A stretch of 62,151 bases of DNA, counting the filler, from Thermodesulfobacteriota bacterium (GTDB lineage: Bacteria > DASVDK01): assembly GCA_036381125.1 (NCBI GenBank). It is 6 parts of 6 records of this genome, joined end to end, with 100 filler letters (N's around TTAATTAATTAA, not from the genome) between each part and the next. Parts side by side here need not be neighbours in the genome. Positions count along the whole stretch, not along the records: positions 27,716 to 42,871 come from DASVDK010000208.1; 5 more parts are not named here. One strand, given 5' to 3'. This document shows positions 1 to 62,151 of this stretch, piece after piece. The notes beneath the pieces were generated by a model. The model worked only from the letters and a program-made list of their open reading frames with translations. It was not told the origin of the DNA and did no database searches. How positions within the stretch are numbered: position 1 is the first letter of the stretch; each line of letters opens with the position of its first letter. A program made the position numbers and the translations under genes.

Positions 1-1
1 G

Positions 2-394
2 CTCGTCTTCACCTACCCGCTCGGCAACCGCGTCGCGCGCAGCCGCCTCACGAGCGCAGAGCTGGCGCTGCGCCAGGCGCAGATCCAGGTGCGGACGCTC
101 GAGCTGCAGGTCACCGAGGAGGTGCGCGCGGCCGTGCGGGCGGTCAACGCCAACGCCCAGCGGGTCGAGGCGACCCGCGAGGCGACGCGGCTGGCGCGCG
201 AGCAGCTCACCGCCGAGCAGCGGCGGCTCGCGGTCGGGCTGTCGACCTCGTTCGAGGTCCTGCGCCTGCAGACCGACCTGGCGACCGCGCAGAACGCCGA
301 GATCGTGGCGATCACCGACTACCGGGTGAGCCTCGCCAACCTCGACCGGGTGGCGGGCGTCCTGCTCAACCGGTACGGGATCATGGTGAAGTAG
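2..394 (+). CDS. TolC-family outer membrane efflux protein, C-terminal part (5' truncated by window edge)
   Basis: Open frame from position 2 (LVFTYPLGNR...); C-terminal OEP pattern 'AEQRRLAVGLSTSFEVLRLQTDLATAQ...DYRVSLANLDRVAG'; lies upstream of an efflux operon. Confidence 0.85.
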   Translation, partial: LVFTYPLGNRVARSRLTSAELALRQAQIQVRTLELQVTEEVRAAVRAVNANAQRVEATREATRLAREQLTAEQRRLAVGLSTSFEVLRLQTDLATAQNAEIVAITDYRVSLANLDRVAGVLLNRYGIMVK

Positions 395-423
395 CTGAAG
401 TAGCCAGGGGAAAGGAGTCGCCC

Positions 424-855
424 GTGCCGCGTCCTCGTCGATGGCTCCCCGTCGTGGCTGTGGCCCTCGGCGCCGCCAGCCTCGGTCTCGGCGGCGTGGG
501 CGGTCCGGCGCCCGGCAAGGTGCCGGTGCCGCCGCGGAACTTCACGGCGGAGGTCACCGACCGCCAGGGGGTCGTCACGAAGGCGAGCCAGGTCTCCTGC
601 GGCGGCGAGATCTTCGTCGTCGGCAAGCGGGGGGACACGACGCTCACGGTCGGCTTCGAGAAGATCCGCCGCGTCCGGTTCGGCACCCCGACCGAACGCA
701 CCGTCGAGGCCACGGTCGAGACGACCGGCGGCGAGACGGTCCGCCTGCGGGTCGACCGGGACCTGACCTGCGCCGGGGTCACCGAGTTCGGCACGGTCCA
801 GGTGGCGGCGGGCGACCTCCAGGCGATCGTCTTCACCGGAGAAGTTCGGCGCTGA
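424..855 (+). CDS. Hypothetical exported protein
   Basis: GGAG RBS before GTG; N-terminal signal-like hydrophobic stretch; beta-rich body; lies in the efflux operon. Confidence 0.7.
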   Translation: MPRPRRWLPVVAVALGAASLGLGGVGGPAPGKVPVPPRNFTAEVTDRQGVVTKASQVSCGGEIFVVGKRGDTTLTVGFEKIRRVRFGTPTERTVEATVETTGGETVRLRVDRDLTCAGVTEFGTVQVAAGDLQAIVFTGEVRR

Positions 856-883
856 GCCGCTCGGGAGGCGCTATTCTTTGACG

Positions 884-2137
884 ATGCGGGAGAGGACGAG
901 GCGACGGCGGCCGATGGCCTGGCTTGCGGCGCTCGGGGTCATGGCCACGCTCGTCGCCGGGTGCGGCTCGGGCGAGGCGCCTCGGCCGCCCGCGGGCGAG
1001 GCGCGTCCGCCGGGAGGCCCACCGTCGGCCGTCGCGGCGCTCCCCACCCGCTCCGTCTCGGTCGCCCCGGCGGTCTCCCGGCCCCTTCCCCGCCTGGTCC
1101 CGGTGACCGGCACGCTCGCCGCCGACGAGCGCGTCGTCCTCGCCTTCAAGGTGGACGGCATGCTCGCCGAGATCCCGGTCGACCTCGGCAGCCCCGTCAA
1201 GCGCGGCTCGCTCGTCGCGCGCCTCGACCCCACCGACTACCGGCTCCGCGTGGAGCAGGCCGAAGCCGCGCTGAAGCAGGCCCGCACCCGTCTCGGGCTG
1301 CCGGCCGAGGGCACCGACGACACCATCGACCCGGAGGCCTCGGCCCTCGTGCGCCAGGCCCGGGCCATGCTCCGGGAGGCCCGGCTCACCCGCGATCGCA
1401 CGGCCACTCTCTGGGACCAGCGCCTGGTCTCGCGGGCGGCGCTCGACTCGGCCGAGGCGGCGCTCCAGGTGGCCGAGGGGCGCTACCAGGACGCCCTCGA
1501 GGAGGTCCGGACCCGCCAGGCGCTCCTCGTCCAGCGGCGCTCCGAGCTGGCCATCGCGCGCCAGCAGCTCGCCGACACGGTCCTCACCGCGCCGATCGAC
1601 GGCGTCGTGCAGGAGCGGCAGGCGTCGCGCGGCGAGTACCTGGAGGCCGGCACGCCGGTGGTCACCGTCGTCCGGGTCCACCCGCTGCGGCTCCGGCTCG
1701 CGGTGCCCGAGCGCGCGGCCGCCGGCGTGCAGGCCGGCCAGGAGGTGCGCGTGCGCGTCGAGGGCCGGGATACGGTCTTCAAGGGGCGCGTGGCCCGGCT
1801 CGCCCCCGCCATCGACGAGACGACCCGCACCCTCCTCGTCGAAGCGGAGATCCCGAACGAGCGAGGGCTCCTGCGGGCGGGCGCCTTCGCCCGGGCCGAG
1901 ATCGTCACCGACGCGGACGTCCCGACCGTCCTCGTCCCCTCGACGGCGGTCGTGACCTTCGCGGGCGTCGAGAAGGTCCTCACGGTCCGCGACGGCAAGG
2001 CGGTCGAGCTGCCGGTCCGCACCGGGCGCCGGGAAGGGGGGCTCGTCGAGATCGCCGCCGGCCTCGAGGCGGGCGAGCCGGTGGTCGTCGAGCCCGGCAG
2101 CCTCGTGGGCGGCCAGCCCGTGACGGTGGTCCAGTAG
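884..2137 (+). CDS. RND efflux periplasmic adaptor (membrane fusion protein), lipoprotein
   Basis: Lipobox-like LVAGC; biotinyl-lipoyl halves ('VDLGSPVKRGSLVARLD', 'LTAPIDGVV'); coiled-coil hairpin. Start placed at ATG 884, 6 nt after TATTCT. Confidence 0.9.
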   Translation: MRERTRRRRPMAWLAALGVMATLVAGCGSGEAPRPPAGEARPPGGPPSAVAALPTRSVSVAPAVSRPLPRLVPVTGTLAADERVVLAFKVDGMLAEIPVDLGSPVKRGSLVARLDPTDYRLRVEQAEAALKQARTRLGLPAEGTDDTIDPEASALVRQARAMLREARLTRDRTATLWDQRLVSRAALDSAEAALQVAEGRYQDALEEVRTRQALLVQRRSELAIARQQLADTVLTAPIDGVVQERQASRGEYLEAGTPVVTVVRVHPLRLRLAVPERAAAGVQAGQEVRVRVEGRDTVFKGRVARLAPAIDETTRTLLVEAEIPNERGLLRAGAFARAEIVTDADVPTVLVPSTAVVTFAGVEKVLTVRDGKAVELPVRTGRREGGLVEIAAGLEAGEPVVVEPGSLVGGQPVTVVQ

Positions 2138-2141
2138 GCCC

Positions 2142-5348
<3,207 letters not shown>

Positions 5349-5352
5349 CGCC

Positions 5353-6687
5353 GTGATGTCCGCGGCGCGCCACGGGTCCCCGCATCGTCGCCTCGCCCTC
5401 GCCGCGGTCGGCCTCCTCGCCATCGTCGCCGTCCTCTGGCTCGCCCGCGGCTTCCGCGAGGCGCCGGCGGCCCCCGCCCCGCCGACCGCCACCGTCGAGG
5501 CGGCGCCGATCGTCGTCCGGGTGCGGGAGACCGGCACCGTCATCCCCCGCCTCGCGGTCGAGGTCAAGTCCAAGGTCGGCGGCGAGGTCGTCAAGATGGC
5601 GGCCACCGAGGGGCAGGTCGTCGAGGCCGGCGCGGTCCTCGCCCAGATCGACCAGACCGATTTCGTCTCGCGCGTGCGCCAGGCCGAGGCCGACCTCGCC
5701 TCCGCCCGCGCGCGTCTCTCCGCGCTCGTCGAGGGCTCGCGGCCGCAGGAGATCGCCCAGGCGGAGGCCGAGGTCGCCCGCGCCAGGATCGCGCTCGCCG
5801 ACGCGGAGAAGACCGAGAAGCGGCTCCTCGCGCTCCTCGAGGAGGGCTTCATCTCCCGCTCCGAGGTCGACGCCGCGGTCACCGAGCGCGAGATCGCGCA
5901 GCAGGCGCTCATCCGGGCCCAGGAGGCGCTCTCCCTGGCGCGCGAGGGAACGCGGCAGCAGGAGATCGTCCAGGCGCGCGCCGCCGTCGTCCGGGCCGAG
6001 GACGTCCTGCGCAACGCCCGGGAGCAGCTGCGCGACACCATCATCCGCGCCCCCATCAGCGGCACGGTGATCCGCCGCAAGGTGAACGAGGGCGAGATCG
6101 TGACCGCCGGCAACGTCTCTACGTCGGTCGGCACGCTCCTGCTCGTGGTGGCCGACCTCTCGGAGATCCTGGTGCGCTCGAAGGTCAACGAGGTCGACGT
6201 CCCGAGGCTTGCCATCGGGCAGCCGGCCGAGGTGCGCCTCGACGCCCTCCTCGGGACCGTCTATCGGGGCGAGGTCGTCCGGATCGCCCCCGCCGGCGAC
6301 CGCGACGCCTCGAAGAACATCGTGACGTACGAGGTGGACGTGCGGCTGGCCGATCCGGACGCGAGGATCCGGCCGGAGATGACGGCGAGCGTCGACATCA
6401 TCGTCGGCCGCAAGGCGCGCGCCCTGGTCGTCCCCGCCGAGGCGGTGCAGCGCGAGGCGCCGCGCGCCGACGGCACGGTCCGCGAGGTCGTCTACGTCCG
6501 CCGCGGCGAGGGGGAGGCGGCGACCTTCGAGCCGGTCCCGGTGACGATCGGGCTGCGCAACGAGACCCACGTCGAGATCCTCTCCGGCGTCGAGGCCGGG
6601 GACGTCGTGCGCCTCGGGTCCGGCAACGGCCACGAGCCGAGACCGGCCGGCTCGCCGCGACGCGGCCGGGCGGCGAGGGTGCGCTGA
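5353..6687 (+). CDS. MacA-like efflux periplasmic adaptor
   Basis: N-terminal TM; '[11 protein letters not shown]', '[10 protein letters not shown]', 'VNEVDV', '[11 protein letters not shown]'. Confidence 0.9.
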
Positions 6688-6691
6688 GGCG

Positions 6692-7393
6692 GTGGTCCGG
6701 CCCGTCATCGAGGCGTCCGACCTCACGAAGGTCTACCGGATGGGCGACGAGGAGGTGTACGCGCTGCGCGGCGTCTCGCTGCGCGTCGACCCGGGGGAGT
6801 TCGTGTCGATCATGGGCCCGTCCGGCAGCGGCAAGACCACCCTCATGGACATCCTCGGCTGCCTGGCGAGGCCCACGTCGGGCCGCTACCGGCTCGAGGG
6901 GGAGGACGTGGCGCGCCTGTCGGAGGCGGACCTCGCCCGGGTGCGCAACCGCCGGATCGGCTTCGTCTTCCAGACCTTCAACCTCCTCGCACGCGCGGAC
7001 GCGAGGGAGAACGTCGAGTTGCCGCTCCTCTACGCCGGCGTGCCGCGAGCCGAGCGCCGGGCCCGGGCCGAGGCGGCGCTCGCGGCCGTCGGCCTCTCGG
7101 ACCGGATGCGCCATCGGCCGAACGAGCTGTCGGGGGGGCAGCGCCAGCGGGTCGCCATCGCGCGCGCGCTCGTGGCCGAGCCCGCCCTCGTCCTCGCCGA
7201 CGAGCCCACCGGAAACCTCGACTCGCGCTCGGGCGCCGAGATCCTCGCCCTCTTCGAAGCGCTCTCCGCGCGCGGGGTGACGCTCGTCCTCGTCACGCAC
7301 GACGCGGGCGTCGCCGGGCGCGCGCGCCGCGTCGTCACCCTCCGCGACGGTCGCATCGTGAGCGACGCCGCCGCCCAGCCGGCCCTCGCATGA
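6692..7393 (+). CDS. ABC transporter ATP-binding protein (MacB/LolD type)
   Basis: Walker A GPSGSGKT, signature LSGGQRQ, Walker B '[10 protein letters not shown]'. Confidence 0.95.
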
Positions 7394-8616
7394 GCATCGC
7401 CGAGGCCTTCCTCGTCGCGCTGCGCGGCCTCGCGGCCAATCGCCTGCGCACCGCCCTCACGATGCTCGGCATCGTGATCGGCGTCGCGGCCGTCATCGCC
7501 ATGACGTCGATCGGCGAAGGGGCGCAGCGCCGGGTGACGAACCAGATCACGAGCCTCGGGACCAACCTGATCCTCGTCTTCCCCCGGCGCCCGAGACCGA
7601 GCGAGCTGGTGGGGCTGCCCGGCCGCTCCGACGGCGTGGTCAAGGCCGACGCCGACGCCATCGCCGCCGAGGTCCCGGGAGCCGCGCTCGTCGCGCCGTC
7701 GATCAACGTGACCGGCACCGCCCAGCGTCTCGACTACACCTTCGAGGGCAGCATCGAGGGCACGACCCCGAGCTACGCCGTCATCCGGAACTTCGCGGTG
7801 GCGCGGGGCCGCTTCCTGACCCAGGCGGACCTCGACGAGTGGCGGTCGGTGGCCGTCCTGGGCACCGAGGCGGCCGAGGCCCTCTTCCCCGACGGCACCG
7901 ACCCCATCGGCCAGGACATCCGGATCGGGACGGAGCGCCTCGTCGTCGTCGGCGTCATGGCGCCCAAGGGCCAGGTCTTCTTCACGAACTTCGACGAGAA
8001 GATCTTCATCCCCATCACCACCGCGTCCAAGCGCTTCACCGGCGACGAGCGTCTCGGCTCGATCCAGGTCGAGGCCCGCTCGGCGGCCACCGTGGCGGAG
8101 ACGCGCGCCGCCGTCGAGGCGCTCCTCGAGGCCAGGCACGAGGGGGTCCCCGACTACCGGATCCGCAGCCAGGACGAGTTCCTCGGGACGCTGCGCCAGA
8201 CGGTCACGACCTTCCGCCTGCTCCTCGGCGGGATCGCCGCCATCTCGCTCCTCGTCGGCGGCATCGGTATCATGAACATCATGCTCGTGTCGGTCACCGA
8301 GCGGACGCGCGAGATCGGGGTCCGCAAGGCGGTCGGCGCCACGCGCGGCGACGTGCTGCGGCAGTTCCTGATCGAGGCGGTCGCGATCAGCGCCGTCGGC
8401 GGGGTGATCGGCATCCTGGCCGGCATCGGCCTCGGCGAGGGGGTCGCCCGCCTGTTGTCGGAGGGGCTGCCCGGCGACCCGTGGGAGTCGGTGGTGTCCC
8501 CGGCGGCCATTGCGATCGCGGTGACGTTCGCCGTCGGGGTCGGGGTCGTCTTCGGCCTCTATCCGGCCGCGCGGGCGGCAGCGCTCGACCCGGTCGAGGC
8601 GCTGCGATACGAGTAG
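7390..8616 (+). CDS. MacB/FtsX-family ABC permease
   Basis: '[20 protein letters not shown]', '[21 protein letters not shown]', '[10 protein letters not shown]'; ATGA overlap with the ATPase gene. Confidence 0.95.
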
Positions 8617-8663
8617 CCGGCGGACGCCCGATCCCGGTCGGCCGCCGTCACGCGAGGAGGCAC

Positions 8664-9542
8664 ATGGATCGTCCGCTCGTCGTGGGAGAGATCGCCTACG
8701 CCAACGTGGTGCCGCTGTTCGACGCCTGGCGGGCCGCCGCCGGCGTCGGGCCCGACGAGGCGCCCCCCGGCGTGCGGATCGTCCGCGGCGAGCCGGCCGC
8801 GCTCAACGAGGCGCTCGCGGCCGGCGAGATCGACCTCGCCCCCTGCTCCTCGATCGAGTACGCCCGCCGCCCCGACGCGTACCGCCTGCTGCCCGACCTG
8901 TCCATCGCCGCCGACGGCGCGGTGGAGAGCGTGCTCCTCTTCGCACGGCGGCCCCTCGAGGCGCTGGCCCCGGCCGGTCGCCGGCCGCGCGTCGCCCTCT
9001 CGCCGGCGTCGGCCGCCTCGAACGCGCTCCTGCGCCTGATCCTCGCCGAGCGCGACATCGGGGCCGAGTTCGCGCCGGCCGCGATGGCGAGCGCCGACGG
9101 CGCCGACGCCGTCCTGGTGATCGGCGACCAGGCCCTCGCGGCCGCCGCCGACGGCGCCCGCGTCGCGCGGGCGGCCGGCTACCCGCTGGTCTACGACCTC
9201 GGGTGCCTCTGGCGCGACCTGACGGGGCTGCCCTTCGTGTTCGCGCTCTTCATCGTCCGGGCCGAGGCCGCCGAGACCCGACCGGAGGACGTGGCCCGGA
9301 TCGGCGCCGCCCTGGCCGCGGCCAAGCGCGCCGCCCCGGCCCGCCGCCTCGACCTGGCGGCCCGGGAGGCCGGACGAGGCGGCCTCTCCGCCGAGCGGCT
9401 CGCGGCTTACTGGGCCGCCATCCGGTACGACCTCGGCCCCCGCGAGCAGGCGGGCCTCGAGGCCTACTTCCGCCTCGCCGCCAGGTACGGACTGCTGCCT
9501 GCCGCCCCACCGCTCCGCTTCACCGCCGCCCCTCTTCCCTAA
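8664..9542 (+). CDS. mqnA: Chorismate dehydratase MqnA (futalosine menaquinone pathway)
   Basis: GAGGAGG RBS; 'GEIAYANVVPL', 'PCSSIEY', 'GAVESVLL', 'VIGDQAL', 'YDLG..W..LTGLPFVFA'. Confidence 0.85.
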   Translation: MDRPLVVGEIAYANVVPLFDAWRAAAGVGPDEAPPGVRIVRGEPAALNEALAAGEIDLAPCSSIEYARRPDAYRLLPDLSIAADGAVESVLLFARRPLEALAPAGRRPRVALSPASAASNALLRLILAERDIGAEFAPAAMASADGADAVLVIGDQALAAAADGARVARAAGYPLVYDLGCLWRDLTGLPFVFALFIVRAEAAETRPEDVARIGAALAAAKRAAPARRLDLAAREAGRGGLSAERLAAYWAAIRYDLGPREQAGLEAYFRLAARYGLLPAAPPLRFTAAPLP

Positions 9543-9598
9543 CCCCGGCGGTGGGCGCTACCCTGAGTGCGAGGGCAGCCCAAAGCGTGCACACGCAC

Positions 9599-9613
9599 TT
9601 AGGTCCGCCCTAA
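9599..9613. promoter_or_regulatory. Candidate DtxR/IdeR-type operator TTAGG-N5-CCTAA
   Basis: Perfect 5-bp inverted repeat lying between a -10-like TACCCT (9559-9564) and the DtxR-family start codon. Confidence 0.55.
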
Positions 9614-9635
9614 CCCGCAGCCCGGAGGGAGCGTC

Positions 9636-10388
9636 ATGCGCACGGAGCGGCCCAACGGCCCGCCGGTCACCTCGACCGTCGAGGACTATCTCCAGCTCAT
9701 CTACAAGATGGTGCAGGAGCACCGGCCGGTGCTCGCGTCGCGGCTCGCCGAGCGGCTCGGCGTCTCGCTGCCGACGGTCCTCGGGACCCTCCAGCGGATG
9801 ACCCGGGACGGCCTGGTCGAGAGCGACGAGAAGCGCCAGATCGCCCTCACCGCACGCGGCCTCGGCCTCGCCGAGTCGATGGTCCGCCGGCAGCGCCTCG
9901 CCGAGCGGTTCCTCGTCGACGTGCTCGGTCTCTACTGGGCCGAGGCCAACGTCGAGGCCCACCTCCTGGAGCACGCCATCAGCCCCAAGGTCGAAGCGCG
10001 CCTGAACGCCATGCTCCGGTCGCCCGCGACCTGCCCCCACGGCAACCCCATCCCGGGCAACGGCGCCGAGGCGCCGCGCGACCTCGTCACGGTCGCGTCG
10101 GGCCAGCCCGGCGAGATCTTCGTCGTGGACCGACTGGCCGAGGACGCCGAGGGGGACGGCGAGTTCCTCGAGTGGCTCCAGCGTCACGGCGTCATGCCGG
10201 GCCGCCGGCTGACGGTGGTCGAGCACGAGCGCGTGGCCGGCACCGTGGTGCTCGAAGGGGACCAGGGGCGCGTCACCTTCGGCCTCTCGGCCGCCGAACG
10301 GGTCTACGGCCGGCGCGAGGCGTCCGGACGGGCCGCGGGCGACGGCGCTGCGAGAGGCCGGAACCGGGAGCACGAGAGGCGAGCGTAG
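9636..10388 (+). CDS. DtxR/MntR-family metal-dependent repressor with FeoA/SH3 domain
   Basis: 'TVEDYLQLIY', wHTH, 'RRQRLAERFL', 'EAHLLEHAIS', 'TCPHGNPIP'. Confidence 0.92.
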   Translation: MRTERPNGPPVTSTVEDYLQLIYKMVQEHRPVLASRLAERLGVSLPTVLGTLQRMTRDGLVESDEKRQIALTARGLGLAESMVRRQRLAERFLVDVLGLYWAEANVEAHLLEHAISPKVEARLNAMLRSPATCPHGNPIPGNGAEAPRDLVTVASGQPGEIFVVDRLAEDAEGDGEFLEWLQRHGVMPGRRLTVVEHERVAGTVVLEGDQGRVTFGLSAAERVYGRREASGRAAGDGAARGRNREHERRA

Positions 10389-10528
10389 CGGCCCGTCCAA
10401 GGGTCGTCGATCGAACCGCCCCGCCGCCACCCCCGTACACAGGCCCCTCGAGCACCATGCCCTTTCGCCGCAGGACCCGGGGCCGCGCGGCGGAGAACGC
10501 GTGCGGGCAGACCCCAGCGTTCTCCGGC

Positions 10529-10553
10529 CTGGAAAATGGAAAGGCCTGACCCC
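10529..10553 (+). repeat. REP-like 25-bp unit CTGGAAAATGGAAAGGCCTGACCCC (family 1)
   Basis: Near-identical units at 22243-22292 (x2) and 43796-43845 (x2, reverse strand). Confidence 0.85.
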
Positions 10554-10561
10554 ATCATGGG

Positions 10562-11431
10562 CTAGGCCCGGCCGAGCGCGGCGCCGAGGGCCTCGAGGAA
10601 CGCGTCGGGCTGCTCGATGGGCGGGTCGTCGGCCGCGTCCTCGACGACACGGAGCGGCCATCCGTAGCGGTCGCTCGCGGCCTCGGCGACGGCCAGGGGC
10701 GTCGCGCGGTCGTGGCGCCCCCAGATCAGGGTCGTCGGGACCGTGATCCGTGCGAGATCGGCCGGCGGGATCGCCGGCATGCCGAACTGCTCCATGAGAC
10801 CGCGCTGAGCGGCCTTCAGGTCCGCCGCGTTGGCGCGGTCCAGGTTGTAGGCCCTGAGCCGGTCCCAGCGCTCGCCCATCCGTTCGCGCAGGCCATCCAG
10901 GTCGAAGGCGCACTGCCGCCAGAGACGGTCGTGCGTCTCCGCGGTCGGCTGCGCGACGAACTCGGCCAGGGCATGCCCGAACGCCGGCTCGGGGCGGAAG
11001 GGCACCAGGCCGAGCGTGTCCACGAGCACCAGCCGACCGAGCCGGTCGCCCCGGTCGCCGGCAAAGCGGATCGCGACGGCGCCGCCCAACGTCTGCCCCA
11101 CCAGCGCGGGCGGCGTCTCGCAGGTCTGCTCGATCAGCTCCCCCACCCACGCCGACACGCGAGCGGGGTCCGGCGGACCGTCGGTCGCCCCCGACGCGCC
11201 GTGGCCCGGCAGGTCCGGGGCGACCACGCGATGGGTCGTCGCCAGGGCCGGGATCACCCGCATCCAGTGCGCGGCGTACGCTCCGGGGCCGTGCAGCAGG
11301 ACCAGCGGCGGTCCCACGCCCCCCTCGAGCACGGCGGTCGAGACGCCCGCGAGCGTGAGCCGCCGCTCCGTGATCGGCAGTCCGGCCAGCACCCGTTGCC
11401 GGGTCGTCGTGTGCGTGTGCGCATCGGTCAT
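10562..11431 (-). CDS. Alpha/beta fold hydrolase
   Basis: GAGGAGG RBS; 'PLVLLHG', 'PDLPGHG', nucleophile-elbow variant GQTLGG, 'LIWGRHD'. Confidence 0.88.
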   Translation of the reverse strand: MTDAHTHTTTRQRVLAGLPITERRLTLAGVSTAVLEGGVGPPLVLLHGPGAYAAHWMRVIPALATTHRVVAPDLPGHGASGATDGPPDPARVSAWVGELIEQTCETPPALVGQTLGGAVAIRFAGDRGDRLGRLVLVDTLGLVPFRPEPAFGHALAEFVAQPTAETHDRLWRQCAFDLDGLRERMGERWDRLRAYNLDRANAADLKAAQRGLMEQFGMPAIPPADLARITVPTTLIWGRHDRATPLAVAEAASDRYGWPLRVVEDAADDPPIEQPDAFLEALGAALGRA

Positions 11432-11590
11432 GGCGTCCTCCTCGAGCCCACGTCCGCGGATCGGCTTCCGCAGTCGACGGAACGATGGAGACGCTACGAC
11501 AGGAGGCCGCGGCCCCGCATCCGGAGAACTCCCCAATTTCTCGCCGGCGGGCGGCGTGGGTGGTTTTCCCCATGGCGTGGCCGGGGAACG

Positions 11591-13168
11591 TCAGACGAGC
11601 CCGTGCTCGTAGGCGTACGCCGTCGCGGCGGCTCGCGACGGGACGCCGAGCTTGGTGAAGATGTTGCTCGCGTGCCGGTCGACCGTCTTCTCGCTCACGC
11701 AGAGCTCGTCGGCGATGCTCCGGTTCGTCCTGCCGGTGGCCATCAGGCGGAGCACCTCGAGCTCGCGCGGGGAGAGGCCGTGACGATCGCGCGCCGGCCT
11801 CGCGTGTCCGGTCGGCGAGTCGACGCGGGCGAGGTCCGGTGCGGCGCCCAGTCGCTCGAACGTCGCGCGGGCCGCGTCCAGCTCCAGCCTGGCGCCGTCG
11901 TCGTCCCCGAGGGCGCGGCAGGCGAGCCCCGCCAGCTCACGGACCCGTGCAGCCAGGTAGGGCGCCTCGACCTCTCGCCAGACCTGCCAGGCGCGACGCA
12001 GCGGGCCGAGCGCCGCCCGAGGGTGGCCGTCGGCCAGCTCGACCGCCCCTCGGGCGTGCGCGGCCATCGCGCCGAGGACGCTCGTGCCGGTGCGCCGGGC
12101 GGTTTCCTCCAGCTCGCGGCAGGCGCCCCGCGCGTCCCGGACGTCCCCCGCGGCCAGCGCGATCTCGACGTACGCGGGGAGCAGCCTCGCGCGCTCGAGC
12201 CGGTCGGCCGCCGCGCTGGTGACGCGGCGGATGGCCGCCGCGGCCGCGTCGATGCGCCCCTGGGCCAGCCGCAGCAGCGCGAGGCCGGGCTGCGGCTCCC
12301 TTCCCCAGAGGCTGGCGCCTCCGTACGCCTCCTCGGCGGCCGCCCACTCGCCGCGCAAACGGTGGACCTCCGCCTGCTGGTAGAGCGCCGCGCCCGGAGG
12401 CTCCCGATCGATCCCTCGCGAGAAGCGCGCGCAGGCCCGACGCGCCTCCTCGATCGCGTCCCGCCAGGCGCCGTGAAGCTGCATGATCTCCGCGCGGTGC
12501 ACCAGGCAGGCGCCGGTGAAGGCGACCATCTGGGGCTGTCCGGCGCACCACCGCGCCAGCGCGGCGGTCCACTCGCACGCGCGGCGCAGCGCGTACACCC
12601 GCTGACAGCTGTCGATCACGCTGCAATAGACGAGGCCGGTCATGACGGGCGACAGCTCGCCCGCGGTGACCGACACCATGGCCTCGTCGAGGAGCGCGAG
12701 CCCCTCCTCGACCCGCCCCTGCCGTACGAGCGCCCGGCCCTGCAGGTGACGGGCGCAGGCCACGAGGTCGGCCTCCCCGAAGCGCTCCCCGATCTCGACG
12801 GCAACGGCCGCCTCGGCGTGCGCGGCCTCGCCGTCGCCGGCCTCGAGGCGCTGCTCCACCGCCGGCAGCAACAGGTAGCCGCGCTCGACGCAGTCGTGCG
12901 CCTCGCGGTCGACCAGCCGCCGGGCGCGCACGAGCCACCCGGTTGCGGGCCCCGTCTCCCCTCGGAGGAGGAGACGCAGCCCGAGCCAGAACGCGCAGCG
13001 GGCGGCGCGCGCGCCCTCGCCGGCATCGAGACAGGTGTGATGGGCGCGGTCGAGCGCCCTCACGTACTCGTCGTCGGAGCCGATCAGGAACGCGCAGACC
13101 GCGAGCCGCTCGAGATCCTCGACCCCCAGGGGCGACGCCTCGTCGGCACGCGCGAGCGCCTCGTAGGC
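11591..13168 (-). CDS. LuxR-family HTH regulator with TPR-like N-terminal region (5' truncated by gap)
   Basis: C-terminal 'LSPRELEVLRLMATGRTNRSIADELCVSEKTVDRHASNIFTKLGV'; frame stays open to the contig end. Confidence 0.9.
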   Translation of the reverse strand, partial: AYEALARADEASPLGVEDLERLAVCAFLIGSDDEYVRALDRAHHTCLDAGEGARAARCAFWLGLRLLLRGETGPATGWLVRARRLVDREAHDCVERGYLLLPAVEQRLEAGDGEAAHAEAAVAVEIGERFGEADLVACARHLQGRALVRQGRVEEGLALLDEAMVSVTAGELSPVMTGLVYCSVIDSCQRVYALRRACEWTAALARWCAGQPQMVAFTGACLVHRAEIMQLHGAWRDAIEEARRACARFSRGIDREPPGAALYQQAEVHRLRGEWAAAEEAYGGASLWGREPQPGLALLRLAQGRIDAAAAAIRRVTSAAADRLERARLLPAYVEIALAAGDVRDARGACRELEETARRTGTSVLGAMAAHARGAVELADGHPRAALGPLRRAWQVWREVEAPYLAARVRELAGLACRALGDDDGARLELDAARATFERLGAAPDLARVDSPTGHARPARDRHGLSPRELEVLRLMATGRTNRSIADELCVSEKTVDRHASNIFTKLGVPSRAAATAYAYEHGLV

Positions 13169-13268
13169 NNNNNNNNNNNNNNNNNNNNNNNNNNNNNNNN
13201 NNNNNNNNNNNNTTAATTAATTAANNNNNNNNNNNNNNNNNNNNNNNNNNNNNNNNNNNNNNNNNNNN
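13169..13268. other. Artificial contig linker
   Basis: N-run + TTAATTAATTAA (stop codons in all six frames) + N-run. Confidence 0.98.
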
Positions 13269-14367
13269 GGGCGAGCTGCGCGAGGCGGCGGCGCTCGTCC
13301 CCGGGCAGCCGGCGGTCGAGTCGGCGTTGACGATCGCCCTCGAGGCGCTCGGCCATCGCCGCCTCGCCGACGGCGACTTCGCCGGCGCCGAGGCGGCCCT
13401 GGCGCAGGCGCTGTCCCGCGACGCCGCGCGGGCCGAGTCCTGGACCGCGCTCGGCTACGCGCAACTGCGGCAGCGGCGGCCCGCCGACGCGAAGCTGAGC
13501 CTCGAGGAGGCGGTCCGCCTCCGCCCGGACGACGCGCAGGCGAACCTGCTGCTCGGCTACGCGCGCCACGAGACGGGCGACGCGGCGGGCGCCCTCGCGG
13601 CCCTCAGGGCGGGGCGGCCGGCCGCGGCCGACGACCCCGGCTACCGCGCGCTCGTCGCGCGCCTCGAGCGCGAGGTCGAGGCGGAGGCGGGCTTCCACAC
13701 CGCGGAGAGCGCGCACTTCACGGTCAGCTTCGAGGGGGGCGGGACGAGCGAGCAGGCCGGCTACCTCGTGAGCCTGCTCCTCGAGGAGGCCTACCACGCG
13801 GTCGGCCGCCGCCTCGAGTACTACCCGGACGAGCCGGTCCACGCGGTCCTCTACCCGCGGGAGCGCTTCCGCGACGTGACGCGCAGCCCCGGCTGGGCGG
13901 GCGCGATCTACGACGGCAAGATCCGGCTGCCGGTCGGAGGGCTCACCGATCGGACCGAGGCGCTCCGCCGGGCGGTCGCCCACGAGTACACGCACGCGCT
14001 CGTGCACCGGCTCGCGCGCGGCCGCGCGCCGGTCTGGCTGAACGAGGGCCTCGCCCAGCTCGGCGAGGGCGCCGGAACCGCGGCGGCCCGCGATCGCTTC
14101 CTCACCCACGTGCGGGCCGGCGGGCCGGTGGCGAGCCTGCGCCGCCTCGAAGGCAGCTTCATGGGGCTCGGCGCCGCCGAGGCCGAGCTGGCCTACCTTC
14201 AGGCGTTGACCGCGACCGACTTCCTCGTGACGCAGTACGGGCCGGCGGCGAGCCGGCGGATTCTCGACCGGCTGGGCGCGGGCGCGCCGCTCGCGGCCGC
14301 GATCGAGGAGGTCCTGTACGTGAGCTACGAGGAGTTCGAGCGGCAGTGGATGGCGCGCTACCGCTGA
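13269..14367 (+). CDS. TPR protein with peptidase MA-like (gluzincin) domain, 5' truncated
   Basis: TPR helices followed by 'AHEYTHALV...PVWLNEGLA' (HExxH...NEG). Confidence 0.85.
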
Positions 14368-14398
14368 CGCGGCCGCGCCGACGGCGTACAATGGTCCG

Positions 14399-15316
14399 GT
14401 GCCGCTGCGCCAGACCTCGGCCGTCGTCGTCCGCAGCCTCGATTACGGCGAGTCCGACCGAATCGTTACGTTCGTCACGCCAGACGCCGGCCGCCTGACC
14501 GGGATCGCGAAGGGCGCCAGGAAGAGCCGGCGCCGCTTCGGCGCGGCGCTCGAGCTGTTCACCTTCGTCCGCCTGACCTACTTCGAGAAGCCTGCCTTCG
14601 ACCTGGTCCGCCTCGAGTCGGCCGAGATCCTGGCCAGCTTCCCGGACGCGCGCCGCGACCTGGTGAAGATCGCGCAGGCCGCCTACCTCGTCGAGGCGGC
14701 CGGACGCGCCGTCCAGCCGCGGGAGCCGGCCCTGCCGGTGTTCCGGCTCCTCGTGGAGACCCTCGGCGCCGTCGACGCCGAGCCGCCCGACGAGCGGCGG
14801 CTCAGGGCGTTCGAGCTCAGGCTGCTCGCCCTGCTCGGCTACCACCCCGAGCTGCGTCGCTGCGCGCGCTGCCGGCGGCCGCGACCCGAGACCGGGCGCT
14901 TTCGGGTGAGCGTACAGGCGGGCGGGCTCCTTTGCCGCACCTGCAGCGGCGAGCCCGACTGGGACGGCGCCGGCCTTGCCGCCGAGCCGGTCGGGGCGAG
15001 CGCCAAGGCCCTCGCGGGGCGCAAAGCCGGGGAGGCGTCGGCGGGGCCGACTCCGAGGTCCGGTCGGGGCGGGGCGCCGGCCGGCCCACCCGACTCCAGG
15101 GCCGACTACGTCGCCGTGTCGGGTCGGCTGCTCGACCGGATGGCCGACCTGCTCGACCTGGCCGAGGCGCACCCCGAGCGAGTCGTGCCGCTCGACCTCG
15201 AGCCCGCCGAGGCGCTCGAGGCGCGCCGGCTGCTCCCGCGGCTCCTGGCGTCGCACCTGGGGACGGAGTTCAGGTCGCTCGGCTTTCTCGATCGACTGGC
15301 GCACGACAACCCGTGA
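14399..15316 (+). CDS. recO: DNA repair protein RecO
   Basis: 'DYGESDRIVTF', 'IAKGARKSRRRFGAALE', 'FELRLLALLGY', Zn finger CARC...CRTC. Confidence 0.93.
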   Translation: MPLRQTSAVVVRSLDYGESDRIVTFVTPDAGRLTGIAKGARKSRRRFGAALELFTFVRLTYFEKPAFDLVRLESAEILASFPDARRDLVKIAQAAYLVEAAGRAVQPREPALPVFRLLVETLGAVDAEPPDERRLRAFELRLLALLGYHPELRRCARCRRPRPETGRFRVSVQAGGLLCRTCSGEPDWDGAGLAAEPVGASAKALAGRKAGEASAGPTPRSGRGGAPAGPPDSRADYVAVSGRLLDRMADLLDLAEAHPERVVPLDLEPAEALEARRLLPRLLASHLGTEFRSLGFLDRLAHDNP

Positions 15317-15332
15317 CGGGGAGGGGTGGACG

Positions 15333-15968
15333 ATGATCTACGAGCTCAGGGAGTACGCGGTCAGGCCCGGGAAGCTGGCCGAGATGATCGCGCTGTCGGG
15401 AGAGGTCGGGCGACGGATCCGCGGCGACGACTACGGGAAGCTCGAGGGCTACTGGACGACCGAGATCGGCCCGCTCAACCGCCTGATCAGCTTCTGGAGC
15501 TTCCCCAGCCTCGACGAGCGGGCGCGGCTGCGCCAGGCGCTCGGCGAGCACGAGCGCTGGAACCGGGAGTTCATCGCCAGGCTGCTGCCCAACCTGGTCG
15601 CCCGCGATACCCGCATCCTGTCGCCCGTTCTGCCGCTCAAGCCGCCGGCCGCCCGAGGGCACCTCTACGAGATGCGCCGCTACGTGGCGCACGTCGGCAA
15701 GTCATCCGAGTGGCTGCGCCTCTTCACCGAGGTCATGCCGACGCGCGAGCGCTACTCGCCGAACGCCGGCGTCTTCCGGTGCGAGATCGGCGACCTCGAC
15801 GAGATCGTCCACTTCTGGCCCTACCGGGACCTGAACCACCGCGCCGAGGTCCGCGCCGCGGTCGCGCAGGACCCGGCCTGGAAGGCCTTCCTCGCCGAGG
15901 CGACGCCGCTGCTGGTCCACGCCGAGACGGCCGTGCTCGTCCCGACGCCCTTCTCGCCCATGGGCTAG
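15333..15968 (+). CDS. NIPSNAP family protein (two domains)
   Basis: GGAGGGG RBS; 'MIYELREY', 'LYEMRRY', 'TEIGPLN', 'LVPTPFSP'. Confidence 0.88.
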   Translation: MIYELREYAVRPGKLAEMIALSGEVGRRIRGDDYGKLEGYWTTEIGPLNRLISFWSFPSLDERARLRQALGEHERWNREFIARLLPNLVARDTRILSPVLPLKPPAARGHLYEMRRYVAHVGKSSEWLRLFTEVMPTRERYSPNAGVFRCEIGDLDEIVHFWPYRDLNHRAEVRAAVAQDPAWKAFLAEATPLLVHAETAVLVPTPFSPMG

Positions 15969-16044
15969 CCTGCCCATGGGCTAGCCTAAGGCGCCTTGCC
16001 CTCTCGACATTTCGCGGTGGACCGGGCTAAGCCCATGTCTTTCC

Positions 16045-16072
16045 TTGCATTTTTGCCGTCCATTGCTAGGAT
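16045..16072 (+). promoter_or_regulatory. Probable sigma-70 promoter of glyQS
   Basis: TTGCAT-N16-TAGGAT with extended -10 TG, in an AT-richer patch. Confidence 0.5.
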
Positions 16073-16120
16073 GGGCGGAGTCCGTTCCACGAGCCTTCGG
16101 CCCGGTCCCGCGGAGAGCCT

Positions 16121-17470
16121 GTGCCTGTCGACAGCCTGGACACCATCGTCTCCCTCTGCAAGCGGCGGGGGTTCATCTTCCAGGGGAGCGAGATCTACGG
16201 GGGGATCGGCTCCACCTGGGACTACGGGCCCCTCGGCGTCGAGCTGAAGAACAACGTCAAGGCCGCCTGGGCGCGTGCGATGTTCCGCGAGCGGGACGAC
16301 GTGTTCCCGCTCGACTCGGCCATCCTGATGCACCCCGAGGTCTGGGTGGCCTCGGGCCACGTCGCCGGGTTCGCCGACCCGCTCGTCGACTGCCGCAATT
16401 GCAAGAAGCGCTTCCGCGCCGACCACATCGGCGTCGCCGTGGGGGCGGGCACCCCGGGGGTGCCTGCCGCCCAGGTGCCCTGCCCGAGCTGCGGGCAGCG
16501 GACCCTCACCGAGCCCCGCATGTTCAACCTCATGTTCAAGACCTTCATCGGGCCGGTCGAGGAGGAGGCCGCGGTCGTCTACCTGCGTCCCGAGACGGCG
16601 CAGGGCATCTTCGTCAACTTCGACAACGTCATGACGACGATGCGGCGCAAGCCCCCCTTCGGGATCGCGCAGATCGGCAAGGCGTTCCGCAACGAGATCA
16701 CCCCCGGCAACTTCACCTTCCGGACGCGCGAGTTCGAGCAGATGGAGTGCGAGTTCTTCTGCCCGCCCGGCACAGACGCGGAGTGGCACCTCAAGTGGGT
16801 CGAGGAGCGGTTCCGCTGGTACGTCCGGTACGGGATCAAGGAGGAGAACCTCCGGCTGCGGGAGCACGGCAAGGACGAGCTGGCGCACTACGCGAAGGCG
16901 ACCTTCGACATCGAGTACCGCTTCCCGATGGGGTGGAGCGAGCTCGAGGGGATCGCCAACCGGACCGACTTCGACCTCAAGCAGCACGCGAAGCACTCCG
17001 GCAAGGAGCTGGCGTACCTCGACGACGCCACCGGCCAGAAGGTGGTCCCGTACGTGATCGAGCCCTCGGCCGGTGCCGACCGGGCCACGCTCGCCTTCCT
17101 GATCGACGCGTATCACGAGGAGAAGGTGAGGGACGAGAAGCGCGTCGTGCTTCGCCTCCACCCGGCGCTGGCGCCGACGAAGGTGGCGGTGCTGCCGCTC
17201 CTGCGCAACCGCCCCGAGCTGGTCGAGATGGCCCGCGGGCTGGCGGCGCGCCTCAGGCCGCACTTCGCGACCGTGTACGACGACACGGCCTCCATCGGCC
17301 GCCTCTACCGGCGCCAGGACGAGGTGGGGACGCTCCTCTGCGTCACGGTCGACGTCCAGAGCCTCGAGGACCGGCAGGTGACCGTGCGCGACCGCGACAC
17401 CATGCACCAGGATCGCATCCCGATCGAGCGGGTCGAGGCCTACGTCCGCGATCGGGTCGCAGGCAATTAG
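16121..17470 (+). CDS. glyQS: Glycine--tRNA ligase, homodimeric alpha2 type
   Basis: 'SLCKRRGFIF..SEIYGG', 'YLRPETAQGIF', 'FRNEITPGNF.FRTREFEQME', 'IGRLYRRQDEVGT'. Confidence 0.95.
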   Translation: MPVDSLDTIVSLCKRRGFIFQGSEIYGGIGSTWDYGPLGVELKNNVKAAWARAMFRERDDVFPLDSAILMHPEVWVASGHVAGFADPLVDCRNCKKRFRADHIGVAVGAGTPGVPAAQVPCPSCGQRTLTEPRMFNLMFKTFIGPVEEEAAVVYLRPETAQGIFVNFDNVMTTMRRKPPFGIAQIGKAFRNEITPGNFTFRTREFEQMECEFFCPPGTDAEWHLKWVEERFRWYVRYGIKEENLRLREHGKDELAHYAKATFDIEYRFPMGWSELEGIANRTDFDLKQHAKHSGKELAYLDDATGQKVVPYVIEPSAGADRATLAFLIDAYHEEKVRDEKRVVLRLHPALAPTKVAVLPLLRNRPELVEMARGLAARLRPHFATVYDDTASIGRLYRRQDEVGTLLCVTVDVQSLEDRQVTVRDRDTMHQDRIPIERVEAYVRDRVAGN

Positions 17471-17643
17471 CGGCGGGGCGCCCCGCGCAGCGGGGCCCGG
17501 GCGTTAGCCCGGCGCGCCGGCAGGGCGGTCCGTGGGCGGCACGCGGGGACAGGAGCCGGTCGCCACGCGCGGCCCCGGGCCGCAGGCCCGAGCGCTGTGG
17601 CGGCGCACGCGCCGCGGCGCAGCCTCGGCATACGGAGGTGACG

Positions 17644-20400
<2,757 letters not shown>

Positions 20401-20402
20401 CC

Positions 20403-20556
20403 GTGCGCCGGTGGCCGCGTGCCGCCTCGGCGGCGGCTCTCGCCGCCGCCGGTGCGGTCGCGCTGGCGGCGCCCGCGTCGGCGCAGCGTCCGCCGGCCGG
20501 CGGGCTGGCCGCCGAGATGGCGGCCCCGGCCGCCACGCCCGAGCCGGCGCCCGGCC
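20403..20556 (+). CDS. Exported protein, N-terminal fragment (3' truncated by gap)
   Basis: GTG directly after the ppdK stop; signal peptide-like 'RRWPRAASAAALAAAGAVALAAPASA'. Confidence 0.45.
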
Positions 20557-20656
20557 NNNNNNNNNNNNNNNNNNNNNNNNNNNNNNNNNNNNNNNNNNNN
20601 TTAATTAATTAANNNNNNNNNNNNNNNNNNNNNNNNNNNNNNNNNNNNNNNNNNNN
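20557..20656. other. Artificial contig linker
   Basis: N-run + TTAATTAATTAA + N-run. Confidence 0.98.
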
Positions 20657-20778
20657 CAATCGATCCGACGCAGAACCGTGAGCGGAAGGATCACGTCCTG
20701 GTACTTGCCACGCCTGAAGGTATCGCGGATGAGATCTGCGACGCCCCAGATGAAGCTGACGATCTCGCTGTGGTTCAC
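20657..20778 (-). CDS. hsdM: Type I restriction-modification methyltransferase HsdM, N-terminus (truncated by gap; absent from the ORF track)
   Basis: Manual translation MNHSEIVSFIWGVADLIRDTFRRGKYQDVILPLTVLRRID matches the typical HsdM N-terminus; GGAG RBS upstream. Confidence 0.85.
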
Positions 20779-20831
20779 CGATTGAGAGTCTCCCTGATCG
20801 CTCGCGCTCCGTGGATCGTGAGTGACGAGCC

Positions 20832-21836
20832 CTAACGGCCGTGCTCGGTCGTCCGTCCCGACACGCCGCCGGCGCGCGAGAGTCCGTGCTCCACGATCAG
20901 CGTGGCGAGCTGAAGTCCGTCCACGAGTTCGATCTTGATGCCCTTGTCCTCGTAGTACTCGGCGGCCCTCTGGACGGCGCTGTCGGCGATCGTTCCTGAC
21001 GTTACGACCTTGCCAAGTTCCGCGGACTCGGCCTCGATGCCCTTGATGAGCTGGTCCACGACGTCGGCTCCGACCGGGGGCTCCGGCCGATAGTGCTTCG
21101 CCTGGACCGCAACGCGCAGGCGGAAGGCGCCGGCGACGCGGAACGTCGCCAGAAGGTCTGCTCCCTTGTCCTGAGCCCGTGGGATGATTCGCACCTCCTC
21201 GGCACCGAGCCCCTCGAGGACCCGCTTCAGAAGGCTCTCGAACCCGAAGTCGTTGAGCCGCCCGGACCGGATCTCCTGGAGAGCTTCGCGGACGAGTCGA
21301 TCATGCAGGTCCGTGTCGAACGTGGGCGCTTTGCTGCCAAGCGCGAGGGCAAGGCAGTCCTTGATCTCCTCGAGAACGTCGGTGGCCCACGCGCACGTGC
21401 CCTGGATCTTCATACGGGACTGCAGGCTCGACCTGGCCAGTCCTCTCGGGATCGGCCGCTTGTCGTTCAGCCACTTCACCTTGCGGCGAAAGGCCGTGTC
21501 GTCGTCGACCAGGTTCGGGTCATGCGTCGCGGGACTAGTGACTTCGGCGACGTAGAACTCCGCCCCGTAGGGGATGACGACGAGGTCACCCGGCTTCATC
21601 TCGCGAATGAAGCGCCACAGATGACCGGCGGCGTTCCCGGCCTTCCGGGGATTGCGCTCCGTGCGGTAGTACCGTTTGCGGACAACATCCCTGAAGGCTT
21701 CCCACTCCAGGCTGGGATCCAGCAGTTCCGCCGCTTCGGACCAGCCGATGATGATCTGGTCGGACCGGAGGGCGTCCTGCATTCGATCCTCTCGGCCTGG
21801 CGCTATCCGGAGGATGAACGCCTCCTGCGAAGACAT
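20832..21836 (-). CDS. Mrr-family restriction endonuclease with N-terminal EVE/PUA-like domain
   Basis: 'FIREMKPGDLVVIP...RRKVKW' N-domain; Mrr catalytic domain 'FESLL...DKGADLLA...VQAK...IELVDG'; GC visibly lower than flanks. Confidence 0.85.
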   Translation of the reverse strand: MSSQEAFILRIAPGREDRMQDALRSDQIIIGWSEAAELLDPSLEWEAFRDVVRKRYYRTERNPRKAGNAAGHLWRFIREMKPGDLVVIPYGAEFYVAEVTSPATHDPNLVDDDTAFRRKVKWLNDKRPIPRGLARSSLQSRMKIQGTCAWATDVLEEIKDCLALALGSKAPTFDTDLHDRLVREALQEIRSGRLNDFGFESLLKRVLEGLGAEEVRIIPRAQDKGADLLATFRVAGAFRLRVAVQAKHYRPEPPVGADVVDQLIKGIEAESAELGKVVTSGTIADSAVQRAAEYYEDKGIKIELVDGLQLATLIVEHGLSRAGGVSGRTTEHGR

Positions 21837-22064
21837 GGAAACGCTCTGTGCACGATGGAACCCCCAGACCAACAGGCGGCGCGGCTGCCCCGACGAACCA
21901 GGCGGACTTCTCGACGCCAGTCACCTGGGCTCTCGCTGCCCCGTGATGGATCCTATCGGTCTTGCTCGGCCTTGGCAATCGCTTCCATAGGCCAGGATCG
22001 CTCTGTGGGAGTGCTGCCGGGCTTGTCAACCGCCGGGAACTCGATCTGGGTGCCCGTGCGTGTG

Positions 22065-22111
22065 ACGGCGGCTGCCCGGCCGAGGTCCAACTCGGTCCGA
22101 ACCGAGTTGGA
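22065..22111. repeat. Solo copy of the HNH-element 3' palindrome (TCCAACTCGGT-CCGA-ACCGAGTTGGA)
   Basis: 22065-22108 matches 41921-41964 at 40 of 44 positions. Confidence 0.8.
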
Positions 22112-22242
22112 GGCGCCGGCTGACGCCCGGCGCCGTCGGTTCGTCACGGGCGCCAGCGGCCGGCGGCAGGGGTCTGCCTACGAGGTCCCCCGGAACGCGA
22201 CGGCCGGTGGACGCCGGGACGCGCGAGGCTGGACGGCGCGGC

Positions 22243-22292
22243 CTGGAAAACGGAAAGGCCTGACCCCCTGGAAAATGGAAAGGCCTGACCCC
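22243..22292 (+). repeat. Two tandem REP-like 25-bp units (family 1)
   Basis: CTGGAAAA(C/T)GGAAAGGCCTGACCCC x2; related inverted half GGGGTCTGCC at 22169-22178. Confidence 0.85.
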
Positions 22293-22319
22293 CGGGTGGG
22301 CTGCGGTATGCTCGGCCCC

Positions 22320-23876
22320 ATGCCGCGAGCCGTACCGGCGCTCCTCGCGCCGCTCCAACACGCCGACTTCCGCCGGCTCTGGCTCGGCACCATGATCTCC
22401 CACGCGGGCGACTGGATGGACACCGTTGCCCTCTCGTGGCTCGTGCTGGCCGTGGCCGGCACGCCGGTGGCGCTGGGCTGGCTCGCGCTGGCCCGCGGCG
22501 GGCCGATCCTCCTCTTCACGCTCGTGGGCGGCGCGGTGGCGGACCGCGTCGACCGCCGGCGGCTGGTGGTCGCCACGCAGGTGGCCGGCCTGGTGCTGGC
22601 GCTGCTGCTCGGCAGCCTCGCCGTCGCGGGGTGGACGCCCCTCTGGCTCGTGCTGGCCGTGGCGGCCGGTCGCGGCGTGGCGATGTCGTTCAACATCCCG
22701 GCGCGACAGTCGCTGGTGCCGGCCCTGGTCCCCCGGGAGGTGCTGGCGCCGGCGATCGCCCTCAACTCGGCGACCTTCAACACGATGCGCGCCTTCGGCC
22801 CGGCGGCGGGCGGGCTCCTGGTGGCGGCGGCCGGCCCGGGGGTCGCCTTCCTGGCGAACGCGGCCTCCTACGTGCCGGCAATCGTCGCCACGCTCGCCAT
22901 CACGACCTCCGGGCGCGTGGCCGCGGGGACGGTCCCGGGCCGCAGCCTCGCGGCCGAGATCACGCAGGGTCTCGTGCACGTGGCGCGCACGCCGGCCCTG
23001 CGCGCGCCGCTCGCCCTCGTCATCCTCCCGATGGTGCTGGGGCAGCCGTACATCTCGCTGCTCGCGGTCTTCGCCCGCGACGTGCTGGCCGCCGGCCCGG
23101 CGGGCTACGGCTTCCTCGTCGCCGCCTCGGCGCTCGGCTCCATCGTGGGGGCGCTCTACGTCGGCCACCGGGCCGACGCGCCGCGCGACCTCTGGCAGGT
23201 CCGCGCCATCCTGCTGCACGCGGTCTCGCTCGTCCTCTTCGCCGCCTCGGGGGTCTACGCGCTCTCGCTCGTGCTCGTGGTACTGGTCGGCGCCACGTCG
23301 ACCGCCGCGATCGCCATCGCGGTGACCCGCCTGCAGGAGTCGGCCGACGACGCCATGCGGGGCCGGGTGATGAGCGTCTTCTTCCTGAACCGGGGCCTGG
23401 TCCCGCTCGGCACGATGGTCGGCGCCGCGGGCGCCGCGGCGGTCGGGGCGCCGCTGGCGCTGGCCGCGATGGCCGCGCTGATGGGGGCGCTGGTGCTACC
23501 GGTTCGACGAGCGGCCGGGTCTGGCGTACGCGACGAGGGAGAGGACGGTCACCAGGAGGGCGGCGGCGAGGACCAGTCCGGGCGGAAGGTCGCCGTAGAG
23601 GACCGGCTCGAGCATCCGGGCGAGGAAGCCGCGGTCGTCGACGGGCTGGCCGGCCAGGCGGCGGAAGTGGTCCTCGACGTAGGTGAGCGGGCAGACCCAA
23701 CGGAAGGCGGCCACGGCCACCGCGTAGGCCAGCGCGGCCAGGTGGGGCCGGCGCAGCCACGGCCGGCCCCGGGCGACGAGGGCGCCGAAGGCGACGAAGA
23801 CGAGGAACGCGGCGTGCGCCACGAGCGCCAGGTCGGCGAGGGCCGCGTAGAGCGTCGTCATCGCGAAGGATCGTAG
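22320..23876 (+). CDS. MFS transporter (MFS_3/EntS-like)
   Basis: 'PLQHADFRRLWLG', motif A 'GGAVADRVDRRRL', 'PARQSLVPALV', 'MRGRVMS'; the frame continues past the last TM helix through the opposite-strand gene. Confidence 0.88.
   Translation: MPRAVPALLAPLQHADFRRLWLGTMISHAGDWMDTVALSWLVLAVAGTPVALGWLALARGGPILLFTLVGGAVADRVDRRRLVVATQVAGLVLALLLGSLAVAGWTPLWLVLAVAAGRGVAMSFNIPARQSLVPALVPREVLAPAIALNSATFNTMRAFGPAAGGLLVAAAGPGVAFLANAASYVPAIVATLAITTSGRVAAGTVPGRSLAAEITQGLVHVARTPALRAPLALVILPMVLGQPYISLLAVFARDVLAAGPAGYGFLVAASALGSIVGALYVGHRADAPRDLWQVRAILLHAVSLVLFAASGVYALSLVLVVLVGATSTAAIAIAVTRLQESADDAMRGRVMSVFFLNRGLVPLGTMVGAAGAAAVGAPLALAAMAALMGALVLPVRRAAGSGVRDEGEDGHQEGGGEDQSGRKVAVEDRLEHPGEEAAVVDGLAGQAAEVVLDVGERADPTEGGHGHRVGQRGQVGPAQPRPAPGDEGAEGDEDEERGVRHERQVGEGRVERRHREGS
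23496..23861 (-). CDS. DUF2784-like small membrane protein
   Basis: 'LYAALADLALVAHAAFLVFV', 'WVCPLTYVE', 'RGFLARMLEPVLY'. Confidence 0.8.
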   Translation of the reverse strand: MTTLYAALADLALVAHAAFLVFVAFGALVARGRPWLRRPHLAALAYAVAVAAFRWVCPLTYVEDHFRRLAGQPVDDRGFLARMLEPVLYGDLPPGLVLAAALLVTVLSLVAYARPGRSSNR

Positions 23877-23893
23877 CGCGGTACACTCGGCGG

Positions 23894-25516
23894 ATGGCGA
23901 CGGTTGCCGAGGTCGTCGTGCGCTGCCTGGAGCAGGAAGGGGTCGAGTACGTCTTCGGCGTGCCGGGCGAGGAGAACCTCGACCTGGTCGACGCGCTCGC
24001 CGCCTCCCGGATCCGGCTGATCCTGACGCGACACGAGCAGGGCGCGGCCTTCATGGCGGACGTCTACGGCCGCCTCACCGGCCGCGCCGGCGTCTGCCTC
24101 GCCACGCTCGGCCCGGGCGCGACGAACCTCGTCACGGGCGTGGCCGACGCCAACATGGACCACGCGCCCCTCGTGGCGATCACGGGGCAGGCGTCGCTCG
24201 ACCGGATGCACAAGGAGAGCCACCAGTACCTGGACCTGGTGACGCTCTTCCACCCGATCACGAAGTGGAACGCCCAGATCCGGACGCCGGTCATGACGAC
24301 CGAGGCGATCCGGAAGGCGTTCAAGCTCGCGCAGACCGAGCGGCCCGGCGCCACGCACGTGGACCTCCCCGAGGACGTGGCGAGGACGGCGGTGGAGCCG
24401 GGGGACGATCGCCCGCTGTTCGTCCAGTACCCGGTCCTGCCGGAGCCGACCCCGGCGCAGGTCGCGCGCGCGGCCCGCGTCCTCGACGACGCGAAGCGCC
24501 CGCTCGTCCTGGCCGGCCACGGCGTCGCGCGGGGCCGGGCGTCGGACGCGCTCCGCCGCTTCGCGGAGCGGACCGGCATCCCGGTCGTGACCACCTTCAT
24601 GGGCAAGGGGACCCTCCCCGCCTCGCACCCGCTGCACGTCGGCGCCATCGGCATCCCGGGAGACGACTACATCGCCGGGGCGCTCGCCGAGGAGGCCGAC
24701 CTCGTCGTCGCGGTCGGCTACGACCTGGTCGAGATCGCGCCGTCCCGGTGGAACCCGCGGCGCAACCAGACGATCCTGCACGTGAACGCCATGCCGGCCG
24801 AGGTGGACGCCGACTACATCGTGGCGGTGGGGCTCGCCGGCGACATCACCCGGGCGCTCGACGAGCTGGGGGCGGCGGTCCGGCCGCGCGCGGCAGGCGC
24901 GTTCGACGCCCTCGTCGCGCGAGCGCGCGCCGAGCTGGGCGAGGAGGCCGACGACCCCGCCTTCCCCATGAAGCCGGCGCGCGTCGTGGCCGACCTGCGC
25001 CGCGCCCTCGGGCCCGACGACATCGTCGTGTCCGACGTCGGCGTCCACAAGCTCTGGCTCGGCCGCCGCTACCCCTGCGAGCGTCCCAACACCTGCATCA
25101 TCTCGAACGGCTTCGCCGCCATGGGGATCGCGGTGCCGGGCGCGGTGGTCGCGAAGCTCGCCCTGCCGGAGCGCACCGTCGTCGCGGCCACCGGCGACGG
25201 CGGCTTCCTCATGAACTCCCAGGAGCTGGAGACGGCGATGCGGATCGGCGCGCCGATCGTCGTCGTCGTCTTCGACGACCGGACCTTCGGCCTGATCAGG
25301 TACAAGCAGGAGCGGCAGTTCGGCCGCAGCGCCGCGGTCGACTTCTCGAACCCGGACTTCGTCCGCTACGCGGAGAGCTTCGGCGCGAAGGGCTACCGGG
25401 TCGAGTCCGCGGACGCGCTCCTGCCGACCCTGCGCGAGGCGATCGCGAGCCGGACCGTGGCCGTCGTCGCCTGCCCGGTCGACTACCGGTACAACGCGAC
25501 CCTCGCGCGCCCCTAG
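23894..25516 (+). CDS. Acetolactate synthase large subunit-like TPP enzyme
   Basis: 'FGVPGEENL', 'RHEQGAAFMA', 'TLGPGATN', TPP motif 'GDGGFLMN'. Confidence 0.92.
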   Translation: MATVAEVVVRCLEQEGVEYVFGVPGEENLDLVDALAASRIRLILTRHEQGAAFMADVYGRLTGRAGVCLATLGPGATNLVTGVADANMDHAPLVAITGQASLDRMHKESHQYLDLVTLFHPITKWNAQIRTPVMTTEAIRKAFKLAQTERPGATHVDLPEDVARTAVEPGDDRPLFVQYPVLPEPTPAQVARAARVLDDAKRPLVLAGHGVARGRASDALRRFAERTGIPVVTTFMGKGTLPASHPLHVGAIGIPGDDYIAGALAEEADLVVAVGYDLVEIAPSRWNPRRNQTILHVNAMPAEVDADYIVAVGLAGDITRALDELGAAVRPRAAGAFDALVARARAELGEEADDPAFPMKPARVVADLRRALGPDDIVVSDVGVHKLWLGRRYPCERPNTCIISNGFAAMGIAVPGAVVAKLALPERTVVAATGDGGFLMNSQELETAMRIGAPIVVVVFDDRTFGLIRYKQERQFGRSAAVDFSNPDFVRYAESFGAKGYRVESADALLPTLREAIASRTVAVVACPVDYRYNATLARP

Positions 25517-25721
25517 CACCGGAGCGGGCACGCGGGCTGCGTGAGCGGCCCGGACTTCCTGAGGGGTTGCCTCTCCGGTCAGCCCTGGCATGGGCCTCCC
25601 GCCTGCGGCACCCCGCTCACGCGGCGTCCCCGCCTCGGCTCGCGGCCCTCGGCCCTCTACCGGCTCTGCCCGCTTCGTCGGCGGACGCCCGGGCGGAGCC
25701 CGGAACGCCGGCAGCGCAACC

Positions 25722-26189
25722 TCAGCCGAACAGCGCCTCCGGCTCCCGGATCCGCTCCCGCGCCAGCGCGGTCGCCACGCCGTACACCGCGTGCGCCGAG
25801 ACCATCGTCGCAGTGGTCGCCGGGCTCTCCTCGCCGTCCGGACCGTCGTAGATCCCGAGCGCGGGCAGGATGCCCAGGTAGCTCCCCGCCCACACGAGGC
25901 CGCCGAAGACGAGCCCGGCGGGTACCGGCGAGGCCGGCGGGCGTCCGGAGGCGAGCGCGTAGAGGGCTCCGCACACCGCGCCGTAGCCGACGTGCGCGGC
26001 CACCCACGACGCCTCGAAGGCGGGCCCTGACAGCACGCGGTCGGTCCCGGACTGCCGGGCGATCCGCTCGGTGATCCGACGGGGCGGCGTGGACTCCATG
26101 AACCCGGCCGTGCGCGCGATGACCAGCAGGGCCGACATCGCCGCCGTGCCGATCACACCGGCCACTCCGCCGAGCAGCAGTGTCCCCAT
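25722..26189 (-). CDS. Hypothetical membrane protein
   Basis: GGAGG RBS; about 4 TM helices; 'AHVGYGAVCGALY', 'AHAVYG'. Confidence 0.7.
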   Translation of the reverse strand: MGTLLLGGVAGVIGTAAMSALLVIARTAGFMESTPPRRITERIARQSGTDRVLSGPAFEASWVAAHVGYGAVCGALYALASGRPPASPVPAGLVFGGLVWAGSYLGILPALGIYDGPDGEESPATTATMVSAHAVYGVATALARERIREPEALFG

Positions 26190-26431
26190 AGACACCTCCG
26201 CCTCGCCGTCCTGCCCCAGGCATGCCGGCCGCCGGGCAGCCGCGGCCGCGCCGTGGGTGGGCTCACGCACGACGTGTCAATCGTCACTCCCGAGGGGCCC
26301 GCTTGGTGCGGCAACTGCAACTGATCGAACCGGTCGGCGGGCGGAGCGAGGACTCGGCGTCGCAGCCGCCGAGCGCGTACGCGTCGGTCCGTAGGCTCCG
26401 CCGGGCCAGGCCACAGCGACAGGAGGCACGC

Positions 26432-27259
26432 ATGCTACGACCCGCCACGGAGTATCGGGGCCTGTCGATCGAGGCGAAGGACGGCGCCCTCGGCCATGTG
26501 GGCGATCTCTTCTTCGACGACGAGAGCTGGACGATCCGCTACGTCGTCGTCGATACGGGGACGCTGCTGCCCGGACGGCAGGTGCTGATCTCGCCCATGG
26601 CGGTGACCGGCATCGACTGGGCGAAGCGCACGATCGGGCTCGCGCTGACGCGCGAGCAGATCGAGAAGGCCCCCGGCATCGACACCGACCGGCCGGTCTC
26701 GCGCCAGGAGCAGCTCCGGCAGGAGGCGATCTACCACAACTACTACGGCTGGCGATACTACTGGGGCGGCCCCGGGCTCTGGGGCGCCTCCGGGACCCCG
26801 ACGCCCATCCCGCCGGCCGCGCCGGGCGGCCACCCGGGCGCGACCCGGCCGGAGGACGAGGTCATCGAGGCGGCCGAGCAGATGCAGATGGGCGACCCGC
26901 ACCTGCGCAGCATCGGCGAGGTCCTCGGCTACCACATCGAGGCCGCCGACGGCGACATCGGCCACGTCGAGGACTTCCTCGTGGACGACTCGAGCTGGGC
27001 CATCCGGTACATGGTCGTGGACACGAAGAACTGGTGGCCCGGCAAGAAGACGCTCGTCGCGCCCGAGTGGATCGAGAGCATCCGGTGGAACGACTCGCGC
27101 GTCCGCGTCGACCTCTCGCGGGAGGCGATCAGGCAGGCCCCCGAGTACGACCCGAACGCGCCGGTCTCGCGCGACTACGAGACGCGACTCTACGCGGCGT
27201 ACGGCCGCACGGTCTACTGGATCGAGGACGGACGGCTGCGGCAACGCCGGCAGGCGTGA
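26432..27259 (+). CDS. Tandem PRC-barrel domain protein
   Basis: AGGAGG RBS; two repeats of 'A.DG.IGHV.D...DD.SW.IRY.VVDT'. Confidence 0.88.
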   Translation: MLRPATEYRGLSIEAKDGALGHVGDLFFDDESWTIRYVVVDTGTLLPGRQVLISPMAVTGIDWAKRTIGLALTREQIEKAPGIDTDRPVSRQEQLRQEAIYHNYYGWRYYWGGPGLWGASGTPTPIPPAAPGGHPGATRPEDEVIEAAEQMQMGDPHLRSIGEVLGYHIEAADGDIGHVEDFLVDDSSWAIRYMVVDTKNWWPGKKTLVAPEWIESIRWNDSRVRVDLSREAIRQAPEYDPNAPVSRDYETRLYAAYGRTVYWIEDGRLRQRRQA

Positions 27260-27615
27260 CCGGCGTGGCGACCGGGGGCCGGCCGGAGGTCGTCGTGGTC
27301 ACCGGCGCGTCGGCGGGCGTCGGCCGCGCCGTCGTCCGCCGCTTCGCGCGCGACGGCGCGCGGATCGGCCTCCTGGCCCGGGGGCCTGATGGGCTCGAGG
27401 CCGCACGCCGGGAGGTGGAGGAGCTGGGCGGCCGGGCGCACGTCGTCCCGACCGACGTCTCCGACGCGGAGGCGGTCGAGCGGGCCGCCGCGTCGGTCGA
27501 GGAGACCCTCGGGCCGATCGACGTCTGGGTGAACGACGCCATGGTGTCGGTCTTCGCGCCCTTCCGCGAGATGACGGCCGACGAGTTCCGCCGGGTGACG
27601 GAGGTGACCTACCTC
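27256..27615 (+). CDS. SDR-family oxidoreductase (3' truncated by gap)
   Basis: 'VVVTGASAGVGRA', 'GPIDVWVNDA'; GTGA overlap with the upstream gene. Confidence 0.88.
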
Positions 27616-27715
27616 NNNNNNNNNNNNNNNNNNNNNNNNNNNNNNNNNNNNNNNNNNNNTTAATTAATTAANNNNNNNNNNNNNNNNNNNNNNNNNNNNN
27701 NNNNNNNNNNNNNNN
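27616..27715. other. Artificial contig linker
   Basis: N-run + TTAATTAATTAA + N-run. Confidence 0.98.
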
Positions 27716-27879
27716 ATTCTGCGCGCCGTCGCTGGGCTGTGCGAGGCACCACCCGCACGGCAACCGTACAACCCTAACCCGAAGAGGAGATCACCCGCCA
27801 CTCCGCACCCCGATGCCGGGGGACCGGGCCGCTCCGTGGTGGAGCGGACACCAACCCGAAACAAGGGAGGACAGGCTCC

Positions 27880-28695
27880 ATGCCATTCCGCACGTTCGTC
27901 ATTGCCGTGATCACCGCGGCGTGGCTCGCACCGGCCTTCGCGACGCACGCGTCGGCCGCCAATCTCGACGTGATGTCCTACAACATCAACTGGGGCGCCC
28001 CGAGCGGCAAACGCCTCGACGCCATCGCCAAGGTGATCGCCTCGAGCGGCGCCGACGTGGCCGGCCTTCAGCAGGTACGCCGGTTCGCGCGCGTCGCGAA
28101 GAAGGGCAACTACGGGTGCGTCGACCAGCCCAGGAAGCTGGTGAGCGCGCTCCAGCGCTACACCGGCGACCGGTGGTACTGGGCGTACGCCGCCAACACG
28201 AGCGCGCGCCAGAGCTCGAAGCACTGCAAGAGCATCACGAGCACGCCGCGCCAGGAGGGCGTCCTCATCGTGAGCCGCTACCCGATCTCCCACGCCGAGG
28301 CGCACAGGCTCCCGTACTCGCGCGGCCTCGCCCGCGCCCTCGTGAACGCGCCGGGCGGCCCGGTCGCCGTCTACACCGTGCACCTCGACTCGGGCTCGAC
28401 GGGCAAGCGAGCCGTCCAGGCGCGGCGCGTGGCCGACATCATCCGCAGGGACCGCACGCCGTCGATCTTCGTCACCGGCGACATGAACGACAAGCCGGGC
28501 AAAGCGCCGCTCAAGGTGCTCCGCGGCGTCGTGAAGGACAGCTGGGCGCAGGTGGGGAAAGGCTCGGGGGCGACGCGCAACGCCCGCATCGACTACGTCC
28601 TCTACCGCGGGCGGGCGAAGCCGCAATCGGCCCGCGTCATCCAGACCTGGGTCTCCGACCACAGGCCGGTCGTCGCCCGGTTCTCGGTCAACTAG
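27880..28695 (+). CDS. Secreted endonuclease/exonuclease/phosphatase (EEP) family protein
   Basis: GGGAGG RBS; signal peptide; 'VMSYNI', 'GLQQV', 'HLD', 'GDMN', 'IDYV', 'SDHRPV'. Confidence 0.88.
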   Translation: MPFRTFVIAVITAAWLAPAFATHASAANLDVMSYNINWGAPSGKRLDAIAKVIASSGADVAGLQQVRRFARVAKKGNYGCVDQPRKLVSALQRYTGDRWYWAYAANTSARQSSKHCKSITSTPRQEGVLIVSRYPISHAEAHRLPYSRGLARALVNAPGGPVAVYTVHLDSGSTGKRAVQARRVADIIRRDRTPSIFVTGDMNDKPGKAPLKVLRGVVKDSWAQVGKGSGATRNARIDYVLYRGRAKPQSARVIQTWVSDHRPVVARFSVN

Positions 28696-28700
28696 GTGGA

Positions 28701-29735
28701 ATGGTCCGGCGACATGGCCGAGCCGCCGGCGCGCTCGCGCTGGCGGCGATCGGCACGCTGATGATGCCCGCGGGCGCCGCCCGCTCCGCGAACCGCGGAC
28801 CGGGCGGCTCTGCGTCCGACACCGCGTCGCTCTGGGTCCAGGCCGCCCGCGGCCGACTTTCGGTCGCGCTCGACGAGGCGCCGCTGCCGGCCGTGCTCGA
28901 CGCGATCCGCGCCGAGACCGGCGTGGCGGTGTCCGTCCACGGGTCGGTCGCGCGCGAGGTGTCCGACCAGTTCCGCGGCCTCACGTTCGAGCGCGCGCTG
29001 CGCCGCCTGCTCCGCCCGTTCAACGTCGCGTTCGTCTACCGGCCGCGGCGCGGCGGGGCGCCGCAGCTCGAGAAGGTCGTCGTCTATCCGGCCGCCGAGG
29101 CCGAGCGGCAGCCGGCGACCACGCGGCCGGCGGCGCCGCCGGCCGAAGGCCCGGGCCGGCCCGTGACCGCGGCCGAGCACGGGCCGGCGCCGTCGGGCCC
29201 GCCGCTGCCGCCCGAGACGGAGGCGCGGCTCGCCGCGCTCGCCCGGCTGGGCCCCTCCGCGCCGGCCGGCGCCGGCGCGGAGCTGGACGCGCTCATCGCC
29301 GACCCCGACCCGGCCGTGCGGCAGCGGGCGCTCGAGGTGGCCGAGGCCACGCAGCTCGCCTCGCCCGACGCGCTGCGCCATGCCGCGCTCGCCGACCCCG
29401 ACCTGCAGGTTCGCTGGGCGGCGCTTGCCGCGCTCGTCGCCACGGCCGGCCGCGAGGCCGCGATCGCCGCGGCCGAGGGGGCGCTGTCGAGTCCGTCGCC
29501 CCAGGAGCGGCTGGCCGCGGTCGAGGCGCTCGGCGAGCAGCTCGGAGGCCGGGCGGGGGAGGAGGCCGCGCGCAGGGCCCTCGCCGATCCCGACCCCGCG
29601 GTGCGCGCCAAGGCGGCCGAGATCGTCGCCATCATCGAGGAAGGCGAGGCGGTGGCGGCCGACGAGGAGGACGACGACGAGGCGGAGGAGCCCGACGACG
29701 GGGCCGACGCGGGCGGCAGGCGGGAAGGGGGCTGA
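28701..29735 (+). CDS. Exported protein with secretin/TonB N-terminal-like domain, HEAT repeats and acidic tail
   Basis: Signal-like N-terminus; 'LSVALDEAPLPAVLDAI...LTFERALRRLL'; repeated 'ADPDPAVR'; tail 'DEEDDDEAEEPDD'. Confidence 0.7.
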   Translation: MVRRHGRAAGALALAAIGTLMMPAGAARSANRGPGGSASDTASLWVQAARGRLSVALDEAPLPAVLDAIRAETGVAVSVHGSVAREVSDQFRGLTFERALRRLLRPFNVAFVYRPRRGGAPQLEKVVVYPAAEAERQPATTRPAAPPAEGPGRPVTAAEHGPAPSGPPLPPETEARLAALARLGPSAPAGAGAELDALIADPDPAVRQRALEVAEATQLASPDALRHAALADPDLQVRWAALAALVATAGREAAIAAAEGALSSPSPQERLAAVEALGEQLGGRAGEEAARRALADPDPAVRAKAAEIVAIIEEGEAVAADEEDDDEAEEPDDGADAGGRREGG

Positions 29736-29747
29736 CGCGGCATCCGA

Positions 29748-29777
29748 TTGACAGCCGACGGGCAGGGTCGGTACCGT
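29748..29777 (+). promoter_or_regulatory. Sigma-70-like promoter of the nitroreductase gene
   Basis: TTGACA-N18-TACCGT. Confidence 0.5.
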
Positions 29778-29846
29778 TCACGCGGCGGCGGCGCCGGCAC
29801 CCGATGCCGCGCGCGCCACGTTCCCTTTCCCCGAAGGAGGCGACGC

Positions 29847-30407
29847 GTGGACGTCCTCGACGCGATCCGGACCCGGCGCAGCATCGCCGTCTACTGTGCC
29901 GACCCGGTCCCGAAGGGGAAGCTGCGCGCCATCCTCGAGGCCGCCACCTGGGCGCCCAACCACCGGCACAACGAGCCCTGGTTCTTCCACGTGGTGGAGG
30001 GCGAGGCGCGCGCCCGACTCGCCGACCGGTTGCTCGAGGCGGCGCGTGCGGACGCGGGCGGCGACAAGGCCCGGGGCAAGGTCCGGACGACGGCCGAGCG
30101 GATCCGCAACACGCCGACCGTCGTCTTCGTCCAGACCTTCGCCGCGGCGACGCCACACGACACGGAGGAGAACTACGCGGCGGCCTGCTGCGCCGTGCAG
30201 AACCTGCTCCTGGCGGCACACGCCGAAGGGCTCGGGGCGATCTGGCGCACCGGGGTGCCGTGCGAGCACCCGGTCGTCAAGGCGTTCCTCGGGGTCCCCG
30301 GCGACGCCAAGCTCGTGGCCGCCGTCTTCCTCGGCTTCCCTGCGGCGCCCGCACCACCCCAGACCCGGCGCCCGCTCGAGGAGCGGGTCCGCTTCCTCGC
30401 CGAATGA
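29847..30407 (+). CDS. Nitroreductase family protein
   Basis: AAGGAGG RBS; 'DAIRTRRSI', 'APNHRHNEPWFF', 'AVQNLLLAAHAEGLGAIW'. Confidence 0.92.
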   Translation: MDVLDAIRTRRSIAVYCADPVPKGKLRAILEAATWAPNHRHNEPWFFHVVEGEARARLADRLLEAARADAGGDKARGKVRTTAERIRNTPTVVFVQTFAAATPHDTEENYAAACCAVQNLLLAAHAEGLGAIWRTGVPCEHPVVKAFLGVPGDAKLVAAVFLGFPAAPAPPQTRRPLEERVRFLAE

Positions 30408-30593
30408 CCCGCCGGCGCACCCTGCCGGGCCTCCTGGCCGCGACGTTGATCGCCGGACCGGCGGCCGCGAACGGCGTCCTCGCCTTCATCGTGAAGAGCT
30501 TCACCGGCGGACCACCTTCGTCATCGACCCCGGCGGCCGCGGCGCTGCGCGCGTGCGGCGGCCGGTGACCGCTCCACTCGACAGCTCGGGAAC

Positions 30594-30630
30594 AAAAAAA
30601 GCCCCGACCCGGCGTACGCCGGGTCGGGGC
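30594..30630 (-). terminator. Rho-independent terminator
   Basis: Perfect 30-bp palindrome GCCCCGACCCGGCGTACGCCGGGTCGGGGC followed by T7 on the minus strand. Confidence 0.85.
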
Positions 30631-30755
30631 GCGTCGGGGCCGGCCCTGAGGCCGGCATGTGGCCGAAACGAAGGATCTCGCCGTAGGAAGAGTCCCTCGG
30701 GCCCCCCGCGGAGCGAGTGCGGGGACATACGGACCTCGGGCTGCTCGGCGAGCAG
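30594..30755 (-). ncRNA. Candidate orphan structured sRNA of about 160 nt
   Basis: Bounded by a TTGACA-N18-TAGTAT promoter and an intrinsic terminator; several hairpins; no credible ORF contained. Confidence 0.6.
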
Positions 30756-30760
30756 GGTCC

Positions 30761-30790
30761 ATACTACGGGCAGCCGGAATGGGCTGTCAA
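30761..30790 (-). promoter_or_regulatory. Sigma-70 promoter of the candidate sRNA
   Basis: Minus-strand TTGACA (30790-30785), 18-nt spacer, TAGTAT (30766-30761). Confidence 0.7.
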
Positions 30791-31049
30791 CGCGCGTCGC
30801 GAAACTAAATTATGGCGAACTGACGATAACTTATGCGGTGTCAAGGGCTTTTGACCGCGCACCGACGACATTTTTCGCGAGGGCCGGGCGCTCGCGCCCC
30901 CGGCGGCCCCGCCCGTCGCCGCCGGGGCTGCCGGCCCACAGGGGCAAAAGCCGGGCCCTGAGGCCCCATTTTCGGCACCGCCTTCGGCCGCCGCGCAGCA
31001 ATCGGGTCGCCTGATACGGCAGGCGAGCGTCCACTGACTAAGAATTTGC

Positions 31050-31078
31050 TTGCCTGCCGAAACGACCGGGTGTAGCTT
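31050..31078 (+). promoter_or_regulatory. Sigma-70-like promoter of the response regulator
   Basis: TTGCCT-N17-TAGCTT, 9 nt before the ATG. Confidence 0.55.
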
Positions 31079-31087
31079 CCCGACGCT

Positions 31088-31738
31088 ATGGAAACCCACA
31101 TCCTCGTCGTCGACGACGACCCGAGCATTCGAAGCTTCCTGAAGACCGCGCTCGAGCGTACGCCGGGCCAGCACGTGGAGGTGGCCTCCGACGCCGCGAC
31201 CGCGTTGACCATGGTGCGCCACGGTCAATACGGTGTCGTCCTGGTCGACCTCCGGCTGCCGGGTCAGGGCGGGGCCGAGCTGCTCCGGACGCTCAAGCAG
31301 GAGCGGCCCGATCTCCCGGTCATCGCCATCACGGGGGCGGCGACGACGGAGGAGGCGCTGCAGGCGATCCGCCTGGGCGCCGTCGACGTCATCCTCAAGC
31401 CGATCTCCCTGCCGCAGCTCAACGAGGCGATGCAGAAGGGGCTCGCCCGGCGCCAGGCACCGGCCGCGGTGGTCGACACCGCGCTGCCGCTGCTCGCCAT
31501 GCGCGAGAAGGCGGTGCGCCAGCTCGAGCGGGACTACCTGATCCGCGTGCTGACGGAGGAGCGGGGTCACCTCGGGGCGACTGCGCGTCGTGCCGGCGTG
31601 AACGCGAAGACGCTCTACGAGAAGATGCGCGCGTACGGCCTCCGCAAGGAGGACTTCCGGCGCCGGGGCGGCTTCGCCCGCGCCGCGACCGCCGCCTCCT
31701 CGTCCTCGTCCCCGTCGCCCGCCCCCTCGAACGCCTAG
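31088..31738 (+). CDS. Response regulator: REC domain + Fis-type HTH, no AAA+ domain
   Basis: 'ILVVDDD', 'DLRLPG', 'ILKP'; NtrC-like tail 'LERDYL...GHLGATARRAGVNAKTLYEKM'. Confidence 0.85.
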   Translation: METHILVVDDDPSIRSFLKTALERTPGQHVEVASDAATALTMVRHGQYGVVLVDLRLPGQGGAELLRTLKQERPDLPVIAITGAATTEEALQAIRLGAVDVILKPISLPQLNEAMQKGLARRQAPAAVVDTALPLLAMREKAVRQLERDYLIRVLTEERGHLGATARRAGVNAKTLYEKMRAYGLRKEDFRRRGGFARAATAASSSSSPSPAPSNA

Positions 31739-31852
31739 CGGGCAGAGCGCGGCGGCCGGCGAGAATACGCCGGCTCGCGGCGACCTGCCGACCGGCGCCG
31801 GTGGCCCGACCGATGGGGAGTGGTGCGGCCCTTGCGCGAGGCGGCGCGGCCG

Positions 31853-32980
31853 CTACCGCGCGAGGAGCCGCGTCCGCAAGGCCTCCGTGCGCTCCGGCTG
31901 CGCGGGGGCGTCCTCGAGCGCCAGGGCCGCCCGTCGAGGCGGCCGGCCTGCCAGCTCCACGACGCCCGAGCCGGGCCGTCTCCCCTCGGAGGCGGCCGCG
32001 AGGGTGATCCGGTGCGCGAGGCGAGCGGGCATGCGCGCCAGCACCTGGGCGGCGAGGGGCGAGCCGCCCTGCAGGCCGGCGTCGGCGAGGGAGACCACGG
32101 GGGCGAGCGCCGTGCGGGGCGACGCCTCGAGGAGGCCGAGCAGCGGCGGCACGAGGTACGCCTCCGCCGTGTCGAGCAGGAGCAGGAGCGGCATGGCCGG
32201 AGCCGGCCGACTCTCGATCGCCACCCGCAGGTCGGCCAGCACGAGCGCGGCGAGCGAGGCTGCGAGCGCCTCGTCCGCCACCACCCCGAGCCCGACGTAG
32301 AGCAGCCCTCCGCCCTCCACGACGGCGCCCAGGTCGATCTCGTTCGATTCGGCCATGAGCGGCGCCGCCCCGTCGTTCATCAGCAGACGATCGAGTTCCT
32401 GCGCGAGACGCCGACGCCAGGTGGCGGGGCCGACCACCGGGAGGCCGGCCTGCGCGCGCGCGAGGCGGCGCCGGTCCGACGGCTCCGACTCGGCGAGCCG
32501 GCGACGCACCGCGGCCAGGGTGAGCGGGCCGCCCTCGTCGAGCAGGCCGGCGACCAGCGCCTCGGCGCCGCGCCGCGTGGCGCCGTCCACGGCCGACCCG
32601 GCGCGGCGCGCGGGGGGTGCGCCGAGGTGCAGGAGCAGGCTGGCGAGCGGCGCGAGCCCCTTGCCGGCGAGCGGGTTGTACCGATGGCTGCGCGACGGCG
32701 TCGACGGCTCGTAGAGCCGCACGACGTCGAGCCGGTCGGCCTGCTCCGCGGCGGCGAGGAAGGCGCCGAGGGCGCGGCGCGAGGGCCGGCCCTCCAGGAA
32801 GACCGCTCCGCCGCCGCGCGCGACCTGCCGGGCGAGCAGCGCGAGGAGCACGCTCCGCTTGCCGCCGCCCGGTGGACCGCCGACGGCGATCCCCTCGAGG
32901 AGCTCCCCCTCGGTGATCACGATCGGAGCGCCGTCATCCTCCGACCGACCGATCGACAGCGCCGGCGCGCTCCGGTCCAT
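31853..32980 (-). CDS. Degenerate TraD/VirD4-like (type IV coupling protein) P-loop protein
   Basis: 'GPPGGGKRS' Walker A-like, 'RSHRYNPL', 'EIDLGAVV', Walker B-like 'LLLLLDTAEAY'. Confidence 0.55.
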   Translation of the reverse strand: MDRSAPALSIGRSEDDGAPIVITEGELLEGIAVGGPPGGGKRSVLLALLARQVARGGGAVFLEGRPSRRALGAFLAAAEQADRLDVVRLYEPSTPSRSHRYNPLAGKGLAPLASLLLHLGAPPARRAGSAVDGATRRGAEALVAGLLDEGGPLTLAAVRRRLAESEPSDRRRLARAQAGLPVVGPATWRRRLAQELDRLLMNDGAAPLMAESNEIDLGAVVEGGGLLYVGLGVVADEALAASLAALVLADLRVAIESRPAPAMPLLLLLDTAEAYLVPPLLGLLEASPRTALAPVVSLADAGLQGGSPLAAQVLARMPARLAHRITLAAASEGRRPGSGVVELAGRPPRRAALALEDAPAQPERTEALRTRLLAR

Positions 32981-33053
32981 GGCCGCACACCCTACCCCTG
33001 GGCAGGGGGGTTGGCAAGCCAAAAGCCGGGAACGCCTCTGCTATGCTCGTCCC

Positions 33054-33956
33054 ATGTCCGACCCGGTCGTCCCGCCTGCGGCGCCGCCCGACCCCGCCGA
33101 TCTCGCCCGGCGCGTCGCGCTCGCGCGCCGGCTCGCCGGCGAGGCGGCACACGTGGCGGTGCGCCGGTGGCGTGCCGGCCGCGTCGTCGCGGAGCTCAAG
33201 GCGGATCAGACGCCGGTCACCGCGGTCGACCGCGAGATCAACGACCTCCTCGTCCGCCGGCTCGCCGAGGCCGACCCCGGCACGCCGATCGTCGGCGAGG
33301 AGGGGAGCCTGCGCGGCGCGCCGGGCGGCTGGTGCTGGTTCGTCGACCCGATCGACGGCACCGCCGACTTCGTGGCCGGGACCGGGCAGTGGATGGTCCT
33401 CCTCGGCGCGACCTTCGGCGGCCGCCCGGTGCTCGGCGTCGCGGCGCGGCCGCTGCCGCCCGCCGACCAGGGCGCGCCGAGGATCTACTGGGCCTCGGCC
33501 GGCGGCGGAGCGTGGCAGGAGCCGCTCGCCGGCGTCGAGGGCAGCCTGGCCGAGGGGGACACCGGCCCCTCGGCCCTGCACGTGAGCGAAGTCCGCACGC
33601 TCGAGGCGGCGCGCCTGCTCGTCGGCAAGAGCCGGCATCGCGAGGGGTTCCTCGAGCGGCTTGCCGCGTTGCCCCACCGCACCCTGCTGCAGGTCGGCAG
33701 CCTCGGGCTCAAGGCGGTCCTCGTCGCGCAGGGGAGCGCCGACGCCTACGCGTCGGCGAGCCTGCAGACCTCGGTGTGGGACCTGGTCGGCCCCTCGGTG
33801 ATCGTCGAGGAAGCCGGCGGTCGGATGACCGACCTGTCGGGCGCGGCGCTCACCTTCGAGACCGACGATCCGACCTGGCGGCGGGGCCTCATCGTCTCGA
33901 ACGGTCGCGTCCACGACGCGCTCGTCGCCGCCTTCGAGGAGCCGTCGGCCCGTTGA
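33054..33956 (+). CDS. Inositol monophosphatase/CysQ-family phosphatase
   Basis: 'PVTAVD', 'GEE', 'WFVDPIDGT', 'VGSLGLK', 'WDL'. Confidence 0.9.
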   Translation: MSDPVVPPAAPPDPADLARRVALARRLAGEAAHVAVRRWRAGRVVAELKADQTPVTAVDREINDLLVRRLAEADPGTPIVGEEGSLRGAPGGWCWFVDPIDGTADFVAGTGQWMVLLGATFGGRPVLGVAARPLPPADQGAPRIYWASAGGGAWQEPLAGVEGSLAEGDTGPSALHVSEVRTLEAARLLVGKSRHREGFLERLAALPHRTLLQVGSLGLKAVLVAQGSADAYASASLQTSVWDLVGPSVIVEEAGGRMTDLSGAALTFETDDPTWRRGLIVSNGRVHDALVAAFEEPSAR

Positions 33957-33988
33957 GACACGACCCGCCGCGTGGTACCCTCGCGCGC

Positions 33989-35209
33989 ATGTCGCGCGCC
34001 GAGGAGTCAGGTCGTTCGACCGCCGACGAGGCATCCCTCGAAGAGGCACCTGGGTCGGACCGGGCCGGCGATCCGCACTCCGTCGGCCTGGTCGCGACGC
34101 ATCACCTCACGCTCGACGGCCCGTTCCACTGCCAGTCCGGCGACGTCCTCCCCTCGGTCACGGTGGCCTACGAGACCTACGGCACGCTCTCGCCCGCCCG
34201 CGACAACGCCATCCTCGTGGCGCACGCGCTGTCGGGCGGGTCGCACGCCGCCGGCTACTCGAGCCCGGCCGACCGGAAGCCGGGGTGGTGGGACGTCATG
34301 ATCGGCCCGGGCAAGCCGTTCGACACGTCGCGTTACTTCGTCGTCTGCACGAACGTGCTCGGCTCCTGCTACGGCACGACCGGTCCGTCGAGCATCGACC
34401 CGACGACCGGCCGGCCCTACGGGCTGCGTTTCCCGCTCGTGACGATCCGCGACATGGTCGACGTCCAGGCTCGCGTCGTCTCCGCGCTCGGCATCGAGCG
34501 CCTCCTCTGCGCGGCGGGCGGATCGATGGGCGGGATGCAGGCGCTCCAGTGGCTCGCCTCGTACCCGAGCCGCGTCGACGCCGTCATCGTCTCGGCCTCC
34601 TGCCTGCGGCACACGGCCATGCAGATCGCCTTCAACGAGGTCGGCCGGCGCGCGATCACCTCCGACCCGAACTGGAACGACGGCGACTACTACGGGGGGC
34701 CGGCCCCCGGCAAGGGGCTCGCGGTGGCCCGCATGCTCGGCCACATCACGTACCTGTCGAACGAGGCCATGGAGAAGCGCTTCGGGCGCCGGCAGCGGGG
34801 GCCGCGCGAGAAGTTCCGTCCGACGTTCGAGGTCGAGCACTACCTCGATCACCAGGGCCAGTCGTTCGTGAATCGCTTCGACCCGAACTCCTACCTCTAC
34901 ATCACCAACGCGCTCGACACGTTCGACTGGCACGAGGAGATCGCCGCGGTCGACCGCGCGCTGCGGAGCGTCCTCGAGGGCAAGCGCGCCCTCGTCCTGT
35001 CCTTCACCTCCGACTGGCTCTACCCGACCGAGCAGTCGTACGAGGTGGCCACGGCCCTCTCCGTACGCGGGATGCAGGTGGAGCGGCACGAGGTGCGCTC
35101 CGCCTACGGCCACGACGCCTTCCTGCTGGAGGCCGAGGAGCAGGGGCCGATCGTCCGCGACTTCCTCGGCGCGGCGCTGGCCGCGCGCCGCCGCGTCCCC
35201 GGCAACTAG
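33989..35209 (+). CDS. metX: Homoserine O-acetyltransferase
   Basis: 'VAYETYGTL', 'HALSG', 'GGSMGGMQ', 'SDWLYP', 'YGHDAFL'. Confidence 0.93.
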   Translation: MSRAEESGRSTADEASLEEAPGSDRAGDPHSVGLVATHHLTLDGPFHCQSGDVLPSVTVAYETYGTLSPARDNAILVAHALSGGSHAAGYSSPADRKPGWWDVMIGPGKPFDTSRYFVVCTNVLGSCYGTTGPSSIDPTTGRPYGLRFPLVTIRDMVDVQARVVSALGIERLLCAAGGSMGGMQALQWLASYPSRVDAVIVSASCLRHTAMQIAFNEVGRRAITSDPNWNDGDYYGGPAPGKGLAVARMLGHITYLSNEAMEKRFGRRQRGPREKFRPTFEVEHYLDHQGQSFVNRFDPNSYLYITNALDTFDWHEEIAAVDRALRSVLEGKRALVLSFTSDWLYPTEQSYEVATALSVRGMQVERHEVRSAYGHDAFLLEAEEQGPIVRDFLGAALAARRRVPGN

Positions 35210-35281
35210 GACCGGTCCCGGTGGGGTGAGGCGCGGCGGGAGGCCCCTGCCGGCGCGGTGCCCGAGGCCGTCGGACGCGGC

Positions 35282-36097
35282 CTAGCCCGCCGCGGCAGGG
35301 CCCAGCGCGGCGCGCGCCACCATGTAGAGCGTCGCGCCGACGAGCAGCGCGTTGTAGACAGCCCGCAGCCGCGCCCGCGGCAGCCAGACCACGAGTCGCG
35401 CGCCCGCCTGCGCGCCGACGACGCCCGCCGCCACGAGCGGCCCCACGAGGGCCGGGTCGACGCCGAGCAGGGTCCAGTGCGTCGCGATCCCGGCGACCGC
35501 GGCGGCGAGGATCGAGAGCAGCGACGTCCCGATGGCGATCGGCAGGGGGATGCCGAGCAGGACGACCAGCAGCGGCACGAGGAGGAAGCCGCCGCCGATC
35601 CCGAGCAGGCCGGTCACGACCCCGATGCCGGCGCCGACGAGGAGCGCCCCGACCAGCGAGTACGAGTAGACGTACCGCTCCTCCCCGGCGTCCTGCACCC
35701 GCGTGACGGCGAAGCGGCCCGCGCGCGCGGCCGGGCTGCGACGGGCGGCGGGCCGCGGCAGGTTGAAGAGGACCAGGGCGAGCGCGGTCACCGCGGCGAA
35801 GAGCCCGCCGAGCACCCGGTCCGGGAGGCTGGCGCTCACGGCGGAGCCGAGCGCCGCCGTCGCGGCCGACGCCGCCATGAGGGGCAGGCCGAGCCGCCAG
35901 TCGGCCGTGCCCTGGCGCAGGTGTCGCAGGGCGCCGGAGACCGAGGTGGCCAGGACGAAGACGAGGCTGGCGCCGACGATCACGTGGAGCGGCACGGCGA
36001 GGGCCGAGAGGAGCGGCACCAGGATGAAGCCGCCCCCCACGCCGAGCAGACCCGAAGCGATGCCGGTGAAGAGCCCGATGGCGAGGAGCGTGAGCAT
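35282..36097 (-). CDS. TauE/SafE-family sulfite exporter
   Basis: Duplicated 'GLLGVGGGFILVP' / 'GLLGIGGGFLLVP' motifs; multi-TM. Confidence 0.9.
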   Translation of the reverse strand: MLTLLAIGLFTGIASGLLGVGGGFILVPLLSALAVPLHVIVGASLVFVLATSVSGALRHLRQGTADWRLGLPLMAASAATAALGSAVSASLPDRVLGGLFAAVTALALVLFNLPRPAARRSPAARAGRFAVTRVQDAGEERYVYSYSLVGALLVGAGIGVVTGLLGIGGGFLLVPLLVVLLGIPLPIAIGTSLLSILAAAVAGIATHWTLLGVDPALVGPLVAAGVVGAQAGARLVVWLPRARLRAVYNALLVGATLYMVARAALGPAAAG

Positions 36098-36103
36098 GGC
36101 GCG

Positions 36104-37050
36104 TCAGCGGGCGGCCTCGCGACGCATCGCGACCAGCGCGTCGGCGGTCGCCTCGGCCCGTGCGGCCCAGCCGTCCAGGACGGCGGCGGCGCCCCGGTGC
36201 TCGGCGGCGCGGGCGGCGTAGTACGCGCCGGCCCCGCGCGCCTCGGCCTCGAGCCGCTCGAGGAGCGCCGGGAGCTGGCCGAAGCGTGCGGCGCCCTCGA
36301 AGAGGACCTCGATCATCCGGGGCCGTTCGAGGAGGGCGAGGGGAAGGGCGAGTCGACCCGCCAGGCGGTGGAGCGTCTCGCGCGAGAGAAAGAGGCCGGC
36401 CACAAGCGGGGTCGCGAGGTATCGGCCGACCCCTTCCAGATCGGCGTCGCGCAGGGAGGCGCGCGCGGGGGCCGCCGTCTCGGCCGCGCCGGCCTCCGCG
36501 GCGACCGGCAGGCTCGCGGCGCCGAGCCGCGCGAGGTCGCCGAGCACGACGTCGGCCGTCACGTCGGCGAGGACCCGGTAGAACGGGTGCCGCGCGTCGC
36601 GCCCTACCGCCTCGGCGAAGGGGGCGACGAAGGCGGCCAGGTGCGTCTCGAGGAAGCGGCGCTGGACGGCGGCCGGCGCGCCGTCGATCAGGGCCGCCGC
36701 GAACCAGAGTTCGGCGCCGACGTGGTCGGCCGCCCCCGGCCGGGGGACGCCCGAGACCTCGAAGCCGGCCGCCCGGTAGGCCGCCTCCACCGCCACGCTC
36801 GGCGCGGCCCCGAGCATCACCGACTCGTCGAGGAAGACCGACTCGTACGGGTAGACGTTCAGCAGGAAGAGGCGCGCGTACTCCGCGCGCAGGCGGGCGG
36901 CCGCCCCCCCGTCCGTCTCGCCGGCGAGCGCCTCGCCGAAGGCGGGCCACTCGCGCAGGCGCCCGACGAGCGCGGCGTCCGGCTCGGCGAGGAAGAGCCG
37001 CCCGAGGAGGCGGTAGAGCGCCGAGCGGTCGGCGCCGTCCTCACCCCCGC

Positions 37051-37054
<4 letters not shown>
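36104..37054 (-). CDS. TorD/DmsD-family molybdoenzyme chaperone with C-terminal extension
   Basis: 'LYRLLGRLFLAEPD', 'EYARLF', 'PYESVF', 'ADHVGAEL', 'FLETHL'; GTGA overlap with the upstream gene. Confidence 0.85.
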
Positions 37055-40029
<2,975 letters not shown>

Positions 40030-40047
40030 GGATCGAAGCTCCTTCGG

Positions 40048-41658
40048 CTAGCTCATCGGGACGGACTGACCTGCAGCCACCCACCGGTCCTCGAAGGCGA
40101 GCAGGCCGATCAGCGCGAGCACGCTCGCGGCGCCGGCCGCGATGCCCGACGGCAGCGCCCCGACCGCCCCGAGGGCGAGCGCGAGGAGCGGCGCCGCGAC
40201 GCCGACGCCGGCGGCAACGAGCCAGAAGCGGCCCGCCAGCCGCCCGGCGCGCAGCGCGTCGGCAGCGAGCGCGACGTGGGTGTTGGCGTGCGGCGTGTAG
40301 AGCTCCGCGGCCACGAACCCCGCGTGCGCGACGAGGCCGACGCCGAGGGCGCCGGCCAGGAAGACCAGCTCGGACGGCCGCGCCGCGCCGGCCAGCGCCA
40401 CGAGCAGGAGCGCCGCCGCGCCGGCGAGCACCGCCTGGGCGAGGAGGTGGGGGGCGAGGAGCGGGCTCTGCCAGAAGTCGCGTCCCTCGGCCTGGCCGAA
40501 GAGGAACGCCGTGTAGACGGCGGCCAGCACGGCGAGGATCGCCCCCGGCCACCTGAGCCACCGGGCGGCCCCGTCGAGGAGCCCCACGTCGAGCAGGCCT
40601 GCCGCGAGCGACACGGCCGACACCGCGCCGAACGCCACGAGGACGTAGCCCCCCTTCACCAGCCAGGAGCTCCAGTTGCCCTTCGTGAGCAGGTAGTAGA
40701 AGCGCTCCGGGCGCTTGAGGTCGGCCACGAGGAGCCCCGCCGTGATGAGCGTGAAGACGAGCGCGAGGGCCGGGGCGGCCGTGCCGAAGAGGGCGCTCCG
40801 CTCGCCGATGCCGACGCCGAGCGCCGCCGCCATGAGGAGGAAGGCTCCCGCCGCGATCGACTTGGTCCAGAGGTAGGCCGAGACGAGGCCGCCCCAGGGG
40901 GTCTCGTGGGCCACGTTGTAGTTCACCTGGCCGCCCTCGGTGAGGTAGCCGGCCGCGACCGACTCGCCCGGCCCCCCGCCGCGGCTGCCTCCGCTCGCGC
41001 GTACCAGCGCCGTGAGGTCGATCGCCTGCCCGTGCCCGCCGTGCGACGTGTCGCGGTGCTGCGACCACATGCCGCCCTGCGGGTCGGCGAACATCGCCGG
41101 CTCGAGGGCGGCCGTCTCGGCCCCCACGTACCAGAGCTTGGGCTGCGTGCCCTGCTCCGGCCGGCGGACCGCGACGTTCTCCCGCCCGAGCGTGCGGGCG
41201 ATGCGGCTCGCCGGGTCGTCGAGGTCGCCCGAGATGATCGCCTGGGTCGGGCAGACCAGCACGCAGGCCGGCTCGAGCCCGACCTCCACCCGGTGCGCGC
41301 AGTAGTGGCACTTGGCGGCGGTGTTGGTGGCCGGGTCGATGTAGATCGCGTCGTAGGGGCAGGCCTGCATGCAGGCCTTGCAGCCGATGCAGCGCCGGTT
41401 GTCGAAGTCGACGATGCCGTCCTTGCGGCGGTAGAGCGCCGAGGTGGGGCAGATCGTGGTGCAGGGGGAGTTCGCGCAGTGGTTGCAGCGCTGGACCAGG
41501 AAGTGGCGGCGGGTGTTCGGATAGGTCCCTTTCTCGACCGACTTCACCCACGTGCGGAAGACGCCCACCGGCACCTGATTCTCCGACTTGCAGGCGACCG
41601 TACAGGCGTGACACCCGATGCACCTGCGCTGGTCGATGACGAAGCCGTACGTCGGCAC
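40048..41658 (-). CDS. Fused NrfC-like 4x[4Fe-4S] and NrfD/PsrC membrane anchor subunit
   Basis: Four ferredoxin Cys groups (CIGCHAC, CNHC..PC, CIGCKAC, CHYC..PAC) followed by NrfD-type 'PWG..VSAYLW', 'ADLKRPERF', 'SSWL'. Confidence 0.9.
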   Translation of the reverse strand: MPTYGFVIDQRRCIGCHACTVACKSENQVPVGVFRTWVKSVEKGTYPNTRRHFLVQRCNHCANSPCTTICPTSALYRRKDGIVDFDNRRCIGCKACMQACPYDAIYIDPATNTAAKCHYCAHRVEVGLEPACVLVCPTQAIISGDLDDPASRIARTLGRENVAVRRPEQGTQPKLWYVGAETAALEPAMFADPQGGMWSQHRDTSHGGHGQAIDLTALVRASGGSRGGGPGESVAAGYLTEGGQVNYNVAHETPWGGLVSAYLWTKSIAAGAFLLMAAALGVGIGERSALFGTAAPALALVFTLITAGLLVADLKRPERFYYLLTKGNWSSWLVKGGYVLVAFGAVSAVSLAAGLLDVGLLDGAARWLRWPGAILAVLAAVYTAFLFGQAEGRDFWQSPLLAPHLLAQAVLAGAAALLLVALAGAARPSELVFLAGALGVGLVAHAGFVAAELYTPHANTHVALAADALRAGRLAGRFWLVAAGVGVAAPLLALALGAVGALPSGIAAGAASVLALIGLLAFEDRWVAAGQSVPMS

Positions 41659-41700
41659 GTCGCCCTCCCCGGGGGAAGCCCGTCACACACCGCTGCCGAC

Positions 41701-41755
41701 AATCTACGCGACCGTCGGGTATCAGGCAAATAGCAAGTTGCGCGGAAGGGTATCA
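41701..41755 (-). promoter_or_regulatory. Promoter of the molybdoenzyme operon with direct repeats
   Basis: Minus-strand TTGCCT-N17-TAGATT; GGGTATCA repeated at 41717-41724 and 41748-41755. Confidence 0.6.
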
Positions 41756-41918
41756 AGGATCGTTTATGCGCGGCCGGGCCGAACTCCCCAACCGCAGTCG
41801 GTCGGAGCGAGTCACGGACGCGATGCGGAAGCCGGAAGGCCTGCCGGTCGTGACACGACGAGCCGCCCTTCTGCCGCCGGCGATCGCGGCGGCCGCATCG
41901 ACCCGCCGGCCTCGCGTC

Positions 41919-42871
41919 CTACGGCGGCCGGCCGGCCGAGGCCCAACTCGGTTCGAACCGAGTTCGCACGGGCCCCGGGGCCCGGCACGCCGTGGCATAG
42001 ACGACCGCCGCCTCCCGCACCTGCGACGCGCCCCAGGGGCCGAACATCCGTTCCGCCTCGTACCCGTTGTGCGCCCGGCAGCACAGCTCGATGTTCTCGA
42101 CCGTCGCCGCGCCGCCCGCCGCGTACGGCCGCACGTGGTGGAACTCGAGAAAGCCCCGCTCGGCGCACCGCCGCCCCGTCCGGCGGCTCACGAAGGCGCA
42201 CCGCCCGCCGTCGCGCGCCCACACCGCCCGCCTGACCGCTGCCGGCACGTGCCGCGACCCCGGCCTCGGCGGCGTCCCCGCCCGCGGCCGACCGGTCGCG
42301 CCGACCTTCTGCTTGAGCAGCGTCTCGACGAGGACGGTCAGGGCGCGGTCGAGGACCTGCGCGACGTCGCCGTCGGGGATCTGGTGGCGCAGGAGATCCT
42401 GCGCCTGCCGCAGCTTCGTGTACGTCTCGGTGCTGGCGGTGAACTGGACCCGGTAGCGCTCGGGCGCCAGCGGCGCCACGACCGGCGGCCGCGCGGGCGG
42501 TGGTGGGGCGACGGCCGGCGCCGGTGGTGAGGCCGAGGGCTCCGGGTACGGGGCGGGCGGGCTGACCGGCGGCGCCTCGGCCGGAGGCGGCGCCGCCGCG
42601 GAGAGGACCGGGGCCGGTCCGAGTGCGCTGGCACGCGCCGCCTCGGCCAGTGACGGGCGCGCGGCCGGTGCCGTCCGCGGCACCGGGAGCCGGCGGATCG
42701 AGGGAGGTACCGGGGGCAGGGGACGCAACGCCGCCACCAGCGCCTCGACCTCCCGCCGGCTCCTGTGGCGGGCCTGGTCGAGGAGCGCCAGGTGGTTCTC
42801 GGCCGTGAGGTGCGGTGCGAGGAGCGTCACGGTCGTGAGCGTCACCGACCCGTCGGCGAGGTGCTCGAGAA
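41919..42871 (-). CDS. HNH endonuclease (DUF222-like multicopy family), 5' truncated
   Basis: 'SRHVPAAVRRAVWARDGGRC...RC...LEFHHVRP...GG..TVENIELCCRAHN'; Pro/Ala linker; lies at a contig end. Confidence 0.88.
41921..41964. repeat. HNH 3'-end motif containing the perfect palindrome AACTCGGTTCGAACCGAGTT
   Basis: 20-bp perfect palindrome at 41945-41964; second copy at 22065-22108. Confidence 0.8.
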
Positions 42872-42971
42872 NNNNNNNNNNNNNNNNNNNNNNNNNNNNN
42901 NNNNNNNNNNNNNNNTTAATTAATTAANNNNNNNNNNNNNNNNNNNNNNNNNNNNNNNNNNNNNNNNNNNN
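42872..42971. other. Artificial contig linker
   Basis: N-run + TTAATTAATTAA + N-run. Confidence 0.98.
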
Positions 42972-43793
42972 CCCCTCATCGTGCACCTGGCGAGCCCGGC
43001 GCAGATCGAGCGCTACGCCGACCGGGTCGACTCGCGGGCCCGCGCCCTGGTCGCGCGCTTCTGGCCCGGTCCGCTCACGCTCGTCCTGCCGCGCCGCGTC
43101 GACGCCGCGGGCCGGCCGGTGATCCCCGACATCGTCACCTCGGGGCTCGACACGGTGGCGCTGCGGATGCCCGACCACCCGGTGGCGCTGGCGCTCCTGG
43201 CCGAGGCGGGCCGTCCGGTGGCGGCCCCTTCGGCCAACCCGTTCGGGTACGTGAGCCCCACGTCGGCCGCTCACGTCGTCGAGCAGCTCGGCGACGCCGT
43301 CGACCTCGTCCTCGACGGCGGCCCCTGCCGCGTGGGGGTCGAGTCGACTGTCGTGAGCCTCGCGGGGGAGCGGCCGCGCCTGCTGCGTCCGGGCGGCGTG
43401 CCGCTCGAGGGGATCGAGTCGGTGATCGGGCCGGTCGAGGTCGCGGCGCCGTCGGCGAGGTCACCGGAGGCGCCGGGGCAACTGCCGTCGCACTACGCGC
43501 CGCGGACGCCGCTCGTGCTCCTCGGAAGCCGGGACGACCCGGCGCGCCTCGCGCGCCGGAGACCGGACGAGCGGGTGGGGCTCCTCGCCCTCGCGCCCGC
43601 GCCGGACGCCGCCCGCTTCGCCGCCGTCGAGACGCTCTCGGCCGACGGCGACCTGCGCGAGGCGGCGCAGCACCTCTTCGGCGCCCTGCGCCGGCTCGAC
43701 GCCGCCGGCCTCGACCGCATCGTGGCCGAGCCCTGCCCGGAGGTCGGCCTCGGCCGGGCCATCATGGACCGCCTCCGCCGCGCCTCCGCCTGA
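42972..43793 (+). CDS. tsaC: L-threonylcarbamoyladenylate synthase, Sua5 type (5' truncated)
   Basis: 'PLIVH', 'FWPGPLTLVL', 'APSAN', 'GVESTVV', 'APGQLPSHYAP', 'AIMDRLRRAS'. Confidence 0.93.
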   Translation, partial: PLIVHLASPAQIERYADRVDSRARALVARFWPGPLTLVLPRRVDAAGRPVIPDIVTSGLDTVALRMPDHPVALALLAEAGRPVAAPSANPFGYVSPTSAAHVVEQLGDAVDLVLDGGPCRVGVESTVVSLAGERPRLLRPGGVPLEGIESVIGPVEVAAPSARSPEAPGQLPSHYAPRTPLVLLGSRDDPARLARRRPDERVGLLALAPAPDAARFAAVETLSADGDLREAAQHLFGALRRLDAAGLDRIVAEPCPEVGLGRAIMDRLRRASA

Positions 43794-43795
43794 CC

Positions 43796-43871
43796 GGGGT
43801 CAGGTCTTTCCATTTTCCAGGGGGTCAGGTCTTTCCATTTTCCAGCCCGGAGTACGTCGAGGCCTGACCCC
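43796..43871 (-). repeat. Two tandem REP-like 25-bp units plus an inverted half (family 1)
   Basis: GGGGTCAGGTCTTTCCATTTTCCAG x2 (43796-43845), then AGGCCTGACCCC (43860-43871), between convergent genes. Confidence 0.85.
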
Positions 43872-43885
43872 CGTCACGCGGCTCG

Positions 43886-45193
43886 TCAGAGCGACTTGAG
43901 GAACTCCACGAGGTCGAGGACCTCGTCGTCGCGGAGCCCGAGACCGAACGTCCGGTCGTAGTGGTCGACCACGTCGGCGAGGGTCGCGAAGCGGCCGTCG
44001 TGGTAGAAGCCGCCCTTCTGGTGCGAGAAGAGCCCCCGCAGCGGCGAGGTCCGGTAGCGGCCGTCGGGCGCGCGCTCCGCCTGGAACGCGTCGATCCCGA
44101 TCTCCTCCGGCGTGTGGAGGTTCCACCCCGGCTCGGTGTAGAGCGGCGGCACGTGGCAGGTGGCGCAGCGCGCCTTGCCGGTGAAGAGCGCCTGGCCGCG
44201 TGAGGCGGCGTCCGCGTCGAAGCTCCCGCGGGGCGGCGTCGGCGCGGGGATGGCGAGCTGGTAGACGTGGAGCGCCGCGAGCTTGCCGGTGATCAGGTCC
44301 GGGTCGCTCCGCACGTCGGCGAACCCGGCCCGGGCGGCGATCGGGAACCGCGCCTCGTCCGCGAGCCGGGGATCGAAGAACGTCCCTTTGCCGTGCATCT
44401 CGAGCGTCGCGACGAAGGCGTTCCAGTGCGTGACCGAGCCCCAGCCGGTCCAGGTGTGCAGGTTCACCCCGGCGAGGCCGAATGCCGGCGGGATCAGCGT
44501 CGCCGCGGACTTCCCGTCGGGACGGAACGCCTTGCCGTCGAGAACCAGCTCGGCGTCGAACTTCCCAGGCCCCCAGCTCCGCAGCACCGTCCGGACCGTC
44601 GACTCGTCGACCTCGAGGAGCGTCGCGAAGGCCTCGAGGTCGGGGGCGAGGGCGACGATCGCGCCGATGTCGAGGTCGCGGTTGGCCCACCCGTCGAGCC
44701 GGCGGCCGATCCCCGGCGCGAGCGAGTCGTCGACCGTCGAATGACAGAGGGCGCACTGGATCCCGATCGACCTGAGCCCGCCGCCGTCGTCGAAGAAGCC
44801 GGTCACGCCGACGACGGCGTTCAGCCTGAGGAGGTCCAGCGTCGTCGCCGGCGCGTCGAGGTCGACGTTGCCCGCCTGGAGGCGGCGGACGAGGGGACGC
44901 GGGAGCGCCTCGGCGTCCACCTTCAGCCCGAGACCGAGGGCCGCGTTCGGGCCGAGGCCGGGGCCGACCCCCCCGAGCGCCTCGCCGGCGATCGCGCGGT
45001 GCAGCCCGAGCGTGTCGCCCCAGAAGGCCTCGTCGCCGAACGTGTCGAAGCGGAAGATCCGGCGCCCCTCCTCGACGAGGCGCCGGGCGTGACGGTCGAC
45101 GGCGCGATCGTGCGGCGGGCCGAGGCCGGCATCGGCGCCGATCGACAGGGCGGCCAGCGCCGCGAGCAGCACGACGGAGAGGGGGCGAGACAT
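43886..45193 (-). CDS. Exported dihaem cytochrome c (bCcP/MauG-superfamily-like, function unknown)
   Basis: Signal peptide; two haem motifs CALCH and CATCH; 'SRGQALF.GKA', 'TSPLRGL', 'YHDGRFATL..VVDHY'. Confidence 0.75.
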   Translation of the reverse strand: MSRPLSVVLLAALAALSIGADAGLGPPHDRAVDRHARRLVEEGRRIFRFDTFGDEAFWGDTLGLHRAIAGEALGGVGPGLGPNAALGLGLKVDAEALPRPLVRRLQAGNVDLDAPATTLDLLRLNAVVGVTGFFDDGGGLRSIGIQCALCHSTVDDSLAPGIGRRLDGWANRDLDIGAIVALAPDLEAFATLLEVDESTVRTVLRSWGPGKFDAELVLDGKAFRPDGKSAATLIPPAFGLAGVNLHTWTGWGSVTHWNAFVATLEMHGKGTFFDPRLADEARFPIAARAGFADVRSDPDLITGKLAALHVYQLAIPAPTPPRGSFDADAASRGQALFTGKARCATCHVPPLYTEPGWNLHTPEEIGIDAFQAERAPDGRYRTSPLRGLFSHQKGGFYHDGRFATLADVVDHYDRTFGLGLRDDEVLDLVEFLKSL

Positions 45194-45224
45194 GGAGACC
45201 TCCTTCGGAGGCCGGTGCCTGGCT

Positions 45225-45611
45225 CTAGTCGGAACGTACGGTGATGCGACCGACCATCCCGGCCGCTTCGTGCGGCCGACAGAAGTAGTGGTAGGTGCCC
45301 GGGACGACGAGCGTGATCTCGAAGCGGTCGCCCGGGTTCACGAGGTAGCCGGAGTCCCAGGGGGTCGCGCCGGCCGGAATCCGGTCGGGGTACGCGGTGG
45401 TCGTGTGGACGTGGCGCTCGACGACCCAGCGCACCGTGGTCCCCGGCGAGATCGTCAGCTCGGCCGGATCGAACCAGACCCGGGCCCCCGACGCGTCGCC
45501 GGTCATCAGGACCTCGACCACCGGCCCGGCGGCGGCCGGCCGGGCGGACGCGGCCGCGAGGCCGGCGAGCAGAAGCCCGCCGGCCCCGATCAGTCTGCGG
45601 CGCGTCAGCAC
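45225..45611 (-). CDS. Tat-exported plastocyanin/azurin-family cupredoxin
   Basis: Tat signal 'LTRRRLI'; 'FDPAELTISPGTTVRW', His ligand, 'YFCRPHEAAGMVG'. Confidence 0.88.
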   Translation of the reverse strand: MLTRRRLIGAGGLLLAGLAAASARPAAAGPVVEVLMTGDASGARVWFDPAELTISPGTTVRWVVERHVHTTTAYPDRIPAGATPWDSGYLVNPGDRFEITLVVPGTYHYFCRPHEAAGMVGRITVRSD

Positions 45612-45613
45612 GG

Positions 45614-46054
45614 CTACTTGCCGGCCACGCGCTGTTCCTGCGCCTTCGGGATGTGCCAGAGCACGATGTGGTAATGCGGCTTCTCCACTCCGGGGTGTCC
45701 GGCGTTGTAGACGAGGTCGACGTGGTCGACCTTCTCCTGCGCGGTGGCGAGGTTCTCGAACGCCTTGTGCGCCTGGAGGTCCTCGAGCGGGATCATGTAG
45801 ATCGAGCTGACGAGACGCCCCTGCTTGTCGTAGGCCAGGAAGGGGCCGGCCGGCAACGTCTCCGGCTTTACGTAGAGCGTCCCCATGCCCGGCAGGAAGT
45901 CGGGGAGGGGGACCAGCTCGCTCACCTTCTTGTACCCGTCGCCGGGAGGCGCCTTGCGGAGATCCTGGGCGGTCGCGGTACCGGTCGCGGTACCGGTTGC
46001 GAGGGCCAGTGCGGCGAGGGCCGCGAAAACGAAACCAGGTCGGATGCGGGCCAT
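45614..46054 (-). CDS. Exported TTHB210/DUF5602-like His-rich protein
   Basis: Signal peptide; 'LPGMGTLY', 'GHPGVEKPHYHIVLWH'; family assignment from recall only. Confidence 0.65.
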   Translation of the reverse strand: MARIRPGFVFAALAALALATGTATGTATAQDLRKAPPGDGYKKVSELVPLPDFLPGMGTLYVKPETLPAGPFLAYDKQGRLVSSIYMIPLEDLQAHKAFENLATAQEKVDHVDLVYNAGHPGVEKPHYHIVLWHIPKAQEQRVAGK

Positions 46055-46122
46055 CGGTTCCCTCCGGTTCGATTTTCGGGCGCGCGCTTGCGCCCGGCAT
46101 CCGCTACACTAGGCTAGAAGCG

Positions 46123-46138
46123 TTACTTGTGCAAGTAA
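46123..46138. promoter_or_regulatory. Palindromic operator TTACTTG-TG-CAAGTAA
   Basis: Perfect 7-bp inverted repeat in the AT-rich divergent intergenic region. Confidence 0.7.
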
Positions 46139-46152
46139 AAACTTTCTAAACT

Positions 46153-46809
46153 ATGCGGCGGCCGCCCGACCTCCCTTCGGGGACGAAGTACGACATCCTG
46201 AAACTCCTGATCCGACAGGAGCTTGCGGCCGACGACCTGGCCGCGAGCCTCGGGGTCAGCGGGGCGGCGGTCCGCCAGCACCTCGACACCCTGCGAGCCC
46301 TGGGACTCGTCGAGCGCCGAAAGGTCGTGACGCAGCCGTCGCGTCCGACCTACCTCTACCGGCTGTCGCCCGATGGGCAGCGAGCGTTCCCGAAGCGTTA
46401 CGAGCTGTTGCTGGCGCTGGTGATCGAGTCGATCCTCGACCGGCACGGCGAGCGCGGGGTGGCCGAGGTCGTGGCCGCGGCCGCCGAGCGGCTCGCGGCG
46501 CGGGTGAAGGGGCGTTTCGCGTCGGCCGACGAGCGGCGGCGATGGGACCTCCTCCTCGGGTGGCTCGAGGAGGAGCTGGCCTGGCAGGCGGACGCGCGCG
46601 AGGAGGGGGACGGCTGGCGCCGGGTGGTGATCCACCAGTGCCCCTTCCAGGACGTCTCGCGGGACCACCCGGCCGTCTGCGGGGTCTTCTTCCGGACGCT
46701 CGTCGAGGCGCTCTACGGGGCCGTGCCGGTCGAGCACCGGCCCGAGCCGCCGCCGGCCTGCTGCTCGCTCAGGATCGCGGCGGCTCTTCCGCCATCGCGT
46801 CCAGCATGA
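46153..46809 (+). CDS. SufR-like HTH transcriptional regulator with C-terminal Cys motif
   Basis: 'LGVSGAAVRQHL', 'RPTYLYRLS..G...FPKRY', 'HQCPF-x10-C', 'CC'. Confidence 0.82.
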   Translation: MRRPPDLPSGTKYDILKLLIRQELAADDLAASLGVSGAAVRQHLDTLRALGLVERRKVVTQPSRPTYLYRLSPDGQRAFPKRYELLLALVIESILDRHGERGVAEVVAAAAERLAARVKGRFASADERRRWDLLLGWLEEELAWQADAREEGDGWRRVVIHQCPFQDVSRDHPAVCGVFFRTLVEALYGAVPVEHRPEPPPACCSLRIAAALPPSRPA

Positions 46810-47110
46810 CGGTCGCGTGCGCGTAGGCGCCGCCCGCGCGCATCTCGGCCGCCACCCAGACCGCTTCCATCAGCTCCTCGGGGGTCGCCCCGGCGCGGCG
46901 CGCGAGCTTCGTGTGGCCGCGGATGCAGTAGGGGCACTGCGTCACGTGGGCGACCGCCACGGCGATGAGCTGCTTGGTCTTGGCCGGCAGGGCCCCGTCG
47001 GCGAAGACCTCCTTCTGGAACGCCTCCCAGGCCGCGTGCGTCTTCGGGGCGAGCGCCTTGCGGCGCTCGGAGAGCTCGCGGGTGGTCGGCGGCACCATCT
47101 CCCTCGGCAT
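46769..47110 (-). CDS. Carboxymuconolactone decarboxylase/AhpD-like protein
   Basis: 'GALPAKTKQLIAVAVAHVTQCPYCIRGH', 'GATPEE'. Confidence 0.88.
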   Translation of the reverse strand: MPREMVPPTTRELSERRKALAPKTHAAWEAFQKEVFADGALPAKTKQLIAVAVAHVTQCPYCIRGHTKLARRAGATPEELMEAVWVAAEMRAGGAYAHATVMLDAMAEEPPRS

Positions 47111-47121
47111 CGTGCCACTCC

Positions 47122-48498
47122 TCAGCGGGGCAGCGTCGCCAGGCGCGAGAAGTACCGTGCAAAGGCGGCGATCCCGCCCGACGCCTGCTCCCAGTCGTAG
47201 TGCTCGTTGGGTGCGTGGTAACCATGCTCGGGCAGCGAGAGCCCGAGGAAGAGGACCGGCGCCCCGAGCACCCGCTCCATCGTAGGGACGGCGCCGATCG
47301 AGCCGCCTTCGCGCGTGAAGGCCGGCGCCGCGCCGAAGGCGAACCGGTACGCGTCGCGCACGGCGTCGGCCAGGGGACCGGTCGTCACCCCCTTGAACGG
47401 CTCGAGGCCGTGCCCCGGGTGCACCTGGACGCCCGGGAAGCGGCTGCGGATGAACTCCGTCACCCGGGCCATCGTCCGCGCCGTCGTCATGTTCGGCACG
47501 ATGCGGCAGGAGCACTTCACCTCGGCCCGCGGCGGCACGATCGCCTTGACCCCCGGTCCCGTGTACCCGCCCACGACCCCGTGGACCTCGAAGGTCGGAC
47601 GGGCCCAGATGCGGCGCATGACCTCGAGCGCGTCGGTCGTCCGGAGCGACGAGAGCCCGTGGTCCCGCATGAAGGTCTCGACCGAGAACCCCGAGGCGAG
47701 GAAGTCGCGGGCGTCGGCCTCCGAGAGCGGCTCGACCTCGTCGTAGAAGCCGGGGATCAGGACCTCGCCGGTCCGGCCGTCGACACAGGCGGCCACGACC
47801 TGCATCAGCTCGGCGATCGGGTTGCGCGCCGCGCCCCCTACCATGCCCGAGTGGGCGTCGGTCTCGGCCACCTCCAGCGTGAGCCGGAAGGTCTGCATCC
47901 CTCGCAGGCCGGCCGGGCTGCTCGGCTTGCCCCGTGTGGTCCAGACCGTGTCGGAGACGACGACGCTGTCGGTGGCGAGCCGCTCCCGGTAGCGGGTGAC
48001 GGCGGCCTCGAAGTGGGGGCTGCCGATCTCCTCCTCGAACTCCCACAGGAAGGCGATGTTGATCGGCACGCCGGCCTCGCGGGCGGCCAGCGCCCCGAGG
48101 AGCGCCGTCAAGGCCGGCCCCTTGTCGTCCGTGGCGCCGCGGCCGTAGTAGCGGTCGCCCTGCGTCGTGAGCCGGAAGGGGTCGGTCCTCCAGGCGTCGC
48201 CGTCGGCCGGCTGGACGTCCATGTGGTTGTAGAGCGTGACCGTCGGCCAGGCCGGATCGCCGGGCAGCCGCCCGTGGACCAGCGGGTGCCCGCCGGTCTC
48301 GAGCACCTCCGCCGCGGCGCCGACCGCCGCCAGCCGGGCGGCCGCCGCCTCCGCCCCGCGGCGCACGTCGGCCGCGCGCGCCGGATCGGCCGAGACGGTG
48401 GGGATGCCGACCAGCTCCGCGAGCCAGCGCTCGAACTCCTCCCGGTGCGACGCCGCGTAGGCGGCCAGCGCCTCGCGGCTCAGGCGACGCTCGTCCAC
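47122..48498 (-). CDS. M20 family metallopeptidase (dipeptidase)
   Basis: GGAGG RBS; 'YNHMDVQP', 'GRGATDDKG', 'EEEIGS', 'REGGSIG', 'HAPNE'. Confidence 0.92.
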   Translation of the reverse strand: MDERRLSREALAAYAASHREEFERWLAELVGIPTVSADPARAADVRRGAEAAAARLAAVGAAAEVLETGGHPLVHGRLPGDPAWPTVTLYNHMDVQPADGDAWRTDPFRLTTQGDRYYGRGATDDKGPALTALLGALAAREAGVPINIAFLWEFEEEIGSPHFEAAVTRYRERLATDSVVVSDTVWTTRGKPSSPAGLRGMQTFRLTLEVAETDAHSGMVGGAARNPIAELMQVVAACVDGRTGEVLIPGFYDEVEPLSEADARDFLASGFSVETFMRDHGLSSLRTTDALEVMRRIWARPTFEVHGVVGGYTGPGVKAIVPPRAEVKCSCRIVPNMTTARTMARVTEFIRSRFPGVQVHPGHGLEPFKGVTTGPLADAVRDAYRFAFGAAPAFTREGGSIGAVPTMERVLGAPVLFLGLSLPEHGYHAPNEHYDWEQASGGIAAFARYFSRLATLPR

Positions 48499-48596
48499 GT
48501 TCACCTCCTGGGGGCAGGCCTCGACGCCTTCCCCCCATTCTAGCGGGCACGGCGGATGCACCCCCATGAGGCCGTCCGTCGGCGGAGGTACGTGCG

Positions 48597-49421
48597 ATGG
48601 CCGTTACGGTCCACCCCGACCTCGAGCGGCTGCGCGAGCGGGTGGCGCGCGAGCTGCTCGGCCACCCGATCGTCGTCCACAACCCCTTCACGACCTGGTT
48701 CGCGCAGGGCGAGATGAGCCGGGAGCAACTACGCCGCTTCGTCGTCCAGTTCTCGGTCTTCTCGAACCTCTTCCTCGTCGCGCAGCTCCTCAAGACGATC
48801 AACGCCCCCACGCTCGACGCGATGCGGGCGTCCAAGGAGATCCTGGCCAACGAGATCGGGGTCGTCTTCGCCAGGCAGGGGGCCGGCGCGCCGTCGGCGG
48901 GCGTCGATCCGGATCTGGTCTCCACGGAGGGGACAGTGGAGGGGGGCGTGTTCCGCTTCCGCGCGGCCCACTTCGAGTGGCTTCTCCGGATGGCCGAGCC
49001 GCTCGGCCTCTCGTTCGACGACCTCGGCAAGCGGCGGCACGGGCGGCCGTCGACGCTCCGCTTCTGCGACGAGCTGGCGCGCCTCTACGGCTCGCCCGAT
49101 CCGGTCGTGGCCGAGGGGGCGAGCTTCGCGGTGGAGCACTGGGCCGCGGCCGGCTTCTGGAAGGAGCTGATCCAGGGCCTGCGGGCGTACCAGGCGCGCA
49201 CCGGCGAGCGCTTCCCGATCGCCTTCTTCACCTGGCACGATCAGCTCGAGGACCAGCACGCCGCCCACACCGAGGACGAGCTGGCCGAGGCGGCGGCCCG
49301 CGTCGGCTTCGACGCGGACCGGTTCATCGCCGCCGGCCGCGAGATGCTCGACGGCGTCGAGGGCTTCTGGCTGGGCCTCGACGAGATGCGCCGCGAGGCG
49401 CCGTCCCCGCCGACCGGCTGA
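48597..49421 (+). CDS. Haem-oxygenase-like (TenA/PqqC/CADD fold) diiron protein
   Basis: GGAGG RBS; 'HPIVVHNPF..WF..GE', 'FVVQFS', 'NE', 'AHFEW', 'VE', 'FFTWHDQLEDQH'. Confidence 0.65.
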   Translation: MAVTVHPDLERLRERVARELLGHPIVVHNPFTTWFAQGEMSREQLRRFVVQFSVFSNLFLVAQLLKTINAPTLDAMRASKEILANEIGVVFARQGAGAPSAGVDPDLVSTEGTVEGGVFRFRAAHFEWLLRMAEPLGLSFDDLGKRRHGRPSTLRFCDELARLYGSPDPVVAEGASFAVEHWAAAGFWKELIQGLRAYQARTGERFPIAFFTWHDQLEDQHAAHTEDELAEAAARVGFDADRFIAAGREMLDGVEGFWLGLDEMRREAPSPPTG

Positions 49422-49728
49422 CCCGGACCCGAACGCCCGCCCCTCGTCGCGACAGTCCTCCCCGGACGCGCCGCGTCCTCGTGTTCCGGTTCACGCACGT
49501 TTCCTCCCGCAGATCGAACGGTGCCGCGCTCGGCCCGCAGGATGGGGCTCGCGTCGACAGGTGCTCGCCGGCGGCGCCGCGTCGAGCGTCATGGGGATAC
49601 TCAGGCCCGGCTTCGACGGCACGGCGTTCGTCGTGTCGACGAGCGGCGGCCGGGAGGATCCGGGTCGTCCCACCCTGCGTGGTGTTCCGGCTTGACTCCG
49701 CCGCCCGGCCCATGCTACGCGCGGTCCC

Positions 49729-50094
49729 ATGGAGCGCGCCGCGAGGATCGCCTACGTGGAGGACGACGCCGAGATCGCGCGCGTCGTGAAGTTCGGTCTC
49801 GAAGTGGCGCAGACGTTCGACGTGACGCTCTACCGCGACGCCCAGACCGCCCTTCGGGACCTCGACGAGCCGCCGGCCGTGCTGATCGTCGACGTCGGCC
49901 TGCCCGACCTCGACGGCATCGAACTCTGCCGCCGCGTCCGGGCGCGGTTCCCCGACCTGCCGATCCTCGTGCTCACCGCGTACGCCACCGAGCGCGAGCG
50001 CGCCATGGAGGCCGGCGCCTCCGACTTCCTCGCCAAGCCGGTCGGCATCCGGGAGCTGCGCAGCCGCCTGCGCCTCCTCGCCCGCCTCCCGTAG
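49729..50094 (+). CDS. Single-domain response regulator
   Basis: 'YVEDD', 'VDVGLPDLDG', 'LTA', 'FLAKP'. Confidence 0.88.
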   Translation: MERAARIAYVEDDAEIARVVKFGLEVAQTFDVTLYRDAQTALRDLDEPPAVLIVDVGLPDLDGIELCRRVRARFPDLPILVLTAYATERERAMEAGASDFLAKPVGIRELRSRLRLLARLP

Positions 50095-50101
50095 CGCGGG
50101 C

Positions 50102-52045
50102 CTACCCCAGCGGCACGCTCGGCGCCTTCGGCGCGTAGAGGGGGTCGATCCGGATCTCGGCCTGCCGGCGCAGGCGCTCGACGAAGGCGCGGAACGCGGC
50201 GTTGCCCTTCTCCTGCTCGAGCGAGCGCGAGATGCGCGCGAGCGTGTCGGCGTCGGCCGACGGGTCGGCCGCCTTCCGCTCGGCCAGGCGCAGGACCACG
50301 GCGTCGTCGCCCACCGCGACCGGCTCGGGCGCCAGGCGCTGCTCTTCCGTGAGCCGGAAGGCCGCCTCGGCCACCGCCGGCGCCGGGCCGAGCTTCGGGA
50401 TCTCGCGGGTGCGCCGCTCGAAGAGGTCGGTGCGCTCGACGCGCAGGCCGGCTGCTCTGGCGGCCGCCGCGAGGTTGCCGTCCTTGCGTGCCGCCTCGAG
50501 GAGGCTCGCCGCCTGCTCCCTGGCGGCGGCCACCGCCTTCTCGCGGGCGAGGCCGGCCTTCACGCGGTCCATCACCTCGGCGAGCGGCGGCGTCGTGGCC
50601 TCGGTCCTCCCGGTGACCTGGACAACCGCCCACGCGGCGCCCTCCGCCACCGGCGCGCTCACGCGCCCCTCCTCGAGCCGCAGCGCCGCGCGCGCCGCCT
50701 CGGGGGAGAGGTCCGACGGCGGCTCGTCCGCCGTGAAGGGACCGACGGTCCGGGTGGGGATGTCCCGCAGCTTCGCCTCGCCCGCGAGGTCGCCGCTCCT
50801 GGCCGCCGCGACCGCGAGCTGATCGGCCAGCTCGCCGGCCTGTCGGCGGGCGCGCTCCGCCTTGAGGTCGGCCACGAGCGTGGCGCGCGACCCCTCGAGC
50901 GTCGCCGGCTTGCCCTCGCGCACCTGCTCGACCTTGATGATGTGGAAGCCGAAAGGACTGCGCACGAGGTCCGAGACCTGCCCTGCCCGGAGCGCGAAGG
51001 CGGCGTCCTCGAACTCCTTCACCATCACCCCCCGGCCGAACCAGCCGAGGCTGCCGGCCGACTTCGGGTCGCTCCCCTTGGAGGGGTCTTCGGACACCTC
51101 GAGCGCCACCTTGCCGAAGTCCTCGCCCTTCTTCACCCGGTCGAGGGCGGCCTGCGCCCGGGCGCGGGCCTGCTCGACCGTCTGCGCGTCGGCGTGCTCG
51201 TCGACCTTCACCAGGATGTGCCGGGCGCTGACCTCGGGCGGCGTGCCGAGCTCGTCCTTGCGGCGCTCGAAGGCCGCCTTGACGTCGTCCTCGGAGACGG
51301 TGACCTTGTCCGCAAGGCTTGCCGGGTCGACCCGGGCGACGAGGGCGGTCACCTCAGCCGGGCGCTCGTACTCGCGCTTGTGCGCCTCGTAGTACGCCGT
51401 CAGCTCGTCCTCGGGGAAGGTTCCCTTCGGGTCGGGCCTCGCCGGCACGCGGACGAACTCGATCGACACCTTGTCGCGCTCGGCGTGGAAGGCCTGGCGC
51501 GCCTCGGCATCGGTCACCGAGACGCTCTCCGACACGAGCCGGCCGAGCTTCTGGAAGGCCAGCGTCTGGCGGACGGCCGCCTCGAAGGCGGCCGGGGTCC
51601 TGAGCGCCTGGCCCATGACGCCCTGCGTCAGCGCGGCGACGTACGTGTCGCGGTCGAAGCGGCCGTCCCGCTGGAAGACCGGCAGCCCGAGGATGTACTG
51701 GCGCACCTCCTCGTCGGTGACCCCGATGTCGAGGCGTTCGGCCTCCTGCTCGAGGAGGGCGCGCGTCACGAGGTTCTCGACGGCCTGCGCCCTGAGCATC
51801 TCGGGCCTGATCAGCCCGGCCGGGAGCTGGCCCCCGAACATCTGCCGGTAGCGCTCCTCGAGCGCGGCCTGCTCGGCCGCGACCTCGGCCGCGGTGATCT
51901 CGGTGCCGTTCACCCGGGCGGCGACGTCGACGCCGAGCGGGCCGCCGGTCTGGCCGCCGATGCCCCAGAAGATGAAGACGATGGCGATCGGGACGAGGAT
52001 CACCCAGAGAAACACGCTCTTGCGCTGGCGAATGGCGTCGAGCAT
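50102..52045 (-). CDS. PpiD/SurA-family peptidyl-prolyl isomerase
   Basis: 'MLDAIR', N-terminal TM, SurA N-domain, parvulin motifs 'SARHIL', 'GSLGWF', 'SPFGFHII'. Confidence 0.92.
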   Translation of the reverse strand: MLDAIRQRKSVFLWVILVPIAIVFIFWGIGGQTGGPLGVDVAARVNGTEITAAEVAAEQAALEERYRQMFGGQLPAGLIRPEMLRAQAVENLVTRALLEQEAERLDIGVTDEEVRQYILGLPVFQRDGRFDRDTYVAALTQGVMGQALRTPAAFEAAVRQTLAFQKLGRLVSESVSVTDAEARQAFHAERDKVSIEFVRVPARPDPKGTFPEDELTAYYEAHKREYERPAEVTALVARVDPASLADKVTVSEDDVKAAFERRKDELGTPPEVSARHILVKVDEHADAQTVEQARARAQAALDRVKKGEDFGKVALEVSEDPSKGSDPKSAGSLGWFGRGVMVKEFEDAAFALRAGQVSDLVRSPFGFHIIKVEQVREGKPATLEGSRATLVADLKAERARRQAGELADQLAVAAARSGDLAGEAKLRDIPTRTVGPFTADEPPSDLSPEAARAALRLEEGRVSAPVAEGAAWAVVQVTGRTEATTPPLAEVMDRVKAGLAREKAVAAAREQAASLLEAARKDGNLAAAARAAGLRVERTDLFERRTREIPKLGPAPAVAEAAFRLTEEQRLAPEPVAVGDDAVVLRLAERKAADPSADADTLARISRSLEQEKGNAAFRAFVERLRRQAEIRIDPLYAPKAPSVPLG

Positions 52046-52180
52046 GGGGGGAAATCTAGCCTGGAACGGCCGGAAAATCCAGGGAGGGCGGGGCGTTTCG
52101 GCGGCACCCGGGTGACGGCGCGCGGCAGCCTCCGGCGGCCTGCGACCCCACAAGGGGGCGAAACACGGTGCGCAGCCCGA

Positions 52181-52196
52181 CGGCACGACCCTTGCT
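52181..52196 (+). promoter_or_regulatory. Sigma-54 (-24/-12) promoter
   Basis: CGGCACGACCCTTGCT matches TGGCACG-N4-TTGCW with the exact GG-N10-GC spacing. Confidence 0.7.
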
Positions 52197-52211
52197 CTGC
52201 TCTCCCGGACC

Positions 52212-53504
52212 GTGAGCGCCCTCAACTTCGACACCGTACCGCTCGTGCTCGGGGCCATGGCGGCGACCGCCTCGGTCACGGCGCTCGCCGCAACGGAACT
52301 CGTGCGCCGCCGCCGGCGGCGCCTGGCCGCCGAGCGCGCCACGGCCGAGCTGATCGCGACCCTCCGCCAGGAGAACGAGGCGCTCAGGCTCAGGGCCGCC
52401 GAGAACGAGCGCCTCCTGCAGCTCCTCCCCGAGAGCCTCAAGCAGGTCGTCAACATCCGGCTGCCCGAGTCCGAGGTGTCGACCGCGGCGGTTCGCCAGG
52501 TGAACGTCGCGGTGCGCAGCGTCAAGACCCTCCTCGACCCCGACGTGATCGCCTTCTTCTTCCGCGACGCGCGCCGGGGGGTGCTCAAGCTCCAGGGGGG
52601 CCTCGGCATCCCCGATCACCTGCGGCCGAGCGCCGGGCGGGACGGCCTGGTCCTGCCGCTGCCGGAGGGGGCGGCCGGCCTCGCCGAGCAGCTCGGCGCG
52701 CTCGAGGGGGTCGAGGGGCTCGCGATCGACCTCGCGGCGCCGATCCTCTCCCACGACGAGCTGCTCGGCGTGGTCGCCATCGGCGGCGGCCGGCAGTCGC
52801 CGACCTACCGGAAGTGGCTCCTCGCCCTCGTCGCCGAGCTGACGGCGGTGGCGATCCTCGCCGCGCGCGGCCGCAAGGAGCTGGTCCACGAGTCGACGAC
52901 CGACCCGCTCACCGGGCTCGCCAACCGGAAGCACCTCATGACGCGGTTCCGGATGGAGCTCGACCGCGCGGAGGCGTACGGCGCGGCGCTCTCCGTCCTG
53001 CTGATCGACGTGGACCACTTCAAGCAGTTCAACGACACGAACGGCCACCCGGCCGGCGACGACTGCCTGCGGACGGTCGCGAGGGTCCTCCACGAGGTCA
53101 CGCGCGGCAGCGACATCGTGGCCCGCTACGGCGGCGAGGAGTTCGTCGTCGTCACGGTGGACGCCGACAAGGGGCAGGCGCTCGGCCACGCCGAGCGGAT
53201 CCGCGCGGCCGTCGAGGCGGCGCCGATCGCCGGGGCGCGCTCGCCGTCCCCGGCGCACGTCACCATCAGCGCCGGGGTGGCGACCTACCCCGAGGACGGA
53301 CGGCCCATCGAGGACCTCGTGGCGGCGGCCGACGCGGCGCTCTACCGGGCCAAGGAGGGCGGCCGCAACCGCGTGGTCGCCGCCCGCCCGGCGGCCGCGG
53401 GCACCGGAGCGGCCGCTGCCCGGGCCGCGCGGACGGCGCCGGGCCGCCGGCCCGAGCGCCGGCAGAGCGGTGCGTTGGCGGCACAGGCCGCGAGGAGTCG
53501 GTGA
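52212..53504 (+). CDS. Diguanylate cyclase with TM, coiled-coil and GAF-like region
   Basis: 'DPLTGLANR', 'DVDHFKQFND..GH..GD', I-site RGSD, 'RYGGEEF'. Confidence 0.92.
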   Translation: MSALNFDTVPLVLGAMAATASVTALAATELVRRRRRRLAAERATAELIATLRQENEALRLRAAENERLLQLLPESLKQVVNIRLPESEVSTAAVRQVNVAVRSVKTLLDPDVIAFFFRDARRGVLKLQGGLGIPDHLRPSAGRDGLVLPLPEGAAGLAEQLGALEGVEGLAIDLAAPILSHDELLGVVAIGGGRQSPTYRKWLLALVAELTAVAILAARGRKELVHESTTDPLTGLANRKHLMTRFRMELDRAEAYGAALSVLLIDVDHFKQFNDTNGHPAGDDCLRTVARVLHEVTRGSDIVARYGGEEFVVVTVDADKGQALGHAERIRAAVEAAPIAGARSPSPAHVTISAGVATYPEDGRPIEDLVAAADAALYRAKEGGRNRVVAARPAAAGTGAAAARAARTAPGRRPERRQSGALAAQAARSR

Positions 53505-53679
53505 CGAAGCGGGCCCGGCCCTGGACGGCGCGCCGCGACGCCGGTCCGTGGGCGTCGCGGACGGACGGGCCCCGGTCGCGCGCAGGCGGGGCCGCCGGCC
53601 GGAGGCCGCCGGGGTCCGGCACCCCGGGCGCGGCCGGAAAATCAAGCCCTGTCGGGGAGTTATCCGGCCGTCACGATCC

Positions 53680-53708
53680 TTGACAGCCCCGGGGGCGGGG
53701 CGTAGGAT
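53680..53708 (+). promoter_or_regulatory. Sigma-70 promoter of the pgpA-cinA-thpR-recA operon
   Basis: TTGACA-N17-TAGGAT, 8 nt before the GTG. Confidence 0.75.
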
Positions 53709-53716
53709 GCCGCCGC

Positions 53717-54178
53717 GTGAAGGGCGTCCTCCTGTTCCTCGCCACGACAGGCCTGAGCGCGTTGCCGCGCGTGCCGCCCGCGCCGGGGACCTTCGGGACG
53801 CTCGTCGGCGGGGTGCCGACCTACCTGCTGCTCGCCCAGATGCCGGCGCCGCTTGCCGGGGCAGGAGGGCTCGCGGTGGTGGCGCTCGCCGTCCTGGTGG
53901 CCGGCCGCGCGGAGGTCGTCCTCGGCCGGCACGATCCGGGCATCATCACGGTCGACGAGGTGGCGGGCTTCCTCGTGACCATGGCCGGCGTGCCGCCGGA
54001 GCCTCGCTACGTGGCGGCCGGCCTGGTACTGTTCCGGCTCTTCGACATCGTGAAGCCGTACCCCGCCGACCGGGTCGATGCGCGGATGGCCGGCGGCGTC
54101 GGCACGGTGCTCGACGACTGCGTGGCCGGCCTCTACGCGTGGCTCGCGCTCGCCGGGCTCAGGTGGGTGGGCCTGTAG
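53717..54178 (+). CDS. pgpA: Phosphatidylglycerophosphatase A
   Basis: 'APGTFGT', 'HDPG.ITVDEVAG', 'LFRLFDIVKP', 'LDD..AG'. Confidence 0.92.
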   Translation: MKGVLLFLATTGLSALPRVPPAPGTFGTLVGGVPTYLLLAQMPAPLAGAGGLAVVALAVLVAGRAEVVLGRHDPGIITVDEVAGFLVTMAGVPPEPRYVAAGLVLFRLFDIVKPYPADRVDARMAGGVGTVLDDCVAGLYAWLALAGLRWVGL

Positions 54179-54182
54179 CGGC

Positions 54183-54367
54183 GGCGTCGGGGGGCCCGTC
54201 TCCGGTGGCCGGCCGCCCGGGGGGCGCGTGAGGCCCCCCGACGGAGCGGGGCGGCGCGCCGGCCTCGGTGGCGAGCGGCCCGGCTGTGCCGGGGCGCGAA
54301 GCGGGGGGGCGTCGGGGGGCCCGTCTCCGGTGGCCGGCCGCCCGGGGGGCGCGTGAGGCCCCCCGAC
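54183..54367. repeat. Two identical 60-bp hairpin repeats (family 2), period 125 bp
   Basis: Copies at 54183-54242 and 54308-54367, each with 11-bp arms GTCGGGGGGCC...GGCCCCCCGAC. Confidence 0.88.
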
Positions 54368-54381
54368 TGTGAAGGACCGCC

Positions 54382-55656
54382 ATGCCGCTGGACGTGGAGC
54401 TTGTGCTGGTGGGCGACGAGTTCGCCCTGGGGCTCGTCCCCGACCCGCCGCACGGCGAGGTCGCACGACGGCTGCTTGCCATGGGGCTCGAGATCGCCCA
54501 GGTCACGGCCTGCGGCAGCCGGGAGTGGGCCGTCGAGGCGGCGTTCCGAGGGGCGCTCGAGCGGGCGACCGTGGTGATCGCCTTCGGCGGGCTCGGGACC
54601 CGGCCGGCCGACACGGCGGCGCGCGTGGCGGCCAGGGTCACCGGCCGGCGGCTCGTCATGCACGAGACCGCACGGGTCAGCGTCGAGACGAAGCTCGCGC
54701 GGCGCAAGCCGAGAGCGGACGGCACCCCCTCGGTGCCGCCCAAGGTGGAGAAGCTCGTGCTCCTGCCGCAGCGGTGCGAGCTGATCCCGAACGGGCGCGG
54801 CCTTGCCGACGGCTTCCGCATCCCGCTGACCGGCAAGCACCTCGTCTGCCTGCCGGCGTCCGCGGCGGAGGCCCTCCCGATGCTCGAGGCCGACGTGTAC
54901 CCGTTCCTCGAGCAGGAGCTGACCGGGCGGATCGCGAGCCGGCTCGCGGTGCTCAAGTGCTTCGGCCTCCCCATGGCGCGCGTCGAGGAGGCGGTCGAGG
55001 CGGCGGTCGAGGGGGTCACCGTGGACCCGTACGCGGTCTTCCCCGAGGTCCACGTGAAGGTGCTCGCGCGCGCCGCGGGCCCCGGGGAGGGGGGGGCCGA
55101 CCTCGACGCCCGGTTCGAGGCGGCCGTGACCGCGCTCCGGGAGCGGCTCGGCGACGCCTGCTTCGGGCGGGACGACGAGACGCTCGAGTCGGTGGTGGGA
55201 CGCCTCCTCGGGGCGCGCGGCGAGAGGCTGGCGACGGCGGAGTCGTGCACCGGCGGCCTCCTGGGCGGCCGGGTCACGGCCGTGCCGGGGTCGTCCGCCT
55301 GGTTCGAGCGCGGCGTGGTGACCTACTCCAACGAGGCCAAGACCGACCTGCTCGGCGTCCCGGCCCCGCTCGTGCGGACGCACGGGGCCGTGAGCCAGGA
55401 GGTGGCCGAGTCGATGGCGTCGCGGGTGCGGACGCTGGCGGGGACGACGTACGGGATCGCGATCACCGGCGTGGCCGGCCCCGGCGGCGGGACGCCGCAG
55501 AAGCCGGTCGGCACGGTCTTCGTGGGGCTGGCGGGCCCCGACGGCGTCGAGGCGCGCGGGTACCGCTTCGGCGGCCAGCGCGGCGAGATCAGGGCGCTCG
55601 CGGTCGAGGTCGCGCTCGACTGGCTGCGGCGCACGCTGCTCGCGCGTGGCGGCTAG
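54382..55656 (+). CDS. cinA: CinA-like protein with NMN deamidase (PncC) domain
   Basis: 'LATAESCTGG', 'PGSSAWF', 'YSNEAK', 'HGAVS', 'ITGVAGPGGG..KPVG'. Confidence 0.9.
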   Translation: MPLDVELVLVGDEFALGLVPDPPHGEVARRLLAMGLEIAQVTACGSREWAVEAAFRGALERATVVIAFGGLGTRPADTAARVAARVTGRRLVMHETARVSVETKLARRKPRADGTPSVPPKVEKLVLLPQRCELIPNGRGLADGFRIPLTGKHLVCLPASAAEALPMLEADVYPFLEQELTGRIASRLAVLKCFGLPMARVEEAVEAAVEGVTVDPYAVFPEVHVKVLARAAGPGEGGADLDARFEAAVTALRERLGDACFGRDDETLESVVGRLLGARGERLATAESCTGGLLGGRVTAVPGSSAWFERGVVTYSNEAKTDLLGVPAPLVRTHGAVSQEVAESMASRVRTLAGTTYGIAITGVAGPGGGTPQKPVGTVFVGLAGPDGVEARGYRFGGQRGEIRALAVEVALDWLRRTLLARGG

Positions 55657-56224
55657 CCAGCGGCTCTTCGCGGCCGTGGCGCTGCCGCCGGCGCTGCGCG
55701 AGCAGGCGGCGCGCTGGGCTGCGGCGCTCGCGGCCGACCCGGCCACGGGGCGCGGGGTCCGCTGGTCGCGCCCGGAGGGGCTGCACCTGACGCTGCACTT
55801 CTTCGGCAACGTGCCGGAAGGGGAGCTGGCGCGCGTCGCCGGGGCGCTCGAGGCCGGCGTGGCGGCGGCGCCCGGCGCCTTCGACCTCGCGCTCGAGGGG
55901 CTCGGCGCCTTCCCCACGGCAGCGCGGCCGCGGGTGATCTGGATCGGTGCGGTCGGCGAGGGCCGGGCGCGCCTCGAGCGCCTGCAGGCGGCGCTGGCGG
56001 CGGAGATCGCGGGGGCCGGCTTCCCGGTGGAATCGCGCCCTTTCCACGCGCACGTGACGCTCGGCCGCGTGGCGGGCGCGCCGCCGCGCGGCCTTCGCGC
56101 GGCGATCGAGGCCGGCGCCGGGCGGCGGCTCGGCGAGTTCCGCGTCGAGGCGGTGACGCTCTATCGCAGCGAGCTCTCGCGCGACGGCTCGCGCTACACG
56201 GAACTGGAACGATGGGGCCTTTGA
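55646..56224 (+). CDS. thpR: RNA 2',3'-cyclic phosphodiesterase
   Basis: Two HxT motifs (HLTL, HVTL); 'RLFAAV', 'PRVIW'. Confidence 0.92.
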
Positions 56225-56288
56225 ACGAGGCGGCGGGCCCCGACGCCGGCGGCGACACGGCAGCTATGAGGAACGGGGAGGAACGGAC

Positions 56289-56471
56289 GTGACCGACCAT
56301 CGCGGCAGGAGCGGCAGCAACCCGGTGGGCGACCCGAACAAGCGGCGTGCCCTCGACCTCGCCCTTGCGCAGATCGAGAAGCAGTTTGGCAAGGGGGCGG
56401 TGATGCGGTTGGGGGCGGCGGGGCCGGTGGCGGCGGTGCCGGTGGTGTCGACCGGGTCGCTGGCGCTGGAC
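56289..56471 (+). CDS. recA: RecA N-terminus (3' truncated by gap)
   Basis: '[22 protein letters not shown]...VSTGSLALD'. Confidence 0.95.
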
Positions 56472-56571
56472 NNNNNNNNNNNNNNNNNNNNNNNNNNNNN
56501 NNNNNNNNNNNNNNNTTAATTAATTAANNNNNNNNNNNNNNNNNNNNNNNNNNNNNNNNNNNNNNNNNNNN
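56472..56571. other. Artificial contig linker
   Basis: N-run + TTAATTAATTAA + N-run. Confidence 0.98.
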
Positions 56572-57140
56572 CCCCGCAGGCAGGCGGCGAGGCGGCCGGG
56601 ATCGGGGTCGATGAGGATGGAGCCGTGCTGGAGGACGGCACGGCGACCGCGCCGCTGCGCGCTGCCGGCCACCTTGCGGCCGCCGAGGAGGAGTTCCGCG
56701 CGCGCGGCGGCCGCGAAGCAGGCGGGGTCGGCCCCTGCCGTCGCCCGCCTCGGGGCGACGGCGACGTCCAGGGCGCCGAGCGCGAGGAGGGCGTCGCGCA
56801 AGGCCTCGGCGATCACCTGGTAGGTGCCCGGGACGGTCGGCGGAATCCGGGGGTCGTCGATCGGCAGGACGACCGCGTACGTGAGGTCGCGCTCGTGCAG
56901 GACGGCGCGCCCCCCGGTCGGGCGGCGCACCACGTCGATGCCGAGACGCCGGCAGGCCTCGCGATCGACCTCGTCGTCCGGCTGCCCGTACCCCAGCGAG
57001 AGCGCGGGCGGCTCGAAGGCGTAGAGCCGGAGGGTCGGCGGCGCCTCGCCCGCCTCGACCGCGGCAAGCGTGGCGGCGTCGAGCGCCATGTTCGCGGCGC
57101 CGCTGCGGACCTCGAATCCCAGCCGGCGCCAGCGCTCCAC
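56572..57140 (-). CDS. Lipoate-protein ligase family (LipM/LplA-like), 3' truncated
   Basis: 'NMALD', 'PTLRLY', 'VRRPTGGRAVLH', 'KVAGSAQ', 'LQHGSI'. Confidence 0.9.
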
Positions 57141-57144
57141 GGCC

Positions 57145-58503
<1,359 letters not shown>

Positions 58504-58507
58504 GGAG

Positions 58508-59005
<498 letters not shown>

Positions 59006-59030
59006 ACCCGGCTCTCCTCTCGTCGAGCTG

Positions 59031-59093
59031 GCGGTGCAGAGACTCGACTACGCGATGCAGGAACTCGACTACGCGGTCCGGAGACCCGGCGGC
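59031..59093. repeat. 21-bp tandem repeat, three units, intergenic
   Basis: GCGGTGCAGAGACTCGACTAC / GCGATGCAGGAACTCGACTAC / GCGGTCCGGAGACCCGGCGGC. Confidence 0.7.
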
Positions 59094-59108
59094 GACGCGA
59101 GCCGACCG

Positions 59109-59675
59109 TCACTTGACGCGCTCGATGTAGCTGCCGCTCCGGGTGTCGACCTTCACGACGTCTCCCTCGTTGAGGAAGAGCGGCACCTGGATCACGGCGC
59201 CGGTCTCGAGCGTGGCCGGCTTGCTGCCGCCGGTCGCCGTGTCGCCCCGGACGCCCGGGTCGGTCTTGACGATCCTGAGGTTCACGGTGATCGGCAGGTC
59301 GATGGACAGCGGCTTGCCCTGGTGGAAGACCAGCCGGACGCCGAGGTTCTCCTGGAGCCACTGGGCCGCGTCGCCCACGTGGTCGGCGTCGAGGAAGATC
59401 TGCTCGTAGGTCGACGTGTCCATGAAGCAGAACTGGTCGTCCTGCCGGTAGAGGTACTGCGCCTCGTGCTCGTCCAGGTCCGGCGTGCCGACCGTCTCGC
59501 CCGACCGGAACGTCCGGTCGAGGACCCGGCCGCTCTTGAGGCTCTTCAGCTTGGTCCGCACGAAGGCGCCGCCCTTGCCGGGCTTGACGTGCTGGAAGTC
59601 GACGATGACGAACGGCTCGCCGTCCAGTTCGATCTTGAGCGACTTGCGGAACTCGGCGGTGGACACGCTGGCCAT
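59109..59675 (-). CDS. efp: Elongation factor P
   Basis: 'QHVKPGKGGAFVR', 'PGVRGDT', 'KPATLETG', 'VPLF'. Confidence 0.97.
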   Translation of the reverse strand: MASVSTAEFRKSLKIELDGEPFVIVDFQHVKPGKGGAFVRTKLKSLKSGRVLDRTFRSGETVGTPDLDEHEAQYLYRQDDQFCFMDTSTYEQIFLDADHVGDAAQWLQENLGVRLVFHQGKPLSIDLPITVNLRIVKTDPGVRGDTATGGSKPATLETGAVIQVPLFLNEGDVVKVDTRSGSYIERVK

Positions 59676-59686
59676 GAACGACGCTC

Positions 59687-60787
59687 CTACCCCACGCTCC
59701 GGAGGTCCTTGGGGGTTCGTGTGATCACCTCGGCGCCGGTCTCGGTCACGACGACCATGTCCTCGAGCCGCACGCCGCCCCAGCCCGGCAGGTAGATGCC
59801 CGGCTCCACCGTGATCACCATGCCCGGCTCGAGGACCACCGTGCCCGAGGTGTTGACGCCCGGGGCCTCGTGGACGGCGAGCCCGATGCCGTGGCCCGTT
59901 CCGTGCCCGAAGTTGCGGCCGTAGCCGGCCGCGTCGATGACGCGGCGTGCCGCGGCGTCCACCTCGGACGCCTTGACGCCGGCCCGCACGGCGGCGATGC
60001 CGGCCGCCTGTGCCTCCTTGACGATGCCGAAGATGCGGCGCTGCTCGGCCGACGGCTCCCCGACGACGCCCGTCCAGGTCTCGTCGGAGTTGTAGCCGTT
60101 GTAGCGGGCGCCGTAGTCGATCGTGAGCAACTCGCCCTCCGCCAGCCGCTTCTCGGACGCGCGGCCGTGCGGCAGGGCCGAGCGGACGCCGGAGGCCACG
60201 ATGGTGTCGAACGCCAGGCGCTCGGCCCCCCGCTTGCGCATGGCGAGCTCCAGCTCGAGCGCGAGGTCGATCTCCCGCATGCCGTCCTTCACGAGGGCGA
60301 GCGTGTGGGCGAGCGAGTCGGCCGCGATGGCGGCGGCCCGCCTGAGGAGGTCGAGCTCCTCGGCGTCCTTGCGCATCCGGAGGCCGGCCATCACCTCGGA
60401 CGGCACCGGCTCGAGCGCGACGGCGCCGCCCGCCGCGGTCTTGACCGCGGCGAGCTGGGCACGCAGCGCGTCGGCCGTCTCCACCGACACGGCGGCCGCC
60501 TCGAAGCCGACCCGGGTCACGCCGGCGGCCTTCACGGCGTCGACGATGCCGTCGAGCTTGCGCTTGTAGACGGTGACCGAGACGTCGCGCGTCTCCTGAG
60601 CCGCCTGGGTCTCGTACCGGGAGTCGGTCAGGAAGCGCCCCTCGCCGTCCGCGGAGACGAGGAGCGCGCCGTCGGATCCGGTGAAGCCGGAGAGGTAGCG
60701 CAGGTTCTCGAGCGACGTGACGAGCAGGGCATCGAGCCCGCGAGCCGTCACGAGGCTCGCGGCTCGTGCGAGACGCGAACGCGACAT
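59687..60787 (-). CDS. Xaa-Pro peptidase (M24B)
   Basis: 'YLSGFTGS', 'TDSRY', 'LPHG', 'GHGTGHGIGLAVHE', 'TVEPGIY', 'GVRLED'. Confidence 0.93.
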   Translation of the reverse strand: MSRSRLARAASLVTARGLDALLVTSLENLRYLSGFTGSDGALLVSADGEGRFLTDSRYETQAAQETRDVSVTVYKRKLDGIVDAVKAAGVTRVGFEAAAVSVETADALRAQLAAVKTAAGGAVALEPVPSEVMAGLRMRKDAEELDLLRRAAAIAADSLAHTLALVKDGMREIDLALELELAMRKRGAERLAFDTIVASGVRSALPHGRASEKRLAEGELLTIDYGARYNGYNSDETWTGVVGEPSAEQRRIFGIVKEAQAAGIAAVRAGVKASEVDAAARRVIDAAGYGRNFGHGTGHGIGLAVHEAPGVNTSGTVVLEPGMVITVEPGIYLPGWGGVRLEDMVVVTETGAEVITRTPKDLRSVG

Positions 60788-60795
60788 CGGAATCC

Positions 60796-61245
60796 TTATG
60801 CGGTCAGGGCCGCCGCTGCCCGAAGCGCGAGCCGATAGCTCTCGGCACCGAACCCCGCGACGATCCCGACCGCGACACCGGAGACGTACGACCGCCTCCG
60901 GAACGCCTCGCGGCGGTGGGTGTTGGACAGGTGGCACTCGACGGCCGGAATCCGCACGGCGGCCAGGGCGTCCCGGATGGCCACGCTCGTGTGCGTGTAG
61001 CCCGCCGGGTTGATCACGATGGCCGAGACCGGCGTCGGCCCCGCGGCCGCCTGATGGATCCGGTCGACGATGGCCCCTTCGTGGTTCGACTGGAAGGTCT
61101 CGACCTCGACGCCCAGCTCGCGCCCGAGGGCGTGCAGGCTCGCCTCGATCTCCGCGAGGGTCGTCCGACCGTAGACCTCGGGCTCGCGGCTGCCGAGGAG
61201 GTTGAGGTTGGGGCCGCTGATGACGAGTATCTTGCGCGCCTCCAC
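60796..61245 (-). CDS. aroQ: Type II 3-dehydroquinate dehydratase
   Basis: '[15 protein letters not shown]', 'QSNHEG', '[10 protein letters not shown]', 'HLSN'. Confidence 0.96.
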
Positions 61246-61339
61246 CCGGCAGGCCTCCTTCCCGGCCCAAAACGGCGGGAGGATAGCACGCGGTGTCGAC
61301 GATTGACAAGCCGACGGGGCTCGGGGACCCGGCGCCCGC

Positions 61340-61705
61340 TCAGGCCAGCTCCGGCGCCAGCTTGAGCGACGCGAGGCGGAGGTGGAAGCGCCCGCGGCCC
61401 CGGATGGCGCCCGGCCCGAGAGCGAGCGCCACGAAGTAGTCCGGGGTCACGAGCCGCACCAGGAGCGTCCCTCGATCCGTCTGGATGGCCAGCTCCTCGA
61501 CGTCGCCCGTCTCGAGCGACTGCGAGGCCCGGCGCGCGGCGGCGAGCACCGTGGCGTACTCGGCTCCCGCCTGCTGCGGGTCGAGCCCGGTGTCCGGCAC
61601 GTAGGTCTCCACCGGGATGCCGTCGACGCCCATGAGGAGGCTCGCCTGGCTGCCGGGGACCCTCTCGACCAGATCGCGCAGGAGCGCTTCGAACGACGTC
61701 GTCAT
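61340..61705 (-). CDS. Roadblock/LC7 domain protein
   Basis: '[11 protein letters not shown]', 'GDVEELAI', 'GRGRF.LR'; typical position upstream of aroQ. Confidence 0.82.
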
Positions 61706-62151
61706 CGCCGCTTGATGTTCCGAAGCCAGGCTTCGAGGGTCTGGATGTTGCGCCCCGCGCGGGCCGCCGCCGGCCCGACCGCGCCCTCATCGGCCGCGGG
61801 CCCGGCAGGCCTCGGCGCGGGCGCTGCCTGCGGCTTCGGCGGCGTCGGCCTCGCCGGCGCGGCGCTCGCTGCCGGGCGCGCCGGATCGGCCGGCTTCGCG
61901 GTCGCCGCCGGGTTGGGCGCGGCGGCTGGCTTCGCCGCGACCGCCGGCCGTGCAGGCTCCGCCGGCTTCGCGGCGGCCGCGGGCTTCGCGGTGACCGCCG
62001 GCCGTGCAGGCTCCGCCGGCTTCGGCGCCGCCGGCCTTGCCGCCTCCGGTGGCTTCGGCGGCGCGGGCCTGGCCGGGGCAGGCCTCGGCGCGGTCGGCGC
62101 CGGCGTGGGGCTCGCGGCCGCCGGTCTCGGCGCTGCGGCGGGAGCCGGCTT
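61702..62151 (-). CDS. C-terminus of a Pro/Ala-rich protein (5' end outside the window; absent from the ORF track)
   Basis: Open frame of 'AKPAEPARPA'-type repeats ending in [20 protein letters not shown] overlap with the roadblock gene. Confidence 0.7.
   Translation of the reverse strand, partial: KPAPAAAPRPAAASPTPAPTAPRPAPARPAPPKPPEAARPAAPKPAEPARPAVTAKPAAAAKPAEPARPAVAAKPAAAPNPAATAKPADPARPAASAAPARPTPPKPQAAPAPRPAGPAADEGAVGPAAARAGRNIQTLEAWLRNIKRR

Follow-up and report, generated by a model that had tools for sequence, protein, structure and literature searches.

The window (the whole stretch of DNA analysed, 62,151 nt) probably contains a discrete non-coding RNA gene, which would specify a transcript of about 162 nt from the minus strand at positions 30594-30755. 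We favour, with a probability of roughly 0.55, the reading that this is a trans-acting, Hfq-assisted base-pairing small RNA (sRNA) that is expressed from an independent gene and blocks translation initiation. Judged from its sequence, the RNA is of a kind already known, and its sequence and structure appear unrelated to the described families. A previous sequence-only reading of the locus had proposed a stand-alone regulatory RNA. Sequence comparison supports this proposal: the unit appears discrete, single-copy, conserved and non-coding, and is neither a leader nor a member of a known family.

According to the proposed mechanism, a strong σ70-type promoter would transcribe the RNA and the strongest intrinsic terminator of the genome would end the transcript. 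The sRNA would then act in trans with Hfq. Nucleotides 96-108, antisense to a Shine-Dalgarno (SD) sequence, spacer and AUG, are the best candidate for its seed; for its target, the best candidate is the start region in a gene encoding a DUF1232 membrane protein (contig C27, plus strand, position 5154). A divergently encoded REC/Fis-HTH response regulator may set transcription via a conserved AT-rich block 5′ of the −35 hexamer.

The host is a rarely sampled soil bacterium, whose phylum is represented by two genomes – G000, from which the stretch originates, and G001. To our knowledge, no aspect of gene regulation has been described for this lineage, and a delimited sRNA gene with a mutationally testable seed/target pair would offer an entry point to its post-transcriptional control. 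It also provides an added anchor for the annotation of promoter-to-terminator units in GC-rich uncultured bacteria. No current concept is challenged, since orphan lineage-specific sRNAs of such design are expected in most bacteria.

Delimitation of the transcription unit

The sRNA gene has the REC/Fis-HTH response regulator gene on one side and genes encoding redox enzymes on the other. The elements of the locus are as follows.

29748-30407, plus strand: nitroreductase-family gene (Pfam Nitroreductase, 5.4e-31), upstream of the peroxiredoxin remnant
30404-30568, plus strand: remnant of a peroxiredoxin (AhpC/TSA) gene, 54 codons, convergent with the sRNA gene; a deletion remnant by comparison with G001
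30594-30755, minus strand: predicted sRNA transcript, about 162 nt, bounded by promoter and terminator
30594-30630, minus strand: intrinsic terminator (13-bp stem, 4-nt loop, U7); 37 of 37 positions identical in G001
30761-30790, minus strand: σ70-type promoter, TTGACA-N18-TAGTAT; hexamers invariant in G001
30796-30850, minus strand: conserved upstream block; 49 of 55 positions identical in G001
31088-31738, plus strand: response regulator gene, REC plus Fis-type HTH, 216 amino acids (Pfam Response_reg, 1e-28; HTH_8, 1.3e-8)

The promoter, hairpins and terminator from which a unit of about 160 nt had been proposed are all present on the minus strand at the positions described; they delimit 162 nt (30755-30594), and both the near-consensus promoter and the strong terminator are rare elements genome-wide. 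The −35 hexamer TTGACA (30790-30785) and the −10 hexamer TAGTAT (30766-30761), separated by 18 nt, agree with the σ70 consensus at 10 of 12 positions. This is the sole σ70-type match within positions 28000-34000, where shuffled sequence gives 0.0. In the 4.33-Mb genome there are 101 promoter matches of at least 10/12, compared with one in the reversed-sequence control, and 82 of the 101 fall in the approximately 27% of the genome classed as non-coding by the mask. Just two changes were found in the promoter of G001, at 30776 and 30771, both in the spacer. The 5′ end of the sRNA is predicted at 30753-30755, and RNA position n corresponds to window coordinate 30756-n.

The terminator stem-loop (30630-30601) has 12 G-C pairs in its 13-bp stem and is followed by T7 at 30600-30594. 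Perfect-stem terminators, defined by a stem of at least 8 bp and a T-run, number ten in the genome and none in the reversed genome, and that of the sRNA is the longest. Other strong terminators in the genome are located at the ends of tRNA genes with the same type of promoter, so the design of the unit is that of the organism's stable-RNA genes. On the plus strand, the terminator hairpin is not followed by a T-run.

As had been stated before, no minus-strand gene follows the unit: none is supported by GC3 on the remaining part of the contig, and the DNA beyond the terminator is, in both genomes, antisense to the convergent genes. A riboswitch or transcription-attenuating leader was rejected, since no such downstream gene on the same strand was found on the contig. 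The unit is present in a single copy; the next-best match of its covariance model in its own genome (18.6 bits, E 0.55) reveals no paralogue.

Conservation and distribution

Over its 162 nt, the sRNA is identical between G000 and G001 at 157 positions. The five differences (3.1%) represent a lower divergence than that of neutral 4-fold sites (31/234, 13.2%; Fisher p = 5e-4) and of the adjacent spacer (45 of 136 columns, 33%; p = 1e-12). All five are located in loops or linkers or are wobble-compatible, and the local-hairpin model keeps 96 of 96 cells paired. No base pair was changed on both sides in this comparison of two genomes. These sequence data indicate that the sRNA is under purifying selection.

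The unit could alternatively be a non-functional relic of a decayed gene or leader, conserved merely through the closeness of the two genomes. They are only 6.3% apart on average (14,813 aligned, mostly coding bases), and 5/162 is not far below this figure; moreover, the neighbouring peroxiredoxin gene suffered deletions in G000. However, the RNA diverges four times less than 4-fold sites and ten times less than the spacer next to it within this intergenic region, its changes avoid the stems, and neither genome has lost any part of the promoter hexamers or of the 37 terminator positions. The layout of the unit is also identical beside an intact (G001) and a decayed (G000) neighbour gene. We therefore consider a relic improbable.

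The covariance model gave scores of 196.6 bits (G000) and 190.2 bits (G001). A BLAST search of 41 genomes retrieved only these two sequences and a 31-nt piece in G040. Among 151 genomes searched with the covariance model only G000 and G001 gave convincing matches; three further ones were weak (22-26.5 bits, per-genome E 0.01-0.055) and at about the level expected by chance. When 185,579 species genomes were scanned for the core motif, one contig (L098) was retrieved, with a position coinciding with that of G001, and a scan of viral contigs gave no matches. Parts of the stretch are contained in 20 of 22 listed sequencing runs, no RNA run being among those listed; the DNA runs that contain this genus are from soil, sludge or mangrove habitats. 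Contigs from four DNA runs of four studies represent low-coverage fragments from the same genus, including a G001-like one (X4, record 20) and a 151-nt contig with one difference (X6), and leave the known diversity unchanged.

None of the 4227 models of Rfam 15 matched at its gathering score anywhere in the window. At E ≤10, 13 sub-threshold matches were obtained for positions 30400-31100, the best being NsiR1 (26.4 bits, threshold 39); the alignments of NsiR1, ctRNA_pGA1, Scr3202 and Atu_C7 rest largely on the terminator hairpin. ARAGORN predicted no genes in 30300-31100, and the SRP RNA is encoded elsewhere (C177, 74.8 bits). With no ARAGORN prediction and no Rfam match at gathering score at the locus, the earlier statement that the RNA is not a tRNA, tmRNA or SRP RNA is upheld.

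Predicted structure of the RNA

The RNA folds with an energy of −95.9 kcal/mol (z = −4.47), and none of 200 shuffled sequences folds equally well. Both minimum-energy and constrained folds are multi-branched, and five hairpins are assigned to the unit. The elements upstream of the terminator, all on the minus strand, are as follows.

30741-30755, minus strand: H1, 5′-terminal hairpin CUGCUC/GAGCAG, nt 1-15; one U-A pair is U-G in G001
30726-30737, minus strand: start-region-like segment GAGGUCCGUAUG (SD-N5-AUG), nt 19-30; its AUG is AUA in G001
30704-30724, minus strand: H2, hairpin CCCCGC/GCGGGG, nt 32-52; invariant in G001
30661-30703, minus strand: H3, long hairpin, nt 53-95, present in both fold models; invariant in G001
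30648-30660, minus strand: candidate seed ACAUGCCGGCCUC, nt 96-108, antisense to GAGG-CCGGC-AUG-U
30639-30656, minus strand: H4, 7-bp GC hairpin GCCGGCC/GGCCGGC, nt 100-117; overlaps the candidate seed

The 9-nt loop of H2, ACUCGCUCC (30710-30718), has an unpaired probability of at least 0.9. Three of the changes in G001 fall in H4, all within its loop. In the minimum-energy fold, nt 19-30 are paired with nt 96-108. The CU-rich tract noticed earlier is indeed present, but it is mostly base-paired, forming stem strands inside H3: in every model, the partners of CUCUUCCU and UCCUUCG are GAGA and GAGGGA.

Candidate seed, target and Hfq

An Hfq protein is encoded in the genome (PF17209, 89.7 bits, C379), whereas genes for CsrA and ProQ were not found there. 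Two features of Hfq-class sRNAs are thus present, namely the hfq gene and a Rho-independent hairpin with a U7 tail. The RNA is a base-pairing regulator with, in our estimate, slightly better than even odds.

The suggestion that the CU-rich part could pair with SD sequences was not borne out. Its tracts are sequestered in H3, start sites show no notable enrichment of their complements, and the 7-mer complements were not flagged, so the tract was rejected as a seed. As anti-SD segments, nt 96-108, CAUGCCGGCCUC, and the exposed loop of H2 (CUCC) are better candidates. For the loop as a seed, GGAGCGA occurs in 40 start regions, as compared with 10.3 in controls. This word ranks only 17th among the 64 of the form GGAGNNN, and all matches are shorter than 11 nt, so the enrichment reflects a generic SD effect and the loop was also discarded as a seed.

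Nucleotides 96-108 match the start region of the DUF1232 gene perfectly over 13 nt. This gene is the second of a SHOCT/DUF1232 pair, and the complementary 13-mer occurs in G000 only at the sRNA gene and at this start site. U107 (30649) is C in G001 and the A opposite to it in the orthologous target is G, which keeps the 13 Watson-Crick pairs. For both sRNAs, net pairing is more stable in the cognate than in the swapped combination (−3.1 vs −0.2 and −7.5 vs −3.7 kcal/mol). This compensatory change is a single event found among two orthologous start sites tested, and its chance probability is approximately 0.09-0.2, with an A/T-to-G/C transition rate of 4.6% per site on average (175/3815) and up to about 10% at neutral sites. 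Compensation is absent from the second tested site (C121), and a third candidate target (C273) has no orthologue in G001.

Other data concerning this pairing are less favourable. Opening of nt 96-108 costs 12.8-16.5 kcal/mol; the candidate seed is poorly accessible, and net binding is consequently weak. Statistically, target prediction is unsupported: the longest complementary runs show a similar distribution in start regions and gene interiors, with no enrichment. A duplex scan with the whole RNA body gave means of −18.7 for 3268 start regions and −19.0 for 2854 gene-interior windows, a comparison judged uninformative at 73% GC. The sequence GAGGCCGGCATG can also be read as common codons (E-A-G-M), and of its 13 copies several are within genes. 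As a spacer, CCGGC is the most frequent one by a slight margin (6 of 258 translation initiation regions with GAGG-N5-start). A full-text literature search found nothing linking DUF1232 with a small RNA. The DUF1232 start site is, in sum, a tentative assignment, and somewhat doubtful as the true target.

A bolder interpretation is a self-masked “anti-start-site” switch, composed of the start-region mimic (nt 19-30) and the antisense arm (nt 96-108, CAU-N5-CCUC). The two would be paired in the lowest-energy fold until a trigger frees the antisense arm, which would then silence the SHOCT/DUF1232 membrane-protein operon. Hfq, docking of the 30S subunit on the mimic, or a signal via the neighbouring redox-type regulator could serve as the trigger. 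We regard this switch as a long shot; if true, it would be the first riboregulator, and the first regulatory circuit, defined for the two-genome phylum.

The weak target statistics would also be expected of an RNA that does not pair with mRNAs, such as one that functions like 6S RNA or serves as a decoy of some other protein. The sRNA resembles 6S RNA in its size of about 160 nt, strong promoter and high degree of structure, which fit an abundant structured RNA. The Rfam 6S model (RF00013) found nothing genome-wide at E ≤10, so a 6S-type RNA is unaccounted for in this organism; however, this model detects 6S RNA in only 7 of 14 control genomes, which makes its miss weak evidence. 6S RNA is likewise not among the 13 sub-threshold Rfam matches of the region. 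Unlike 6S RNA, a rod with a central bubble, the RNA is multi-branched in both the predicted fold and the local-hairpin model, and of the 16 pairs in the long 5′/3′ helix that would close a rod, three are disrupted in G001 with no compensating change. The failure to find CsrA and ProQ genes also argues against a protein-sequestering role, which we consider quite unlikely. A further unit, on C111, was rejected as a 6S RNA or sibling sRNA; it is instead a leaderless 39-codon Cys-rich ORF. Two other loci (L100 and L101) had no Rfam match at E ≤0.01.

Neighbouring genes

The regulator gene is divergent from the sRNA gene, as previously noted. It had also been called unusual, which is overstated: its REC + HTH_8 architecture is that of the ActR/PrrA/RegA type. 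The protein nevertheless scores below the cut-off for ActR/PrrA/RegA (NF033791; 56.2 bits vs 250, with only the receiver domain aligned), and below all other NCBIfam cut-offs. No kinase was identified among the six other ORFs scanned on the contig. A metagenome scan with the regulator protein gave 593 pattern matches, of which 175 were relatives. The best 80 of the 175 match only the HTH part (approximately 50-57% identity) or the receiver (31-33%), and none is an orthologue; the sRNA model found nothing in these 80 (best 14.2 bits, E 0.42).

The conserved block upstream of the sRNA promoter contains an AT-rich core, CCATAATTTAGTTTC, at approximately 30801-30815 and a second TTGACA at 30844-30839. 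Past the block, identity with G001 is 67% over the next 136 aligned columns. The 20 bases 5′ of the −35 hexamer include 12 A/T, ranking 6th among the 101 promoters (genome-wide P = 0.0017). From its sequence, the block may be an UP-like element or a regulator site. Control of the sRNA by the neighbouring response regulator is suggested by position only, and seems rather unlikely.

The convergent ORF on the other side had been described as a small hydrophobic ORF. It is convergent, but it does not encode a small hydrophobic protein, being a remnant of the AhpC/TSA peroxiredoxin gene. In G001 this gene is full-length (170 codons; Pfam AhpC-TSA, 4.8e-37) and carries an in-frame TGA at the position of the peroxidatic Cys, which makes it a candidate selenocysteine peroxiredoxin gene.

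The sRNA might act in cis on the convergent nitroreductase/peroxiredoxin operon, by transcriptional interference or antisense read-through. This is suggested by the convergent layout, with the sRNA terminator 25 nt from the peroxiredoxin stop codon in both genomes, and by the plus-strand hairpin, through which, for want of a T-run, the operon transcript may enter the sRNA gene. Against this, the sRNA and the convergent ORF have no overlap, and the sRNA ends at the strongest terminator of the genome, so little read-through is expected. It is also nearly unchanged in G000, although the peroxiredoxin gene decayed there, and if interference were its sole role, the internal 125 nt would be under weaker constraint than is observed. 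We judge such an action to have a low probability. A variant, in which the sRNA is an antisense RNA (antitoxin) of a type I toxin-antitoxin system, was rejected given the 25-nt gap and the origin of the ORF from a 170-codon peroxiredoxin gene, which is not a toxin-like peptide.

Coding potential

Frames starting at 30728, 30658 and 30762 (minus strand) have no stop codon ahead of the terminator, and the ATG of the last one is part of the −10 box. Translation of an internal ORF had been named as a finding that would contradict an sRNA, and no ORF survives the comparison with G001. A small-protein mRNA, suggested by the GAGG-N5-AUG at nt 19-30 (the geometry of 258 called start sites) and by ORFs of 75 and 45 codons that begin inside the unit at 30728 and 30658, is largely refuted at the sequence level and very unlikely, since G001 has AUA in place of the AUG at 30728, the frame from 30658 is broken there by a 1-nt loop deletion, and both frames pass the terminator without a stop inside the transcript.

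Comparison with known regulatory RNAs

OxyS, SgrS and RyhB of enterobacteria are Hfq-dependent trans-encoded sRNAs that occlude the ribosome-binding site. The predicted sRNA shares with this class an independent promoter, a size within 50-250 nt, multiple hairpins, Rho-independent termination at a hairpin with six or more U residues, the presence of hfq in the genome, and a segment complementary to the SD sequence and start codon of another gene. A difference from these sRNAs is the candidate seed, which is costly to open and is in part contained in a GC hairpin.

Several sRNA genes are located beside the gene of their own transcription factor, e.g. OxyS/OxyR, GcvB/GcvA, SgrS/SgrR and Qrr1/LuxO. 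The locus analysed here is similar in that the sRNA gene is divergent from a response regulator gene and has a conserved block upstream of its promoter. It differs in that the promoter, with 10 of 12 consensus positions, may not need an activator, and in that no regulator-binding motif was identified, the link between regulator and RNA being positional.

No match named Pxr was present among the 13 sub-threshold Rfam matches in 30400-31100. The nearest σ54-like match to the sRNA, with two mismatches, lies approximately 190 nt upstream in non-conserved spacer, and such matches occur overall at the level of chance (30 vs 34.4 expected). According to its published description, Pxr of Myxococcus xanthus is encoded downstream of nla19, is transcribed from a σ54 promoter, forms three stem-loops over a length of 108 nt, and is of recent origin within the Cystobacterineae (PMC5568312). 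The sRNA described here is set apart from Pxr, as portrayed there, by its divergent orientation, σ70-type promoter, length of 162 nt and five hairpins; a likeness to the same account (PMC5568312) is its position between genes for a REC/Fis-HTH regulator and an NAD(P)H nitroreductase-family protein.

Organization of the predicted sRNA gene

The sequence-only reading had proposed a promoter, hairpins and a terminator on the minus strand, and all of these were found there, on a 15-kb contig (27716-42871) of the source genome. They delimit a stretch of about 162 nt, starting about 7 nt 3′ of TAGTAT (nt 1 set at 30755), which we regard, with a probability of roughly 80%, as a real, conserved, stand-alone non-coding RNA gene. 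The predicted RNA has five hairpins and ends at the terminator.

Features of the sRNA unit (nt, RNA positions)
30790-30785, minus strand: TTGACA of the promoter predicted from sequence, followed by an 18-nt spacer and TAGTAT (30766-30761)
nt 1-15, minus strand: hairpin H1
nt 16-31, minus strand: linker
nt 32-52, minus strand: hairpin H2, with a 9-nt loop, ACUCGCUCC
nt 53-95, minus strand: hairpin H3
nt 100-117, minus strand: hairpin H4
nt 126-155 (30630-30601), minus strand: terminator with a 13-bp stem (12 GC) and a 4-nt loop, then U7 (30600-30594)

The predicted RNA has a folding energy of -95.9 kcal/mol (z = -4.47); none of 200 shuffled sequences folded equally well. A simple scanner found exactly this promoter and this terminator within 28000-34000, against 0.0 promoters and 1.1 terminators in shuffles, the latter value reflecting a loose terminator definition.

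Both signals are rare in the source genome (4.33 Mb, 382 contigs, 73% GC). Promoters matching the consensus at 10 or more of 12 positions, with A2 and T6 in the -10 and at least 5/6 in the -35 hexamer, number 101, compared with one in the reversed genome, and 82 of them fall in the approximately 27% of the genome defined as non-coding by a GC3-based mask; promoters of this type are therefore in genuine use. Only 10 terminators combine a T-run with a perfect stem of 8 bp or more, versus none in the reversed control. The sRNA terminator is the longest of them, and two or more of the rest end tRNA genes likewise starting at a TTGACA promoter. On account of these counts and of the tRNA genes sharing the design, the unit is, judged by its sequence signals, built like the stable-RNA genes of this genome. 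Of the 20 bases that precede the -35 hexamer, 12 are A/T (6th among the 101 promoters; P = 0.0017 against random genome windows), which suggests an UP-like element or a protein site.

Canonical intrinsic terminators are in general very rare in this genome, and several of those present stand at the end of tRNA or other small units instead of protein genes. The -10 hexamer TAGAGT recurs about 12 times among the 101 promoters, in most cases 18 nt from a TTGACA; these sites could be co-regulated or belong to a repeated element.

Comparison with known RNA classes

An Rfam scan of the whole window gave no match at the gathering score. Around the sRNA there were only 13 sub-threshold matches (best NsiR1, with 26.4 of the required 39 bits), and the four alignments displayed are largely carried by the terminator hairpin. 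ARAGORN found no gene in this region, and SRP RNA is encoded elsewhere in the genome. The 6S model (RF00013), which recovers a hit in just 7 of 14 control genomes, had no match anywhere in the source genome. The sRNA is single-copy, with no structural paralogues in this genome (next match 18.6 bits, E 0.55).

Three minus-strand ORFs overlap the unit. One has its start codon within the -10 box, the ATG of that from 30728 is ATA in the congener G001, the frame of that from 30658 is shifted there by a 1-nt deletion, and none of the three stops before the terminator; we rejected all as coding. A leader, which the sequence-only reading had already discounted, is ruled out because the contig has no minus-strand gene downstream of the unit.

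Conservation of the sRNA

The phylum is represented by two genomes in the examined collection, and the unit is present in the second of these, G001 (93% identity over 292 nt, BLAST).

Identity between the source genome and G001
Terminator: 37/37
Whole RNA: 157/162
Promoter: 38/40, both hexamers intact
Upstream block 30796-30850: 49/55
Adjoining 136 spacer columns: 67%
Flanking REC-Fis regulator gene: 94.9%
Flanking nitroreductase gene: 92.7%

Divergence of the RNA (3.1%) is below that of the 4-fold sites of the two flanking genes (31/234, 13.2%; Fisher p = 5e-4) and of the variable spacer (p = 1e-12); across an alignment of 14,813 mostly coding bases, the genomes differ by 6.3%. The five changes in the RNA comprise one in H1 (U-A to U-G), one in the linker and three in the H4 loop. 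Under the local-hairpin model 96/96 cells remain paired across both genomes. Under the minimum-energy model, 3 of the 16 pairs in the long helix 15-31/96-113 are lost in G001. No covariation was seen between these genomes, and two sequences cannot give any.

No copies beyond these two genomes were found by BLAST over 41 genomes or with R1, a covariance model of the sRNA, over 151 genomes, where three weak matches (22-26.5 bits) were about what chance gives. The 80 metagenome loci retrieved using the regulator protein as query contained neither a regulator orthologue nor an sRNA copy, viral contigs had no copy, and the single match of a core-motif scan over 185,579 species genomes coincides with the contig of G001. 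DNA runs from several habitats held low-coverage fragments of the genus and no added diversity.

A small GGGCC/GGCCC hairpin (30953-30966, minus strand), located in the variable spacer (30851-30985), is also kept in G001, its loop changed from UCAG to AUAU amid only 67% identity.

Neighbouring genes

Divergent from the RNA, at a distance of 330 nt, lies a response regulator gene (216 aa, receiver domain and Fis-type HTH). Its architecture is that of ActR/PrrA/RegA, with a score of 56 bits against the 250-bit cut-off of that family. No kinase gene was found among six other ORFs scanned on the contig. TTGCCT-N17-TAGCTT, within 31040-31090 (plus strand; 90% identical in G001), ends about 9 nt before the regulator ATG; no Shine-Dalgarno (SD) sequence is apparent by eye, and this gene may be leaderless or nearly so.

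Convergent with the RNA are a nitroreductase-family gene and then ORF 30404-30568 (plus strand). The latter, previously taken for a small hydrophobic ORF, turned out to be the 54-codon remnant of a gene from which about 350 nt have been deleted; its G001 counterpart (locus L002:1783-2295, minus strand) has 170 codons and specifies an AhpC/TSA peroxiredoxin (Pfam E = 4.8e-37). The G001 peroxiredoxin is a candidate selenoprotein, since an in-frame TGA occupies precisely the position of the peroxidatic Cys (..KSFTGG-TGA-AQEL..) and is followed by a stable hairpin; it scores under the PrxU cut-off. The source genome still encodes SelA (493.7 bits), and no tRNA-Sec is among its 53 tRNAs reported by ARAGORN. 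The gene neighbourhood is thus redox-flavoured, and the RNA persists beside the intact and the decayed peroxiredoxin gene alike.

Predicted function, seed and target

We consider base-pairing regulation the most likely role of the RNA, at somewhat better than even odds. Hairpins followed by U7 are the usual Hfq handle. The RNA ends in this way, hfq is present (89.7 bits) and neither CsrA nor ProQ was found in the source genome; for these reasons Hfq-assisted pairing is the favoured reading.

The most specific lead for a seed is a candidate segment, nt 96-108 (ACAUGCCGGCCUC), the exact antisense of GAGG-CCGGC-AUG-U (SD, 5-nt spacer, start codon). The longest perfect match among 3268 start regions (13 nt) belongs to a 127-aa DUF1232 gene (contig G000:C27) located 16 nt downstream of a SHOCT-domain gene. 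In the source genome the 13-mer occurs only there and in the sRNA gene, and its G-variant is absent. In G001, C replaces U107 in the sRNA and G replaces A in the orthologous start site; this genome carries the G-variant alone, in the sRNA gene, at the DUF1232 start site and once within a 413-codon ORF. For each sRNA the cognate duplex is stabler than the swapped one. This compensatory change is a single event with a chance of about 0.09-0.2, given A/T-to-G/C transitions at 4.6% per site (up to about 10% at neutral sites) and two orthologous sites tested. The second candidate target (C121, 12 nt) shows no compensation in G001, and the third (C273) has no orthologue there. Complementary run lengths are distributed alike in start regions and gene interiors. 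Opening nt 96-108 costs 12.8-16.5 kcal/mol. In the minimum-energy fold this segment pairs with nt 19-30 (GAGGUCCGUAUG), which resembles a start region and would mask the seed; we do not rely on this helix because the G001 changes weaken it. It is the basis of an unlikely, more novel reading, in which the RNA would be a self-masked switch. Taken as a pair, this seed and the DUF1232 start site are a tentative, rather doubtful assignment.

The H2 loop is exposed and has CUCC, but its complement GGAGCGA comes no higher than 17th among the 64 GGAGNNN words at start sites. The CU-rich tract formerly suggested to pair with SD sequences is a poor seed candidate: it forms H3 stem strands in every model, and its complements lack start-site enrichment.

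Many sRNA genes sit beside the gene of their regulator, and enterobacteria have Hfq-dependent sRNAs. The present sRNA would resemble both in layout and predicted function, adding to a known kind of RNA in a barely sampled phylum.

Pxr appears to be the nearest contextual parallel in print, a parallel and not homology. By the published account, pxr lies downstream of nla19 and is sigma54-driven; its RNA is 108 nt long, has three stem-loops and originated recently in the Cystobacterineae (PMC5568312). By that description the present sRNA is set apart, having a sigma70-type promoter, divergent orientation and no conserved sigma54 motif.

Other terminator units

Two further terminator units of the source genome, at loci L100 and L101, did not match any Rfam model at E of 0.01 or below. 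That of L100 (contig G000:C111, minus strand, about plus 4570-4800) spans about 193 nt from a TTGACA-N17-GAGCAT promoter to a 10-bp terminator, and a gene begins about 40 nt past it. At its very start stands a leaderless 39-codon Cys-rich ORF (..CACPCCCG..), which may encode a leader peptide or a small metal-/Cys-related protein. In L101 (contig G000:C169, plus strand, about 9850-9945) a CU-rich tract (..CCUUUCAUCCUCCUCCCC..), 257 nt past the nearest upstream gene end, immediately precedes a 10-bp terminator and may represent another anti-SD-type sRNA or a 3′UTR element.
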